From a virus, in the IMG/VR virus record IMGVR_UViG_3300045988_147927, positions 32,001 through 96,000 of that record: a stretch of 64,000 nt of DNA; one strand, written 5' to 3'. The notes under the pieces were generated by a model. It did not search any database. It had not been told where the DNA came from and was given only the letters and a program-made list of their open reading frames with translations. Every line of letters begins with the position of its first letter. Position 1 is the stretch's first letter. Below are positions 1 through 64,000 of this stretch, piece after piece. Made by a program: the position numbers and the translations under genes.

Positions 1-2
1 CC

Positions 3-524
3 ACTTATGAAGTTCAACGTACCAATAACTTTAGGTTTATCGTTGATTTAAGTGAGTTTTCTAATAATACTTCTTCCTCTAGTGGTGATATTATCGAGTT
101 GGCTTGTGATAGTACAGGTTTACCTACCGTATCTAATGACCCTATTGAGTTAGATTATGGTAACTCTCAAATCAAAGTAGCTGGTAAAGCTACAACTGAT
201 GATATTACTGTTGCAGTTAAAGACTTCATTGAGCCTGATGTTGAAAACATCTTATGGCAGTGGAGGATGAAGGTTTATAACCCTAAAACAGGTAAAGTTG
301 GTTGGGCAAATAACTATAAACGTACTTGTATGATTGTTCAATATGGGCCAAATGGTGAAGTATTGAGGAAATGGCAATGTGATGGTTGTTGGCCAACAAG
401 TCTTGATTTAGGTGAGCTTGACTATTCAAGTGGTGATAAAAAACAAATTAGTATGAGTTTGTCTGTAGATACTGCATATCTTGTAAGGGATGGACAAAAT
501 ACTCATATTTATGGTACTGATTAA
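3..524 (+). CDS. Contractile-tail tube protein (T4 gp19-like family); 5' end lies upstream of the window
   Basis: The frame is open from the window edge (TYEVQRTNNFRFIVDLSEF...) into listed ORF 99..524. The C-terminal pattern W.CDGCWPTSLDLGELDYSS..ISMSLSVD resembles gp19-type tube proteins. A terminator follows, then the chaperone and tape-measure genes. Confidence 0.6.
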   Translation, partial: TYEVQRTNNFRFIVDLSEFSNNTSSSSGDIIELACDSTGLPTVSNDPIELDYGNSQIKVAGKATTDDITVAVKDFIEPDVENILWQWRMKVYNPKTGKVGWANNYKRTCMIVQYGPNGEVLRKWQCDGCWPTSLDLGELDYSSGDKKQISMSLSVDTAYLVRDGQNTHIYGTD

Positions 525-537
525 TAGTATCGTTTTT

Positions 538-569
538 AGAGATGTAACATATGTTACATCTCTTTTTTG
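538..569 (+). terminator. Rho-independent terminator
   Basis: Perfect 13-bp inverted repeat AGAGATGTAACAT/ATGTTACATCTCT followed by TTTTTT. Confidence 0.8.
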
Positions 570-631
570 TGTTATAATACTAATATAATATTAATATTAA
601 TATTATATTTATGTTTAATAAGAGGTGTATT

Positions 632-871
632 ATGGAAGAAAAACAATTAGAGGATTATCAAGTTAGGTTTATCGACGAGTATCGCACGTTATGTGAAAGG
701 TGTTCTAAACTACATAGTATATTAGTTAAGTATGACGCTGGTACATTAGACTTTTCTCCTAAATGTAGTTCTGAGTTGCTAAGTAGTCAGTTAGAGTATA
801 TGGAAGGTTATAAGTATATTCTAGAGGTTAGGGCTGAATTAGAAGGTATTGACTTGTCTAAGTATATGTAG
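632..871 (+). CDS. Small helical hypothetical protein (resembles the crAss001_48-type family by eye)
   Basis: RBS AGAGGTG lies 4 nt before ATG 632, an internal start of listed ORF 611..871. The family call is from memory of similar small phage proteins and is not verified. Confidence 0.5.
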   Translation: MEEKQLEDYQVRFIDEYRTLCERCSKLHSILVKYDAGTLDFSPKCSSELLSSQLEYMEGYKYILEVRAELEGIDLSKYM

Positions 872-880
872 TATATTATA

Positions 881-1009
881 AGTATAACCGTGGGACACAT
901 GGGGATAGCCTATTGTCTGGTTGTAAGACTCTTTTAACATAGTATTAAAAGAGCGAACCGTTGGGTAGGAACCTCACTGACTTAATTAAAAGTCAAGAGA
1001 GGATGTCAG
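881..1009 (+). ncRNA. Orphan copy of the IStron 3' tail (omega-RNA scaffold-like / transposon right end) with no tnpB
   Basis: Aligns end to end with 10229-10359. Shared blocks are GGACA.ATGGGGATAGCCTA.TGTC, TGTAAGAC, TTGGGTAGGAAC and GAGAGGATGTCAGA. Two hairpins between the blocks differ in sequence but remain hairpins. Confidence 0.55.
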
Positions 1010-1070
1010 AAAGTGTATATCTTCTCTGATTATCTGCCTTTTACTATTAATAGATATAACACTTAGTAAA

Positions 1071-1106
1071 ACACACTTCTATGGTTTAAATAGAAGTGTG
1101 TTTTTA
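1071..1106 (+). terminator. Rho-independent terminator
   Basis: ACACACTTCTA / TAGAAGTGTGT stem followed by a T-run. Confidence 0.75.
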
Positions 1107-1268
1107 TATATGTTAATGTAAGGGGTTTACATTTTTTGTGATATGTGTTATATTTTTGGTGGGATATTTTTTAGTAAGTGTTCCTTTCTTTTGGGTAGAT
1201 ACATTTAAGCGTATTTGAGCATATTTTAATCCTGTTGAGTAGTTTGATATATTTTTTGCTCCTTTCTT

Positions 1269-1304
1269 GCAGTTGACACATTGGTTCTGTGTCAACTGCT
1301 TTTT
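1269..1304 (+). terminator. Rho-independent terminator
   Basis: GCAGTTGACACA / TGTGTCAACTGC 12-bp stem followed by TTTTT. Confidence 0.75.
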
Positions 1305-1544
1305 ATTTTGTCATTTTATAGATTGTTTATATTAAATGTCTTATTATAGTTAGTATAAATAGTTATATTTGATATATGTTCTCATTTTTATTTCAGATAG
1401 TTATTATATATAGTTAATCTTGTTATTAATAATATATAATAAATGTGTAAGTACTCAAAGATTCCAGTTCTACATTATACCGTATTGCTAATTAATATAC
1501 AAAGGATATGTAAGGTAGTGTCATATTTAAGTAGAATGGGGGAA

Positions 1545-2024
1545 ATGTCTTTGAATATTATTGAGATGCTTTCTGTTCTAGGTATGAATATCAGTATAAG
1601 TGATGTTTCTATGGCTACGATTTTACTACTAACTATCATTCAGATATCACCAATAGATTTTAATCCACTATCTGTGATTTTATCTATTATAGGTAGAGAA
1701 TTAAATAAAGAGGTTATAGATAGGGTTGAAAAAATTGAAAAGTTAGGTGAGTCTAATAGTAAGGAGTTAGTTAAGTTGTCTTATGACATATCTGAGACTA
1801 GGGCAATAAATTCACGCTCTAGGATTTTGGAGTTTGATGATGACTTATTACATAATGTAGCAAAGTCAAGAGAGAGTTTCGACCACATTATGCTTGATAT
1901 AACTTATTATGAGCATTTTTGTAGGAGGTATCCAGATTTTCACAACCATATAGCTGATATAGCTACATCACATATAGTAGAGACATATAAGAGTAGATTG
2001 TCTAGGAATGATTTCTTAAAGTAG
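1545..2024 (+). CDS. Membrane protein with a conserved prophage-type C-terminal domain (hypothetical); cassette-like insert in the tail operon
   Basis: Hydrophobic N-terminus (LSVLGMNISISDVSMATILLLTIIQI). The C-terminal motif RILEFDDDLLHNV..SRESFDHIMLDITYYEHFCRRYPDF resembles proteins seen near lysis genes of Firmicute prophages. The start is uncertain (ATG 1536 or 1545, with GGGGG just upstream). Confidence 0.5.
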   Translation: MSLNIIEMLSVLGMNISISDVSMATILLLTIIQISPIDFNPLSVILSIIGRELNKEVIDRVEKIEKLGESNSKELVKLSYDISETRAINSRSRILEFDDDLLHNVAKSRESFDHIMLDITYYEHFCRRYPDFHNHIADIATSHIVETYKSRLSRNDFLK

Positions 2025-2040
2025 ATGAGGTTATATGGAG

Positions 2041-2074
2041 AGTAGAGTTAGGGTAAATACTAACTCTACTTTTG
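2041..2074 (+). terminator. Rho-independent terminator
   Basis: AGTAGAGTTA / TAACTCTACT stem followed by TTTT. Confidence 0.65.
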
Positions 2075-2162
2075 TTGTTATATGGGGTTATATTATTGTA
2101 TATAAATAATTTTAGTAGGAATACTTTAGATATTTTATTTAATACGTACAGAAGAGGTTTAT

Positions 2163-3113
2163 ATGGTTCAAGAGAATACATTTAGTTTAGGTTCTGATGT
2201 TTTTGGTGATAATAATAGTGGTGTTGAAAGAGTAGATGTTATTAACAAAGATGTTAGAGTAGATGATTTAGGTGTTAGGGAAGATAAAAAAGACATGGTA
2301 GAAAACAATACAAAAGTTGATACTATTGCAAGAGATTTAGATAGGGAAGATATGTCAGCTGGTTCTAAGAAAAGTAAATTAGATTATGAAACAACAGTTT
2401 TGTTACCATCTAAAGGGATTTTATATAGAGAGGACGGTATACCTGCTAATATTACTTTACGTGGTATGACAACTCGTGATGAGAAGATTATGTATGCTAG
2501 TCAGGGTGCTGATGTATTTAAAAAGATTCTAAGGAATTGTATTGTTTCACCTGAGAATATTGATATTAATCGTCTTATTAGTGCTGATGAAATGTTCTTA
2601 ATTTTGCAGTTAAGGATGGTAACTTTTGGTGATAAATATAAAGTACGTTCTACTTGTCCTCATTGTGGTGCTGTAGATGAGCATGAAATTAGTTTGTCTG
2701 ATTTTGAGACTTTATATTTAGATGATGATTTCACAGAGCCTATTAAAGTTGAGTTACCTCGAAGTGGGGATGTTATTTCTTTACGTTTGTTGCGTAACTC
2801 AGATACTGAGTATGTTGAAAAATATGCTAAAAGGTTTGCTAAACAATTTAATCAGAATTATAAAGAAGTGTTGTATATCTGTAGGATGGCTAAGTATATT
2901 GTTGCTATTAATGATAAACCAGTAGATTTCATTGATGCTAGGTCTTATGTAGAAAATATGTTATCTATGGATAGTGCTAAAATGCAGTCTGTTATTGGTA
3001 GTATTATTGTAGGTGTTGATACAACTGTAGAACATGAATGTACTACTTGTGGTGAGTATTACGATTTTCAAATGCCTATTACGAGTGAGTTTTTTCGTCC
3101 CACAATTAAGTAG
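2163..3113 (+). CDS. Tail assembly chaperone-like protein with two CxxC pairs (zinc ribbon)
   Basis: Lies between the tube and tape-measure genes. Contains CPHCG ... CTTCG. An overlapping downstream frame fits the G/GT-type arrangement. Confidence 0.5.
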   Translation: MVQENTFSLGSDVFGDNNSGVERVDVINKDVRVDDLGVREDKKDMVENNTKVDTIARDLDREDMSAGSKKSKLDYETTVLLPSKGILYREDGIPANITLRGMTTRDEKIMYASQGADVFKKILRNCIVSPENIDINRLISADEMFLILQLRMVTFGDKYKVRSTCPHCGAVDEHEISLSDFETLYLDDDFTEPIKVELPRSGDVISLRLLRNSDTEYVEKYAKRFAKQFNQNYKEVLYICRMAKYIVAINDKPVDFIDARSYVENMLSMDSAKMQSVIGSIIVGVDTTVEHECTTCGEYYDFQMPITSEFFRPTIK

Positions 3114-3369
3114 TTATAATACTGAAGAAGAGAATAAAGTTGCTAGGGAGATTCGTTTTTCCGCATTTAGGGTTCTCATGAAAGAGGCTTTTCAGTTAGC
3201 ATATTTTGGGAGAGTTTCTTATGAGTCTGTTGATAATATGAGTTCTTTAGAGAGAAGAACTATGTATCAATTATTAGTTGAGCAGAAGAAGGAAGAAAAG
3301 AAAGCACAAGATGAGGCTATTCAGAAGGCTAAAGAGAATAAAGGTTCTCGTAGGCATAGAAGGAGGTAG
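3094..3369 (+). CDS. +1-frame extension of the chaperone (candidate frameshift product)
   Basis: The T6 run at 3090-3095 (GAG TTT TTT CGT) allows tRNA-Phe to slip from TTT to TTC. The +1 frame then reads VPQLSSYNTEEENKVAREIRFSAF... and is open to 3369. There is no convincing independent start before ATG 3178. Confidence 0.4.
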   Translation, partial: FVPQLSSYNTEEENKVAREIRFSAFRVLMKEAFQLAYFGRVSYESVDNMSSLERRTMYQLLVEQKKEEKKAQDEAIQKAKENKGSRRHRRR

Positions 3370-3398
3370 CCTCTTTCTTTTATATTGGTGGTTTGTAT

Positions 3399-6300
3399 AT
3401 GGATGAAGCAAAGAATAAAGAAAATCTAAATAAACGTATACAAAAGATAGAGCAAAAAGAGGCTAAAAGGGTTGAAAAGCAGATTGCTAAACGTGAGCAA
3501 CGTTTTTCTAAAATGCTAGACAATCAGATGAATATGCTAGAGAAGTTCTATGAGACTTCTAATAAGAAAACAAAGGATAGACTTAGTAGTGGGTTACAGA
3601 ATCAGCAGACAATCTTAGAGGATAATTTGTCTGATATGAAGAGAGAGTTCAACTTATATGCTAAGTATATGGACAACAGTACTCGTAAGTATTATAAGGG
3701 TATGATTTCTGTTGCTGATGAAAATTTACAAACAATGAAAGACACAGTATCTAAGCGTTTTGGTGAAATGACTGATGATATTGAAGATGAGATTGTGGGT
3801 ATGACTGATTCTATCTCTGATAGGGTGAAGAGGTTTACAAAGGATATTAGAGATGCCGCTATAGCTTTGGAATTAACAGATGTTGCTGACAATGTTAAAA
3901 GTCAATTAACAGACATTACAGACTCTTTTATTGACAATTTTAGGGAACGTAGTGCTATGTATAATGGCAACATTACAAAAGGCAGTTATCAAAAAATGAT
4001 AGGTAGTGTTGTGGATTCATCATATGCTATGAGTAGGTCAGAGGCATCTGAGCTTGTAAATTCTGTTATGGATGAGATGTCTATGAAAACGGGTGAGCAG
4101 TTAGAGCCGTATTTGAAAGAGATATCAGCGTTACATGCTTCTATAGATGCTAATATTAATGATATGACTGGTATTATGAGAGCAGATATAAATTCAGGGG
4201 CTAGGGGTGCTATATTTAAGAGTATTTCTAATATAGCGACTGGACTTGGTTCTGATACGAATTTAACTGTTGATAGTAATGCTATGTTATCTTCTATGAA
4301 TGAGCATATTGAGGACTTATTTAATTTGTCAAAAGGTGATTCTAAAAAATTCACAGGTATGACTAAATCATTGGCTACGATGGAAGGTATTCAGCAACAA
4401 GAATATAATAAAGGTGTTGAGGAAGCAGGGGGCAAGATTGTAGAGTGGTCTAAAATGTCTGTTCCTGAACTTCTTAAAGATGATGATTTTGTCCATTTTA
4501 CTGCTTTGAGTGGCATGACTGCACAAGATTTCAGAGATAATATTGATAGTGGTAATGCTGATAAAGTCATGATGGCTATGCAAGATACGTTGAAAGATGT
4601 AAAAAATGACCAGTTCGCTTTGAATCAACGTAGAGAGATGTTAGGGTTTAGTTCGGATGCTGTTGCGATGGCTTTAGCAGATGAGGATAGTTTAGCTGAT
4701 AACTTGAAGAAAGTTACTGATAATATTAATGCTAATGCAGATAAGACTGGTTCAAATGCTGAAAGTATGGCTGGTAAGTCTACAGGATTCGTAGAAAAAA
4801 TTGGTAATTGGTTGTCTGATTCATTCCCAGTTAGGTTGGTATCTGATTTCTTTAGTCAGTTAGATGTTAAAGCCGCCAACTTAGCAAATTACGCTATTAT
4901 AGCTTATACCGCCGCTAATGCGTGGGGTAATGTAAAAGGATATTTCAATAGTTTTAAAGGAATATCTAAAGGTTTTAAAGGGATGGGAACATTCTTTGAA
5001 AAGGGAGGATTAAAGAGGGTATTCAGTTCTAAAGGTGCTTTAAGTGGTGCTATAGAGAGTGGATTATCTTCTGTGTTTGGTAAGACAGGAGGTTTTTTCA
5101 GTAAGGTATTTGATGGCTTTAAAGGTGTGTTTTCGTGGGTAGGTAGAGTATTCTATGCAAATGCACCTGAGGGGATAATAAGGGCTTTATCTAAAGTTGG
5201 TTCTAAATTATGGAAGCCTTTTTCTGATTTCTTTGGTACTATTTTCTCTAAAATAGGTAGTAGTGGTATTGGTAAAATATTCAGTAAGTGGTTTGGTGGG
5301 GGAATATTTAAAGTCTTAGGTAAATTTATACCAATCATTGGTGGATTTTTTGATGTTATATTAGACTTCTTTGATGGTTTGAATAATGTTGATAAATGGT
5401 TTGGTGAGAATCATAGTCTATTTGATACTATTATGAGTGGATTAATAGGTTCTATTTTTGGTACTGGTAGTGGTGTTCAAGGTAAGGATTTCGTGAATGA
5501 TTTTCTCACTGTTTTGGCTGGTGCTTTTAAAGGTGGTGCAGCTGGTTTCGCAGTAGGTGGGCCTATGGGTGCCTTGGTAGGTGCTATTATAGGTGCTATT
5601 GCTAATGCTATTGGTGGTGACAGGATTGCTAATGCATTTAATGACTTCAAAGATAGGATTATAGGTATTTTTGATGGTATATTTGATGCTTTACATGATT
5701 TAGTAGCTGATTCATGGGTTGGTAAGTTGTTTGGTATGGAAAAGACTAATCCAGATGCTACAACTTCTGATAATTTAGGGACTATATTTAAGGGTGGTTT
5801 AGAGTTAAATCCATTTTTAGCACCAGCGATGGCTGTATATAATAAGATGACTACACCTATTGATGATAGTGATATAGGTTCTCATGCCGATGGTTTATCA
5901 AATGTACCTTATGATAATTATTTAGCATATTTACATAAAGGTGAGGCTGTTTTAACTGCTAATCAAGCTGGTGCCGTTAGGTCTGATGGTGGTATTGATG
6001 TTGGTAATAGTGGTTCTTTGATTAATGCTTTAGGGCTAAATGGTGAAATAGGTCAAGGACGTTCTGTATTTGAGAAAGTGTTAAGAGGTGTTTTTGGTAT
6101 CACTGGTGAGGATACGTATGGTGTAGGTGGTCTTTTTGGTACTATACTTAAAAACTTATTTAATATTGGTAGTGATGGTATAGGTGGTCTTTTTGGTGAT
6201 GGTTCTTTATTAGACAAATTAAAGTCATTGATTGGTGGTAGTGATTCTTCTTCATCAGGTGGTGGAAAGGGTGCCCCTATGTCTACTGGTAAAGGTGATT

Positions 6301-7070
6301 CTAAGAAGGTGTGGGATTTCTTAGCTGGTAAGGGGTTTTCTGCTAATGCTATTGCTGGCATTATGGGGAATTTACAGGAAGAGAGTGGATTCCGTAGTGG
6401 TGCTATTGAAGGTGATATGGGGAAAACAAATGAGGATTTACTTAAACAGATTACTGCTAGTAAAGATGCATTTTTGGCTCATCAAGGTGGTTTTGGTTTA
6501 GCACAATGGACAAGTGATAACAGAAAATCTGATTTATGGGATTATGCACAGTCTAAGGGTAAGAGTGTTGCTGATTATGATACTCAGTTAGAGTTCTTAT
6601 TTAAGGAATTAAAAGAAAATTATTCTGATACTTATGATGCTTTAATGAATGGTAGCATATCTTTAGAGGAAGCTTGTACAGTATTCGGTGATAAGTATGA
6701 GGGTTTTGGCGCAAATTCAGCCGCTAATAGGTTAGCTAATGCTAAACAAGTATATCAAGATAGTACAGCTACAGCAGGTAGTGGAAAACCTCAATACGCT
6801 CAGGGTACACCTTGGGTACCTGATACACAGGTTGCTTTAATTCACGAGGGAGAGATGGTAGTACCAGCTGATGTAAACCCACTTAATACAACTACAAGTA
6901 CAACAACTGTTTCAGATGAAGATGGTAGTGAAAATGTAGTAGACGCTATAAAGTGGCAAGTTAGTAGGTTGGAGGCTAAGTTTGATATATTAATTAATAT
7001 ATTATCAGGTGGCTCTAGTACTAGAGGTGTTAGTGGTAGTACTTCAGTCGATAATTTGTTGAGAGTGTAA
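3399..7070 (+). CDS. Tail tape measure protein with a C-terminal phage tail-tip lysozyme-like domain
   Basis: About 1220 aa. It has a coiled-coil N-terminus, a glycine-rich hydrophobic middle, and the motif NAIAGIMGNLQEESGF..GGFGLAQWT typical of tail lysozyme domains. Confidence 0.9.
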   Translation: MDEAKNKENLNKRIQKIEQKEAKRVEKQIAKREQRFSKMLDNQMNMLEKFYETSNKKTKDRLSSGLQNQQTILEDNLSDMKREFNLYAKYMDNSTRKYYKGMISVADENLQTMKDTVSKRFGEMTDDIEDEIVGMTDSISDRVKRFTKDIRDAAIALELTDVADNVKSQLTDITDSFIDNFRERSAMYNGNITKGSYQKMIGSVVDSSYAMSRSEASELVNSVMDEMSMKTGEQLEPYLKEISALHASIDANINDMTGIMRADINSGARGAIFKSISNIATGLGSDTNLTVDSNAMLSSMNEHIEDLFNLSKGDSKKFTGMTKSLATMEGIQQQEYNKGVEEAGGKIVEWSKMSVPELLKDDDFVHFTALSGMTAQDFRDNIDSGNADKVMMAMQDTLKDVKNDQFALNQRREMLGFSSDAVAMALADEDSLADNLKKVTDNINANADKTGSNAESMAGKSTGFVEKIGNWLSDSFPVRLVSDFFSQLDVKAANLANYAIIAYTAANAWGNVKGYFNSFKGISKGFKGMGTFFEKGGLKRVFSSKGALSGAIESGLSSVFGKTGGFFSKVFDGFKGVFSWVGRVFYANAPEGIIRALSKVGSKLWKPFSDFFGTIFSKIGSSGIGKIFSKWFGGGIFKVLGKFIPIIGGFFDVILDFFDGLNNVDKWFGENHSLFDTIMSGLIGSIFGTGSGVQGKDFVNDFLTVLAGAFKGGAAGFAVGGPMGALVGAIIGAIANAIGGDRIANAFNDFKDRIIGIFDGIFDALHDLVADSWVGKLFGMEKTNPDATTSDNLGTIFKGGLELNPFLAPAMAVYNKMTTPIDDSDIGSHADGLSNVPYDNYLAYLHKGEAVLTANQAGAVRSDGGIDVGNSGSLINALGLNGEIGQGRSVFEKVLRGVFGITGEDTYGVGGLFGTILKNLFNIGSDGIGGLFGDGSLLDKLKSLIGGSDSSSSGGGKGAPMSTGKGDSKKVWDFLAGKGFSANAIAGIMGNLQEESGFRSGAIEGDMGKTNEDLLKQITASKDAFLAHQGGFGLAQWTSDNRKSDLWDYAQSKGKSVADYDTQLEFLFKELKENYSDTYDALMNGSISLEEACTVFGDKYEGFGANSAANRLANAKQVYQDSTATAGSGKPQYAQGTPWVPDTQVALIHEGEMVVPADVNPLNTTTSTTTVSDEDGSENVVDAIKWQVSRLEAKFDILINILSGGSSTRGVSGSTSVDNLLRV

Positions 7071-7090
7071 TGTTTGGGGGTGTTTGAGTT

Positions 7091-7687
7091 TTGGCAAATG
7101 ACTTTAGTTCTGACAAGTATTCTATGTCAGTTGGTAAGAGTGGGGTTACTACGATGCAGTGGAATCCCACTCAAATCGTACCTTGTTACATTGTAAATCT
7201 TGTTACAGGTATGAAGATTAATTTTGCGACTCTACCTACAGATGTTTCTGAGGATTACTCTGCTAGTTTCGGTTCTCAGCAACCTATGGGTAGGTCATCT
7301 CCATATTTTAACTATGAAAATAGTGAGGCTAGGACAGTTTCTTATAGCGTTACATTGCATAAAGATATTGTACCTGATATGGAGAATGTTGTATTAGAGT
7401 GTAAGAAGTTAGTCTATCCTAAGTATACTGGTAGTTTAGTTACACCGCCTTATTGTTATGTGAGGTTTGGTGCTATGATAAATATGACTGCTATAGTCAA
7501 TTCAGTTAGTGTTGAGTGGGGTGGTGCAGCTGGAACTATATTAGGAGATACTTTGGATAGTGAGTCTTTAGGGGGAAATAGTTCACCTACATATTCTGAT
7601 GTACAATTAAGTTTTAGTTTTACTGAATTAAGATTACGTTCCTTAATGCAAGCTGATAATGTATTTGACGAAGGGCCAGTAAGGTAG
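7091..7687 (+). CDS. Baseplate-proximal structural protein (tube-initiator / Mu gp43 N-terminal-like, tentative)
   Basis: TTG start 10 nt after GGGGG. Lies directly after the tape measure. The motif ATLPTDVSEDYSASF..GRSSPYFNYENSEARTVSYSVTL supports the tentative call. Confidence 0.45.
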   Translation: MANDFSSDKYSMSVGKSGVTTMQWNPTQIVPCYIVNLVTGMKINFATLPTDVSEDYSASFGSQQPMGRSSPYFNYENSEARTVSYSVTLHKDIVPDMENVVLECKKLVYPKYTGSLVTPPYCYVRFGAMINMTAIVNSVSVEWGGAAGTILGDTLDSESLGGNSSPTYSDVQLSFSFTELRLRSLMQADNVFDEGPVR

Positions 7688-7696
7688 GTGATTTTT

Positions 7697-8053
7697 ATGC
7701 ATAAACCGTCATTAATAAAAACAGAAATAACACAGTCTTTTACAAGTAGACAGGATAAAATATCTCGATATTCTAAATTAAAGAGGTTAGTTAATCTCAA
7801 TGGTGATACATATATAGAAACACCTAACAAGTTTACAATAGAGGAGAGTAATAGGGATATTTACTACTCTGTTGAGAAAGGTTTTGAGGATAGATTAGAT
7901 TTAATATCTAATAAATTTTATGGTACACCGTTAATGTACTGGGCAATAGCTGTTATGAATCATATAGATAACCCTTTAGATGTTCCTGTAGGTGTTGTGT
8001 TGAGGATACCAGCCATTGAGTCCATTTACGATACAGGGGTGATTCAAATTTGA
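7697..8053 (+). CDS. LysM-like tail protein (gpX/XkdP-like)
   Basis: The motif RLDLISNKFYGTPLMYWAIAVMNHIDNPLDVPVGVVLRIP fits a LysM-type pattern. RBS AGGTAGGTG precedes ATG 7697. Confidence 0.55.
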   Translation: MHKPSLIKTEITQSFTSRQDKISRYSKLKRLVNLNGDTYIETPNKFTIEESNRDIYYSVEKGFEDRLDLISNKFYGTPLMYWAIAVMNHIDNPLDVPVGVVLRIPAIESIYDTGVIQI

Positions 8054-8533
8054 GTGATTACAAAGATAGTCTTATTACTAGAAATTTAAGTCCTCATCAG
8101 CCTCTATATGCTTTTATAGATTTAAGTATTGATGGGCATAATATATCATATTTCGGTAATAAAGAATTTAATGATTCAGTAATTAGTCTTAATGTGGAAA
8201 GAAAAGGTACTTCTAATCAAGATTTAGCTGGTTCTACTTTTGATATAGAGTTGTATGATGATACTGCTTTAAGAATAGAAGAGCTGTTAGCGAATACTAT
8301 ACCAGCAGGTTCAAATTTTAAGACCGCTAAAGAGTTGAAAGATACTGGTAATAAGGTTACTGATGGTAATATCGAGTGGAAACAACAAGAGGAAGCTAAG
8401 AAAAAAGAGCAGGCAGAGAAGGATAATACATATACAGAGGAAGATGAAAAGAAAGACCCTAATCATAAAGCAGGCACTAAAAAACAGTCTGGTGGTGCAA
8501 CTCAGTCTGGAAATGTTAGGTGTAAATATGGAT
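8050..8533 (+). CDS. Baseplate hub protein, exon 1 (the exon end is approximate: 8533 or 8541)
   Basis: TTG start after AGGGGTG. The ORF reaches a stop at 8542-8544 just inside the intron. The position between the LysM protein and the gpV spike supports the hub call. Confidence 0.6.
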
Positions 8534-9035
8534 GGTGTGATTAAATGTGCTACATATATTCATAGTTATAGTTATGAATAGGTATGTATATAGCACGTAT
8601 AGTCCATACATCTAGTGATAGGTGTGTGTCGAGTGGTAACACTCGGAGATTCATTGAATTGCTGGAAAGTCCTAAAGCTCAATTAACTACAACGTGATAT
8701 CTAATAATATGATATGAGCGTGAATGGTAGCGAAAGCAGAAAAAATAATTGAGATGGTATAAGGTGAAATAAAAGCTATATCACATATGATATAGTCCTA
8801 AGTACTGAGATAATGGACAATCAGCAGCCAAGCACGTAAGTGAAGGTTCAACGACTATCCTGTGAAGGAGTACGGCTCTAGTGAGTGGGTGAGAATCCCT
8901 TAAATGGAAGTGGTGAAGGTCTTTCAGATAGAAAGATTAAGATATAGTCTGTGCCTACATGAAAGTGTAGGATGCACGTAGTGGTGCTGGCTAGAAGTAG
9001 CGATTCTAGTTGAACGAGCATCCTCTCATAGAGAG
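8534..9035 (+). ncRNA. Group I intron catalytic core (P1-P9)
   Basis: Internal guide candidate GTCCATA (8602-8608) pairs with exon TATGGAT (8527-8533), ending in a U.G pair. P2 is CGAGTG-GTAA-CACTCG (8630-8645). Core blocks: P AATTGCTGGAAAG 8657-8669, Q AATCAGCAGCC 8819-8829, R GTTCAACGACTATCC 8846-8860, S AAGATATAGTC 8939-8949. The GCAGCCAAG.C..AAGT stretch resembles the Tetrahymena intron. Confidence 0.75.
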
Positions 9036-9131
9036 TTTTATGGTTTTATATATATTGAAATTAATCTCCTTTTGTAGTACATTAATAATATAATGTTTAT
9101 TGTTAATGATACGAAAGGGGGTGTAAATCTC

Positions 9132-10224
9132 GTGAATAAGAGTTTTAAAGTTAGGATTTATCCAAATCAAGAACAGAAAGTCTTGATTGATAAGACATTT
9201 GGATGTGCAAGATTCATATACAATTTTATGTTGAATCTGAAACAAAAATTGTATGAGTATCATAATATTTCTTTAGGTTTTTATGACCTATCTAAGATTC
9301 TTACAGAAATTAAAAGACATAAATTGTGGCTTAAAGAAGTTGATAAGTGGGCATTACAAAATGCTTTAAAAGATTTAGATAGTGCTTATAAAAGATTTTA
9401 TAATGGTGGTGGATTTCCTAAGTTTAAATCTAAAAAGCGAGATAAAAACTCCTATCGTACAAATCATAGAATACAGTTAATTGTAGATAATAAGAAAGTT
9501 AAAATTTCCTAAAGTTGGTAGTATTAAGTTCAGAGATAAAAGTAGATTTGATGGAATTACTAAAATTTATAATATCACTATTTCTAGGACATCTAGTGGA
9601 AAATATTATGCTAGTATATCTGCTGAGGTTAATATTGAACATTTTGAGAAAACCAATCAGAGTGTGGGTATTGACTTGGGATTAAAAGATTTCTGTATCT
9701 TAAATGATGGAACTAAGTTTGAAAATCCTAAATTTTTAGTTAGAAATGAAAAGCGACTTAGATTACTTCAAAAATCGTTAAGTCGCAAGATTTGTGGTTC
9801 TAAAAACTATGAAAAAGCTAAGATAAAGTTAGCTAAATTTCATGAGTATATTGTTAATTTTCGTAAAGATTATTTACATAAAATATCGTTATATTTGGTT
9901 AGAAATTATGATATTTTATGTGCAGAAACATTGAGAGTTAAGAATATGGTAAAGAATCATAAGTTAGCTAAATCAATTAGTGATGTTAGTTGGTATGAAT
10001 TTTGTAGGCAGTTAGAGTATAAGTGTCTGTGGTATGGAAAGAGATTTGTACAGATTAGTACATATTTTGCATCATCACAAATATGTTCTAATTGTGGGTA
10101 TAAGAATTCTGATGTTAAAAATCTCAATGTAAGAGAATGGACTTGCTCTAAATGTGGCAGTCATAATGAAAGAGATATCAATGCATCGATTAATATTTTG
10201 CATGAAGGATTAAGAATTATATAA
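9132..10224 (+). pseudogene. tnpB: tnpB (RNA-guided nuclease, zinc-finger type), broken by one frameshift
   Basis: GTG start after AAAGGGGG. Motifs present: [17 protein letters not shown] (RuvC D), CAETL (E), CSNCG...CSKCG (zinc finger) and RDINASINI (D). The frame changes at A4 9501-9504. With A3 it would read ..[15 protein letters not shown].. Confidence 0.8.
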
Positions 10225-10366
10225 TTTCAGTATATAGAACCATAGGACATATGGGGATAGCCTACTGTCATAGTGTAAGACGTATAGTGAATCTGTTTCA
10301 TTATGTGTAATTATTGGGTAGGAACTTCGTCACTTTAATGAGTGGTGAGAGGATGTCAGAGAAAAG
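10225..10366 (+). ncRNA. Omega-RNA scaffold-like 3' tail of the IStron, carrying the 3' splice site
   Basis: Conserved with the orphan copy at 881-1009, with hairpin covariation. Ends in GAGAGGATGTCAG(AGAAAAG). Confidence 0.6.
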
Positions 10367-13300
10367 GTCAAGTAATAGAAGATATTTCTCTTATAGGGAA
10401 GGCTTTAAAATATACCTTAGCTTTTGAGGGGCCTGCTTTAACCCTAACATTAAATTGTGTGGCTGAGGCTGATGTTAAGACTACGCAAAAGTTGAATATG
10501 GAGTTTAGCGCTGAAAAGTTTGGGGGTAAGCCATCAGATATTGTTAGAGCATTATGTGAGAAAGCTCATATCAAGATTGGTCGGATTGTAGAAACAAAAC
10601 CAATCTTAGGTGATGATGGTAAACCTAAAGAGTTTAAGATGGGTTCTCGTACTATGAGGGAGTTTATTGCAGATGAGTTGTTAGAAAAAGCTACACCTAC
10701 TGATTCTGATAAACCTGGTTATAAATTCTTTTTGCAAGTTGTTGATGGGGAAGAGAAAGCATTTTTTGTTCCTAATGATATGTATGGTGATATGACTGTT
10801 ATCACATATAAGAAGATGGAAGAGACTACAACAACTACTACAACCACAACAACTTCTAATGATAAGCCTAGTGGGTTAAGTCCGTATCAAAAAGTTATGG
10901 GTGTATCTACGCCAATTCTAGGGCATACAAGAGATACTAATGTTAGTGTAGTAGGTGATGGTAAGGTTGTCTTTGTAGGTGATTTTAGAGTTAGAGATTT
11001 ACAAAATTCAGTACCTGATAATAAAGATTTAATGTATATCTATGATGATAAAGCTAATTATAGGTGGTTAAAGGATAACTTTGAATTAATAGAGTCTAAG
11101 TTACATATGGGGTATCGTGTATATTTTATGTTAGGGCATAATGATATAGACAATATTCTTAATTATGTTGAGTTTTATAATAAAGTAGCTAAAGAATTAG
11201 ATACAAAGGGTGTTCAAGTCTTTGTTGTATCTGTTTTACCTGTTTTCATGGGTAAAACAGATTTACATAATAGTAATATACAACGATTTAATAATGCTAT
11301 AAATCAGAATAGAGTTAGGGAATTGCATTATGTAAATATTTATGGTGATATTTTAAAGACTTTAAGAAGTAATAATACTAAACAAGATGGTATTTCTTAT
11401 AATAATAGATTAATGCAAGATGTATATAATAGAATAGTCTATTATCGTGAGGATTTAACTACATCTAAGAATATAGGTCTTAGTAGAAGTAATATTATAA
11501 ATGGGTTAGAATTTGTTACACATACATTACCGGATATGTTAAATACAAATTCATATCAAGGTAATGTTTCAGATGATGAGTATTATGGTAGTTTTATTGG
11601 TGTAGAGGAAGATACATCAAACCTAGTAGCATTAGCTTTAGCTGATGCCTCAAATGAGGATATAGCAAATTTACTATCTGAGATGACATTGTGGAAGATG
11701 TACTTAGAGGATGAGAATAATAAGGTATCTAAGGTAGGTATACTTGGTAGTGATAAGACTGAGAGTATCGATAAGTCTAAGTTACAGTTTGATAAAAATA
11801 AATTAGTTAATGCTTTCATAGATGTACTAGATAAGAAGGGATATACTAAGGAAGTTAAAGAGTATGTATCACTTGTAAATACATTTACTGATACTATTAA
11901 AGATAAGAAATTAGATACAACTGATAAATATGTAAATGCTTTGACTATGTTATCTAGCAAACTTGGTAAAGATAGTTCTATTTCAAAAACTATTACTAAT
12001 GTTGTTAAGGTTATTACTGAGAATAAAGATAAGGTTCTTAATGTTAAGGACAAAAAGATTTCTTATGATGATTTAGCTACAGATATAGTTTCTAAATTAC
12101 TACCTAATCAGAGTGCTAATATAAGTAAAATCACTGATAAGGTTTCATCTATTATGAAGTTAGATAGAGATAAGATAAAAAAAGGTGATTATTCTGAATT
12201 ACAAGGAATGTTAGCTAAAGAGCTAGGGATTAATGATAAAGATATTAATAAATATGTAGAGATAGGTAAGACTATATCTGAGATATATAAGAATAGGGAA
12301 TACTTTGACATAAAAGATTTAAGTCTAGTTTCTACTGATTTATTAAAGAGTGTTGTAGGGGAAGAAAAAGTAAAAAAAGTTGAGAAGTATATAGATACTG
12401 CTCAGAATTTATACAAGGCTTTTAGTGGTGCTAAAGATATAAAGGATATCAATAGTGCTGTAACTTCTTTGTCTGATGTGTTAGGTAAGAATACAAAAAT
12501 TAATAGGTATATAGATACTGCTAGGTCTTTTATGGATATCATTAATAAAGGTAGTGTTGGTACAGGCATCATTAATACTAATAATGGAATTAGTAAAATC
12601 ATAAATGATAGGTTGCCTAATATAGCACAGGCAGGTACTTTAGGTGGAGTTGTGGCATCTACTGTAGGTATATCACCAACTTCTACTAAAGAGGTGTTAA
12701 AGGCTTATGTTCCTAAAGGTGTTGATAGTGGTGTTACTAAGGTAAATGGTAGTCCTACTGATGGTACTAAGACAGGTCAATCATCTAATGTTACAAAAGA
12801 TGGGATATCAGATGAGGAAATGAAGAAAGGTGTTAGGTCTGTTACTTTTGGTGGTAAAAAGACTAAAATGGAGATTTGTGGTGAGTATGAGATTTACACA
12901 GGAAGACCTGATGGTAGGGTAATTAGTTTCTCACCAGAGTTTGAGAGTGATAATATAGCTACAAATAAAGTACCTACAAGTGCATTGACAATAGATGGTG
13001 TTAGGAATGAGATGCTAGAGTGTACTATTGAGGGTGTTGGTGGTGCTTTAGCTAGTGATGCTTATATGGAGAGGTCTAATCAAGAGGGGAGTAGTAATGT
13101 TGGTGTTGTGTTAGGTATGAGTGGTTCTTCTTTCAAGAATTTAGAATCATCAGCCGCAAGTATGTGGAGTCGATATTTTAGTTCTGTATATGGTGCTAGT
13201 TTAGAGATATTAGGCGATACTAGAGTTAAGTTTCAAGGACATATCAAGATAGCAGTTTATACTAAGTACGGTTTTTTACACCATACCAGTGGTATTTACA

Positions 13301-13854
13301 ATATACAAGGTATAACAGATTCTATTAATGGTGGTATGTTTACTACTACACTTGATTTACAGAAAAATAGTGATGAAGTTAAGAAAAAGAAAAAAGGAAA
13401 GGAAAAGAATAAAGTGGATGAAACAAAAGGACATGATGTAGGTGATGGTAAATACTGGGTTAAACAAAGTGGCAAGGTATCTTTAGAGGGTGCTATAAGT
13501 GGGATACCTAGTGCTTTAGATATGTTAGGTAAGTGGTTCTATGATAGGTCAGGGCATAAGTTGGTTGTTACCTCTGTTACTGATGGAGACCATGCATATG
13601 GTGAACACTGTCATGCTAATGGTTGGAAGATGGATGTCAATGATTGGTATGGGCCAGAGGGGTTACAAGGTGGATTAATTATTAATAGTGATGATACACC
13701 TGGCTCGATTTGTCTTGACTTTATTGAATATGGTAGGTCTATAGGTCTAGGTATGAATTTTGAGGGAGACCATATAGATATTCAAATGGATGGCACTGAG
13801 TGGAATGAAAATAATCCTGGTGGTGCTAAAGATAATGGTGGTTTTAGAGGATAG
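10367..13854 (+). CDS. Baseplate hub protein, exon 2: poly-Thr linker, degenerate SGNH-like domain and C-terminal M15-type peptidase-like domain
   Basis: The frame is open from 10342. Ten Thr codons lie at 10825-10854. SGNH-like blocks are VFVGDF, LGHND and DGISYN. The M15-like motif is VVTSVTDGDHAYGEHCHANGWKMDV...GDHIDIQ. Confidence 0.6.
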
Positions 13855-13861
13855 AAGTTAA

Positions 13862-14680
13862 ATGTCTATACGCAATGATGATTTTAGTGGTAGTCTAAGG
13901 ACACCTACTGAACTTAGTGGTATATATCGTGCTAGGGTTGAGAATAATGTAGACCCTTTACATATAGGTAGGGTTCAAATACGTGTGCCAATGGTTCATA
14001 AAACAGTTTCTAGTGGTGGTACCTCTAATGATATGTTGCCTTGGGCCAGCTACTGTTCGTCTATAGGTGCTGGGTACAATTATGGTTCTTTTATTGTTCC
14101 TGAGATAGGTGAGTATGTGTGGGTTATGTTTGAAGATAATGACCCAGAGAAGCCTGTATACCTAGGTTCTGTTTTTGGTACTGACTCTACTCTTGAAAAG
14201 AGGTATGGTAGTGATGATACTACTGGTGTTTGGAGTGGTGTAGTTGGTGCTAATGAGGTTCCCATTGAATCACAAAGAGAGAGTCCATCTCATAAGATGA
14301 TTTATAAATCCAGACACGGTACTATGATGTACTTCGATACCGATGATAAGACAAATTCCTTTGGTGTTGAGGATGCCAATAATCAGAAGTTCAAGATATC
14401 ATCTGTAGAGGGGAAAACATTCACATTAATGGAAGGTGAGAATAATGTGGTTGTTAAGATACATGATGGTAGGGTTGACATCGGTTATGAGGGTGGTAGA
14501 GGTATTCAAGTTATACCAAGTGATGGAAATATAGTATTAAAGGCTAGTGGTGCTACTATAACATTATCAGATTCCATTACTATGAAAGCAGATAGTGTTA
14601 GTGTTAAATCAAGTTCATTTAGTGTTAAGTCTGATGATATTAAGATGACAGCTGGGAATGTTAAGATTATAGAGACATAG
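13862..14680 (+). CDS. Baseplate spike protein (gpV / gp5 OB-fold family)
   Basis: IYRARVENNVDPLHIGRVQIRVP...FIVPEIGEYVWVMFEDNDPEKPVYLG is the typical Phage_base_V motif. Confidence 0.8.
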   Translation: MSIRNDDFSGSLRTPTELSGIYRARVENNVDPLHIGRVQIRVPMVHKTVSSGGTSNDMLPWASYCSSIGAGYNYGSFIVPEIGEYVWVMFEDNDPEKPVYLGSVFGTDSTLEKRYGSDDTTGVWSGVVGANEVPIESQRESPSHKMIYKSRHGTMMYFDTDDKTNSFGVEDANNQKFKISSVEGKTFTLMEGENNVVVKIHDGRVDIGYEGGRGIQVIPSDGNIVLKASGATITLSDSITMKADSVSVKSSSFSVKSDDIKMTAGNVKIIET

Positions 14681-14687
14681 AGTTAAA

Positions 14688-14714
14688 TAGAGGTACGATT
14701 CGTACCTCTATTTT
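14688..14714 (+). terminator. Rho-independent terminator
   Basis: TAGAGGTACG-ATT-CGTACCTCTA followed by TTTT. Confidence 0.75.
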
Positions 14715-14845
14715 AGTGTAAAAAATTCATGTTAATTTTAGTATGGTATTCGATTATAAATATATGTGAGTGTTTAGAGTTGATTACTTTGTGTTTGGTT
14801 GATAAGTGTATTCTGTAGAAGTAGTTTTTATGATGTTTAGTGTAT

Positions 14846-16235
14846 CTTCTTACTGAAAGGTTGTTTTTATAGTATGTATATATCATAATCATCTTGTAAA
14901 AATAGAAAGTGGGGTGATAATAATGTACTTAACAATGAAGCAACAAGTAAAGCATTTAACTAAAGAAGAATATAATATTTTAAGAGAGTTGTGCAGAATA
15001 TCAAAGAATTTAACTAATCAAGCAATTTATAATATTAGACAATATTATTTTCAAGAAAAACAATATTTAAGGTATGAGTCTAACTATCATGAGTTAAAAA
15101 ATTCTGAGAATTATAAGTTGTTAAATTCTAATATGGCTCAACAGACCATTAAAGGTGTTGACTCAATGTTTAAGTCATTTTTTGCTTTAATTAGATTAGC
15201 AAAACAAGGTAAATATAGTTTTAAGCATATAAGATTGCCTAATTATTTACCTAAAGATGGGTATTCATGTTTAATTATTGCTCAGTTTAGTATTAAAGAT
15301 GGTAATGTTTTAATGATTCCATATTCTAATGCTTTTAATAAAAAATACAAAACAAGAGTTAGTGTTAGAGTTCCTAAAGTATTAGAAGATAAAAAGATAA
15401 AAGAAATTAGAATTATACCTAAATTTAATGCTAGGTTCTTCGAGATTCAATATACTTATGAAATTCAAGGAGAAAATATACAATTAAATACTAACAATGC
15501 ACTGGCTATTGATTTAGGGGTTAATAATTTGTGTACTTGCGTAACAAACATAGGCAAATCTTTTATTATTGATGGAAGAAAGTTAAAGTCTATCAATCAA
15601 TTCTTTAATAAGAGAAATGCGAGATTACAGTCCATTAAAGATAAGCAAAATATCAAGAAACAAACAAAGCAACAATATTTAATCTCTCAAAAGAGAAAGA
15701 ATAGAGTTGAGGATTATATCAATAAAGCATGTAGGTATATTATTAATTATTGTTTGTCTAATGATATTGGTATTTTAGTTATTGGTTATAATCAGTCATT
15801 TCAAAGTAAAGCTAATTTAGGGAATATAAACAATCAAACTTTTACTCAATTACCTTTTGGTAGGGTTAGAGATAAGTTAGATTGTTTATGCAAACGATAT
15901 AATATGAATTATATTCTACAAGAAGAATCTTATACGTCTAAAGCTAGTTTCTTTGATAATGATATTCTACCTATTTATAATGCGGATAATCCACAAACCT
16001 ATGAGTTTAGTGGTAAACGTATCAAAAGAGGTTTATACCAAACTAAAAATAATTATCGTTTTAATGCAGATTGTAATGGAGCATTAAATATTCTTCGTAA
16101 AAGTAAAGCTGTAGACTTAACAGTCTTATGCAGTAGGGGCGAACTGGACACGCCTAAAAGAATAAGGGTTTATTAGGATATCAAACTTCTTAATAAAATG
16201 ACTTTATGTTGTTTTTAGAATCATAGGATGTTCAG
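14846..16235 (+). mobile_element. Solo-tnpB IS200/IS605-family element, copy A (left boundary approximate)
   Basis: Similarity to copy B starts near TTACTGAAA (14850) and stops at GATGTTCAG (16235). The flanks are unrelated. There is no tnpA. Confidence 0.65.
14923..16176 (+). CDS. tnpB: TnpB-family RNA-guided nuclease lacking the CxxC zinc finger
   Basis: RuvC motifs are present: IDLGVNN, QEESYTSK and NADCNGALNIL. There are no Cys pairs between the E and the last D. RBS GTGGGG precedes ATG 14923. Confidence 0.8.
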   Translation: MYLTMKQQVKHLTKEEYNILRELCRISKNLTNQAIYNIRQYYFQEKQYLRYESNYHELKNSENYKLLNSNMAQQTIKGVDSMFKSFFALIRLAKQGKYSFKHIRLPNYLPKDGYSCLIIAQFSIKDGNVLMIPYSNAFNKKYKTRVSVRVPKVLEDKKIKEIRIIPKFNARFFEIQYTYEIQGENIQLNTNNALAIDLGVNNLCTCVTNIGKSFIIDGRKLKSINQFFNKRNARLQSIKDKQNIKKQTKQQYLISQKRKNRVEDYINKACRYIINYCLSNDIGILVIGYNQSFQSKANLGNINNQTFTQLPFGRVRDKLDCLCKRYNMNYILQEESYTSKASFFDNDILPIYNADNPQTYEFSGKRIKRGLYQTKNNYRFNADCNGALNILRKSKAVDLTVLCSRGELDTPKRIRVY

Positions 16236-16263
16236 AAATATATGTTAGAAGGGGTGATGATTT

Positions 16264-16743
16264 TTGGCTTTTTATTACAATAATGAATTTAAGGATACAA
16301 TAGCTGGTAGAGGATTATCACTTAATAATACTTTTACAGTAAATTATAGAGATGGTAAAGGGGTAACAAATGTAATTAGTGGTGAGGAGAAGATAAACGA
16401 GAGTATATTCTCAATTCTATCGACTAGGGTAGGTGAAAGGTTTTTCGTGCCAGAGTTTGGTAGTCGATTACATTTAGTACTTTTTGAGCAAAATAAATAT
16501 ATTGCTCAGGATTTGATATCTATTTATATACGAGAAGCATTGTCTAACTGGGAAAAGAGGATTGTTGTTGAGGATGTGGCTTTAGGAGATGGGTGGGAGG
16601 ATTCTAATGTTGTTCCAATTCATATTACCTATAGTCTTGCTAACAGTAATGTCATGGGTTCATATGTATACCCTTTTAATAGGAGTATAGATGGTGTTGA
16701 TATGTATGATTTAGGGAGTTCTAACAATATAACAGCTTATTAG
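16264..16743 (+). CDS. Baseplate wedge protein (gp25 / gpW family)
   Basis: IFSILSTRVGERFFVPEFGSRLHLVLFEQN matches the GPW_gp25 signature. TTG start 8 nt after AGGGG. Confidence 0.85.
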   Translation: MAFYYNNEFKDTIAGRGLSLNNTFTVNYRDGKGVTNVISGEEKINESIFSILSTRVGERFFVPEFGSRLHLVLFEQNKYIAQDLISIYIREALSNWEKRIVVEDVALGDGWEDSNVVPIHITYSLANSNVMGSYVYPFNRSIDGVDMYDLGSSNNITAY

Positions 16744-16760
16744 AAAGGGGGTTTTACTTT

Positions 16761-18206
16761 TTGGCTAGTAGCAATAATTCAATGTCTTATACTGGAAGAG
16801 ATATTGTCAGTATAAGGAAAGAATTGATAAATACAATACCTACGTTGACAGATAAGTGGACTGATTTTAATGAGTCTGATTTAGGTATGGTGTTGGTTGA
16901 GTTAATGGCTGGTGTACAAGATATGCAAAACTTCTATCTTGATACACAGGCTTTTGAAACATATAGTGATACTGCGGTTCAAGATAAGAATGTTAGAGCA
17001 TTACTACGTTCTATGAATTATAGGATACCGTTGGCTAAATCAGCTGAGTGTATAGTAAGGATTACATTTGTTAATAATGACATACGAGATATAACCATTC
17101 CTAAATATACGTCGTTTACGAGTAGTGTTAATACAAGTGTTATTAATTATGTTGCTAAAGATACAGTAACAAAGAGTGGTAATTTTGATTATATTGATAT
17201 ACCAGTTATGGAGGGTATTGCTAGGTCTATAACATGGAGTAAGGATGATTTTATATCTAATGTCAATGTAGATGGTGATATATCTAGAAGAATTTATTTA
17301 GGGTATAAGAATGTTTCTGATGGTTCTGTTGAAATTGTTCAGAGTGGTAATGTTTGGGAAGAGTGTGATGATGCTCTATTAAAATATGAAGGTGGTCGGT
17401 GGTTTTCTGTTCATGCAGATGCTGAAGGTCAGGTATATGTTTTAATGTCTGTCAATTTTTTACAACTGATTGAAGATGGCGAGACTATTACATTTAATTT
17501 TGTAACAACAAGTGGTATGCAGGGTGTTGTTGATATGGATGTAATAAATACCATAAATATGAGTATTCAAGGTGTTCAGAGGATATATAATACAACTAAG
17601 TCATATGATTCAGCTGATGTTCCTAGTAGTTCTGATTTACAAGATATGAAAGTACTTGCTAGAAGAAATGCTGTTACAATGGGTAGACTTATTACTTTAG
17701 AAGATTTTGAGACAGCTTTATATAAGAATCCTTATATTTATAGTGCAGTTGTTAAGGATTGGAAATATAGTGATTATGTAGATGAGCCTTATATTGTTAA
17801 AATATGGGCTGTAAATAATCTTGGTGAGTCTTTAGGCGAGTTGACTAGAGAAAAGTTAAAAAAGGATTTAATGTCTAAGGCTATTGCTGATGTGACTGTT
17901 CAAGTGTTGGAAGTAGAGAATGTTAATTTTGATATAGATGTTGATGTTGTGTTATCTCTTGACAATGCAACAGCTAGAGAGAGATTAAGGACAGAGATTA
18001 AAAACTATTTATCCACTAAATATCGAACTGAGGTAATGGGGTTTGGTGAGACAATATCATATTCATTACTAACTTCTAGGGTTCAAGCATATTCACCTTA
18101 TGTAAAAGATGTCAGGGTTAAGACACCTAATAAAGATATAAAAGTTGGTAATATACAATTCCCTAAACTTGGAAATGTTGTTGTTAATTTAGTAGATGAA
18201 TTATAG
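16761..18206 (+). CDS. Baseplate J-like protein (gp6/gpJ family)
   Basis: The N-terminal pattern YTGRDIVSIRKELINTIPTLTDKWTDFNESDLGMVLVELMAGVQD fits the family. Size and position fit. TTG start after AAGGGGG. Confidence 0.8.
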   Translation: MASSNNSMSYTGRDIVSIRKELINTIPTLTDKWTDFNESDLGMVLVELMAGVQDMQNFYLDTQAFETYSDTAVQDKNVRALLRSMNYRIPLAKSAECIVRITFVNNDIRDITIPKYTSFTSSVNTSVINYVAKDTVTKSGNFDYIDIPVMEGIARSITWSKDDFISNVNVDGDISRRIYLGYKNVSDGSVEIVQSGNVWEECDDALLKYEGGRWFSVHADAEGQVYVLMSVNFLQLIEDGETITFNFVTTSGMQGVVDMDVINTINMSIQGVQRIYNTTKSYDSADVPSSSDLQDMKVLARRNAVTMGRLITLEDFETALYKNPYIYSAVVKDWKYSDYVDEPYIVKIWAVNNLGESLGELTREKLKKDLMSKAIADVTVQVLEVENVNFDIDVDVVLSLDNATARERLRTEIKNYLSTKYRTEVMGFGETISYSLLTSRVQAYSPYVKDVRVKTPNKDIKVGNIQFPKLGNVVVNLVDEL

Positions 18207-18214
18207 GTGTTGTA

Positions 18215-19522
18215 ATGAAATTAGTTGATAAATTAAGAAATAATAAGTATATGACACTTATTCCGGATAAATACAAAGAGAATGAAAATTTTCTAGTATT
18301 TTTCCATCTACTAATAACTCAATTCAATATTAATGAAGAGAACATAAGGAATTTTACTAATTTAATTAATAATGATAAAGTACCTATGAAGTTTTTACAG
18401 AATCTAGGTGCATTTGTCAATTACTCCTATCAGCATTTAGCTAAGAATGATTTTAATCGTGAGTTGTCAATGCGTATGCATAATATATGGGAACAGAGGG
18501 GTAGTAAGAAGTCTATAGTTGATGCCGCCACGTATGGTGATAACATAGGGTGGGTAGGTGGGGATTTATGGATACCTGGTTATTATAAGCCATCAGCAAT
18601 AGCTGGGTTTGAGTTGCCAAGAGATAGGATTTTTAGACATAGTGTTTCTAAATTTTCTAGTACTCATGTCTTTGAAGATGGTAAGACATATATGCCTGGT
18701 GTTATATTACTCTCTGTACCTAATTTGACTAGGTTAGTAAAAAAACGTATATACGAGGTTACTCCTGCTGGTAGAAAGTATATATTTCAGATTGAATCTT
18801 CGTTCTTCCCTAATGATGGGATAGATAAATTAGATATAGGTTCTTATAATGAGTTGTCTTTTTATAAGAGAATGAGGGTATATCCTAAAGACATTAATGA
18901 AGAGAATCCACCATATGACAGGGATACAGATATAGATTTCACATATGAGATTGATATGATGGCTAATATGGATGAGTTTTTTAACATACTTATTCATAGT
19001 GAAAATAGAGGTAAGAAGTATCATAGTGGACATTTAACAAATATAACTAACTATGGGTATGAGATGAATATGTCAGCATCTATGTTACCAGTAAGTTTTT
19101 TATCTCATAAATTCCCTGTAAATGGTAATGATTCTCTACCTGACAATGCATATAAAAAATCTAAGACTGGTGAATATTTAGATACTTATAACAATAAAGG
19201 GATAGATTCTATTATGAGGGATATATCTCTTATCAATGATAATAATGTAGATTTAGATGTTCATAGAGAAGTTAGGTTGACTGCTATACGGAGTGAGAGT
19301 TCTTCTAGTAGGTCAGGGAATGGTAAGATGAGTGGTATAACATCTAGTATTGTTGATGCTTTTGTAGAATCTGAGCCTATATTACCTAGCGATTGTTTGT
19401 ATTCTGTTGATGATGTTGCTGATTTGAATGAAAATTGTTTTAGAGATGAATTTTATTCAAGTGGTGTACAGATAAATGGTGATAGAGAGTATCCGTGGAG
19501 ATTGTCTTTAACTCATATATAG
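18215..19522 (+). CDS. Baseplate wedge / tail protein (P2 gpI-like, tentative)
   Basis: Lies directly after the J-like gene. Contains the motif MHNIWEQRGSKKSI. Confidence 0.45.
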   Translation: MKLVDKLRNNKYMTLIPDKYKENENFLVFFHLLITQFNINEENIRNFTNLINNDKVPMKFLQNLGAFVNYSYQHLAKNDFNRELSMRMHNIWEQRGSKKSIVDAATYGDNIGWVGGDLWIPGYYKPSAIAGFELPRDRIFRHSVSKFSSTHVFEDGKTYMPGVILLSVPNLTRLVKKRIYEVTPAGRKYIFQIESSFFPNDGIDKLDIGSYNELSFYKRMRVYPKDINEENPPYDRDTDIDFTYEIDMMANMDEFFNILIHSENRGKKYHSGHLTNITNYGYEMNMSASMLPVSFLSHKFPVNGNDSLPDNAYKKSKTGEYLDTYNNKGIDSIMRDISLINDNNVDLDVHREVRLTAIRSESSSSRSGNGKMSGITSSIVDAFVESEPILPSDCLYSVDDVADLNENCFRDEFYSSGVQINGDREYPWRLSLTHI

Positions 19523-19581
19523 TTAGTAATATATAATATTGTAATATTTAATAGAGTGATAGTTGTGGAGGTATAAATACT

Positions 19582-20124
19582 TTGGCTATTTGTACATTAA
19601 AAGCTCATGTATCAAGAGCTTTAGATTTTTATAAAAAAGATGATATTTATTTTGCTATAGGTAAAGGTTCTCAATGGACTGCATCTGATTTAGAAAACTT
19701 TGATACCACTAGGGATTATGATATGAATCCACCAGTACCTAAAAATACTGATGATATGAAAGAGTTGATTGGTTTTAAAAAGTCTGAGTTTAAGGCTTTG
19801 GTAATTCAAGATGACAATGGTTCATTGGAGTATCGTGGCGTTAATTGGAGAATTGTTAGTCCTGATGATGCTATTACGCAAGGTGCTAGGTGGGTATATG
19901 TTTCTACTGAATTGTCTTATGATGAGTTGCCTACAGATAAACCATATCGTCAGGTTGGTATTTATACTGGACTAAGGAAGTCAGAGTCAGTACAGGGTAA
20001 TGTGTATAATTTATTACCTAATCAGGTTGTAGATAAAGGTTTGTTAGAAGTAATAGATTATCGTAAACCTGTATATAGGGATACTGATGTTAGGGAAAAA
20101 TTAAAAATTATTTTAGAATTTTAG
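19582..20124 (+). CDS. Hypothetical structural protein
   Basis: TTG start 10 nt after GGAGG. Lies in the baseplate operon. Confidence 0.7.
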   Translation: MAICTLKAHVSRALDFYKKDDIYFAIGKGSQWTASDLENFDTTRDYDMNPPVPKNTDDMKELIGFKKSEFKALVIQDDNGSLEYRGVNWRIVSPDDAITQGARWVYVSTELSYDELPTDKPYRQVGIYTGLRKSESVQGNVYNLLPNQVVDKGLLEVIDYRKPVYRDTDVREKLKIILEF

Positions 20125-20129
20125 CCGTG

Positions 20130-20201
20130 AGATGTGGATAGTAAAGGTTCTAGGAAACTATCACATAGTGGTAGTTCTTATACTATCCAACTAAGACATC
20201 T
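20130..20201 (+). other. Long imperfect hairpin (about 30 bp paired)
   Basis: AGATGT-GGATAGTA ... TACTATCC ... ACATCT encloses GAAACTATCAC / GTGGTAGTTC. Confidence 0.6.
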
Positions 20202-20241
20202 AATTGATTTTAGAAATATGGTTCTAAAAATGTCCTATAAG

Positions 20242-21652
20242 ATTTTTACTGAAAAGTTGTTTTTATAGTAAAAACATATTATAATCATCTTGTAATATAA
20301 TAGAAAGCGAGGTGATATTAATGTACTTAACGATAAAGCAACAGGTAAAACATTTAACTAAAGAAGAATATAATATTTTAAGAGAATTGTGTAGAATATC
20401 AAAGAATTTAACTAATCAAGCAATTTATAATGTAAGACAGCATTATTTTCAAGAAAAACAATATTTGAGATATGAAGCGAATTATCATGAATTAAAGAAT
20501 TGTGAAAACTATAAATTGTTGAATTCTAATATGGCTCAACAGACTCTTAAAAATGTTGATTCAATGTTTAAATCATTCTTCGCTTTGATTAGATTAGCAA
20601 AACAGAGTAAATACAGTTTTAAATATATAAAGTTACCTAAATATTTACCTAAAAATGGTTATGCAAATTTAATCATTCAAATGATTAATATTAAAGATAG
20701 CATAATAACACTTCCTGTTTCTAATGCTTTTAAGAAAAAACTTGATAGGAGACTTAAAGTTCAAATTAAAATTCCTAAGGTGTTAGAAGATAAAAAGATA
20801 AAGCAGATTCAAATTATTCCTAAATTTAATGCTAGGTTCTTCGAGATTCAGTATACATATGAGATTCAAGAAGAAGAAATTAAATTAGATATCAACAATG
20901 CACTAGCTATTGATTTAGGAGTTAATAATTTGTGTACTTGTGTTACTAACATAGGTAAATCTTTTATTGTAGATGGGAGAAAGTTAAAATCTATCAATCA
21001 ACTTTTTAATAAACAAAATGCAAGATTGCAGTCTATTAGAGATAAGCAAAATATTCTTAGACAGACAAAACAACAATTCTTAATCTCTCAAAAGAGAAAG
21101 AATAGAGTTGATGATTATATTAATAAAACGTGTCGATATATTATTAATTATTGTTTGTCTAATGATATTGGTACTTTAGTTATTGGTTATAATCCGTCAT
21201 TTCAAAATAAGGCTAATCTAGGGAAGAAAACTAATCAAACTTTTACTCAATTACCTTTTGGTAGGGTTAGAGATAAGTTAGAATATTTATGTAAACGATA
21301 TAATATTAATTATATTTTACAAGAAGAATCTTATACTTCTAAAGCTAGTTTCTTTGATAATGATGAGTTACCTGTTTATAATGCGGATAATCCACAAACA
21401 TATGAATTTAGTGGTAAACGTGTTAGAAGAGGTTTATACCAAACTAGAAACAATTATCTTTTTAATGCAGATTGTAATGGTGCATTAAATATTCTTCGTA
21501 AAAGTAGAGCTGTAGACCTAAGGGTCTTATGCAGTAGGGGCGAACTGGACACGCCTAAGAGAATAAGGGTTTCTTAGTAAACCAAACTTCTTAATAAAGA
21601 GACTTTTTAAGTTTCTTTTAGAATCATATGACTAAAATCATGTGATGTTCAG
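20242..21652 (+). mobile_element. Solo-tnpB IS200/IS605-family element, copy B (left boundary approximate)
   Basis: Paralogue of 14846-16235. Conservation runs from TTACTGAAA (20246) to GATGTTCAG (21652). Confidence 0.65.
20321..21577 (+). CDS. tnpB: TnpB-family RNA-guided nuclease lacking the CxxC zinc finger
   Basis: Roughly 85% identical by eye to the 14923-16176 product, with the same RuvC motifs. Confidence 0.8.
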   Translation: MYLTIKQQVKHLTKEEYNILRELCRISKNLTNQAIYNVRQHYFQEKQYLRYEANYHELKNCENYKLLNSNMAQQTLKNVDSMFKSFFALIRLAKQSKYSFKYIKLPKYLPKNGYANLIIQMINIKDSIITLPVSNAFKKKLDRRLKVQIKIPKVLEDKKIKQIQIIPKFNARFFEIQYTYEIQEEEIKLDINNALAIDLGVNNLCTCVTNIGKSFIVDGRKLKSINQLFNKQNARLQSIRDKQNILRQTKQQFLISQKRKNRVDDYINKTCRYIINYCLSNDIGTLVIGYNPSFQNKANLGKKTNQTFTQLPFGRVRDKLEYLCKRYNINYILQEESYTSKASFFDNDELPVYNADNPQTYEFSGKRVRRGLYQTRNNYLFNADCNGALNILRKSRAVDLRVLCSRGELDTPKRIRVS

Positions 21653-21687
21653 TTTAGAGTTTTAGTTAGTTTGAGGGAATATATAGA

Positions 21688-24600
21688 ATGAGTATAGTAT
21701 CACAAAGTCCTTACTATGATAGGTATGATAGTGTAGATTCTGAACATAGGAAAGAAGGTTATACGAGGGTTTTGGCTATTCCTGGAAGGGCAGAGCAGGC
21801 ATCTGAGTTTAATGAAATTCAATCTATACAAGAGGACTATTTGTCTAGGATAGGGGATTCCCTATATAAAGATGGTTTTGTTATTAGTGGGTGTGAGATC
21901 AATATCTCAAATAACTTTATCACAATTTCTAAGGGTAGAATTTATTTAGGTGGTTTGATTAGGAATACAGATGAAGTTAAGTTAGCTATAACAGGTGTCG
22001 GAAAAGAAAGAGTTGTTGCAACATTGGTAACAAGTGTTGTAACATCTTTACAGGATTCGTCATTGAGAGACCCTGCACAAAACGCTGAAAATTACAATCA
22101 GGTTGGTGCTAATAGGTTAAAACAGGTTGTATCATTTTCAGTTGTTAGTGATGGTTCAGCTGTTGGAGATAGTTCTGCTGTTGTATATAATTTGAATGAT
22201 GGTGTAGTTGTTAAAGAGGCAAAAACAGATAACTATTCTATCTTAAATGATGTATTGGCTAGACGTACATATGATGAGAATGGTAACTATAAGGTTGAGG
22301 GTTTGGATTTACAATCTGTTACTGAAGATGAAGGTGATAAGATTAGGTTATATGTTAGTGCTGGTAAAGCCTATATTCGTGGGTATGATGTAACAAAACC
22401 AGCAATGAGTAGTATTCTACTTAATAAATCTAAATCAACTCGTATTATAACAAGTGAATCTCATTATTATAAATCATCAGTAAGGAAATATAAATTATCA
22501 AATTCACCTGTGGCATCTATTCAGAATTTTACTGCAAGTGTTCTTGTTACAGGTGAGCGTAAATTTAGAGGGAATGTAAAAGGTGGTCAGGAGGCTTTAA
22601 ATAATACACCAGTCCAAAGTATTGTTAGTGTATACACTAAGAACTCACAAAATAATAAAGAGACTGTGTATGTTGCTGGTAGGGATTATTCATTGTATTC
22701 AGACCAGATTGACTGGTCTTTTACTGGTGAAGGTGCTACTGAGCCTACACAAGGTACTACTTATTACGTAGATTATATCTATAACTATTCTATGCGTGAG
22801 GGTGTAGATTTTAAAATAGAGAATACAGTAGATGGTTCATATGTTGTATTGTTAGATAATGGCAATAAACCAACTGAAAATTCTCTTATGTATTTTACAT
22901 ATAATTTCACTTTGGCTCGTAGGGATTTGATTTTATTAGATAGTGATGGGTATCTAAGTGTGGTTGAAGGTACTCCTGATAGGTTTGAAGATTTAATCAC
23001 TCCTTATAGTGGTTCAACAGCTTACTTAGAGTTAGGGTATGTAGACATCTATCCTACAAATGCTTTGGGTGTTACTAATGCTTCTAGGTTATCTAGGGTA
23101 ACAAATTATGATGGTGTTAGGGTTTCACAGGATAATTTGTTATTGATGTTAAGAAGGATTAATAAGTTAGAAGATAGTATCGCATCTCTTGATATGGAGA
23201 GAAGCGTTGAGAGTGGTGAGGATTTATCTAGTTTAAGTGGCTATTTTACTGATAGTTTTGAGAATATTAATAAGTCTGATTTAACATATACTGATACAGC
23301 TAAGAGGTTATCTTATACTGCTTGTATTGACTATAATAGAAGTGAGTTGACAACATCTGCTACTTTAGGTAGTGTTGATTTGTCTGTTGATGATAGGTCA
23401 AGTGATGGGTATGCTACTTTTGGTAACATAATCTCAGCACCGTATAATTCTATTTTGTCTTTATCTCAACAATATGTAACAGGTACAATGAAAGTAAACC
23501 CTTATGCTAGTTATGGGCCTCTATGTAAGGTTGAGTTATCACCAGCAGTTGATGACTGGGTAGATACAAATACTGTTAATGTATTCAATACTGCTGAGGA
23601 TGTAAAGTATGTTACAGAGACAAAAGTATATTCAAAAGGTTTTTGGGGACGTCATGCTAATGAAGAAAAAACATCAACTTTTTTAGATGGTGTTGAAACA
23701 ACAAAGAATGTTTCAGAGTCTGTAGCCAAATCTATTTCAGAATATATGAGGGTTAAAGATATTAATGTAGTTGGTTCTGCTTTTGGTAATAATACTAGAA
23801 ATATCAGAGCTGTGTTCAATGGTAGTCCTGTAAACATTACACCTACTGATGGTAGTTCTAGTGGTACAGCTTATTCTGAAGGTGGAAAGACATATGCAAC
23901 GATTAATGCTGATGCTAATGGTATGTTCAAGGGTAAGATTACTGTTCCTGAGAGGACACCATGTGGTACTGTAGCAGTACAATTTCAAGCTACAAATAAT
24001 TTAGGTGAGACTCATACTGGTACTGCAAACTATGTAGCTAATGGTACTATTTTAACAAAAACCTTGACTAATACTACAACAGTTACTCAAAGGTATAAGG
24101 TCTTAAAAGAGATTACAAATTACTATAATACTGACCCTTTGGCTCAGTCATTTATTGTAGATGAGGTATATGATAGGAATATTCATAAGATTGATTTATA
24201 CTTCTCTAAAAAATCATCGACTAGACCAGTTGTTGTACAGGTTAGGAATATGGTTAATGGGTATCCTGGTGAGACTGTGTATGCTGAGGTGTTACTAAAA
24301 CCTAGTGAGGTAAATATACCTACTGACCCTAATGTTCCTGTTGTAACAAGTGTTACACTAAATCAACCTGTTTATTGTGTAGCTAAAAGGTATTATTGTT
24401 TTGTTATTATTTCTGACAGTAATGATTATGAAATGTATGTTGCTAAGATGGGTGATAAATTCTTAGGTAGTAATGACCAACTTGTTGTCAACCCTTATGG
24501 TGTTGGTGTATTGTTTAGTTCTTCTAATGCTAGTACATGGACTGCACATCAAGATACAGATTTGATGTTCAAGCTATATAGGACTCAATATACTGGTAAT

Positions 24601-25326
24601 GGTGAGATTATATTTAATAATGTAGCTGTTAGGGATATTACTGGTGTTATGTTAGATGCTGCATATGAAGTTGATAGTGATAGTGATAGTAAGAATATAT
24701 CTTCAAGCAAGACTGGTATTAAATGGTTCTATAGATATACTAAGAGTGGTGCAGGTGAATCTCCTACAGACTGGTTAAGTATAGATACTTTAGTCTTTAG
24801 GGATTTACAATCTTATGCTAGGAATATTGATTTAAAGGCTGAGATTACAACTGATTTTAGTACTTCACCTTTTATTGCAAAAGATAGGGTAGCTTTGAGG
24901 ACATTCTTAGATAGTAAACAATCTACCTATATTTCTAAGTCTATTGATGAGACAAATTTTGCTAATCCTTATCAAGCATTGAAGATAAGTTATCAAGCAG
25001 CTCTACCTCAAAATACTTCTATGGATGTATTTTATATGGATAAAGAGGATGGAGATTGGGTAAAATTAGCTACTGATAATACAACTGTTAATGTTGGTGG
25101 TAATGCAGTTAAATTGGTGTCTTTAGATTCAATTACAAATGTTGATGAAGAGTTTAAGCAGTATACTTGGAATATCAATAAGATTAATTGTATGGTTAGT
25201 GATACTCAATCTAGAGGTTCAAAATTCTTTAAATTGAGAATTGATTTGAACACTACGCAGGCTTTTAATCGTCCTAGGGTTAAGAAATTAGCTTGTATCT
25301 TTAAAGAAAAAGAATATAGGACTTAA
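21688..25326 (+). CDS. Large baseplate/fibre-associated structural protein (possibly DUF4815-like N-terminus)
   Basis: 1212 aa. The N-terminal motif LAIPGRAEQASEFNEIQSIQ is recalled from large phage structural proteins. Lies in the late operon. Confidence 0.5.
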   Translation: MSIVSQSPYYDRYDSVDSEHRKEGYTRVLAIPGRAEQASEFNEIQSIQEDYLSRIGDSLYKDGFVISGCEINISNNFITISKGRIYLGGLIRNTDEVKLAITGVGKERVVATLVTSVVTSLQDSSLRDPAQNAENYNQVGANRLKQVVSFSVVSDGSAVGDSSAVVYNLNDGVVVKEAKTDNYSILNDVLARRTYDENGNYKVEGLDLQSVTEDEGDKIRLYVSAGKAYIRGYDVTKPAMSSILLNKSKSTRIITSESHYYKSSVRKYKLSNSPVASIQNFTASVLVTGERKFRGNVKGGQEALNNTPVQSIVSVYTKNSQNNKETVYVAGRDYSLYSDQIDWSFTGEGATEPTQGTTYYVDYIYNYSMREGVDFKIENTVDGSYVVLLDNGNKPTENSLMYFTYNFTLARRDLILLDSDGYLSVVEGTPDRFEDLITPYSGSTAYLELGYVDIYPTNALGVTNASRLSRVTNYDGVRVSQDNLLLMLRRINKLEDSIASLDMERSVESGEDLSSLSGYFTDSFENINKSDLTYTDTAKRLSYTACIDYNRSELTTSATLGSVDLSVDDRSSDGYATFGNIISAPYNSILSLSQQYVTGTMKVNPYASYGPLCKVELSPAVDDWVDTNTVNVFNTAEDVKYVTETKVYSKGFWGRHANEEKTSTFLDGVETTKNVSESVAKSISEYMRVKDINVVGSAFGNNTRNIRAVFNGSPVNITPTDGSSSGTAYSEGGKTYATINADANGMFKGKITVPERTPCGTVAVQFQATNNLGETHTGTANYVANGTILTKTLTNTTTVTQRYKVLKEITNYYNTDPLAQSFIVDEVYDRNIHKIDLYFSKKSSTRPVVVQVRNMVNGYPGETVYAEVLLKPSEVNIPTDPNVPVVTSVTLNQPVYCVAKRYYCFVIISDSNDYEMYVAKMGDKFLGSNDQLVVNPYGVGVLFSSSNASTWTAHQDTDLMFKLYRTQYTGNGEIIFNNVAVRDITGVMLDAAYEVDSDSDSKNISSSKTGIKWFYRYTKSGAGESPTDWLSIDTLVFRDLQSYARNIDLKAEITTDFSTSPFIAKDRVALRTFLDSKQSTYISKSIDETNFANPYQALKISYQAALPQNTSMDVFYMDKEDGDWVKLATDNTTVNVGGNAVKLVSLDSITNVDEEFKQYTWNINKINCMVSDTQSRGSKFFKLRIDLNTTQAFNRPRVKKLACIFKEKEYRT

Positions 25327-25374
25327 TTATAAAATTAAGTCATAGTATATAACTATATATAGTTATAGTTGGTA

Positions 25375-25410
25375 TAGAGGTGTAGCATAAGATTACACCT
25401 CTATTCTTTT
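25375..25410 (+). terminator. Rho-independent terminator
   Basis: TAGAGGTGTA / TACACCTCTA stem followed by TTCTTTT. Confidence 0.7.
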
Positions 25411-25433
25411 AGAATATAAAGAGAGGTGTGTTT

Positions 25434-25652
25434 ATGCCTGAAAGAGTACAAAAGATGTTCTGTACAATGTTTAAAAAAACAGAGGAAGAGCAGAGGAATT
25501 ATGATGCTAGGAAAGAATTATCTAGGACTAAGGAAGAGTTAAAAAATACTTCTGAGACTTTAGATAAGGCTATGACATTAATTCAAGAATTAAGTAGTGA
25601 ATTATCTTCTATTAAGGAAGAGTTAAATAATACAAAAGAGAGTAGTAAATGA
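25434..25652 (+). CDS. Small coiled-coil protein
   Basis: RBS AGAGGTG before ATG 25434. The sequence is heptad-like and rich in Glu, Lys and Leu. Confidence 0.6.
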   Translation: MPERVQKMFCTMFKKTEEEQRNYDARKELSRTKEELKNTSETLDKAMTLIQELSSELSSIKEELNNTKESSK

Positions 25653-26128
25653 ATATTTTAAAGAGATACAATTCAGATAATATAGACTGGAATATAGGTT
25701 CTTTGTTTGCACATGATGATTATATTATAAAGTTGTTATATTTGATGAGAGAGTTGGATATGGCTAATCCCATAAAGTATGTGTTTGGTTCTATACCAAC
25801 TGTACTATGTGGTGGGAGAGTACCTCCAAGAGATGCTACAGTTGAAAATACTTTTAAGATTATTGATAGGTATAATCAGTTAGGTGTTGGTTGTAGGTTG
25901 ACATTTTCTTCACACAATGTTTCTAAAGATGAATTAAGTGATGATATATCTAATAAACTCATGCAACATTTAGAGGATAATAATCAAAAATATGGTGTTA
26001 GAATGAATGGTGTTATTCTAGTATCTGAATTATTAAGTGAGTATATTTATAATACATATAATTCTTTAGAGTTAATATCTTCACAAGTCAAACCATCTAT
26101 AGAAGTTGGACTTGTGAAGATACAGTAG
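25649..26128 (+). CDS. U32-family (peptidase U32 / O2-independent hydroxylase-like) protein, N-terminal part
   Basis: GVILVSELLSEYIYNTYNSLELISSQVKPS parallels the U32 pattern DALIvsD.g......p.l.ih.S.Q. The frame ends at 26128 while the -1 frame continues. Confidence 0.4.
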   Translation: MNILKRYNSDNIDWNIGSLFAHDDYIIKLLYLMRELDMANPIKYVFGSIPTVLCGGRVPPRDATVENTFKIIDRYNQLGVGCRLTFSSHNVSKDELSDDISNKLMQHLEDNNQKYGVRMNGVILVSELLSEYIYNTYNSLELISSQVKPSIEVGLVKIQ

Positions 26129-26169
26129 AATATTATAATAGATTATTTGATTTATTTGATATTGTTGTT

Positions 26170-26586
26170 GTGAATCCTAGTAAGTGGTGTGATGCTAATA
26201 TAATTCATGGGTTAAAACATATAGATAGGGTAGAGTTTATAGTTAATCATAGATGTTTTTTAGATTGTCCTATGGCTGGTGAGCATTATAAAGCACAGGT
26301 TGATTTAAATAAAAAGATGCTTAAAGTTGAAGATTACTCTATAGAAGAGGGTAAATTAAAATCAATAAATGATTGGTGCTATAAGACGAGAGGAGAATAT
26401 CCATTAAATGGTTCTTCTTTTGGTGATTCTGAGATTAATATGTTGATAGATAATGGTGTTAAACATTTTAAGTTAGAAGGAAGAGATAATAGTTCTACTT
26501 CTTTTTTGCGTGATGTAGGAGATTACATTTTTAATCATCAATATTTTTCGAGGATTGCACATAGTATAAGAGGGGAGGCAGTGTAG
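26170..26586 (+). CDS. U32-family protein, C-terminal part (no independent RBS)
   Basis: VEFIVNHRCFLDCPMAG parallels the U32 motif E.FVHGALC..SGRC. VKHFKLEGR parallels KIEGR. The frame is already open from 26062 (..EDTVEYYNRLFDLFDIVVVNPSKW). Confidence 0.4.
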   Translation: MNPSKWCDANIIHGLKHIDRVEFIVNHRCFLDCPMAGEHYKAQVDLNKKMLKVEDYSIEEGKLKSINDWCYKTRGEYPLNGSSFGDSEINMLIDNGVKHFKLEGRDNSSTSFLRDVGDYIFNHQYFSRIAHSIRGEAV

Positions 26587-26587
26587 T

Positions 26588-27382
26588 ATGTCAACTAGAA
26601 TAGAGTCAGAGTCTGGTGAGGAGTTGTGGGGGCCTGATACGTTCGGTAAATACTCTATTGATAAGATACGTGTTATTGCAGAGATTATGAAAGGTGTGTT
26701 TAAGGATACACCTATAACTTTTGTTAATAAAGGTAAAGATAGTGATGATGTTTACACAAAGATAGAAAGTAATAATCTATTTGTGTTTAAGTCAGATTTT
26801 AATACATTAGCAGGTGATTTAGTTAAGACTTTGACAGCAAGTTATTTGAGGCAATTATCTGAGACTGAAGGTGTTGCAAGTGCAAATGATATAAAGGTTT
26901 TAACAAAGGTTGCAAACTTTTTGACAAGGGTGTGTTTTAATCAAACATATACAGAGATAAAAGATTTATCAACAATGAATATTGTTGCAATACCTGATAG
27001 GTTACAACAGGTTGAGACACAACAAGTATCTGTGGACACTAGAATTAATCATATGATGGGTGTTATCTATGAGATTAATAGGGATGGTTCTTTCTCCTCA
27101 ACTTCTAAAGTAGCTACAAAAGAAGAGGTAAGCAGTATTGTTAATAGGCTAGGGAGTGGTTCTGTTACTGTAAGAGGTGCTAGTGATGTAGTTGATGCTG
27201 TAAATCGTTTAGATAGAAGTGTTGTAGCTCTAGAGTCTATTTCAAACCTAGTTAGTAGTCTGTCAACAACTGTAAATGCACTTGCCAATACTGTTAATAG
27301 ATTAGATACACTTTTAGGAAGTGAGCCATTAAGGACAAATGCTAAGACTATTACTGGTGCTATAAATGAATTAAAGAGATAA
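26588..27382 (+). CDS. Tail fibre protein
   Basis: The C-terminal AKTITGAINELK motif is common in phage fibres. Lies in the fibre module. Confidence 0.6.
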   Translation: MSTRIESESGEELWGPDTFGKYSIDKIRVIAEIMKGVFKDTPITFVNKGKDSDDVYTKIESNNLFVFKSDFNTLAGDLVKTLTASYLRQLSETEGVASANDIKVLTKVANFLTRVCFNQTYTEIKDLSTMNIVAIPDRLQQVETQQVSVDTRINHMMGVIYEINRDGSFSSTSKVATKEEVSSIVNRLGSGSVTVRGASDVVDAVNRLDRSVVALESISNLVSSLSTTVNALANTVNRLDTLLGSEPLRTNAKTITGAINELKR

Positions 27383-27403
27383 GATATAAAGGGGTAGAAA
27401 GTT

Positions 27404-29095
27404 TTGGAAATAAAGCCTTTTAAAAAGATAAATGGAGGGGGATATTCATTTAAAGAGGTATGGGATATCTATGATGAGCAATTTAATCTTATTAGAGATA
27501 TCATATTATCTTTAGGTGATAAGTACCATGTTGATAATGTTAGTGGTAGTGATGAGAAAATAATCACTTTAAATACGCCGTATAATAGTAACCAAGTATT
27601 TGTGTATTGTAATGGTGTACTTCAATGGAAGGATAGGGATTATAGGGAAAATTCTTCTAATGAGATTGAGTTGTTATTTGATAGAAAAGCGTCTGATGAT
27701 ATACGAATTGTTACTATAAAAACTAATGTAATTAAGTCAGATTTACAACAATATTTACAAGATATTAATAGTATATGTAAAAATGCTAAGGAGAATTATG
27801 ATTCAGCTAGAGGTTTAGAATCTAGGTTAGTTGAGTTATATTCATCACTACAACAAACTCATTCTTTATACACAAATAATCGTGTAGATAGTCTTGTTGA
27901 GGATTTAAAAAATATAAAGAAAGAGTATGATAAAAACAATACAAATTTTAATACTATTTTAGATAAATCTGATAAGTTATTTACTAAGTTGAGTAATACA
28001 GATGTTTATATTAATAATAAACTAGAGACCCTTGATACTGATGTTGATGTGATTGTTAAAAGGGATTTAAAAGCAATTAGTGATGATTTTAATAGTAGGC
28101 TTAGCGAACATATTTCAGATGTAAGCAGTAGTCTAGAAAATCATATGAATGATGTTAGTAACAAGATAGATTCTTTAAAGACAGATGTAAGCAATAAAAT
28201 TAAAGAAAACAATAAGAAGATAGATGATTACATTTCTAAAAATGATAGGTCTGTTAAAGATTTAGGTAAAGATATTGAATTATTGAAACAGAAGTCATTA
28301 AATACAATACATGAATCGTTGAGTGGTCAAGTTGATTTAAACTCTATTACAAGTATAGGTATATATGATTTAAATACTGAAGATTTTGTTAATGGTATTG
28401 GAAGTTTTATGATGCTTAATGGTACCAGTACTAACTTTGAGCATGGGACTCTTATTGTAACAGAAGTTAATGGTAGTATAGTTCAAGAGGTCATAACTAA
28501 TCATGGGTTTAGATTTACAAGGAAAAAGCCTAGTGGTGGTGTATTCACACAGTGGGATTACCTTGTAGGTGGGAGTGTACTAAGTGATGTCAAGGGGACT
28601 ATGAGTTCTGAGATTGGCACTAAATTGAATAATATTAAAAGAGGTAATTTAAATTATACTGCATTAGTTGACTGGGATAAGACAGCTAAGATGATGAATC
28701 CGTCTTATAATGGAGATACTATCAGGTGGGTTCAGGATGCAAACTCTGGGTATTATAAACTTAGTAATTGGAATTATAGATATAGACCTAATGGTGAATT
28801 TGCAGTTATATTTCTTAAAGAGAGTTGGTTTACATATGATGAGTTAGTGTTTAAATTACATAGAAATGATTATGATGTGAATATACCAATAAAAGTCGAA
28901 TTTTTAAAGTGGAGTTTACAGGGTAATAATACAAATACGCTGTTTGGTAATACTTATTGTTATTTTCAGTTAATTGCAACGCAGATAGATAAGACAAAGA
29001 ATAATGTAAACTACATTTTAACTGATGCTACTACTATGAGCTTTATAGGGTTTGCAGGTGATTTAGTAGAGATTTATGGTGTTAAGTATAATTAG
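27404..29095 (+). CDS. Tail fibre protein (coiled-coil shaft plus C-terminal globular domain)
   Basis: TTG start after AAGGGG. Contains a long heptad-rich middle region. Confidence 0.6.
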   Translation: MEIKPFKKINGGGYSFKEVWDIYDEQFNLIRDIILSLGDKYHVDNVSGSDEKIITLNTPYNSNQVFVYCNGVLQWKDRDYRENSSNEIELLFDRKASDDIRIVTIKTNVIKSDLQQYLQDINSICKNAKENYDSARGLESRLVELYSSLQQTHSLYTNNRVDSLVEDLKNIKKEYDKNNTNFNTILDKSDKLFTKLSNTDVYINNKLETLDTDVDVIVKRDLKAISDDFNSRLSEHISDVSSSLENHMNDVSNKIDSLKTDVSNKIKENNKKIDDYISKNDRSVKDLGKDIELLKQKSLNTIHESLSGQVDLNSITSIGIYDLNTEDFVNGIGSFMMLNGTSTNFEHGTLIVTEVNGSIVQEVITNHGFRFTRKKPSGGVFTQWDYLVGGSVLSDVKGTMSSEIGTKLNNIKRGNLNYTALVDWDKTAKMMNPSYNGDTIRWVQDANSGYYKLSNWNYRYRPNGEFAVIFLKESWFTYDELVFKLHRNDYDVNIPIKVEFLKWSLQGNNTNTLFGNTYCYFQLIATQIDKTKNNVNYILTDATTMSFIGFAGDLVEIYGVKYN

Positions 29096-29103
29096 GAGTT
29101 AGT

Positions 29104-31560
29104 ATGTATAAAATTCCCTATAGGATGGTGGAGATACTAACAGATAGTGGGGAAAGACTAACCTTAGAGGATATTTTAAAGTCTTTATCCGAAGTACCTA
29201 TAAATTTGTTTGTAGGTAATAATGACTATACTAAAGAAAAGATAAATGATGTGATATCATATCTAAAGACTCATGGTGGTGGTAGGTTTGTCATACCTGA
29301 GAATGGGAATATACATAAACTCGTTGTAGATGTTTGTAGAAATAAGTTTCAAGATTACGTAGTACATTTTTATTATTTTGATTACAGGTACCCTATTGGA
29401 AATGAAAAGAGACCTTATACTGGTGAGCCATGGCAAGCTGGTGATATCATTTATAATTTAGATATTCTAAACTCAGATGATAAATGTACAATGTGGTTTT
29501 GTAAGCAGAGTGGTACAGATACAAATAGTGGAGTGTGGGCACAACAGTCTATATGGCAATTAGCCTCATCTGAGATAGATGCTTTAGTTGTTTCTCATGT
29601 AGGTTCTTCTATAGGGCCACTTGTTCAAAAAGAGGTTGGTTTACAGGGGCCTGCTATGATGTCTAGTGAGGTAACTCGTCAACTTGATGCAAGGGTACCA
29701 GATAAAGTTACTGAAGAGGTTACAAATCAGCTAACAAATACGTTACCTAATATGTTAGGTACAATGGTTAGTGATAAACTGCCTAAAGAAGTGTCTAAAA
29801 GGGTTGATAGTGTAGTTACACCTATTATTAATAATAGACTTAATACAGCTTTATCTGATACCGCTATTGCTCAGATGATAGATGCTAAGGTAGACCCTAA
29901 GGTCTTAGATATTACTAATAATGCTAAGAATACTGTTGATACAAAGATACATGAAGCTACATCAACATTAGATAATACTGTTAATAATTATATTGATGAA
30001 GCTAAGAGGAAGTTAAGTACTATTACAACTGTTACCGCTAAAGATGTTGATGATAAGATTGAGGCATCTAAGAGGGAAGTAAACACTAAGATAGATGATA
30101 TATTAAATACTAGGTTAGCTAATCTAAGGACTGGACATAGTGATATTGTTTCTACTGAGGAATTTAAGCTCGTTGCTGATGGTGTTACAGATGATACAGT
30201 TAAGTTTGAGCAGTGTGTGGCAAGTGCTAATGGTAAAATATTAATTATTAGTCCTGGTGTCTATAAGTTGACTAAGAATATTTTTATTGATAAATGTAAA
30301 GAAGTCATTAATTTAGGTTCTTTTTCATCTAAAGTACCATTTATAAAAAATAATGATGTATTCATATCAAGTCCGTCTAATATAGAGTTTGTCACTGATT
30401 TGACATTAGATACAAATAAAGTTAATCAATGTCAGGGTTTTGCTTATAATCAAAATAACAATGAATTTGTAGTAGCTACTATAAACTCAGATAATACAAA
30501 TCAGATTCTTTATATTCTTGATGGTGATGATTTAACATCTGTTAAGCGCAAGGTAGAATTTAGTGATGTAGTATCGTTGGGGCATTGTAACACAATGACA
30601 TATAATAAGGATTTAAGTACTCTATTTATATGTAATGGTGATACTAATTCTGTAGCTGAGAGGGTTGCTAAGTTAAATGATTCATATACATTGATATCAA
30701 TGTATAGTGAGTCTAATGCTGTTAGGAAATTTAATTTTGCCTATGATAGTGTTACTAAATGTTATTGTTCTATTATGCCTGGTGATAGAAGTACTGGTTT
30801 ACGTCATGTATATATATTGAATAGTGATTTTGAGAAAATTAGAGAGTTTGATGTTGACTTTTTAACCAAGGACTTTAATAATAATGGTGCTTTATTTCAT
30901 AATGGGTTGATTATGTGTGCTAGTTTGACATCGTTGATACAGTTTGATGTGTTTGGCAATGTTAGAAATGTGGTAGACATTGACAGTTCTTATGAAATAG
31001 AGGATTTTGATATAAAGGGTAACTGTGTGTATTTTTCTGTTTTGGAAGGTCATAACGTAAAAATATTCAAGGGTACTTATAATAAATTTAATGATGTTCA
31101 TATTAATAATATGAAGATAAATAGACTTGTATTAGGTAATAATATTCCTTTAAGAGGTCTATCACCAGACAATAAGGAGATAAGTTTAGCTAAAGTTGGT
31201 AAACAAGGTGGTATCGAGATTGGTGATAAGACAGTCAATACGATAATAGTAGGTAAAGATGTAAGGATGTGGGATGGTGGAGATGCCTCATACACATTGT
31301 TATCGACTAAGCATTATGGTAATGCAATATATTCAAAGAAACAAGTAGATGATAATTTTGTTTCTAAGGCACAACTCGTTAAATTATCAATCGATGTAAA
31401 ACCTGATTTTATAGGTCAATTAGCTGTAGTAGGTGATAAGACATACATAGCAATTAGTACAACTGGTACAGATGGTTGGAAAGCTATGGGTGGTGGCAGT
31501 AATGTTGCTACATTAGATAAGATTAGGTTTACAAATGGTGCAGAGTTGTGGATTGAATAA
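29104..31560 (+). CDS. Tail fibre/spike protein with a pectate-lyase-type N-cap motif and a shared C-terminal module
   Basis: ADGVTDDTVKFEQCVASANGKILIISPGVYKL fits the pectate-lyase-type motif. The last ~115 aa are nearly identical to the end of 33112-33837. Confidence 0.55.
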   Translation: MYKIPYRMVEILTDSGERLTLEDILKSLSEVPINLFVGNNDYTKEKINDVISYLKTHGGGRFVIPENGNIHKLVVDVCRNKFQDYVVHFYYFDYRYPIGNEKRPYTGEPWQAGDIIYNLDILNSDDKCTMWFCKQSGTDTNSGVWAQQSIWQLASSEIDALVVSHVGSSIGPLVQKEVGLQGPAMMSSEVTRQLDARVPDKVTEEVTNQLTNTLPNMLGTMVSDKLPKEVSKRVDSVVTPIINNRLNTALSDTAIAQMIDAKVDPKVLDITNNAKNTVDTKIHEATSTLDNTVNNYIDEAKRKLSTITTVTAKDVDDKIEASKREVNTKIDDILNTRLANLRTGHSDIVSTEEFKLVADGVTDDTVKFEQCVASANGKILIISPGVYKLTKNIFIDKCKEVINLGSFSSKVPFIKNNDVFISSPSNIEFVTDLTLDTNKVNQCQGFAYNQNNNEFVVATINSDNTNQILYILDGDDLTSVKRKVEFSDVVSLGHCNTMTYNKDLSTLFICNGDTNSVAERVAKLNDSYTLISMYSESNAVRKFNFAYDSVTKCYCSIMPGDRSTGLRHVYILNSDFEKIREFDVDFLTKDFNNNGALFHNGLIMCASLTSLIQFDVFGNVRNVVDIDSSYEIEDFDIKGNCVYFSVLEGHNVKIFKGTYNKFNDVHINNMKINRLVLGNNIPLRGLSPDNKEISLAKVGKQGGIEIGDKTVNTIIVGKDVRMWDGGDASYTLLSTKHYGNAIYSKKQVDDNFVSKAQLVKLSIDVKPDFIGQLAVVGDKTYIAISTTGTDGWKAMGGGSNVATLDKIRFTNGAELWIE
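31216..31560 (+). repeat. 345-bp repeat, copy 1 (fibre C-terminal module)
   Basis: Near-identical to 33493-33837 with the same length. Similarity continues patchily about 40 nt past the stop codons. Confidence 0.85.
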
Positions 31561-31625
31561 TCATTATTGGTATAAGTATAGTTATATATAGGTAGTGTTA
31601 CATATAGAAGTAGGGGGTAGTGTCA

Positions 31626-31955
31626 ATGAAAAGAAATACATTCATTAGAGGTACTACCCCTACTCTTGAAGTTAGTATGAGTAGGGGTATTAATGTTGAG
31701 AATATAGATAGTATGATAGTCTACTTCTCGCAGGGTATCACCGTACTAAAGAAAAAACTTGAAGATGTTAAAATTAATAAGACTACTAATAAGGTATATG
31801 TACCTTTAACAGAGTTAGAGACATATGTATTTAGTCCTAGTGTTGTTAATTTGCAGATTCGATATAAGTTGGTTAATGATACAAACATTTATAGCACACA
31901 AATTTATCCTTTTAGGGTATTATCACAGATTTGTAATGAGGTGTATGATGAATGA
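31626..31955 (+). CDS. Hypothetical structural protein
   Basis: RBS AGGGGG upstream. Overlaps the next gene. Confidence 0.6.
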   Translation: MKRNTFIRGTTPTLEVSMSRGINVENIDSMIVYFSQGITVLKKKLEDVKINKTTNKVYVPLTELETYVFSPSVVNLQIRYKLVNDTNIYSTQIYPFRVLSQICNEVYDE

Positions 31956-32265
31956 GGGAATAATAAAGTCAAATGGAACTTTTAACAGAATAAGTATCAA
32001 TTCTAATTATGTGAATATCAATACATCATCTGTTGGTAATACTGTTAATGGTGCTTTTGAGACTTCAAGTAGGGTAAAGGTTACAAAAGATGAAGTTATG
32101 GATATGCTAAAAGAGAAACAAGACAAATTAGTAGCTGGTAGTGGTATTAAGTTAGATGAGACTACTAATGAGATATCCGTATCTACTGATAAAATCGTTG
32201 TTCAAGAGGGTGAAAATGTTGCTGATTTGACAGCATTGTATTTATTAGCAAAGGGTGAGAATTAA
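31945..32265 (+). CDS. Hypothetical fibre-associated protein
   Basis: ATG 31945/31948 lies after GAGGTG. LVAGSGIKLDE is a fibre-repeat motif. The listed ORF start at 31825 overlaps the previous gene and is unlikely. Confidence 0.55.
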   Translation: MMNEGIIKSNGTFNRISINSNYVNINTSSVGNTVNGAFETSSRVKVTKDEVMDMLKEKQDKLVAGSGIKLDETTNEISVSTDKIVVQEGENVADLTALYLLAKGEN

Positions 32266-33098
32266 TGGCAGATTTAAAAGATAATTTACAGGGTTTAGCT
32301 ACACAGTTAGGTACTGATGTTAAAGGTATCAAAGCATCTATAAAATCTACTGATGATAAAGTAGGTGTGTTAAGTAATTTATCCACAACTAATCAAGTAA
32401 CAATCGTAGATGCCATAAATGAAGTTAAGGCAAATATTGTTACTGCACAAGGTGGTGCTGTTACTGAGCAGGCAGTTGATACAAAATTACAAGCTAAACA
32501 AGATAAACTAACTCCTGAAGGCAAACTTTCTATTGTTAAAGAGGGAAGTCAAACTAAGATTAAGGTTGATTTATCTGATTATGTTAATAATAGTGCTTTA
32601 ACTACAAAATTAGGGGATTATGCTACTAACACAGATTTAAATACTACATTAGGTAGTTATGCTAAAACTACAGAGTTAAATACTAAATTAAATGATTATA
32701 CAACAACAGCATCATTAAATACTCGTTTAGATTCTAAACAAGATAAATTGACAGCTGGTAGTGGTATCACAATAGATAGTAGTGGTACTATTAAAGCTAG
32801 TGTTGATTTAAGTACTATGGCAACTAAACAAGAATTAACTGATAAAATTCAAGAAGCTGTTACCAATTTAGTAAATGGTGCTGAAGCTACGATGGATACT
32901 TTTAAAGAAGTTCAAGATGCATTGAGTAGTGATAAAACAGTTACTACTGCTTTAACTTCATCTGTTGCTAATAAGGTAGATTATAGTCAAGCACAGTCTT
33001 TATCAACAGCACAAAAACAACAGGCTTGTGCTAATTTAGGTATAGGAGACCCAACTGTAGATTTATTAAGTGTATATACAACTGCAAGAGATGCATAG
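32265..33098 (+). CDS. Tail fibre protein
   Basis: Contains repeated T.LN..L units and LTAGSGITIDSSG. The N-terminal motif LATQLGTDVKGIK is shared with 33112-33837. Confidence 0.6.
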   Translation: MADLKDNLQGLATQLGTDVKGIKASIKSTDDKVGVLSNLSTTNQVTIVDAINEVKANIVTAQGGAVTEQAVDTKLQAKQDKLTPEGKLSIVKEGSQTKIKVDLSDYVNNSALTTKLGDYATNTDLNTTLGSYAKTTELNTKLNDYTTTASLNTRLDSKQDKLTAGSGITIDSSGTIKASVDLSTMATKQELTDKIQEAVTNLVNGAEATMDTFKEVQDALSSDKTVTTALTSSVANKVDYSQAQSLSTAQKQQACANLGIGDPTVDLLSVYTTARDA

Positions 33099-33111
33099 TA
33101 GGTGATGTTAG

Positions 33112-33837
33112 ATGGGTACTAATATTGATTTAGTTAAGGGTATTAATGACTTAGCTACGCAGTTAGGTACTGATATTAAAGGTATTAATGATAATATAGG
33201 TAATATAGTAAAGGTATCTAAGAGTGAGCCTAATGAAGAAAAAAAACCCTTGTTGTGGGTTCAGCCTGTAGATGGGAATAATACACCTATAATTAGTATC
33301 TCATATGATATCATTACTCATGAGCTTGTACTAGGTCATATGGATAATAGTGAGAGTCGAGTTGACTTATCCACTATAAAGTCTTTTGATGCTAATAGTA
33401 TTGTTATTGATAACAATAAGCCTATAAAAGGTAAGTTGAATGATACTAATAAGACAGAAGTTCAGCTTATCAAAACTTCATCTGATGTGGTGGAGATTGG
33501 TGATAAGACAGTCAATACGATAATAGTGGGTAAGGATGTAAAGACATGGGATGGTGGAGATGCATCATACACATTGTTATCGACTAAGCATTATGGAAAT
33601 GCAATATATTCAAAAAAACAGTCTGATGATACTTTTATAAGGAAAGATGAATTGGTTAAGTTATCAATCGATGTAAAACCTGATTTTGTAGGTCAATTAG
33701 CTGTAGTAGGAGATAAGACATACATAGCAATTAATACTACAGGTACAGATGGTTGGAAAGCTATGGGTGGTGGCAGTAATGTTGCTACATTAGATAAGAT
33801 TAGGTTTACAAATGGTGCAGAGTTGTGGATTGAATAG
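33112..33837 (+). CDS. Tail fibre protein carrying the shared C-terminal module
   Basis: N-terminal motif LATQLGTDIKGIN. The C-terminal 115 aa are a near-duplicate of the 29104-31560 C-terminus. Confidence 0.6.
   Translation: MGTNIDLVKGINDLATQLGTDIKGINDNIGNIVKVSKSEPNEEKKPLLWVQPVDGNNTPIISISYDIITHELVLGHMDNSESRVDLSTIKSFDANSIVIDNNKPIKGKLNDTNKTEVQLIKTSSDVVEIGDKTVNTIIVGKDVKTWDGGDASYTLLSTKHYGNAIYSKKQSDDTFIRKDELVKLSIDVKPDFVGQLAVVGDKTYIAINTTGTDGWKAMGGGSNVATLDKIRFTNGAELWIE
33493..33837 (+). repeat. 345-bp repeat, copy 2 (fibre C-terminal module)
   Basis: Near-identical to 31216-31560. Confidence 0.85.
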
Positions 33838-33929
33838 TCGTTATATATAGGTGGTGTTATATAGGGTAGGGATAGTGTTAATGAGATACAATCATTAACA
33901 CTATACTACTATTGAGATTAGGTGATATT

Positions 33930-34124
33930 ATGTTTGGTAAATTGTATGTACTTGATAATGATGGTACATATAGGTTGGTAAATTGTATAAACATTAATAT
34001 AACTGAAGATAATAGTTATTTAGATAAATTATTAAGTAGGTTACAGTCTATCAATGGGAGTAATTCTAGTAACATACTTGGTACTGATAGAAGTATTAGA
34101 GATAGTGGTATTAGTAAAGATTAG
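33930..34124 (+). CDS. Small hypothetical protein
   Basis: RBS AGGTGA before ATG 33930. Confidence 0.5.
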   Translation: MFGKLYVLDNDGTYRLVNCININITEDNSYLDKLLSRLQSINGSNSSNILGTDRSIRDSGISKD

Positions 34125-34195
34125 TTTTTACTAAGTGTACTATATAGATTTAAGAGTTTGAATGGTAGTTCCTTGTATGTTTGTGGGGTTTTAGT

Positions 34196-35269
34196 ATGTC
34201 TGTACAAAATAAAATTGATAGTGAGTTAAATCATTTAGTTGATACTATTAGTAAGATTGCTTTATCTATTGAGAGAAAAGGTGTTCATAGTAGTGGTGAG
34301 TTATCAAAATACGCTGACGAGATTGATTCAATCGTTGTAAATAATACTGTTGTTAATGATGATACTAAGAAATTAGACGCTGACTATTTAAAGAAAGTAG
34401 GGTTACTACCTTATAGTTTTAGTGGAACTCCTACTGAGAGAGATTTAATTGTTAATAAATTCATAATCCAAGACCCTAAATCTAATGTAAAATTTTATAC
34501 CTCTAGTACATTGACTGATATTTCAATAGAACTTAATGGGAATAAAGTTACTGACTATCAACTAATTAGGTCAACATCCTCCGAAAATAGACCAGCTATT
34601 GATAGAAATAAATACTGCATTACCAATGAAGGTTATTATATTAATGAGTTTAGTTTTAATGAAGAAGGTACATATAAGGTATCTTTTAATTCTGATAATA
34701 TAACCTTTAAAGAAAGTATAAGCTATGACCCTAATAATATAAGTTCTATGGACGATTTCCTAATTTATGGGGTTAATCTTAAATCACATAAACATATATG
34801 TTATGATTCTAAAAAAGTAGAATCCTTAAATGGTATCAGAAGTCAAAATTTAGATTATGCAACCAATAACCTAGTTAATTCCATAGAAAGAAACTTAAAT
34901 GCTATGGGTGGTGCAACTGAAGTATTTGGATATGTGTATAATCTAAGAACAGGTAAAGCTGATTTAGTAGATGTAATATGGAGTTCTCCTGATTATGGTA
35001 AGATTTCTAGTGATTTTCATAGAACCTTATCAACAGTAATTTATAACAATAAAGTTGATGTATTAACAAACTCATATTCTTTTCCTTTGTTAGTTCATGG
35101 CAAAAGTGCTGAATCTTTTATTAATGATATTGACTATAAAGAGGGAGATACTTTAGTTTTCGCATTTTATAAATTTAGAAATGACAATAGGTCACACAAA
35201 TATTCTGTAAAAGCAGTTGCTAATTATTTAGGTTCATTAGTTAGTGCTATTAGCTCTGAGGCTGTTTAA
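34196..35269 (+). CDS. Hypothetical protein (fibre module)
   Basis: ATG 34196 after GGGG. Confidence 0.6.
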   Translation: MSVQNKIDSELNHLVDTISKIALSIERKGVHSSGELSKYADEIDSIVVNNTVVNDDTKKLDADYLKKVGLLPYSFSGTPTERDLIVNKFIIQDPKSNVKFYTSSTLTDISIELNGNKVTDYQLIRSTSSENRPAIDRNKYCITNEGYYINEFSFNEEGTYKVSFNSDNITFKESISYDPNNISSMDDFLIYGVNLKSHKHICYDSKKVESLNGIRSQNLDYATNNLVNSIERNLNAMGGATEVFGYVYNLRTGKADLVDVIWSSPDYGKISSDFHRTLSTVIYNNKVDVLTNSYSFPLLVHGKSAESFINDIDYKEGDTLVFAFYKFRNDNRSHKYSVKAVANYLGSLVSAISSEAV

Positions 35270-35376
35270 TATAATTAGTTTGTAGATAATTAAAAGATAG
35301 ATTTTTGGTAGTAGATAATATTTAAGCATACATAAGATATTTATAGTATTTTTATTTGATATGGGGTGTATACAGT

Positions 35377-35787
35377 ATGGACATAAAGAGTCTAAAGAAT
35401 GTTGCACCTATATTTCAAACACTATTAAATAATGCTAAAAGTGGTATACCTAAGAAGATTCAGGTTTTCATAGGTATACTTGCTTTTATATGGTTGTTTC
35501 CTATTATATTAGATATATTGTTTGTTATTTTAGGTGTGTTTTTCGATTACAAATCAGAGTTGATTTTAAAATTTCTACCTAGGGTAGAACAGTTAATAAG
35601 CATACTAACAGGAGTGTCAGCAGTTGCCTGTCTTATGGCAATAATAGGGTTATTTACTGATTCTGATGGTGATGGGATACCTGATTCTGTTGACAAAGAT
35701 AATCATACACCAGTTACTAATAATACATTTCAAGTTAATGTTGGTAGTGGAGATAAAACTCCTAAGCTACCGAATAGGATTGATTAG
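35377..35787 (+). CDS. Holin-like membrane protein
   Basis: Has two to three hydrophobic segments (VFIGILAFIWLFPIILDILFVILGVFF; VSAVACLMAIIGLF). Lies directly upstream of the lysin candidate. Confidence 0.45.
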   Translation: MDIKSLKNVAPIFQTLLNNAKSGIPKKIQVFIGILAFIWLFPIILDILFVILGVFFDYKSELILKFLPRVEQLISILTGVSAVACLMAIIGLFTDSDGDGIPDSVDKDNHTPVTNNTFQVNVGSGDKTPKLPNRID

Positions 35788-35848
35788 TTAGGTTTTTGTT
35801 AAAAGTAGTGTTGGTGTTATGTTTAATTATAGTAGGGGGAATTGTCTA

Positions 35849-36490
35849 ATGTTAGGTGAGTTGAGCAAAGAATATGAGTCCAATGGAGACATTGGTGCAA
35901 TTTCTAGTGGTTATATGGATGCTGGTGGTAAGTCTTATGGGATGTACCAGTTGGCTAGTAATGTAGGCTCTGTAGATGAGTTTATACAATGGGGTTTAAA
36001 CTCTGATTACTCTTGGATAGCAGAAGAACTTAATAAGTATGAAGTAGGTTCAGGTGAGTTTGATAATGCTTGGAGATATTTCGCTAATAATGATTATGAT
36101 AACTTCTTTAATATGCAACAAAGTTATATGGAGTATCGTTATTACGATGTGTCTGTAGAGTTGTTGAGGGAACATTTATTTAATATCGAAAATCATAGTA
36201 GTACAATGAAAGAGGTTATCTTTTCTAGAGCTGTTCAGTATGGTACAGGCAATATAGTAGAAATGTTTGAGGATGCTCTTGTTATCATGGGTGAGAAATT
36301 AAACCTAGATTTACAAAATTTATCTTATGTGGATGAGAAGAGGTTTGATTATGATTTAATCACATCTATCTATGATGTGTGTATGACTGAGGAGTGGAAT
36401 AATTCATCATTGAGGGATAATCTTAATGAGAGGTTTAGAGAAGAAAAAGCTAAAGCTATTCAAATGTTATCAGAAGAATTAGGAATTTAG
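35849..36490 (+). CDS. Putative endolysin (lysozyme-like; motif as in the VgrG3-type muramidase domain)
   Basis: Motif LSKEYESNGDIGAISSGYMDAGGKSYGMYQL. The strong RBS AGGGGGA precedes ATG 35849. An alternative start is ATG 35819. Confidence 0.45.
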   Translation: MLGELSKEYESNGDIGAISSGYMDAGGKSYGMYQLASNVGSVDEFIQWGLNSDYSWIAEELNKYEVGSGEFDNAWRYFANNDYDNFFNMQQSYMEYRYYDVSVELLREHLFNIENHSSTMKEVIFSRAVQYGTGNIVEMFEDALVIMGEKLNLDLQNLSYVDEKRFDYDLITSIYDVCMTEEWNNSSLRDNLNERFREEKAKAIQMLSEELGI

Positions 36491-36500
36491 GGGTGATTTT

Positions 36501-36734
36501 ATGGGTTTAATTGATAAAATCATAGAGTTCTTTCAAGTGTTATTCTGTAATAAAAAATTAGATTCTATTCAAAAAAATGTTGATAGTTCTATTAAAGAGG
36601 TTGATGATTCTGTTAAAGAAGTAGTAGATAATACTTCTAATATTGTCAATGATAAAATATGTGATGTTGACAATAATGTAAAAGATATTGTCGAAGAGTC
36701 TAAAAAGTTAGGTATTAACATTCGTAAGAAATAG
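36501..36734 (+). CDS. Small hypothetical protein
   Basis: RBS GGGGTGA before ATG 36501. Confidence 0.55.
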   Translation: MGLIDKIIEFFQVLFCNKKLDSIQKNVDSSIKEVDDSVKEVVDNTSNIVNDKICDVDNNVKDIVEESKKLGINIRKK

Positions 36735-36742
36735 TATTATAA

Positions 36743-36779
36743 TAGAGTATGCAATTTATTGCATACTCTATTTTATTTT
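36743..36779 (+). terminator. Rho-independent terminator ending the late operon
   Basis: TAGAGTATGCAA-TTTA-TTGCATACTCTA followed by TTTTATTTT. Confidence 0.8.
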
Positions 36780-36790
36780 GGGAGGGTGTC

Positions 36791-37393
36791 ATGGGTTTAT
36801 TTGATTCAGATGGTTTTGGTAATAGTAAAAGTGTTAAAAACAAAAACACTTTTACCATGAGTGGTGTAGATTTAAAATCTAATAATATCAATCAAAATGT
36901 TAAAAGTAATAGTGATTTTGATAAAACACTTGTCGGGAAGATAAATCCACTTGTTAAGTTAGATGTTATAAATGATAACTATAGCTTAGAAAAGATGTTA
37001 AGAAATTATGGTTGTTATATAGATGGTTCTACAATGTATTGTCCTTTTCATGACGACGATGTAACAGGTAAGCCTTCTGCTAAATTTCATCATGATACAG
37101 ATACATTATATTGTTTCTCTGAGAATAAAGTGTACACAGCTTATCATGCCTTGAAGATATTATATGGGCAGAATGTCAATACTATCTTTAATAGGATATG
37201 GAAAACCATAACAAAGGAAGAGAGACTATACTATATTGGAAAATATGATGAGGGTAATAGTGCAGTAGTTGTTTCAGATTCAGACTGGGAATATTATGAT
37301 AAGAATATTTTAAGTAGGTTTAAGAATGGGAGTGTTTCTTTTATTCAATATAAAAATGCTTTATATCATGTGCTAGAGAAGATACAAGAATAG
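36791..37393 (+). CDS. CHC2 (DnaG-type) zinc-finger-like protein
   Basis: Motif YCPFHDDDVTGKPSAKFHHDTDTLYCFS. RBS GGGAGGG before ATG 36791. The listed start at 36749 lies inside the terminator. Confidence 0.5.
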   Translation: MGLFDSDGFGNSKSVKNKNTFTMSGVDLKSNNINQNVKSNSDFDKTLVGKINPLVKLDVINDNYSLEKMLRNYGCYIDGSTMYCPFHDDDVTGKPSAKFHHDTDTLYCFSENKVYTAYHALKILYGQNVNTIFNRIWKTITKEERLYYIGKYDEGNSAVVVSDSDWEYYDKNILSRFKNGSVSFIQYKNALYHVLEKIQE

Positions 37394-37420
37394 TTTTTAC
37401 TTAATTTTAAGTAAAAACAG

Positions 37421-37449
37421 TTGTAAAATTAAGTAAATTTAATTATAAT
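37421..37449 (+). promoter_or_regulatory. Sigma-70-type promoter candidate
   Basis: TTGTAA-N17-TATAAT. Confidence 0.45.
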
Positions 37450-37487
37450 AGGTATTGTAATATGTTTAAGTTACAATACCTATTTTT
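37450..37487 (+). terminator. Hairpin plus T-run (terminator or attenuator)
   Basis: AGGTATTGTAA / TTACAATACCT followed by ATTTTT. It lies immediately after the -10 box. Confidence 0.5.
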
Positions 37488-37509
37488 ATGTTGAAAGGAA
37501 GTTATATTT

Positions 37510-37692
37510 ATGGCAAATATCACAGCAATACGATTACCTAATGGTAAAATTAAGATTACAAAATCAGATATTCCTAATAGTATTAATGAGGAGTTTAATA
37601 GTGCTGAGGAATTTTATTCTAAGTACCAAGTAGTTAATGAATCAACAGGTGTTGTTAATAATTGCATCCTATTAGAGTCTATTAATGGCTAA
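37510..37692 (+). CDS. Small hypothetical protein
   Basis: RBS AAAGGAAG before ATG 37510. Confidence 0.6.
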   Translation: MANITAIRLPNGKIKITKSDIPNSINEEFNSAEEFYSKYQVVNESTGVVNNCILLESING

Positions 37693-38152
37693 CAAGATTA
37701 AGAGGTTAGGTAGTGGGTTGGCTATCATTCCCATATCCACCAGAGGGACAAGTAATAGAGATAGAACTGTTGTTGAGTGTATAGAGACAAGTCTAGAGTC
37801 AAATTACTTAAAAATCTTGATAGAATATTCTTTATCAAAGAGTATGGATGTAGTGTATTTAACTGGAAATGGAATATTATACCAAGATGATATAATTAAA
37901 AAGGATGATTTTACACTAAGAGAGGCAAAAGTTAACAGTGATTGGTGCTATATTGTTTCTGAGGAAGTGTATAGATTATGTCTAAAGTTAGATACTAATT
38001 ATGTTATGTTTTTAACAAGAAGTGAGTCAATGTATAAGTTGACTAAGGTATTGAGAAGTCGAGGTATTTTAGTAGATTTACCTATTATGGGGATTCGTGA
38101 TAATGTTAAAGCTATTAAGATGCTATTCTCATGTGGTAAAAGTTTAACATAG
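37685..38152 (+). CDS. Hypothetical protein
   Basis: ORF coupled to the previous gene by overlap. Confidence 0.6.
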   Translation: MANKIKRLGSGLAIIPISTRGTSNRDRTVVECIETSLESNYLKILIEYSLSKSMDVVYLTGNGILYQDDIIKKDDFTLREAKVNSDWCYIVSEEVYRLCLKLDTNYVMFLTRSESMYKLTKVLRSRGILVDLPIMGIRDNVKAIKMLFSCGKSLT

Positions 38153-38159
38153 GTTTATT

Positions 38160-38561
38160 ATGGATAATATCGTACCTGAATTAAAAGATATAAGAGATGA
38201 TATTACTGAATATACTTTTACAACAAAGTTAGTTGGTAGTACATTTCAATTAATGGGACAACCTGTTTTGCAAACAATCATTGATAATCATATGGGGCAT
38301 CTTGTCAATTTACGATTTGAGTGTGAGCCTACAAATGCTTATGATAGTAATGCCGTTAAGGTTATGTTGTCTGTAGAGGGTTATAAAGGTGAGTATTTTG
38401 TAGGGTATGTACCTATGGATATTAGTGAGGTTGTTTGTTATTTGTTACATAGGGAAGATTTAAAAGTAAGAATATATGATGCTTTTTTGTATGGTGGTAC
38501 AAATGGGTATTATGTAGGAATGGTTTACAAGTTTAGATTTACTAAGAAGGACAATAACTGA
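38160..38561 (+). CDS. HIRAN-domain protein
   Basis: TKLVGSTFQ...LRFECEPTNAYDSNAVKVML...VGYVP fits the HIRAN pattern. Confidence 0.5.
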   Translation: MDNIVPELKDIRDDITEYTFTTKLVGSTFQLMGQPVLQTIIDNHMGHLVNLRFECEPTNAYDSNAVKVMLSVEGYKGEYFVGYVPMDISEVVCYLLHREDLKVRIYDAFLYGGTNGYYVGMVYKFRFTKKDNN

Positions 38562-38564
38562 TTT

Positions 38565-40760
38565 ATGGCAAAAAAAGAAAAAGATAAAGCTAACTATGTG
38601 CCGTGGGTCGGTGCAGTACCTAAAATAGAGAATTGGTATAAGAATTTTAATTTCGTGCTTGTTGAGAGTATGGAAGATTTAGAGAAAATCTTTGATGGTA
38701 AAAAAGATTACTATATGGCTTTTGATACTGAAACGACAGGGTTAGATTTTGAGGAAATTGACTTAGTAGGGTATTCTTTTTGTCTAGATGGAAAGACTGC
38801 TTATTATGTGCCAGTATATCATTTTCAGTATAGTGGTAATTTAGGTGAGGAGTCTGTAAAATTCATCTATGATAGGATGTGTGAGGCTAAAAAAGTATTC
38901 ATGTATAATATGAGGTATGATGCTCGTATTATGGAATATTATGGATATAAGGATAATAAAGAAGAGTTAGATAAGAAGAGATGGCTATATGCTAAGTTCG
39001 ACATGTCTAAAGTTTCTTATTATGATGTATCTGTACCTGTTTGGATAGCTGATACTAATATTAAATATCCTAGCTTAAAGTGGGCAAGTTTACATTATTT
39101 AGGTATAGAGCAATTACACTTTGATGAGGTTATCGAGGATGCAGGCTCATTCTTCTATCTTAATCCTAGTGATAATCAAGATACTGTGTTTTATGCCGCC
39201 GCTGATGCTTTATGTACATTTTTATTAGCTACTAATACTGTTAGGTACTTTCAAGAGGGTGGATGGTCAGCTAAGTTTGACAATATGATGCTTTACCCTT
39301 TATTACATTATGAAAATGAGAAAATATGGATAGAAGGTAGTGTTCTAAAAGAGTACTATAAGATAGCTACTGATAGGGTAGATAAGTTGGAGAGAGATGT
39401 CTATAATATGATAGGCAATCAGATAAACCTAAACTCACCTATACAAGTTTCTCAGGCTTTTGAGAGGTTAGGGATTGATACAGGTCAGCGTACTGATAGT
39501 GGTGCTATGGCTGTTGGTATTAAAGTCCTAGCGGATTTACCTAAAGAGTATGTTGATAACTATCCAGCATTGAGGTCATATATTGAATATAAAAAGACTG
39601 CAAAACTTATATCTTCTTATATTAAACCTTTTTTGAAAGAGTATGAGAGAAGAGGTTATTGTAGATTTGCGTATAAGACAACTGAAGTACCCACTGGGAG
39701 GCTTGCTTGTGGTAAAGATGGTAAAAACTCATTTTTCAGCCCCATAAACGCGCAGTCAATCCCGAAGCCTCATGTTAAGATGGAGGATGTATTCGATTTG
39801 GGGGATAGAAGTCTATTTTCTAAAAAAGATAATATTATTATGGGGTATAAATTTGTATATTCATCTTATGATGAAAATGGAAAACATATTATACCTGATG
39901 ATAGTAGATATATAGGCTGGGTAGAGGGTATGGATGATGATTTGAATATTCGTATGTCTATATCTCCTAAATTACTGAAAGATGATGGTGATGATGACTT
40001 CTTGTACACAAGTTTTGACTATGCCGCTGAGGAGTTACGCATTGCAGCTAATTTGAGTAGAGAACCTAACTGGGTAAAAGCGTTTACGTCTGGTGATGAC
40101 ATCCACAAATCGACAGCTTGCGCTATCTGGGGCGAGGAGCATTATAATAGGGATTATCGTAAGATGGCTAAGTATGCCAACTTCTCTATATTATATGGTG
40201 CTAGTTCTCATTCGTTATATGCTGATAGTAGGTATGGTTTTAAGTCTTTACAAGAGGCTGAAGATTTTTATAATAAGTATAAAAAGGCTTTACCTGTATT
40301 ATTTCAATGGCAAGATAGGATTATAGCTAGTGCCAAGAGAAAGGGAATGATACAAACATATTTCGGTAGACCTAGGAGGTTACGTTCTTATTATGAGAAT
40401 AGACAAATAGGCTTTGCTAACCGTAGTGCTGGTAATACAAGTGTTCAGGGTGTTGCTGGTGATATACTTAAAATGGTAATGATTAAGTTATGGAAAGCTC
40501 TATTCAATAATGATGAGTATAAAAATGATGTAGGTTGGAGAGTAGCTATTCATGATGAGATTGGTTATTCAATAAGGGCAACAAAATTGATGGAAATTAT
40601 GAAGTTAATAAAAGAGACTCAATCTGTTAAGTTAAAAGATTGGCCAGTAGAGATTATGACAGACCCATCTGTAGGTTGGTCTATGGGAAGAGTCTATGAT
40701 TTTCATCTAGTAGAGGATGATACTGAGTTAGGGTATCATTTTGAGCCAGATTTAGCATAG
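38565..40760 (+). CDS. Family A DNA polymerase with a 3'-5' exonuclease domain
   Basis: Exonuclease motifs FDTETTGLD and YAAADA. Polymerase motifs FDYAAEELRIAA, KMAKYANFSILYG and AIHDEI. Confidence 0.9.
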   Translation: MAKKEKDKANYVPWVGAVPKIENWYKNFNFVLVESMEDLEKIFDGKKDYYMAFDTETTGLDFEEIDLVGYSFCLDGKTAYYVPVYHFQYSGNLGEESVKFIYDRMCEAKKVFMYNMRYDARIMEYYGYKDNKEELDKKRWLYAKFDMSKVSYYDVSVPVWIADTNIKYPSLKWASLHYLGIEQLHFDEVIEDAGSFFYLNPSDNQDTVFYAAADALCTFLLATNTVRYFQEGGWSAKFDNMMLYPLLHYENEKIWIEGSVLKEYYKIATDRVDKLERDVYNMIGNQINLNSPIQVSQAFERLGIDTGQRTDSGAMAVGIKVLADLPKEYVDNYPALRSYIEYKKTAKLISSYIKPFLKEYERRGYCRFAYKTTEVPTGRLACGKDGKNSFFSPINAQSIPKPHVKMEDVFDLGDRSLFSKKDNIIMGYKFVYSSYDENGKHIIPDDSRYIGWVEGMDDDLNIRMSISPKLLKDDGDDDFLYTSFDYAAEELRIAANLSREPNWVKAFTSGDDIHKSTACAIWGEEHYNRDYRKMAKYANFSILYGASSHSLYADSRYGFKSLQEAEDFYNKYKKALPVLFQWQDRIIASAKRKGMIQTYFGRPRRLRSYYENRQIGFANRSAGNTSVQGVAGDILKMVMIKLWKALFNNDEYKNDVGWRVAIHDEIGYSIRATKLMEIMKLIKETQSVKLKDWPVEIMTDPSVGWSMGRVYDFHLVEDDTELGYHFEPDLA

Positions 40761-40771
40761 GTGGTGATATT

Positions 40772-41308
40772 GTGGATGATTTTGTTTTTGATAGTTTAAC
40801 ATTGGATGATTTAGTAAAATACACACATGATTCTAGTGTTTTTAATGTAACAAGAGATGATTTAAAGAATACTAAAATAACACTTGCTAGTTTTAGTGAT
40901 GAGAAATTAGGGAGTGCAGTAGAGAGGTTGGATGTTGCATATAAGGTAGGTTCTAAGTGGTCTTTGGTAGATATGCGTAAGGCTGAGGATTTCAATGAGG
41001 TGCCTTTGGAGTGGTTAATTAGTGATATTGATTCTGTGAGTGATTGTCTTGTTATTATTAGAAGAATGTCTAATATGTTATTAGATAAGAACAAATATAG
41101 TATGTCAAAATATATTTACCATGTGGTAGATGATAAATATAAGTATATCACTGAGAATCCTATGATTATTGGTAAACTTTCAAGATATGGAATATTAATT
41201 GATGGTGGAGTTGATGATATTATAAAGGACATTGAAAATAATGTTAAAGATAGTTATGATAAATCTTCTTTGATTAATTTCATTAAGCGTGGTGATGTTG
41301 TTGAGTGA
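40772..41308 (+). CDS. Hypothetical protein
   Basis: GTG start after AGGTGGTG. Confidence 0.6.
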   Translation: MDDFVFDSLTLDDLVKYTHDSSVFNVTRDDLKNTKITLASFSDEKLGSAVERLDVAYKVGSKWSLVDMRKAEDFNEVPLEWLISDIDSVSDCLVIIRRMSNMLLDKNKYSMSKYIYHVVDDKYKYITENPMIIGKLSRYGILIDGGVDDIIKDIENNVKDSYDKSSLINFIKRGDVVE

Positions 41309-41618
41309 TACAAATGAGTTACAACAACTAGGTAAGAATATTAGGGATATAAGAGTAAATATTCTAAAGTGTACTATATCTGAATTTTCTAAAATCACTG
41401 GTGTTAGTAGAGATGTTGTGTGTAGGTTAGAGGATTTAAGAACCGGTGGAAACGATAAAACTTGTCCAACTATAGTTACAATACTGAAGGTATGTCAATC
41501 ATTAAACATTTCTATAGGTGATATTTTAGGAAATGATATTATCTCTAATATTGAGTTAGTTAATACTTTAAAATGTATGGATTTTGTAGATAGAGAGTGT
41601 GTTAGTTATGGCAATTAG
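41292..41618 (+). CDS. XRE-family helix-turn-helix protein
   Basis: LGKNIRDIRVNILKCTISEFSKITGVSRDVVCRLE fits the XRE HTH pattern. Confidence 0.65.
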   Translation: MMLLSDTNELQQLGKNIRDIRVNILKCTISEFSKITGVSRDVVCRLEDLRTGGNDKTCPTIVTILKVCQSLNISIGDILGNDIISNIELVNTLKCMDFVDRECVSYGN

Positions 41619-42948
41619 TGTCGGTAGGACAATAAAAGAATTAGAATCTATGGCTACATCGCTTAATATAAGTATACCTAAAAGAGATGATGGTAAAAAA
41701 CCAAAGAAAGAAGATTATATTTATCCTATACGAGAACATAATCTTATCAATAGGTATGGTTCTTTAGAAAATGTACCATTACATCTACAATATATGCTAC
41801 ATATAAAATCACCAATGCTTGCTGGTAGAATTGATTCATTTAAGGAAGAACAGCAAGAGGAAGTGTGGGATTCTAATGAGTGGTCTATGGAGCAAAAGTT
41901 AAATGGTGTCAGGTGCTTTGTTGTGAATGATGGTAAAGGTATTCATTTATATAGTAGGCATAACTCTGATGTTGACTTGTTACCGATAGAATTTACAGAT
42001 AAGATTTTATTTAGTAATGAATTTGATTATTTTAGGTTAGATAAGACTTTTATAGTAGATTGTGAGTTGACATCAGATAACCCTAATATATGTACAATTT
42101 TAGATGGGTATGGTGTTGATACAAGTTCTCAACTACAAGCTGTAACATCTGTTATAGGTTCATCTAGTGATAGAGCATTAAGTATACAGGTACAGAATAA
42201 TCTTGAATTTGTGTTTAATGCATTTGATTGTATTTTTTATGATGGAAATTGGATAATGGATGAGTCATTATCTGATAGAAGAGAGTTATTGTATCATACT
42301 ATAGATTCACTAAGTAATAGTCATTTTAATATTAGAAAAGTTAAGTATGTTGTAGAGAATAAGAGGGATTTTTATAAGCACCTAGTATCTAGTGGTTTAG
42401 AGGGAACAGTTGCCAAGAGATTAGATGGGAAATATATTGCAGATACAACTAGGAATTTTAAAGGTTGGATTAAATGTAAGAGGTCTATCTCATACTCTTT
42501 AGGTGATTTTAACAATACTATTACAAGTTCAACAAGTGCTTTTGATGTATTAGGTGAGACTAATAATGACATATCATTTAGTTTTGGTGATACTGTTGAT
42601 GCTTTTATAACTGGGTATGAGTTAGGTAAAAAAGGTAGTGCTTTTGAGAATTTAATAGGTTCTATAGCTATATCTGTTTACGTTGAAAAAGATGATGGAA
42701 CTTTGGAAGAGAGAGAAATTGGAAAGTTTAGTGGGTTCAATCTTGATATGCGTAAGAGTATGACAGGGTATGTTAATGGAGTTCCTGTACTAAAACCAGA
42801 GTATTATGGTAAAGTTGTTGAGGTTGATGGACAACAGGTTACTAAGAATGGTAGGTTCGCTCATTGTGTATTTATAGGTTTTAGATACGATAAACTAAAG
42901 GATGCTTGTATATTGAGTGAAAAATTTTTAGAATCACAGGTATTATAA
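41608..42948 (+). CDS. ATP-dependent DNA ligase
   Basis: Motif I is EQKLNGVR (KxNG in place of KxDG). Motif III is IVDCEL, IV is EGTVAKR and V is WIKCK. Confidence 0.75.
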   Translation: MAISVGRTIKELESMATSLNISIPKRDDGKKPKKEDYIYPIREHNLINRYGSLENVPLHLQYMLHIKSPMLAGRIDSFKEEQQEEVWDSNEWSMEQKLNGVRCFVVNDGKGIHLYSRHNSDVDLLPIEFTDKILFSNEFDYFRLDKTFIVDCELTSDNPNICTILDGYGVDTSSQLQAVTSVIGSSSDRALSIQVQNNLEFVFNAFDCIFYDGNWIMDESLSDRRELLYHTIDSLSNSHFNIRKVKYVVENKRDFYKHLVSSGLEGTVAKRLDGKYIADTTRNFKGWIKCKRSISYSLGDFNNTITSSTSAFDVLGETNNDISFSFGDTVDAFITGYELGKKGSAFENLIGSIAISVYVEKDDGTLEEREIGKFSGFNLDMRKSMTGYVNGVPVLKPEYYGKVVEVDGQQVTKNGRFAHCVFIGFRYDKLKDACILSEKFLESQVL

Positions 42949-43032
42949 TGTTCTTAAAATTAAGTATATTTTGTATTGTTTTTAAGTAAATAACGTAGTA
43001 TAATAAAATTACTTTATGATAGAGGATATTAT

Positions 43033-43614
43033 ATGGATTATAGTAAATTAGAGGTTTCTGATTTTGTGCATATGGTTTTAAATAATGTGGGTATGTGTCC
43101 ATGTTTAATGATTGGTATGTATGTACAGGAATTTAAGAAACAGTATAAAGATGTTATAGAGAGGGTTTACAATATTGATAATGTAAGGGATTTGATTGAT
43201 TCGTATGAAGGTGTTACTAGAGTCAATAGTAAGTTTCTTGTATTAGATGGTGTTGGATATTTGTCTGCAACAGGACAGAACTCTTTATTAAAATTTATAG
43301 AAGAGTCTAAAGTCCCTATTATTCTTCTTTCATATAGTGATAAAGTTTCTCCTATTATCATGTCTAGGATGAAAGTTATTGTTAAGAGATGTTCTAAAGT
43401 TAAAAACCTAGATTTTTCTAGTGTTTCTGATACTTTAACTTTCATTGATGAGAAGAATAGTACTAGGGAAGAAAAAATGTCTGAGGTAGAAGAGGTACAA
43501 ATAATGGCTAATATGTGTCCTAGTTTGTACTCTATAAAACAACAGGCAGGTGATAAATATGGTTATTCTAATAAAAGACTTATTGATATTATGTGTAGAA
43601 AATCTAGAGGTTAA
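43033..43614 (+). CDS. Clamp-loader (Pol III delta-prime-like) protein
   Basis: FLVLDGVGYLSATGQNSLLKFIEESKVPIILLS resembles the clamp-loader motif DE..l....qNaLLK.lEE. Confidence 0.45.
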   Translation: MDYSKLEVSDFVHMVLNNVGMCPCLMIGMYVQEFKKQYKDVIERVYNIDNVRDLIDSYEGVTRVNSKFLVLDGVGYLSATGQNSLLKFIEESKVPIILLSYSDKVSPIIMSRMKVIVKRCSKVKNLDFSSVSDTLTFIDEKNSTREEKMSEVEEVQIMANMCPSLYSIKQQAGDKYGYSNKRLIDIMCRKSRG

Positions 43615-43616
43615 GT

Positions 43617-44348
43617 ATGGAGCATGATTATAACATAGTTAATAAGGTAGTTAAAGTTAGTGATTCTTCTTGTATATTTAATTATCTTGACTTAGTTTGT
43701 TTCATGTACCCTAATTTTGAAATAAGGGAAGAGTTTAATATCTTAGATAAAAATAATGATATCATATATGTTGGAAAGGTAAATTCTAATATAGTAGAGT
43801 TATTAAAAGAGAATACAAGGAATTTTATAGCTATTAATAACATTGGAATACAGGATATAGATTTAACTATTAGAGATGTTGCTATTAGAGTATTGTATGA
43901 TAAGTATGGTAAATCTCCTAGTGATAAGGTAAAATCATTATTAGATTCGATGTCTGAGAATGATTTTATAAAATACTTTAAATCTTTTTGGGTATTAGGA
44001 AGGTCAAAGATAGACGATGTTCCTATAACATTATGGGATTTGTATTGTGTCTTGGGTAAATCTAGGTATGATATTTTAAAGGTATATTTACATATGCGTG
44101 AGTATTATACAGATAGTATGATATTTAATGGTGTGTTATCTTTTATAGAGAAGTCTATGAATTTAGAAGATGTTGTTATTAATAGTGGTAAATATTTAAA
44201 GTTACTTGTAGATTTTAATAAGTCTTTTGATAAAGTAATTATTTCTGTTATACAGAAAGTGTATACAATGAAGTGTGTTAATGACATAGATAGGGAGTAT
44301 CGTACTTTGTGGTTATTAATGCAGTTAGGGAAAGGAAATATACTATAA
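43617..44348 (+). CDS. Hypothetical protein (replication module)
   Basis: ORF coupled to its neighbours. Confidence 0.6.
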   Translation: MEHDYNIVNKVVKVSDSSCIFNYLDLVCFMYPNFEIREEFNILDKNNDIIYVGKVNSNIVELLKENTRNFIAINNIGIQDIDLTIRDVAIRVLYDKYGKSPSDKVKSLLDSMSENDFIKYFKSFWVLGRSKIDDVPITLWDLYCVLGKSRYDILKVYLHMREYYTDSMIFNGVLSFIEKSMNLEDVVINSGKYLKLLVDFNKSFDKVIISVIQKVYTMKCVNDIDREYRTLWLLMQLGKGNIL

Positions 44349-44767
44349 TGTCGATACTAGAGATGGAAGCAGAGCTTGATAAGGTTGTCAATGATTTGCA
44401 AAAAAGAATCTTTGACGTCTATGATACATATCTTGTCGAGAATGGTAAAATTATAGATTTGCCGACCTATGAATCACTAATAAATAACTATAAATTGCAA
44501 TATGAAGTTTCAGAGAAGTTGATACATACTATAGATGTGTTGAATGACTTAAAATTGAGGATTAATATTGTAAATAGGAATTTGTCTGATATTAAAAACT
44601 TGCAGATAACAACAAAGTCAGATTATCAGTTAATCGCTAATTTTAAAAATAAGGTTAGTAGGTGGTATGATAGTTTTAATGAGCATAAGTTTCAGATATC
44701 AGATTTAATAAAAAATGCTAATAGTAAGTTGAGTACTATTAGTGCTGTTAGATTTGTTAATGATTGA
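44348..44767 (+). CDS. Hypothetical coiled-coil protein
   Basis: TAATG overlap start at 44348. Confidence 0.55.
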   Translation: MSILEMEAELDKVVNDLQKRIFDVYDTYLVENGKIIDLPTYESLINNYKLQYEVSEKLIHTIDVLNDLKLRINIVNRNLSDIKNLQITTKSDYQLIANFKNKVSRWYDSFNEHKFQISDLIKNANSKLSTISAVRFVND

Positions 44768-44782
44768 TAGGGGGAGATATGA

Positions 44783-45349
44783 TTGGAAGATTCTAGTGTT
44801 TTTATGGATTCTCTTATTAGAGAGTTGAAAGAATACTTTCCTAATAATGTAGCTTTACAGAATTTTTGTAATATTATTATAAAAATTCATGATAATTATG
44901 AGTATTCTTTGTCTGATGTTGATAAAGATGTTCTCAAACAGTCTATAAAGGAATTATCTATTTTTACTACATTAGGGATATATCAGAAAGTTTTTTCAAA
45001 AATGTCTGATGATATTGGAAGTAAGATAGATATTATTACTAGGAAGAGTGGTAGTAATATGTCAGCTCCTGTAAAGAGTAGGGAAACAGTTACAACTTAT
45101 ACCAGTAATAGGGTTAATCTAGGGATAGACTTAGAGGAATTAAATAAGAGAAGTAACAAGTTTAAAGATACAAAAAATAGTATTAATAAAGAGTATGTTT
45201 CTTCGTCAAATCAGTTTAGTCTTGATGGTGTTGATTTAGATAGTAGTAAGAGTGATAATACATCACATAGTTATGCAACATATCATAATGCAGTAGATGA
45301 TAGTTATGATTCTGTACCTGACATTGATATAAATGACTTGGATTACTAA
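44783..45349 (+). CDS. Hypothetical protein
   Basis: TTG start after AGGGGGA. Confidence 0.55.
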   Translation: MEDSSVFMDSLIRELKEYFPNNVALQNFCNIIIKIHDNYEYSLSDVDKDVLKQSIKELSIFTTLGIYQKVFSKMSDDIGSKIDIITRKSGSNMSAPVKSRETVTTYTSNRVNLGIDLEELNKRSNKFKDTKNSINKEYVSSSNQFSLDGVDLDSSKSDNTSHSYATYHNAVDDSYDSVPDIDINDLDY

Positions 45350-45414
45350 TTTTGGTAATAAGGCAAATCGCTTTTTACAATATATTTTATTTATTATATA
45401 AGGAGATATGAGAT

Positions 45415-46233
45415 ATGTCTGAAATTGAAAACAACTTTGATGCTATGTTTAATACTAATAATGAGAGTGTTGAAAATAGTATGCCTACTACAAATGAAGT
45501 AGAGAGTGTTACTAAAAATGAAATTGCATCACCTGAGACTTTTGAGATTAAGGTTAATACATCTGCTTTAGGTTCATTAGGTATTACACCAATTGCTTTT
45601 GGTGATAAGATTAGGAATATTCCTATTGAAAAATATAAAGCTAAGATGGGTAAAATCGATAAGATTTCTATTATTAGTTCTGATGTATTACCAATTAAAT
45701 ATCATTACATTGATGGAAAAGGTTCATTCTTGTGTACAGGTGGAAGATGTTGTGAGTTGAGTGGAGACCCTACAATTCGATATATCGTTCCTGTATGCGT
45801 ATATGATACAAATAGTAGGGGTGATTTTTCTTCACCTAATTTAGAGTTAAAAGTATTATCAATGGGTAATGAGTTATATCAAACAGTTACAATGATTGCT
45901 AATACTGTTAAAAATATGGGTGGTATTACTCATGTTGATTTAAATGTTAATTGTACTGATGATAAGTTCCAGAAGTTGACTTTAATTCCGTCTGGTGAGG
46001 CTATGTGGAGAAAGTCTGCTGAAGCTGTTCAATTCTTAGCTAATAAGTGGAATGAATCTGTTGGTGAGGCGTATCGAGCTATTGCTAGGTCTGTTGATGA
46101 AGATACATTTGTTAAATTTTATGAGGAAGCAAACTTTGGCGTTAAAGATGAACCTAAGTTTGGTGCAAACGATAATCCTTTTGGGAATGTATCTCAACAA
46201 ACAAGTAACTTTGATGATTTCTTTAAAAAATAG
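45415..46233 (+). CDS. Putative ssDNA-binding protein
   Basis: Acidic-aromatic C-terminal tail (..NFDDFFKK) and a Cys cluster CTGGRCC. Lies beside recombination genes. The call is tentative. Confidence 0.35.
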   Translation: MSEIENNFDAMFNTNNESVENSMPTTNEVESVTKNEIASPETFEIKVNTSALGSLGITPIAFGDKIRNIPIEKYKAKMGKIDKISIISSDVLPIKYHYIDGKGSFLCTGGRCCELSGDPTIRYIVPVCVYDTNSRGDFSSPNLELKVLSMGNELYQTVTMIANTVKNMGGITHVDLNVNCTDDKFQKLTLIPSGEAMWRKSAEAVQFLANKWNESVGEAYRAIARSVDEDTFVKFYEEANFGVKDEPKFGANDNPFGNVSQQTSNFDDFFKK

Positions 46234-46255
46234 AAGTATGTATTAAAATAGGAGA

Positions 46256-46298
46256 GGGTACTGTATAAGTTAATATAATTTGTATAGTACCCTATTTT
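46256..46298 (+). terminator. Hairpin plus T-run
   Basis: GGGTAC...GTACCC followed by TATTTT. Confidence 0.5.
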
Positions 46299-46304
46299 CA
46301 TTGT

Positions 46305-46937
46305 ATGGTTATATTAGCAATAGACCCTAGTTTTAAGGCTTTATCTTTCAGTTTATTTGATTCTAATAGTAAGTCAGTTTACATCGATACTGTATCCTAT
46401 CCTCTAGGGACATCGATTGGGTTTGAGAAGATTTTTGATGCCGTTCATGTGCAGTGGTATCAGTTAAAAGAGAAGATAGATACATATTTAAAGGATAAGT
46501 CTATAAGTATAGATTATGTTGTGTCTGAGATACCACCTCCAGTAGGAAATTTTTCAGCTGGCTTATATGCTTTGGATTACACAATACTTAATAATATCTT
46601 TGAGGAGTATAAAACTGTAAAAGATTTGTATATTCTATCACCGTCTTTTCTAACAAAAGTTCATGGTAGGAGAGGATATAAAAAGGGTGAGAGTACTGAG
46701 TTGGCTAAGTACTTCATAGAGAATATATTAGAGAATCAGATTAATGTGTGGATACCTAACAAAGTTTCTGAAACAGGTAGGAATATAAAGGGAAGATTAA
46801 ATAATGACAAGGCTGAATCCTTTATTTTTTTAATGAGAATGTTTGTTAAGTTTAATATTTATAATCTAGCAGACACTATTACTAAAGAAGTAGATGGATT
46901 AAAGCATGAAGGTGAAAAATTATTAAGGAGTCGGTAA
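46305..46937 (+). CDS. RuvC-like Holliday junction resolvase
   Basis: N-terminal VILAIDPSFKALSFSLFD and the motif VVSEIPPP fit the RuvC-like pattern. Confidence 0.5.
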   Translation: MVILAIDPSFKALSFSLFDSNSKSVYIDTVSYPLGTSIGFEKIFDAVHVQWYQLKEKIDTYLKDKSISIDYVVSEIPPPVGNFSAGLYALDYTILNNIFEEYKTVKDLYILSPSFLTKVHGRRGYKKGESTELAKYFIENILENQINVWIPNKVSETGRNIKGRLNNDKAESFIFLMRMFVKFNIYNLADTITKEVDGLKHEGEKLLRSR

Positions 46938-46938
46938 G

Positions 46939-48057
46939 ATGGCAAAAAAAGAGAAGATAGATGATTTTTCTAAGAAGATTAAAAAGATGTCATCAGAGTA
47001 TAAGTCTTTATCTGAGCCTGAGTTTATCAAGAGTGGTTCAGTTGTGATAGATGCTATTCTTGGTGGTGGAGTGCCTCAAGGTGTTTTTATCCTATTATCG
47101 TCTGATAGTGGTTTAGGTAAATCTACTGCCTCTCTACATATCAGTAAGGCTTATTGTATGCAGAGTAAAAGGGTATTATATTTAGATTTTGAGAGTGGTG
47201 TAAATTCCTCTCAATTAAACTCAATGGGGTTATCTAAATATTTATATGATGTTGATACTAATCCTGATGGCATATTCTATCTATTTCAAATACAGACATA
47301 TCGTGAGGCTGATAAATTATTAGATGAGTTAGTTGAGGATGTTGACTTAGTTGTCATAGATTCAGCATCTGCTATGTTGACAGAGAAGGTTAAAGATTCT
47401 TCCTCAGAGGATGTATTACCTGGGATTGATAGTCGGGTAATGTCAACTTTCCTTAAAAGACACAAGGCTAGTAGTACAAGAGCTGGAACATCATGGATTA
47501 TTGTCAATCAGCTAAGAACTAAGATTGCTATGAGTTATGGACAACAGACAGCTGAAGTTGAGGCAGGTGGTAAGGCTTTAAAATTCTATCCTGATATTCG
47601 TTTGACAATGAAGAAAGCATTTAAGGGTACTTTAGAGAGAACTGAAATTACTGCTAGCGGAGAGCAAAAAGTTCCTTTTGGTGCTATATGTGAAATTAAA
47701 GCTGTTAAGAATAGGTATGAGCGTCCAGAGATTCCTTTACGATTAGCAATTATTTTTGGCAAGGGAATTTCTAATGAGTATGCCTATGTTGATTTCTTAG
47801 AGCAACATGGTAAGATTGTTAGAAAAGGTGCATGGTATACTATTAATTTAGGTGATAGCCCATCTGTTCAAGGTATGAATGGTGTTATCGAATGGGTAAA
47901 TGCTAATAAAGGTATAATTAAAGACTATATTGAGTCAGAGGGTGGATATAGATTACTTTTAAATGAGGAAAGTAGTGTAGATTTAGTATCTGACTCTTAT
48001 GATGAAGAAGTCCTAGATGGGACTGAGGTCTTTGATGAGACTGGTGATGAGGAATAA
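46939..48057 (+). CDS. RecA/UvsX-family recombinase
   Basis: Walker A is SDSGLGKST and Walker B is LVVIDSAS. Also contains VNQLRTKI and GISNEYAYVDFLEQHGKIVRKGAWY. Confidence 0.85.
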   Translation: MAKKEKIDDFSKKIKKMSSEYKSLSEPEFIKSGSVVIDAILGGGVPQGVFILLSSDSGLGKSTASLHISKAYCMQSKRVLYLDFESGVNSSQLNSMGLSKYLYDVDTNPDGIFYLFQIQTYREADKLLDELVEDVDLVVIDSASAMLTEKVKDSSSEDVLPGIDSRVMSTFLKRHKASSTRAGTSWIIVNQLRTKIAMSYGQQTAEVEAGGKALKFYPDIRLTMKKAFKGTLERTEITASGEQKVPFGAICEIKAVKNRYERPEIPLRLAIIFGKGISNEYAYVDFLEQHGKIVRKGAWYTINLGDSPSVQGMNGVIEWVNANKGIIKDYIESEGGYRLLLNEESSVDLVSDSYDEEVLDGTEVFDETGDEE

Positions 48058-48059
48058 TT

Positions 48060-49364
48060 ATGTCTGATAAGTTACATATAGATATTAAGGATTTTCAGTC
48101 ATTAAAGAAAGCAGATATTTTACTAACACCTGGAATTACAGTTATAACTGGTGCTACTAATAATGGCAAGAGTGCTATCATACGTGCCATAGATTCAGCT
48201 ATCTTCAATTTAGGAGATGATTCTATGGTTAGAGGTGGTCAGCGTTATTATGGGATTAATCTATCGAATGATAGTCATAATATGTTGATGGCTAGAGATA
48301 ATGTTGGTAAGAATGAAAAAACTGCTTATCAGTTTGATGATGGTAGTGTTCAAAAGAAAGTTGGTAGAGGTCAGTTAGAAGAGGTTTCTCGTATGTTTAA
48401 TATACGAGAAGTTAAGATGAATAATGGTACTAAGATGAAGATTAATTTTTGGTATCAGAATGACAAACCTTTTCTGATGGATAAAACCTCTGGTCAGTTA
48501 TATGAATTTCTATCTATGAGTTCTTGTGATAGTTATGCCAAGGTACTTAAAGTGTTAGGTAGTGATATTAAGGCAATTAACTCTGATATTAATACTTTAA
48601 CAACTGAGATAGATACTTATAAGGGTTTAATTAATGATAAAAGAGATTTTATAAGTGATAATGAAGGTTTTGATGATGTATATGAGAGTGCTATTAGGTT
48701 AGATGGTATTATTAAGGATTATCAAAATATTTGTAGACTTATAGAAGAGATTGATGAGTATAGTACTAAGATACATAATGTTAGTACTAAAATTCACGAA
48801 TTAAAAGAAGAGGTTAATTCTCTATGGTTTGATTCTATTGAGTGTGCATATAATAATATTAAAAGTATGTATGGTAGGTATAGTGAGTTAAATAATACTC
48901 TATCTATGGCTTTATATGTTGGTGATACTGTTAATAATATTAGTAAAACAGTTAAAGATGTCAATGAAAAATTTAACTGTGTCAATAATGCTATTAATGG
49001 TGTTGATGAGTCAATAAAAAGTGTTGATATAGAATATGGAAGAATATCATCTATAAGTGATGTTTTACATGATGTTAGTGAGTATAAAAATAATTTACAA
49101 GAACTAGACACAGAGATTCATAAAATTAAATCTTCCATGATTGATGTTGATGCTAATTGTTTGGTAGAAGTTAGTAATATGGATACTAAATTATTAGAGT
49201 TGTATAATGTCATAGGTAAGGTTGAATCTTTAAGTATTAATATCAAATCTATTCAAGATGAGATAAGATGTTTGAAAGAGAATATTTCTTCAAGCAATGT
49301 AGAGTTTGAATCCTTAAAGAAAGATATAGGGTATTGTCCTTATTGTGGAAGGGAGTTTTTTTAA
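48060..49364 (+). CDS. Rad50/SbcC-like ATPase, N-terminal half ending in the zinc hook
   Basis: Walker A is ITGATNNGKSA. A long coiled coil follows. The C-terminus is CPYCGREFF. Confidence 0.7.
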   Translation: MSDKLHIDIKDFQSLKKADILLTPGITVITGATNNGKSAIIRAIDSAIFNLGDDSMVRGGQRYYGINLSNDSHNMLMARDNVGKNEKTAYQFDDGSVQKKVGRGQLEEVSRMFNIREVKMNNGTKMKINFWYQNDKPFLMDKTSGQLYEFLSMSSCDSYAKVLKVLGSDIKAINSDINTLTTEIDTYKGLINDKRDFISDNEGFDDVYESAIRLDGIIKDYQNICRLIEEIDEYSTKIHNVSTKIHELKEEVNSLWFDSIECAYNNIKSMYGRYSELNNTLSMALYVGDTVNNISKTVKDVNEKFNCVNNAINGVDESIKSVDIEYGRISSISDVLHDVSEYKNNLQELDTEIHKIKSSMIDVDANCLVEVSNMDTKLLELYNVIGKVESLSINIKSIQDEIRCLKENISSSNVEFESLKKDIGYCPYCGREFF

Positions 49365-49634
49365 GTGGCTACTTTAGATGAGGTTAAATTAAAGTTTGAT
49401 AGTGTTCAAAAAATCAATCAATCTTTAAAAGATGAGTTGATTCGTAAAGAGGAACAGTTAAAGTCTACACAAGAGAGTTATGATAATTCAGTAAAGAAGT
49501 TATTTGAGTTGACTAATACAAATTCTGTAGAAGATGCCAAGAAATATGTAGAAACAATGAAATTAGAAGTAAACACACTTTTAGAGGATATTAACAGTAA
49601 GTTATCTAAGTTCCTAGATAAAGATGGTGAATAG
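49365..49634 (+). CDS. Coiled-coil protein (possible returning arm of the Rad50 coiled coil)
   Basis: 89-aa heptad-rich ORF lying between the two ATPase halves. Confidence 0.5.
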   Translation: MATLDEVKLKFDSVQKINQSLKDELIRKEEQLKSTQESYDNSVKKLFELTNTNSVEDAKKYVETMKLEVNTLLEDINSKLSKFLDKDGE

Positions 49635-50274
49635 TATGAGTAGTATTGATAGTAGCTATATCATACGTAGGGTAATAGAACATAAGGCTTTAATAGACAG
49701 TGCAAAAAAAGATATTCATAATATGGAGTATGTTGTTAAGACAAAATCAGAAAGTCTTGAAAAACTTAATAGGTTAAAAAAAGATAGTGATTTTGCATAT
49801 GAATATTTAGATGTCTTAATTAAAGAAGAGTCAGGTAAGTTCATTAAACATTTAAATAACATTCTTGATTATGGTGTTAAATCAATATTCGATGATTGTA
49901 ATTATTCTGTTGAGATTAGGGTATCTGAAAATTCTAAGGCTACGATACATTTAGTATATGATGATGAAAATGGCAATAAATTAGAGCCCGATATTAAAAA
50001 TTGTGGTGGTGGTATTAGAACTGTTATAGGTTGTTTATCACAAATTGCTTTTATCACGCATTATAGGTTAGAGCCAGTGTTGTTTATTGATGAAGGGTTG
50101 AGTCAGTTATCTAGTCAATATATACCTAATTTCATGGAGTTAATAAATCAGATGGCTATTAAGAATGGGTTAAAGATTCTATTAATTACACATGATGACA
50201 GGTTTACATCGTATGCTGTAAGACACTATGAGGTTTCTAAAGGTGTGTCTAAACTCTTAGAAGGTGGTGAGTGA
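49624..50274 (+). CDS. Rad50/SbcC-like ATPase, C-terminal half
   Basis: Signature-like CGGGIRTVIG, Walker B VLFIDEGLSQL and LLITHD. Confidence 0.65.
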   Translation: MVNSMSSIDSSYIIRRVIEHKALIDSAKKDIHNMEYVVKTKSESLEKLNRLKKDSDFAYEYLDVLIKEESGKFIKHLNNILDYGVKSIFDDCNYSVEIRVSENSKATIHLVYDDENGNKLEPDIKNCGGGIRTVIGCLSQIAFITHYRLEPVLFIDEGLSQLSSQYIPNFMELINQMAIKNGLKILLITHDDRFTSYAVRHYEVSKGVSKLLEGGE

Positions 50275-51251
50275 TATTGAGTATGATTAATGTGGATTTA
50301 AAAGATGGTGAAAAGATAGCTTTTATATCTGATGTTCATGTTGATAGTAAGATGCCAGATTCTAGGATTGATGATATTATAGAAACATTAAAGTCTAAAA
50401 TGTTGGATATATATGATAAATGTTTGTATAATAATGTAAAATGTGTATTTTTTGAGGGGGATGTTGTTAATCGTATACAATGTCCTTTTGAGCCAATCAC
50501 TATGATGGCTGAAATTCTTTTGAAATTTAAAAACAGTGGGATAAGATGTTTTTCTATATTAGGCAATCATGATATAGTTAGGAACTCACTTGAAAATATT
50601 GAAAAGAGTCCTATACAGATACTATTTACATTAGGTGCTTTAGAACATATAAATTTAGAGAATAGGATAGTAATAAATAATACATTACTCATAACACCTG
50701 TTGATTATACAGAAATACCTGTTGTAGCTGATAAGAGTTATAAACAAAATATTTTATTAGCACATATGTTTTATAATGCTAGTGGCTTTATTGCTGATGA
50801 TAGGCATAATTTAAAAGAAGAGCAGGTGTTACAGAGTGGGTATGATTTGATTGTATTAGGTCATGACCATGAGGATTATGAGGATGTAGTTGTTGGTGAT
50901 TGTAAAATTGTTAGACATGGTTCTGTGTTAAGAGGTACATCACATAACTATAATTTCTCTAGAAAACCTAATTTTGTGGTTATAGATGATATTTGTGATG
51001 TTAAAAATACTGTAAGGAGAGTAGAGATTAAGCATAGAGCTTATAAGGATATTGCCAGTGAATATATTCTAAATAAGAAAACATTTAGCAGTATTAGTTC
51101 TATGCAAGATGTTCTTTCAAATTTAGCTGATAAATTGACTGATACTACTGAAACAGATTCAGACAGGATTTATAATATCATAGTATCAGATGAAAATTTA
51201 CCAGTTGGCAGTAGGGATTTACTTTTAAAATATATTAGCGAGGTACATTAA
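50271..51251 (+). CDS. Mre11/SbcD-family nuclease
   Basis: Phosphoesterase motifs ISDVHVD, GDVVNR, LGNHD and LGHDHE. Confidence 0.85.
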   Translation: MILSMINVDLKDGEKIAFISDVHVDSKMPDSRIDDIIETLKSKMLDIYDKCLYNNVKCVFFEGDVVNRIQCPFEPITMMAEILLKFKNSGIRCFSILGNHDIVRNSLENIEKSPIQILFTLGALEHINLENRIVINNTLLITPVDYTEIPVVADKSYKQNILLAHMFYNASGFIADDRHNLKEEQVLQSGYDLIVLGHDHEDYEDVVVGDCKIVRHGSVLRGTSHNYNFSRKPNFVVIDDICDVKNTVRRVEIKHRAYKDIASEYILNKKTFSSISSMQDVLSNLADKLTDTTETDSDRIYNIIVSDENLPVGSRDLLLKYISEVH

Positions 51252-51252
51252 G

Positions 51253-52452
51253 ATGATTGATAATGAGTTAGGTTTAATGGAAGATGTTAATGAGTTGGAT
51301 AGCGTCTTAGGGTTGGATGATAATTCATCTGAAGGTAGTGCAGACAATTTTGTAGATACTTTTAGTGATGAGGTACATATATCTTTACCTATTAGGGATA
51401 TTAATGTTATCATTAATATTTCAAACACCTTAAAGTCTTGTGGGGAAAACTCTTTTGAGGGAAAACTTGTTGCTTTTAAGGTTGTTGATGGTAATGTTAA
51501 GTTTATGTTGTCTGATAACAAGAGAAGTATTACAAGGTATGTTAAGGCTTTAAATGATACTAATCATATTGAGGGTTTTATTTGTTTAAATGTTTTATCA
51601 TTAAGTAGGATTGTCAGACTTTGTGATGATGTTTTTACCTTAATTGAACGTGTAAATGATAATGGTGAAAAAGAATATACTGTTGCTGTTCATGGTGGTG
51701 AGGTTCATGTAGATAACTATAAAGCTGATGAGTCTAGATTCAATCATGAGTATAATGATATTTTAGAGAGTAGTGTAAATAGAGAAAATATGATTGGTTA
51801 TATTAAGAGATTATATAACTATTCTCAGGCAGCTGGTGGTAGAAGTAGATACTTGTCATTCTGTAATAATACTATTACAGTTGAGTCTTTTAACAGTATG
51901 GCTAAACTTAGATGTGATGATAGTTTTGGTAGTGGATTTAGATTACATTTAGCTGATTGTAAGTTACTTGTGATGTTATTAAATTCAGATAATACTGACA
52001 TTGTTGGCTTTAATAATAGTGGTGATTTATACAGAGGTTCTAATTTTGTATTTAAAACAGAAGCATTTAAATTAGAGGATGATTCAGTTCAACAATCTGT
52101 ATATGGTAGAATGGTAGTAGATAATAAATGTGATGTTTCACTAGAACATTTAAGAAAGATTGTTGAATTGGCTTGTGGTTTACCTGAGACCACTGGTGAT
52201 ATCAATGTTTCTTTTGATGGTTGTGCTAATGTTGAAATTGTTTCTAGAAGAGGTAATTCTAGTATCAAATTAGATACAGTTAGTTTAGAAGGAATATTTG
52301 ATATTGGTAAGATTAGTTTAAGTGCTAATGCATTTAAACAAATTATCAGTACTTTAAGTGGGTATGATGTGGCAACTATGAGGTTAAGTCCTGACGGGGT
52401 AGCTTTAGATAATGAAGTAGTTAGTATGTTTGTACTAAAGAAAGACTTTTAA
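51253..52452 (+). CDS. Possible sliding clamp (DnaN-like)
   Basis: The size (~400 aa), the context next to clamp-loader and polymerase genes, and repeated beta-rich segments support this. The call is weak. Confidence 0.3.
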   Translation: MIDNELGLMEDVNELDSVLGLDDNSSEGSADNFVDTFSDEVHISLPIRDINVIINISNTLKSCGENSFEGKLVAFKVVDGNVKFMLSDNKRSITRYVKALNDTNHIEGFICLNVLSLSRIVRLCDDVFTLIERVNDNGEKEYTVAVHGGEVHVDNYKADESRFNHEYNDILESSVNRENMIGYIKRLYNYSQAAGGRSRYLSFCNNTITVESFNSMAKLRCDDSFGSGFRLHLADCKLLVMLLNSDNTDIVGFNNSGDLYRGSNFVFKTEAFKLEDDSVQQSVYGRMVVDNKCDVSLEHLRKIVELACGLPETTGDINVSFDGCANVEIVSRRGNSSIKLDTVSLEGIFDIGKISLSANAFKQIISTLSGYDVATMRLSPDGVALDNEVVSMFVLKKDF

Positions 52453-52552
52453 TATATGTTAATGTCAAATAATTATACAGATGCGTTTGATGAGTTTGCT
52501 ATAAAAAATGGTCGAGATATTTTCAATGTGTATCAGGATAGTGATACAACAG

Positions 52553-53620
52553 ATGAAGAGAGAGAGGTTGGTTAAGTGGTTATTTGATTTAATACGTAGT
52601 AGGGGAAATGCAGTTCCTATTCATACTTGGAGTGATGATATTTTCAGCAAGATAGTGTCTAGCTTATGTGATTTAGATACATATTTGATATATCAAGACG
52701 GTTCTTATAGCCTTAACAACATTGGTGCTAATATATTAACACAATTCTTCCCAGAAATTTTAGATGTTGTAAAGGGTGGCAAAGTGAGTCATAGAGACTT
52801 CTTTAAGGAAGATAAGAGGTTGATTGGGTATTGTAGGACTTTCCTAAAGTATTGTACCAGTCCTTTAGAGATGTTCAAAATGATGTCTTTTAGGGGTTCT
52901 AGTAGGTGTTATAATTTTAGACCAGCAACAGCTAAGGCTCTTTATGAGGTATATGGAAAAGATAATTGTAAAGTGTTAGATACATCAAGTGGATTTGGTG
53001 GTAGGTTGTTAGGATTCTTTACCGCTAAAAATACTTCTGAGTATGTAGGTATAGACCCGAATACCGCTGAAAGTTGTAATAAATTCATCCTTTACATGAG
53101 TAGGTATTTTACAAACAAGAAAGCATATGTCAATAAGATGGGTTCTGAGGATTTTACAATAGAGAATTATCCACAATATGAGAATTATTTTGATATTAGC
53201 TTTACATCACCACCATATTTTAACATTGAAAGATATTCTGATGATATAACACAATCTCATGTTAAGTTTAATACATATGATTTATGGGTAGATGGGTTTT
53301 ATCGGAATACAATCTATAATAGTTGTAATGCATTAAAATTAGATGGTGTTTTTGCAGTCAATATTAGTTGGGTGGATAACATTAAAGAGTATACTGATGA
53401 ATTTCTTAATGATTGTGGGTTTTATATCATTAAAGAGGATAAGTATCTTCTAAGGATTCACCCTAGAGAGAGTTCATATGGTAGTGATAAAATGTCTAAA
53501 TATGAGCCAATATGGGTAGCAAAACATTATACTGAGTTGTTAAAAGATGGTATGATAACACGAGAAAAAGCAGAAGAGTGTTATCATCGTGTAAAGTTTG
53601 GTAATAAGAGGATACTATGA
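52553..53620 (+). CDS. DNA methyltransferase (SPPY motif; N6-adenine or N4-cytosine type)
   Basis: Motif I is LDTSSGFGGR and motif IV is FTSPPY. An alternative N-terminus (52462-52572) lies in another frame across an (AG)5 tract. Confidence 0.7.
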   Translation: MKRERLVKWLFDLIRSRGNAVPIHTWSDDIFSKIVSSLCDLDTYLIYQDGSYSLNNIGANILTQFFPEILDVVKGGKVSHRDFFKEDKRLIGYCRTFLKYCTSPLEMFKMMSFRGSSRCYNFRPATAKALYEVYGKDNCKVLDTSSGFGGRLLGFFTAKNTSEYVGIDPNTAESCNKFILYMSRYFTNKKAYVNKMGSEDFTIENYPQYENYFDISFTSPPYFNIERYSDDITQSHVKFNTYDLWVDGFYRNTIYNSCNALKLDGVFAVNISWVDNIKEYTDEFLNDCGFYIIKEDKYLLRIHPRESSYGSDKMSKYEPIWVAKHYTELLKDGMITREKAEECYHRVKFGNKRIL

Positions 53621-54153
53621 GTGTTTCGGTTAAGATAAATAATATTACAAATAACTTCTACTCAGATGAATGGTATACTGAGATTGATACTGTTAAAAAG
53701 ATGTATGATTTATTAGGTGTTGAGGGGGGGGGCAACAGTTCTTTGTCCTTTCGATACTGATAAATCATTGTACGTCCAGTATGGTATAGAATGTGGTTAT
53801 AATGTAATTTATAATATAAGAGATTTCCTTGATAGGGATGTAGCATATGAGTTTGATTTTGTGATTACAAATCCACCTTTTAGCATTAAAGATGATGTTA
53901 TTGAGAGGTGTTTAGAGTATGGTAAGCCTACTATGTTGGTATTACCTATGGATTCTTTGGGTGGTGTAAAAAGACACTCATTATTTAAATCTTTTAAGTC
54001 ATTCCTAAAGTATACATTCCTACAATAAGAGTTAATTATGTTGATGTTAGTGGTGTTAAGCGTAAGGGTGCATGCTTTCATTCTATCTATATGCATTTTA
54101 ATCACTTTAGTTCAAGTTCAATTATGTTGGAGTGTGAGGAAGATAGTCATTAA
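53617..54153 (+). pseudogene. N6-adenine DNA methyltransferase (NPPF type), interrupted at a G9 tract and again near 54000
   Basis: The N-terminal part is FYSDEWYTE. The middle part (+1 frame) is LCPFDTDKS...FDFVITNPPFS...GKPTMLVLP. The C-terminal part returns to the first frame (IPTIRVNYVD..ACFHSIYMHF). Confidence 0.6.
53724..53732 (+). repeat. Poly-G (G9) homopolymer inside the methyltransferase gene
   Basis: Counted directly. It is the only long G run seen in this AT-rich window. Confidence 0.95.
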
Positions 54154-54248
54154 AGTAAATAAATAACAACATTCATTTATTGTTTGTATATATACCTTTA
54201 GGTGATAGATTTTCATAATCAGTTTTAGTAATTTCTAGAGGTTTTAAC

Positions 54249-54539
54249 ATGGATAGAGAAATGAATAGGTTGTTAGGTTTCTTAGGAACTAATGTTGATA
54301 GTAATGTTGGTACTGATTGGACTTGGACTGAGTTGGTTAAACATGCTGAGCAAGGTGATAAATTCTCTTTGTATCGTTTGACTCAATTAGCACGTCATTC
54401 TGAACAGCCAGAAATTAAAAAATTCGCTACTGAGGCTGTTACTAGGATTGAAAAAATCGTAGAAGAAGCAGCTAAGTTGGAGAAAAGTCAAGTTACTACT
54501 AAAAGTGGTATTTACTTGTCAAGTGAGCCACAGGCTTAA
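54249..54539 (+). CDS. Hypothetical protein
   Basis: ORF followed by a terminator. Confidence 0.6.
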   Translation: MDREMNRLLGFLGTNVDSNVGTDWTWTELVKHAEQGDKFSLYRLTQLARHSEQPEIKKFATEAVTRIEKIVEEAAKLEKSQVTTKSGIYLSSEPQA

Positions 54540-54546
54540 TTATAGA

Positions 54547-54575
54547 TAGGAGTACTAAATGTACTCCTATTTTTT
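54547..54575 (+). terminator. Rho-independent terminator
   Basis: TAGGAGTAC-TAAAT-GTACTCCTA followed by TTTTTT. Confidence 0.75.
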
Positions 54576-54584
54576 ATTTTATAG

Positions 54585-54613
54585 TTGTAATGTTTTGTAA
54601 GATTTGTTATAAT
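54585..54613 (+). promoter_or_regulatory. Sigma-70-type promoter candidate
   Basis: TTGTAA-N17-TATAAT. Confidence 0.5.
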
Positions 54614-54630
54614 GTGCATAAGAGGTTGAT

Positions 54631-54870
54631 ATGGATAAAGAGCATGATATATCTATTACATATACAAAAGATAATAACAATAAAAGTTTAGATATAGGTG
54701 TTGATGTATTTAATTCTGATAATGCTGATATTCATTTAGATTATGATGTGTTTTCTAAAAAGTTAAATACAGAAATAGATACAGGGTTAGGTTCTTTTGA
54801 ATATCAATCAAATAAAAACTATAGTGTTAAGATAGATTTACCTAAAGGAGATACTAAAGATGGTGAATAG
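54631..54870 (+). CDS. Small hypothetical protein
   Basis: RBS AAGAGG before ATG 54631. Confidence 0.55.
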   Translation: MDKEHDISITYTKDNNNKSLDIGVDVFNSDNADIHLDYDVFSKKLNTEIDTGLGSFEYQSNKNYSVKIDLPKGDTKDGE

Positions 54871-55150
54871 GGATATTTTACTTGATAAAGTTAAAAGATA
54901 CAAAGAATTAAAAAATCAGATGGCAATATTAAAAGCTGAGTCTGATTCTTTAAATACAGAAATAAAAGAAATGATTAAAGAGGGTGATGAAAGAGAATTT
55001 ATCTTAGGTAATTTTGTTGTTAAGTTACAAGAAATTTCAAAAGATAGATTTGATTCTAAGACTTTTAAATCAGAGAACGAGTTTCTATATAATCAGTTTC
55101 TTAGACCTGTTAATGAGGAGCGTTTACAGGTAACTGGTGGGGATATTTAG
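54860..55150 (+). CDS. Small hypothetical coiled-coil protein
   Basis: Overlapping, coupled ORF. Confidence 0.55.
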   Translation: MVNRDILLDKVKRYKELKNQMAILKAESDSLNTEIKEMIKEGDEREFILGNFVVKLQEISKDRFDSKTFKSENEFLYNQFLRPVNEERLQVTGGDI

Positions 55151-55159
55151 TAAATTTAC

Positions 55160-55188
55160 TTTACATAAAGTAGTTTGTAGTATATAAT
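55160..55188 (+). promoter_or_regulatory. Sigma-70-type promoter candidate upstream of the tRNA cluster
   Basis: TTTACA-N17-TATAAT. Confidence 0.45.
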
Positions 55189-55222
55189 AATTATTGTAGT
55201 TATTCTAAAAACTACAATACAT

Positions 55223-55270
55223 GACTCTATTGGTTAGGCAAGTTTTGGAGTTCAATTCTCCTTAGAGTCG
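55223..55270 (+). ncRNA. tRNA-like minihelix (acceptor stem plus T-arm, no anticodon arm)
   Basis: GACTCTA ... GGAG-TTCAATT-CTCC-T-TAGAGTC-G. It is only 48 nt. Confidence 0.4.
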
Positions 55271-55398
55271 TAATTAAATTCCAATCTCATGAATTATAAA
55301 TTGCAATATAGTGAGTGGGATATGGTCGGTGCTGATATGTCATCGAAAACGACTGCAATTCTGCAGGGTTGGCAGTTACAATATCTTAGTATTCATAT

Positions 55399-55498
55399 GT
55401 CCTCATTATGGGTTCAATTCCCATATCGCCGGTGCAGTACTGGCGATAGACAACGTGTGTCCGCAAAACACATAATAATGGTTGTTGTCATGAGGACG
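55399..55498 (+). ncRNA. Cloverleaf-like structured RNA candidate containing a canonical T-arm
   Basis: The closing stem GTCCTCA/TGAGGAC encloses three arms: ATGGG-TTCAATT-CCCAT, TCGCCGG-TGCAGTA-CTGGCGA and GACAAC...GTTGTC. The arm order is not that of a tRNA. Confidence 0.3.
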
Positions 55499-55516
55499 AA
55501 TATTAATATTGATTGT

Positions 55517-55604
55517 GGATAGTTGTCCGAGTGGTTTAAGGAGTTGGTCTTGAAAACCAATGTACAGAAATGTACCAAAGGTTCAAATCCTTTACTATCC
55601 GCCA
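55517..55604 (+). tRNA. tRNA-Ser (anticodon UGA), class II, CCA encoded
   Basis: Acceptor GGATAGT/ACTATCC. Anticodon arm TTGGT-CTTGAAA-ACCAA. Has a long variable arm. T-arm AAAGG-TTCAAAT-CCTTT. Confidence 0.9.
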
Positions 55605-55607
55605 CAT

Positions 55608-55699
55608 GGAGAGGTGGTAGAGTGGCTTATTACACTTCCCTGCTAAGGAAGAGTGGAGATATACTTCCACCGTGGGTTCAAATCCCACCCTCTCCGCCA
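55608..55699 (+). tRNA. tRNA-Ser (anticodon GCU), class II, CCA encoded
   Basis: Acceptor GGAGAGG/CCTCTCC. Anticodon arm CTTCC-CTGCTAA-GGAAG. T-arm GTGGG-TTCAAAT-CCCAC. Confidence 0.9.
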
Positions 55700-55707
55700 A
55701 TAAATAT

Positions 55708-55784
55708 GGTTCTATAGCTCAGGTGGATAGAGCAATGGTTTCCTAAACCATGTGTCGGCAGTTCGAGTCTGTCTAGGACCACCA
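55708..55784 (+). tRNA. tRNA-Arg (anticodon CCU), CCA encoded
   Basis: Acceptor GGTTCTA/TAGGACC. Anticodon arm ATGGT-TTCCTAA-ACCAT. T-arm GGCAG-TTCGAGT-CTGTC. Confidence 0.9.
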
Positions 55785-55988
55785 TAGGGTTACTGGATAA
55801 TTTACCTTGACGTGGTGTAACCTCTTTAAACTAAAGAATTATCAATCGGTATAGGATACAAAGATGAGAACATGTATCGCTGAAGGTATATAGTAAAGTA
55901 TATATCAAGAGAGCCAGTGTTATTGAACCTTTTTAAGAATATAATATAACGTAAAAACCGATATAATATTTTTGCTGGCACAACTCAT

Positions 55989-56065
55989 TCCGATGTAACC
56001 CAATAGGTAGAGGTAGCTGACTGTTAATCAGTGTGTTGTAGGTTCGAGTCCTTCCATCGGAGCCA
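55989..56065 (+). tRNA. tRNA-Asn (anticodon GUU), CCA encoded
   Basis: Acceptor TCCGATG/CATCGGA. Anticodon loop CTGTTAA. T-arm GTAGG-TTCGAGT-CCTTC. Confidence 0.85.
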
Positions 56066-56068
56066 TAT

Positions 56069-56143
56069 GAACTCTTAGCTCAGTGGTAGAGCCACCGGCT
56101 CATAACCGGCAGGTCGCTGGTCCGAATCCAGCAGGGTTCACCA
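56069..56143 (+). tRNA. tRNA with CAU anticodon (Met, or Ile2 if lysidine-modified), CCA encoded
   Basis: Acceptor GAACTCT/AGGGTTC. Anticodon loop CTCATAA. T-arm GCTGG-TCCGAAT-CCAGC. Confidence 0.85.
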
Positions 56144-56298
56144 TTAAGGTCTACTTTTTACCTTGCATAGATGATTTATGGTAGCTATGTATGATGTCTT
56201 TTTGAGATGTTTTAATATCATACAAAATCTTATATGCGAAAAATCGAAGAGCATAAAATATCTTGGCTGCACAGCTGGTGGAAGTCCAGCATATACTT

Positions 56299-56383
56299 GT
56301 CCGTGTGGTGAAATTGGAAAACATGACTGACTTAGAATCAGTTGACTTATGTCTTGTAGGTTCGAGTCCTACCACGGACACCA
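56299..56383 (+). tRNA. tRNA-Leu (anticodon UAG), class II, CCA encoded
   Basis: Acceptor GTCCGTG/CACGGAC. Anticodon arm ACTGA-CTTAGAA-TCAGT. Has a variable arm. T-arm GTAGG-TTCGAGT-CCTAC. Confidence 0.9.
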
Positions 56384-56411
56384 TTTAGAATTATATTTAG
56401 GGGATATTGTT

Positions 56412-56810
56412 ATGGAAAGAGTTACAATTTTTAAAGGTTTTACTATTCCAGTTATTATTAAGGTTGATGAAGAGAATAAGGTCATTACTGCATACAATAC
56501 TCATTGTGAGTATCTTGCCGAAAATGCTTTTAATAAGCTAGTGGATGGAAAATCTCAGATTTTATATATTGATTTTAGGCCTAAGTTCTGTGATAGTCTA
56601 AAACTTAAAAGTACATATAAGGCTAAGGCACGTTGTCATGGTGGTGATGTGTTTGATGTTAATATTGGTAAAGAGATTGCTAAAGAAAAGTTAGCTAATA
56701 AGTTACGTTCTTCTATTAAGAAGAGAGTAGAAAAGATGGCAAAACAGCATTTAAAGTTGTACAATTCTGTTATTGATAGTGATAGATTTAAAGAGTTGTC
56801 AGCAGAGTAA
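56412..56810 (+). CDS. Hypothetical protein
   Basis: RBS AGGGGA before ATG 56412. The listed start at 56349 overlaps tRNA-Leu. Confidence 0.6.
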   Translation: MERVTIFKGFTIPVIIKVDEENKVITAYNTHCEYLAENAFNKLVDGKSQILYIDFRPKFCDSLKLKSTYKAKARCHGGDVFDVNIGKEIAKEKLANKLRSSIKKRVEKMAKQHLKLYNSVIDSDRFKELSAE

Positions 56811-56824
56811 AATATAAATATATG

Positions 56825-56855
56825 AGAGTGTATCAATTTTGGTACACTCTTTTTT
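56825..56855 (+). terminator. Rho-independent terminator
   Basis: AGAGTGTA / TACACTCT stem followed by TTTTT. Confidence 0.65.
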
Positions 56856-56878
56856 ATTACAAAAGATAGGGTGGTATT

Positions 56879-57139
56879 ATGTTGTGTATGGTGATAGCTA
56901 GAGATAGGAATGTTAAGTTGGACAGTTCTTATACTATAAAGGATGCTATAGAGCAAGTAGATATGCTTAACAATAAGATGAATTTGAAAGGTACTTTACG
57001 ATATTATGGGTTACAGTATGTCGAGGATAGGTCTTTCTTTTCTAGATATAAGAATGTTTTTAAAATGAAAGATATGCACTCTTTGTATAATTTAACTTTA
57101 AAGGAGTTAAATGATTATAAGAATAGTTTGATTTATTGA
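56879..57139 (+). CDS. Small hypothetical protein
   Basis: RBS GGGTGG before ATG 56879. Confidence 0.55.
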   Translation: MLCMVIARDRNVKLDSSYTIKDAIEQVDMLNNKMNLKGTLRYYGLQYVEDRSFFSRYKNVFKMKDMHSLYNLTLKELNDYKNSLIY

Positions 57140-57149
57140 GGTGTTTTAT

Positions 57150-57410
57150 ATGTCATTAATGGTTGGAGACAGGGTAGAGCATAATACTTTTCCTGTTTTT
57201 ATTGGCAAAGTTGCTTATATTGAAAGCAATATTGATAAAGATAGGGTTGGGGTTGTTAATGAAGATAATGGCTCTATATTTTGGGATACTGTGGATACAT
57301 GGGATGTGTTATATGATTCAAAGATTTCATATACTTCTCAAATAGATGAGTATGATGGGGATACTATAGATGTAGACGCTGTGATTGATATAGGTAGTTT
57401 TGAAGGTTGA
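57150..57410 (+). CDS. Small hypothetical protein
   Basis: RBS GAGGTG before ATG 57150. Confidence 0.55.
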   Translation: MSLMVGDRVEHNTFPVFIGKVAYIESNIDKDRVGVVNEDNGSIFWDTVDTWDVLYDSKISYTSQIDEYDGDTIDVDAVIDIGSFEG

Positions 57411-57501
57411 TATCTTCTATATATAGTAATAGCGAACATACGATATAATGTTATAAAATGTTTTTTAAGTTACTTATAGGATATAGGGGATTAGTAATAA
57501 T

Positions 57502-58146
57502 ATGAGTGAAGATATTGTTACTAACAAGTTGACCAATAATGATGTTAGAGTTGTAGGGGTTGTTGTTAGTAAACCAATGTTACATCATAGTACACATGGG
57601 GAAGATTTTTATGAGTTTAAAATAGAAGTTCCTAGATTAAATAAAGGTGTACATGATACTATTAAAATAGAAGTTTCTGATAGGGTATTTGATGTTTCTA
57701 GATTAGAAGTTGATAGTATTGTATCAGTTGTTGGACAATTTAGGTCTTTTAATGAATATAATTCTGAAATGGATAGAATGACATTAAGACTATTTGTGTT
57801 TGTTAAGGATATTGAAATTCTTGAAGAGGCTGATGCTTTTGATAATGAGATTACGTTAAGAGGTTTTATCTGTAAGGAAGTTGTACACAGAAAGACTCCT
57901 AGTGGTAGAGAAATTTCTGATGTTATTTTATCTGTCAATAGATTATACAATAAATCTGATTATATTCCTTGTGTAGTGTGGGGAAGAAATTCTAAATATG
58001 TTGCTAATATGGTTGTTGGAGATGAGATTGAAATACAAGGTAGGATTCAGTCTAGGAAGTATAATAAATCTTTAGATGACGGAAGTATTATTGAGCGTGA
58101 GGTTTATGAAGTTTCTGTTATCAATGTTTCTAAAGTAGAAGGTTAG
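57502..58146 (+). CDS. Tandem OB-fold ssDNA-binding-like protein
   Basis: Two repeats of an SSB-like pattern: VRVVGVVVSKP...VSVVGQFRSF and ITLRGFICKEV...IEIQGRIQSRKY. Confidence 0.45.
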   Translation: MSEDIVTNKLTNNDVRVVGVVVSKPMLHHSTHGEDFYEFKIEVPRLNKGVHDTIKIEVSDRVFDVSRLEVDSIVSVVGQFRSFNEYNSEMDRMTLRLFVFVKDIEILEEADAFDNEITLRGFICKEVVHRKTPSGREISDVILSVNRLYNKSDYIPCVVWGRNSKYVANMVVGDEIEIQGRIQSRKYNKSLDDGSIIEREVYEVSVINVSKVEG

Positions 58147-58167
58147 TTAGAGGGGTGTATACATCGT

Positions 58168-58668
58168 ATGAGTAATAGTATCTTATCAGATGCAGTAGAT
58201 TATAGCAGTAAAGTTATGCTGATACGTGGATACGCATCTTATTATACTGATAAAGATTTATCAAAAATTTTCAATGTAGATACATTAGCTGAGATTTTAG
58301 AAAATAATACATATGAGGATATAAAAGTTAAGTTATCAAATACACTGTCTAATATAAAAGATGGTGTATTTGATATTGGCGATGTTGTTACAATCAATAA
58401 GCCTTTTAAAATAGATGGAACATATAAAACTATTAAGGGTGTAATTATAGGTAAGCATATTAGGTATAAAAGTGAAAATATGCGAGATTATTATACCGAG
58501 TTTGACATCATAGTTCAAAGTAAGTCTTATAATGATGGGTATAGTTATGAGATTTATAGGGAGACAGAGGAATATTTACGTTTAGAGAGTAAAGATATTG
58601 TAAATAAAACATACTTGCAAGACACATTAAAACGAATTAGTAGGATTGATATAGTAGTTAATGTTTAG
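58168..58668 (+). CDS. Hypothetical protein
   Basis: RBS GAGGGG before ATG 58168. Confidence 0.6.
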   Translation: MSNSILSDAVDYSSKVMLIRGYASYYTDKDLSKIFNVDTLAEILENNTYEDIKVKLSNTLSNIKDGVFDIGDVVTINKPFKIDGTYKTIKGVIIGKHIRYKSENMRDYYTEFDIIVQSKSYNDGYSYEIYRETEEYLRLESKDIVNKTYLQDTLKRISRIDIVVNV

Positions 58669-58683
58669 TGTAGGGGTGTTATA

Positions 58684-59481
58684 GTGGTTTCATCTAATTT
58701 AGGGAGTGGTTTGTTAGTATCTCCTTATGATGGTAGGGATTATAAGTTTAAAGATTTACTAAAGTTAGGTTCTGTAAATATACCTTATGAGTATCAGAGT
58801 AGTGAGTTTCCTTTTGTATACAATCAAGGAAATACTCAAATGTGTTGTGCTTGCTCGTATAGCGCTGTTAGATATTTGCAGGAGAGTGATGGTAGTCAGT
58901 CAGGGTTAAGTGTTCCTTTATCGCCTGCCTTTAATTATGGTGTTAGGCCAGATAATGAAAATTTTGAGGGTATGTATTTAAGGACTTGTCTTAAAGGTGG
59001 ACTAGATGTTGGTTCTGTATTATATTCTGACTTAGAGGGGTTTTATTCTACTTCTGAGGCTATGAGGATTGTTAAAGATAATAGAGATATTTTATTTAAT
59101 AAGGCTGATGAGTTTAGGATAGATTCATACTATGTGTGTAATTCACGGAGAGAGATACAGGTAGCTATTTTAACAACTAAGGCTGTTATCACAGGGATAC
59201 CAATATTTGACAGTTTTTATGATGTTAGTAGTGATGGTATTGTGAAATATGATTCTAGTAGGGATGTTGTGAATTATGGTGGACACGCCGTAACTATTAC
59301 TGGATGGGGATATATCAATAATAAATTTCATTGGAGATTGTTAAATTCATGGGGAACATCTTGGGGTGATAGTGGGTATGCTTGGTTGCCTGAATATTAT
59401 CCTTGGATAGAAAATGCTTATGTTGTGGTAGACACAACAACAAAATTGAGTTTTAGTGATTATATGCAAAAATATTATTGA
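58684..59481 (+). CDS. Papain-like (C1 family) cysteine peptidase
   Basis: The papain-type catalytic residues are present: QGNTQMCCACS (Cys), GGHAVTITGWG (His) and LLNSWGTSWGDSGY (Asn-Ser-Trp). Confidence 0.7.
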   Translation: MVSSNLGSGLLVSPYDGRDYKFKDLLKLGSVNIPYEYQSSEFPFVYNQGNTQMCCACSYSAVRYLQESDGSQSGLSVPLSPAFNYGVRPDNENFEGMYLRTCLKGGLDVGSVLYSDLEGFYSTSEAMRIVKDNRDILFNKADEFRIDSYYVCNSRREIQVAILTTKAVITGIPIFDSFYDVSSDGIVKYDSSRDVVNYGGHAVTITGWGYINNKFHWRLLNSWGTSWGDSGYAWLPEYYPWIENAYVVVDTTTKLSFSDYMQKYY

Positions 59482-59489
59482 GGTTGTGT

Positions 59490-59840
59490 ATGAAATTTAC
59501 TTATAAACCATCTTTTACTAGGGTTATTGTTATAATATTCTTAGTTATTTCATTTATCTCTATGGTATATTCGATTGGAATAGATACTTACTTGCATTAT
59601 AAATTGCACGTAGGTGAGTTAGCAGTATATGATATTGAATCGCATAAATCTGATAGTGATGAGGTAAATGAAAACGTATTTGAGAGGATAGGGACTATTG
59701 ATGGGTATGTTCTTATTTATGATACTAGGACAGGTTTAGTGTATATTGGTGATGAAAGAGGGAGTTTGACACCATATTATTCTAATGCTAGTGGTAAGAT
59801 TGTAGTTTACGATAGAGACAATCATAAATTGGTGTATTGA
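59490..59840 (+). CDS. N-terminally membrane-anchored small protein
   Basis: Hydrophobic segment VIVIIFLVISFISMVYSI. Coupled to the peptidase gene. Confidence 0.55.
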   Translation: MKFTYKPSFTRVIVIIFLVISFISMVYSIGIDTYLHYKLHVGELAVYDIESHKSDSDEVNENVFERIGTIDGYVLIYDTRTGLVYIGDERGSLTPYYSNASGKIVVYDRDNHKLVY

Positions 59841-59843
59841 TAT

Positions 59844-59874
59844 TCAGAGGTAGTATTACTACCTCTGATTTTTT
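59844..59874 (+). terminator. Rho-independent terminator
   Basis: TCAGAGGTAGT-ATT-ACTACCTCTGA followed by TTTTTT. Confidence 0.8.
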
Positions 59875-59973
59875 ATGTGTTTATAACTTTACAAAACATT
59901 ACATATATGGTATTATAAGAGTGTACCTTTGGTATTTAGATAAAGGTAGTTTAGTAAGAAAGGAAAAACTGGT

Positions 59974-60225
59974 ATGAAGAAAGATTTAGAGCAAAAGGTT
60001 GAAAATGCATTACCGTTAGAGGAAGTGTTAAATTTACCTCGTGGGTTTAATGTGGCTGAAAATGTAGTAGGTCAACAAATCTATATATGGAGGGAGTCTG
60101 TTGGTGAGGGGTATTCATTGATGTTTAAAACAAACAAAAAAGATGAGCTTTATGTAGAGGATTTTGATGAGGAGGGTAATTTAATAAATATTCGTTATGA
60201 AATTATTGAAGGACTAGATGATTAA
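59974..60225 (+). CDS. Small hypothetical protein
   Basis: RBS AAAGGAAA before ATG 59974. Confidence 0.55.
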   Translation: MKKDLEQKVENALPLEEVLNLPRGFNVAENVVGQQIYIWRESVGEGYSLMFKTNKKDELYVEDFDEEGNLINIRYEIIEGLDD

Positions 60226-60247
60226 TCTGCATAAAGGGGTACTAAAG

Positions 60248-61063
60248 ATGGAAAATGAAAATCTTAATTTAATCAAAGAGTTTAATAGAGTTTTAAAAGG
60301 GAGTGTTTTCATTTATGATATAGATGAAAACAAAGATAAAAAACAAATCAATACAACAAAGTATGATTTGTTGGACTATACAGAGTATGGCTCTAGACCT
60401 TGGGTTGTTGTTTCTGATAATCAAAGTAATACTAGAGTTTGTACTATTGCACCTCTATCTACTGGTCAGTTTGGTAAAGCTGATAAGATTAAGACTCATG
60501 TAGATTTATGTCTTAATGGTAAGAATACGTGTATTATGGTTGAGCAAATGAGATTTGTTAATGCACATGAGTTAAAGACATATTTAACAACTTTAAATGA
60601 TGATACCATGAGAATGGTAGATGATGCTATGAGATTTCATTTAGGACTACAAAATAAAATTAATTTGTCTGAAATTGATAGCAGAATAAAATCTATTGTT
60701 GATGAAAAAGTAAAAAACATTGTAAATTCCGCTATCAGTGAAGATATTTTGAATGATATTGTACATGATGCTATTACAACAAAGTTAAATGTTACTACTA
60801 ATGTTAATGTTGATACTAAAGTTGATAGTGCTGTGGTTGGTACAAGTGATATTAAAGAAAGTATTGCAGGTAATAAAGAGGGATTAAAGAGAGGTAGAAA
60901 ACCTAAGTATACTAGATATGAGTTAGAGTGTATTGTAAGAGATTACAAGATGATGACCGAAAGAGATTTCTGTACTAAATATGATTGTAAAGACCATAAG
61001 TCATATATAGGCAAACATTATTATGCTAAGAATTTACTAAAAAATCTAAACTCTAAAAAATAG
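60248..61063 (+). CDS. MazF/PemK-like domain fused to a basic C-terminal region
   Basis: GSVFIYDI...GSRPWVVVSDNQSNTRVCTIAPLST...CIMVEQMRFVNAHEL fits the PemK pattern. The C-terminus contains KRGRKPKYT. RBS AAGGGG before ATG 60248. Confidence 0.5.
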   Translation: MENENLNLIKEFNRVLKGSVFIYDIDENKDKKQINTTKYDLLDYTEYGSRPWVVVSDNQSNTRVCTIAPLSTGQFGKADKIKTHVDLCLNGKNTCIMVEQMRFVNAHELKTYLTTLNDDTMRMVDDAMRFHLGLQNKINLSEIDSRIKSIVDEKVKNIVNSAISEDILNDIVHDAITTKLNVTTNVNVDTKVDSAVVGTSDIKESIAGNKEGLKRGRKPKYTRYELECIVRDYKMMTERDFCTKYDCKDHKSYIGKHYYAKNLLKNLNSKK

Positions 61064-61082
61064 AATATTCAAATATAACTTT

Positions 61083-61126
61083 AAGGTGGTATAATATTAG
61101 TATATGTTATACCACCTTTATTTTTT
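61083..61126 (+). terminator. Rho-independent terminator
   Basis: AAGGTGGTATAA / TTATACCACCTT stem followed by TATTTTTT. Confidence 0.8.
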
Positions 61127-61142
61127 GTAAGAGGTATTAAGA

Positions 61143-61604
61143 ATGTGTGAAAAATTAGAAAGAGATATAGATTTACTAATAGATGATTTAAAGGGATATT
61201 CTGATTTTACTCATGAGTGTGTTGTTATGTATAATGAGCATTTATGCAAGATTAAAGATTTAGATTATGAGTTAGATGGGAATACACTAACATTCTTTAG
61301 TAATGCTAAATGGGATGAGACTTCATATAATACATTTCAGCTATTAAGTTTGTTAAATCGTATTAAGGGTGTAGAAGATGTAGATATATGGTTTACTGCA
61401 TATGATGGTACAGTACATAAATATGTTTCTAGTTATATCTCAAATAAATACTCATCATATGGTACTAATGTTAGAGTTATAGTTGTAGGAGATAAGACAT
61501 CTAATCATAATAATAAGATATTGACAGTTAATGATGATATGGATATAGAAGAGGGTAGGATGTATGAAGATAAAATAACAGTAGATTTTAATACTAAGAT
61601 ATAG
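61143..61604 (+). CDS. Hypothetical protein
   Basis: RBS AGAGG before ATG 61143. Confidence 0.6.
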   Translation: MCEKLERDIDLLIDDLKGYSDFTHECVVMYNEHLCKIKDLDYELDGNTLTFFSNAKWDETSYNTFQLLSLLNRIKGVEDVDIWFTAYDGTVHKYVSSYISNKYSSYGTNVRVIVVGDKTSNHNNKILTVNDDMDIEEGRMYEDKITVDFNTKI

Positions 61605-61933
61605 TATTATGATATAAGATAGTTATACTAGAGACAGTACTAACAGATGATATAGTGATACTGACTATATACTACAACATCTAAGTAATAATGTAATAAT
61701 AATGATGATACTAATATAATTAATACTATACATACTATAATACATAAAATACCATATAATCACTGTATTAATTTCTTCTAACGAAGAAAAGAATACAGTT
61801 TCAGCAAAAAAGAGTATAAGTGGGGATGTAGTAATACAGGTAGTATAATAATAGAAATTATATTAAAAGTGATTCAATATATGTAATATAATTATATTTA
61901 AGTAAATGAAATAGAGTAATTTAAAGTAAGATT

Positions 61934-62058
61934 GTATTAAATGAAATAGAATATAACTGTATTAAATGAAATAGAGTATAACTGTATTAAATGAAATATA
62001 GTATAACTGTATTAAATGAAATATAGTATAACTGTATTAAATGAAATATAGTAAGACT
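61934..62058 (+). repeat. Tandem repeat A: 25 bp x5 (GTATTAAATGAAATAGAGTATAACT)
   Basis: Five head-to-tail copies with 1-3 substitutions each. Confidence 0.95.
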
Positions 62059-62110
62059 GAAGTAAGACTGAAGTAAGACTGAAGTAAGACTGAAGTAAGA
62101 CTGAAGTAAT
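62049..62110 (+). repeat. Tandem repeat B: 11 bp x~5.5 (GAAGTAAGACT)
   Basis: Directly abuts repeat A. Confidence 0.95.
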
Positions 62111-62147
62111 TATATTGCATATAGGGGAATATATGGAAGTGCCGCCG

Positions 62148-62189
62148 AAACTGAGTTGATTAAACTGAGTTGATTAAACTGAGTTGAGT
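62148..62189 (+). repeat. Tandem repeat C: 14 bp x3 (AAACTGAGTTGATT)
   Basis: Three head-to-tail copies. Preceded by a GC-rich GTGCCGCCG. Confidence 0.9.
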
Positions 62190-62425
62190 TACAATAAGGT
62201 GGATATAATTCAATAGCAGTAGGGATTATATAAGAGAGAACTGTATAGGAAGGTATAGTTAGTAAGTATGTAGCATATACTGCATATGATGCCAAGATAG
62301 TATATTAGACTATATAGGGGTAGAAGTGATACTGGGATAGCCATTCTATTGAGAGTATGAGTATAAGATAGAGGCTAGAAAATCAATCATACAAATCTAA
62401 GAGATACAAAGAGATATACATTTCC

Positions 62426-62495
62426 TAATTGAAAATTCTTAATTGAAAATTCTTAATTGAAAATTCTTAATTGAAAATTCTTAATTGAAAATTTT
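62426..62495 (+). repeat. Tandem repeat D: 14 bp x5 (TAATTGAAAATTCT)
   Basis: Five head-to-tail copies, the last one degenerate. Confidence 0.95.
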
Positions 62496-62640
62496 GAAAT
62501 ATTAAATAATGAAATACGATATAAAATATAGTATAATAGAGTATGTAGAGTACAAGAAATATACAATATATGGTATCTAATGGATGTAAAATTAATACAT
62601 CTAAGAGATATAAGATTGTATATATAAGATAGCATGATAC

Positions 62641-62700
62641 ATCTAAGAGATAGAAATCTGAGAGATAGAAATCTAAGAGATACAAATCTAAGAGATAGAA
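62641..62700 (+). repeat. Tandem repeat E: 15 bp x4 (ATCTAAGAGATAGAA)
   Basis: Four head-to-tail copies. Isolated ATCTAAGAGATA copies also occur near 62396 and 62599. Confidence 0.9.
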
Positions 62701-62855
62701 TGTGTTGTGTGAGTATTATATTTTGTGATATAAGATAGTGTGATACAGAATAGTATATCATTAAATCAATTATCATTGAATATGATGTAATTGTATTTTA
62801 TAAAATATATTAAGTATATTAAGTATTGGATTTTCAGATAGGGAAGGAATACAAA

Positions 62856-64000
62856 GTGAGTCAAGATTCGCAGAATGTTTCAATGAATGTTTTAAAGCGT
62901 GATGGGCGTATAGTCATATTTGATAGTGGTAAGGTATTCAATGCTATGCTAAGTGCCTATAGTAGTTTACATGATACGATTGATAGGGAGTATGTTGATG
63001 TATGTAATGATGCCATTAATGCTATCATAGATGAATATGATTCAATGGATGATAGGATACTCAGTGTTGAGGATATTCAAGATATTGTAGAGGAGACATT
63101 ATTAGATTCTAAGTATAATGATGTCGCTAAGGCTTATATATTGTATCGAGATGAGAGGACTCGATGTAGGGAGACAACGATAGATAGGGTAGTGAGTGAG
63201 ATACTAGAGGATAGTAATGAGTATTGGTCTACAGAGAACAGTAATAAAGATTCAAAGTTACTCACTACACAGCGTGATTATATGGCTGGTGCTATTAGTA
63301 CTGATATTATGCGTAGGAAGATATTACCTAAGCATTTAATAGAGGCACATGATAGTGGTATCCTGCATATCCACGATATGGATTATATTTCGATGAAAAT
63401 GTATAATTGCTGTTTAATTAATTTAGAGGATATGTTACAGAATGGGACTGTGATTTCTAATGTACAGATAGATAAGCCACATAAATTTAGTACTGCTTGT
63501 AATATAGCTAGTCAAGTTATTGCACAAGTAGCTAGCTCTCAGTTCGGTGGGCAATCTATTAGTTTAAGTCATGTATCACCTTTTGTAGAAGAGACTAGAA
63601 AGACATTCAAAAAGAAATATCCTAGTGCTAGTGATGAGTTGATAGAATCTATGGTTAGGGATGATATACGTGCTGGTATACAGACATTACAATACCAAGT
63701 CCTAACACTCATGACAACGAATGGGCAAGCACCATTTTTAACAGTATTTATGAATTTAACAGATGTTGATGGTAGTCAACGTGATGATTTAGCGTTGTGT
63801 ATTCAGGAGATGTTGGAGCAACGTATTGTAGGTGTTAAGAATGATAAGGGTGTGTATGTATCACCAAGTTTTCCTAAATTAATCTATGCTCTTGATGAAT
63901 GTAATATTACTGAGGATAGTCCTTATTTTTATCTAACGCAGTTAAGTGCTGTGTGTAGTGCTAAGAGGTTAGTGCCTGATTACGTGTCTACTAAAGTGAT
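62856..64000 (+). CDS. nrdD: Anaerobic ribonucleoside-triphosphate reductase, 3' end beyond the window
   Basis: GTG start 7 nt after GGGAAGGA. Has an ATP-cone-like N-terminus (VLKRDGRIVIFDSGKV). Contains GILHIHDMDY and YNCCLINLEDML. It is absent from the ORF track because no stop codon lies in the window. Confidence 0.85.
   Translation, partial: MSQDSQNVSMNVLKRDGRIVIFDSGKVFNAMLSAYSSLHDTIDREYVDVCNDAINAIIDEYDSMDDRILSVEDIQDIVEETLLDSKYNDVAKAYILYRDERTRCRETTIDRVVSEILEDSNEYWSTENSNKDSKLLTTQRDYMAGAISTDIMRRKILPKHLIEAHDSGILHIHDMDYISMKMYNCCLINLEDMLQNGTVISNVQIDKPHKFSTACNIASQVIAQVASSQFGGQSISLSHVSPFVEETRKTFKKKYPSASDELIESMVRDDIRAGIQTLQYQVLTLMTTNGQAPFLTVFMNLTDVDGSQRDDLALCIQEMLEQRIVGVKNDKGVYVSPSFPKLIYALDECNITEDSPYFYLTQLSAVCSAKRLVPDYVSTKV

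Follow-up and report, generated by a model that had tools for sequence, protein, structure and literature searches.

A probable group A IStron within a tail/baseplate-module gene of an uncultured phage

Introduction

The closest described systems to the element reported here are the group A IStrons, which include CdISt1 of Clostridioides difficile, FnISt1 of Fusobacterium, LbISt1 of Leptotrichia, and MfISt1 of Megamonas (Tourasse et al. 2014, PMC4227781). All group A elements in that survey came from bacterial species. They insert after TTGAT, ATTAT, or TTTAT without duplicating the target, and they have a GAACGA motif together with an IR stem of 6 to 10 bp (PMC4227781). IStrons have also been described from phages, namely the group B elements CbISt3 and CbISt4 of the C. 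botulinum phages c-st and D-1873 (PMC4227781). Apart from these two copies, the IStrons in the literature that we searched are bacterial (Firmicutes and Fusobacteria). According to reviews, loss of TnpB alone has not been seen, and intron homing driven by TnpB and its omega-RNA has been raised as an idea that is not yet demonstrated.

We analyzed a viral DNA stretch of 64,000 nt (IMGVR_UViG_3300045988_147927, positions 32,001 to 96,000), referred to here as the window, and all coordinates are positions in it. An earlier sequence-only reading of this DNA had proposed that an IStron splits a baseplate gene. Our results make it very probable that the element in question is a non-autonomous group A IStron (CdISt1-like, IS200/IS605-type) that was inserted in the sense orientation after TGAT within a single tail/baseplate-module gene whose product is 1328 aa long (Table 1). 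A group I ribozyme, tnpB, and a conserved omega-RNA-like tail follow one another from 5' to 3', which is the architecture that the earlier reading had recognized. The new finding is that large phages carry, within structural genes, a group A IStron population that is diversified and multi-copy.

Table 1. Features of the IStron and of the interrupted gene (window coordinates)
Feature	Position	Strand	Basis
Exon 1 of the 1328-aa tail/baseplate-module gene	8050-8541	+	ORF list; element-free alleles continue in frame
Complete IStron (1818 nt, divisible by 3)	8542-10359	+	Empty-site comparison with L001/L002
P1: G8539-C8604, A8540-U8603, U8541.G8602 (predicted 5' splice site), U8542-A8601, A8543-U8600	8539-8604	+	MFE fold, pair counts
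Group I ribozyme core, P2 through P9	8602-8971	+	Rfam RF00028 (Intron_gpI), 75.1 bits, E 1e-18, model positions 1-253
P2 (8605-8614/8619-8628, loop GUGA) and P2.1 (GNRA hairpin 8630-8645)	8605-8645	+	RNAalifold, MFE fold
GAACGA (9012-9017, intron/IS boundary), then 5' arm of IR helix (9018-9027, GCATCCTCTC)	9012-9027	+	Pairing; PMC4227781
tnpB (IS200/IS605 ORF B), +1 frameshift	9132-10224	+	ORF list, Pfam, comparison with relatives
Omega-RNA-like scaffold and right end	10238-10359	+	RNAalifold, single-sequence fold
3' arm of IR helix (GAGAGGATGT)	10347-10356	+	Pairing with 9018-9027
Exon 2 of the interrupted gene	10360-13854	+	ORF list; element-free alleles
Exon 2, first 16 nt (AGAAAAGGTCAAGTAA): guide that a read-through omega-RNA would carry	10360-10375	+	L001/L002 empty sites; TnpB literature

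Boundaries and the interrupted gene

The ends of the element are defined by two related viral contigs, L001 and L002, whose flanking DNA is 97 to 98% identical to the window on both sides (for L001, 91% over the upstream 6 kb). Their exact empty site reads TGGTGTGAT/AGAAAAGG and shows no target duplication, so the predicted splice junction is 8541/10360. This shortens the extent of 8534-10366 given in the sequence-only reading, and it favors the junction which that reading had held in second place. Its preferred junction, 8533/10367, is contradicted by the empty sites, by the family evidence, and by the MFE fold described below. As the reading had noted, the first ORF (8050-8544) ends at the TAA at 8542-8544 and the frame reopens at 10342. 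Exon 1 closes with ..TGG TGT GAT, in which TGAT is the target and TAM-like motif, and in L001 and L002 the same motif is followed by AGAAAAGGTCAAGTAA without any difference. The element itself begins with the TAA codon, at which unspliced mRNA meets a stop in frame, and its last bases are TCAG; these start and end rules are likewise kept in 37 family members. The published sequence and pairing rules for group A (PMC4227781) are matched: the T-rich ..GAT target, the terminal TCAG, GAACGA followed by the IS part, the IR stem, and the flanked U.G pair.

Conceptual excision at 8541/10360 restores the exact frame of the element-free alleles. In 28 of 28 such alleles (IMG/VR contigs, loci L001-L033), the run ..KYGWCD/RKGQVIED.. 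is unbroken, and GWC[DN]R[KN]G is conserved across the junction in every one of them. Comparing the conceptual spliced protein with uninterrupted homologs, as the reading had proposed, therefore settles on the same junction, and each relative has one continuous ORF rather than the two separate genes that had been entertained as the contrary outcome. When excision was repeated conceptually in the relatives that carry an element, long ORFs were restored in most cases on the sense strand and almost never on the antisense strand. Because the element splits a single gene, splicing would be needed for the full-length protein, which supports the proposed dependence of the phage on it. The apparent division of a large virion gene is thereby explained, with 8050-8541 joining 10360-13854, and now that the exact junction is fixed, mis-annotation as two genes can be prevented.

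That the gene belongs to the tail/baseplate module was borne out, while the more specific name of baseplate hub was a guess from position without a Pfam or PHROG match. Pfam searches with the whole host protein, the insert-deleted chimera, and sub-domains gave nothing significant, a PHROGs search with the host protein gave nothing, and a single-sequence AlphaFold2 model was unusable (pLDDT 35). Gene order (tape measure, wedge-like protein, host gene, gpV spike [PF04717], and gp25-like protein) supports a baseplate location. The exact 21-mer across the junction had no match in IMG/VR or the JGI metagenomes, and the spliced N-terminus found nothing among GenBank phages by tblastn and no match in a search for homologous proteins. 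Likewise, megablast of the element and 10 kb around it against the GenBank phage collection gave no match, and distant blastn returned only tnpB-level similarity. Within the 64-kb window, nhmmer and a motif scan revealed no further IStron-type introns.

Ribozyme core and 5' splice site

The Rfam comparison suggested by the earlier reading identified a group I core that scores above the RF00028 gathering score of 50 over the full length of the model. The match was obtained in a 2.1-kb scan; scans of the whole window, in both gathering and E-value modes, missed it because of speed filters. The blocks that had been named P, Q, R, and S (8657-8669, 8819-8829, 8846-8860, and 8939-8949) align to P4, P4'/P6, J6/7-P7, and P7' of the model, and an insertion of ~51 nt follows P7 where IA2 introns carry P7.1/P7.2. 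The long hairpin (8547-8596), GTCCATA (8602-8608), and the GNRA-capped hairpin (8630-8645) are all present where they had been located.

The guide base G8602 was correctly identified, but the register in which it pairs was not: the true P1 joins GAU (8539-8541) to GUC (8602-8604). The MFE fold places P1 in the 8541 register (z -3.9), and the helix runs on into an extended hairpin (8545-8598) at the position of the IS left-end hairpin. For the family comparison we used 37 members with curated starts; automatic assignment of P1 misplaced several. The U.G pair is found in 37/37 sequences, and position -3 is G-C in 25, U-A in 11, and G.U in one. P1 cells are paired at 75% in the true register compared to 29-46% when the register is slid. 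Furthermore, target and guide covary across 37 distinct insertions: TGAT occurs with GTCA (11) or GTCC (11), TTAT with GTAA (9), CTAT with GTAG (3), and CGAT with GTCC (3). In the window, position -4 faces C8605, which limits the exon part of P1 to 3 bp (GAU/GUC). The adjoining P2 keeps 9 of 9 predicted pairs in all 38 sequences, with compensatory changes in six (RNAalifold). As a natural data set, the covariation of TGAT-GUCA, TTAT-GUAA, and CTAT-GUAG is clean, and one 4-nt motif must serve as transposase target, TAM, and exon half of P1.

The seven bases TATGGAT (8527-8533), which the sequence-only reading had paired with GTCCATA as P1, are indeed complementary to it. It could be argued that the intron uses 8533/10367 or no longer splices, and that the phage stays viable with two polypeptides or with a protein lacking WCDRK. 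The complement (UAUGGAU/GUCCAUA) ends in a U.G pair and depends on a synonymous GGA codon that no allele but the window's has, and translation could start again at a GTG that lies in frame at 10342. Yet none of the other family members has a complement at the equivalent exon position, and the GUCC(A) guide is conserved beside unrelated exons. In addition, bases 8605-8608 are taken up by the covarying P2 helix, the MFE fold chooses the 8541 register, the score of the core far exceeds the Rfam threshold, and both the single ORF and its junction motif are kept in all 28 relatives. We consider this alternative very improbable. With splicing at 8541/10360, the competing complement, which exists in the window allele only, could still cause mis-splicing.

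Right end and integrity of the unit

The tail of the element has a conserved fold. Its parts are a first stem-loop (SL1, 10240-10244/10250-10254), a long-range helix (10261-10265/10318-10322), and a terminal hairpin (10326-10333/10342-10349), and the element closes with GGATGTCAG at 10351-10359, its final base, G10359, being the terminal G of the intron. When 36 sequences were aligned, 14 of 18 pairs showed compensatory changes (RNAalifold), and the single-sequence fold agrees. A putative guide-RNA scaffold, structured and conserved, is thus followed at the right end by a candidate guide. The IR helix, 9018-9027/10347-10356, forms 10 of 10 pairs and occurs at the equivalent position in most relatives. 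Because both use 10347-10349, the IR helix and the terminal hairpin should be mutually exclusive. A weak terminator-like hairpin was also observed inside the element at 9023-9035.

These features bear on whether ribozyme and transposon form one unit. An intron core was present at 40 of 70 related viral tnpB loci, compared to 8 of 73 bacterial loci; since the other 30 viral loci have no upstream core, this TnpB lineage also exists as a plain IS. The locus might then be an ordinary IS200/IS605 insertion beside an older, unrelated phage intron. However, the empty site lacks intron, tnpB, and tail all at once and precisely, the IR helix connects the right end with the end of the ribozyme, P1 of the intron itself forms the left end of the unit, and at the 40 viral loci the core lies at most 700 nt upstream of tnpB. 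Chance adjacency of this kind is scarcely credible, and a single IStron unit is the reading that we retain.

For such a unit we propose the following course of events. The 5' ribozyme would cut the whole element out of pre-mRNA transcribed from the gene. P1 would offer U8541.G8602 as the 5' splice site, and the 10-bp IR helix would loop out the tnpB region and deliver the terminal G10359 to the core, so that exon ligation would restore ..GWCD/RKGQ... Unspliced mRNA would end at the intron's first codon and yield a fragment of 164 aa. The 3' 120 nt may double as an omega-RNA scaffold with the opening ~16 nt of exon 2 as guide, in which case the terminal hairpin would compete with the splicing helix for the three shared bases.

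A frameshifted tnpB and a missing tnpA

The identification of tnpB holds, with matches to HTH_OrfB_IS605 (5.5e-19), OrfB_IS605 (8.7e-22), and Cas12f1-like_TNB (7.3e-23), but the gene is not the single ORF that had been described. Frame 0 stops at a TAA (9510-9512) and the remainder is in frame +1, because the ATTT at about 9505-9508 contains one T more than in six relatives. In the given sequence the ORF is therefore split, whereas an active TnpB/omega-RNA (OMEGA) nuclease calls for an intact tnpB; in each of the 36 other curated copies the gene is whole and aligns as one uninterrupted HSP over residues 1-363. Nor did we find an ORF A, and with it a Y1 (HUH) transposase, in 9028-9131. Some relatives on viral contigs do carry an IS200 Y1 TnpA, for example a 144-aa protein in L084 (Y1_Tnp, Pfam 2.4e-40). 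With tnpB frameshifted and tnpA absent, the window copy probably survives only by splicing. Most likely it persists as a decaying element that splicing would keep harmless, and its arrival, we infer, was most likely via TnpA in trans or via TnpB-triggered recombination during co-infection. The proposal that an RNA-guided nuclease here occupies the niche of a homing endonuclease is weakened by the frameshift and probably fails for this copy.

Nevertheless, the frameshift lies in a short homopolymer outside the coverage of independent Logan contigs and could therefore have arisen in assembly; TnpB would then be intact. The two such contigs (ERR589636) are 100% identical to the window and end inside the IStron, at 8894 and 9591. 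A fully active IStron would then cut TGAT plus AGAAAAGGTCAAGTAA in co-infecting phages and spread by homing, a route that has been proposed for TnpB-only IStrons (PMC13565253). Several observations fit this scenario: the extra base sits in a T/A run, the other 36 copies are unbroken, the repaired protein has the RuvC D/E/D contexts (IDLG, AETL, and RDINA) and aligns with ISDra2 TnpB from end to end (E 2.5e-95), and the closely related L001 and L002 have the exact would-be target at their empty sites. Mismatches to L002 are also concentrated in the 104 nt on the 5' side of the insertion and then fall to zero for ~700 nt, a pattern that resembles a co-conversion tract but is not specific to homing because mosaic divergence is common in phages. 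Given that the stop codon stands in the sequence as we have it, and that the frameshift site lies outside all independent assemblies found, we regard full activity as unlikely, though worth serious consideration, and favor the decaying, non-autonomous element.

Comparison with known systems

The window element resembles group A IStrons in its 5' IA2-type intron, with the IS200/IS605 ORF B placed after P9.2 and following GAACGA; in its insertion after ..TGAT/..TTAT with no target duplication and with a 3' TCAG; in its U.G splice-site pair within a helix and its short IR stem around the ORF; and in its size of about 1.8 kb without ORF A. Unlike known members, it is phage-borne and located in a tail/baseplate-module gene, it combines the target GTGAT with the guide GUCC so that position -4 is unpaired, and its tnpB is frameshifted while TnpA is absent as well. 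GTGAT is a variant of TGAT, and across the family the target is ..GAT or ..TAT. In a genome scan, the best bacterial TnpB reached only 55% identity, compared to up to 80% for TnpB on viral contigs.

As residents of phage genomes, CbISt3 and CbISt4 are similar, and they qualify the earlier reading, which knew of no described RNA-guided nuclease in this niche within a baseplate gene. However, they belong to a different, IS607-type lineage: their ORF A is a serine recombinase, they target GG, and they have CGG at the 3' end and G as the last base of the 5' exon. With CdiIStron and CboIStron (Zedaveinyte et al., bioRxiv 10.1101/2023.11.20.567912), the element shares splice sites that coincide with transposon ends, and a 3' end common to the splicing fold and the guide-RNA fold; in the window, this overlap (10347-10349) is deduced from sequence and covariation. 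The ISDra2 TnpB with its omega/reRNA (PDB 8exa, 8bf8, and 8h1j) aligns with the repaired window copy over the full length, and the TAM-like motif is a variant of its TTGAT. Both have a right-end scaffold with a terminal hairpin, the window scaffold having been compared within its family only. In contrast to ISDra2, the window element is embedded in an intron, lacks tnpA, and has a broken nuclease ORF. It also departs from T4 td/I-TevI, Twort, and SPO1-type introns, since its mobility module is a transposon-type RNA-guided nuclease rather than a protein-only homing endonuclease, and its family, unlike classical phage introns, has many target sites with only a 3-4 nt motif in common.

IStrons in large phages

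The window copy is one of many. Dozens of related IStron copies occur in related phages of ~200 kb, and each of two ~212-kb contigs has at least three. By target, ..GAT or ..TAT, the copies form two classes whose intron guides match, and some carry tnpA. Group A IStrons are abundant and diverse in large uncultured phages. We tentatively suggest, while holding it to be somewhat short of an even chance, that a clade of ~130-235-kb metagenomic phages harbors multi-copy, diversified group A IStrons in structural and other genes, that TnpB and its omega-RNA act as a homing endonuclease during co-infection, and that the baseplate region is a recurrent target. If so, an RNA-guided nuclease would fill the niche that protein homing endonucleases hold in classical phage introns. 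In addition to the window site, IStrons in the baseplate region were found at ..GD/TR.. in L031, a phage that is 98% identical, in L028 and L032, where the IStron is a third, unrelated one, and in the upstream gene in L004. Presence and absence between phages that are 98% identical offers a natural test of whether TnpB and omega-RNA drive intron homing from one co-infecting phage to another.

Boundaries of the element and the gene that it interrupts

The empty sites of two close relatives without the element (L001 and L002), which read ..TATGGTTGGTGTGAT|AGAAAAGGTCAAG.., place the IStron exactly at 8542-10359. On either side of the site, both relatives match the window at 97-98% identity, except in the upstream 6 kb of L001 (91%). 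From this comparison, the element is 1,818 nt long, a multiple of three, with G as its last base; U is the last base of the 5' exon, and the target was not duplicated on insertion. In the window, the ORF begun at 8050 is closed by TAA (8542-8544), and the same frame is open again from 10342. When IMG/VR was searched with the exon 2 protein, we obtained 33 loci, and every locus spanning the site had a single uninterrupted ORF, ..GNVRC[KR]YGWC[DN]R[KN]GQVIEDISL.. (28 alleles, 20 distinct DNA versions). The empty sites thus predict a spliced protein of ..KYGWCD|RKGQVIED.., the second option of an earlier, sequence-only reading. Its preferred junction, 8533|10367, disagrees with the empty sites and would lose WCDRK, which all relatives keep. 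An independent Logan assembly (ERR589636) is 100% identical to window 4050-8894, including the 5' junction, and breaks within the element.

By gene order, the split gene occupies the position expected of a hub protein (see table). That much of the earlier label "baseplate hub" stands; we sought family and structure evidence for it and found none in support. An unspliced mRNA would terminate at the first intron codon. Because the interrupted gene is intact in every relative, the ribozyme of the element should be under selection.

Coordinates of genes around the insertion and of the scaffold in the element's tail (window positions)
Feature	Position	Remark
Tape measure with lysozyme domain	3393-7070	
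198-aa protein	7091-7687	
121-aa protein	7688-8053	PHROG "baseplate wedge"
Split 1328-aa gene	8050-8541 + 10360-13854	
gpV-type spike	13862-14680	PF04717; PHROG "hub and tail lysozyme"
gp25-like wedge protein	16264-16743	
SL1	10240-10244 with 10250-10254	
Scaffold long-range helix	10261-10265 with 10318-10322	
Terminal hairpin	10326-10333 with 10342-10349	
Scaffold 3' end		GGAUGUCAG

Differences from L002 cluster beside the insertion. Eight mismatches fall within the 104 nt 5' of it (8438-8541), and the next ~700 nt have none; 3' of it, ~3-6 differences per 100 nt persist for ~1.5 kb (10360-11860), followed by 0. These clusters may represent a co-conversion tract. The pattern would fit an element brought in from a diverged donor by recombination, though it is not specific to that.

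Ribozyme core and splice-site pairing

A scan of the element region with the Rfam group I intron model, which the sequence-only reading had proposed as a check, gave a match to 8602-8971 over the full model (75.1 bits, E 1e-18; gathering score, 50). The match was visible only in this 2.1-kb scan and was missed by two whole-window scans because of speed filters. The P, Q, R, and S blocks picked out earlier coincide with the P4, P4'/P6, J6/7-P7, and P7' consensus positions of the model.

The bases after the guide G (G8602) covary with the final four exon bases across 37 insertions. Exon TGAT occurs with guide GTCA or GTCC (11 insertions each) and once with GTTA, TTAT with GTAA (9), CTAT with GTAG (3), CGAT with GTCC (3), and AGAT with GTCC (1). 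In an alignment anchored on the junction and the guide G, the splice-site helix P1 has its U.G pair in 37/37 and A-U at position -2 in 37/37, while position -3 is G-C in 25, U-A in 11, and G.U in 1, and unpaired in none. Intron positions +1 and +2 are paired in 36-37 of the 37, and compensatory changes are abundant in the distal stem. Paired cells reach 75% in this register compared with 29-46% in slid registers, with covariation scores of 0.41 and at most 0.16, respectively. RNAfold of 8515-8650 alone returned the same helix (G8539-C8604, A8540-U8603, U8541.G8602, U8542-A8601, A8543-U8600; z-score -3.9), running on into the long hairpin and followed by P2 (8605-8614/8619-8628) and the GNRA hairpin. 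P2 covaries strongly as well. Covariation and folding therefore agree with the guide G named previously, but the pairing proposed for it has to be moved eight bases downstream. What that reading called the "long hairpin" is distal P1, at the position of the IS left-end hairpin.

The 7-bp complement behind the discarded register, TATGGAT/GTCCATA, is real but particular to the window allele. It needs a GGA glycine codon, whereas GGT is found in 28/28 alleles without the element, and its positions 8605-8608 are also part of P2. At 8527-8535, TATGGATGG occurs only in the IStron-bearing allele and TATGGTTGG in all 28 others; this synonymous difference creates the complement that misled the earlier reading. 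The complement may be fortuitous, may mark a flank that hitch-hiked, or may compete as a 5' splice site.

tnpB and the 3' end of the element

Pfam places HTH_OrfB_IS605 on 9132-9512 and OrfB_IS605 with a Cas12f1-like TNB domain on 9664-10224. The tnpB reported earlier at 9132-10224 is present, but not as a single ORF: frame 0 stops at TAA 9510-9512, and the remainder lies in frame +1. Alignment with six related copies revealed one extra T (..AAAATTTCC.. versus ..AAAATTCC.. in relatives). Repair of the frame yields a 363-aa TnpB that can be aligned with ISDra2 TnpB over its entire length (PDB 8bf8, 8exa, 8h1j; E 2.5e-95). The sequence contexts of the three RuvC triad residues, numbered as in the ISDra2 structures, are retained (IDLG, AE(T)L, and RDxNA). 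The repaired protein has 198 confirmed relatives in IMG/VR, at most 80% identical, and no fewer than 485 in genomes of bacteria and archaea, where the best identity among the matches listed is 55%; a Gemella-labelled 208-kb contig leads these, followed by Anaerovibrio, Leptotrichia, and Clostridium. On L114 (USNF01000001.1, "uncultured Gemella sp.," 208,376 bp), the IStron 5' part is near-identical to that of a viral contig (L097). L114 has the size of the ~200-kb phages and could be a phage that was assigned to a bacterial MAG during binning, in which case it would hint at host range.

Directly 3' of a GAACGA motif (9012-9017), GCATCCTCTC (9018-9027) forms 10/10 pairs with GAGAGGATGT (10347-10356). 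Most relatives have an equivalent helix at the same two places, some with double changes, such as ATATCCTTTT with AAAAGGATAT in L056a. This helix corresponds to the IR stem known from group A IStrons (PMC4227781); it would loop out tnpB and carry G10359 to the ribozyme. A terminator-like hairpin, CTCTC-ATA-GAGAG (9023-9035) followed by TTTTATGG, overlaps the IR 5' arm just 3' of the ribozyme core.

The final ~120 nt contain a conserved omega-RNA-like scaffold, with compensatory changes in 14 of 18 pairs (36 aligned tails). The single-sequence fold agrees with it, at ordinary energy (z -0.4). The IR helix and the scaffold's terminal hairpin both include 10347-10349, the same type of competition between splicing and guide RNA that bioRxiv 10.1101/2023.11.20.567912 reports for the IStrons of C. 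difficile and C. botulinum. At their empty TGAT sites, L001 and L002 carry exactly the sequence of the would-be guide, AGAAAAGGTCAAGTAA. In most ~62%-identical relatives, this position reads TAAT or TAAC, so that they would not be targets. The tail (10234-10347) also weakly matches Rfam Ref70 (RF02841, Enterococcus sRNA 70; 22.5 bits, E 0.59), which has the motif AGAACC..GG..GGGGAUAGCC in common with the scaffold and is itself possibly an IS605 guide RNA.

Classification and distribution

Group A IStrons insert after TTGAT, ATTAT, or TTTAT, end in TCAG, and have an IA2 intron with the IS placed after P9.2 (PMC4227781). Measured against these published rules, the window element is assigned to group A, and together with the group I core, tnpB, and the conserved tail, they bear out the original IStron call. 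Lacking tnpA and carrying an interrupted tnpB, the copy as assembled is predicted to be incapable of moving by itself.

Among the retrieved loci, the window's intron part matched 62 places and its tail 48, from which we curated 37 distinct full elements. All 37 start with TA[AG] directly 3' of ..GAT or ..TAT and end in [TC]CAG. They measure 1.74-1.88 kb, or ~2.2 kb with a 144-aa IS200 Y1 transposase ahead of tnpB, as in L084 (Pfam Y1_Tnp, 2.4e-40). After conceptual excision, about two-thirds regain a sense-strand reading frame that stays open for 40 codons or more in both directions from the junction; in antisense, such continuity was almost never seen. Counting only tnpB loci with enough upstream sequence, an intron core was present in 40/70 related viral loci versus 8/73 genome loci. 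At least three copies occur on each of two ~212-kb contigs, 3300008150_000008 (L004/L068, L035, L062) and 3300008134_000001 (L038, L065, L073).

IStrons, their TnpB and omega-RNA, and the conflict between splicing and guide are all already published, as are two group B IStrons in C. botulinum phages (PMC4227781). In the literature, which was incompletely covered, we found no description of group A IStrons in phages or of multi-copy IStron populations in large phages. The phage-wide population is a more interesting lead than the window element itself.

Other insertions were seen nearby. On another phage contig (L031, positions 499-630; hub segment 98% identical to the window), a related IStron with an 84% identical TnpB has its end directly in front of hub residue T960 (..LGD|TRVKF..); at 13218|13219, the window shows the matching empty CGAT site. 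The same gene contains a different IStron in L028 and L032 (TnpB ~33% identical), and L003/L004 have one in the gene upstream (..ATTTAT|GATACAGGGG).

The window itself holds a second mobile element, an intergenic IS200/IS605-type unit (14758-16235) between the gpV-like and gp25-like genes that is absent from L001 and L002. It has an intact 420-aa TnpB-like ORF (14914-16176; Pfam OrfB_IS605 2e-29), lacks an intron, was inserted after GATTAT, and ends ..GGATGTTCAG. A solo omega-RNA/right-end-like tail lies at 882-1009 (possibly 525-1009), ending ..GAGAGGATGTCAG at 1009 (nhmmer E 6.6e-9 against 10225-10359); upstream of it is no IStron-family tnpB but an 86-aa ORF (611-871). The scaffold motif also occurs on the contig holding L002. 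Finally, six tRNA genes are clustered at 55517-56380 (Rfam tRNA, 56-63 bits); such clusters are common in large phages.
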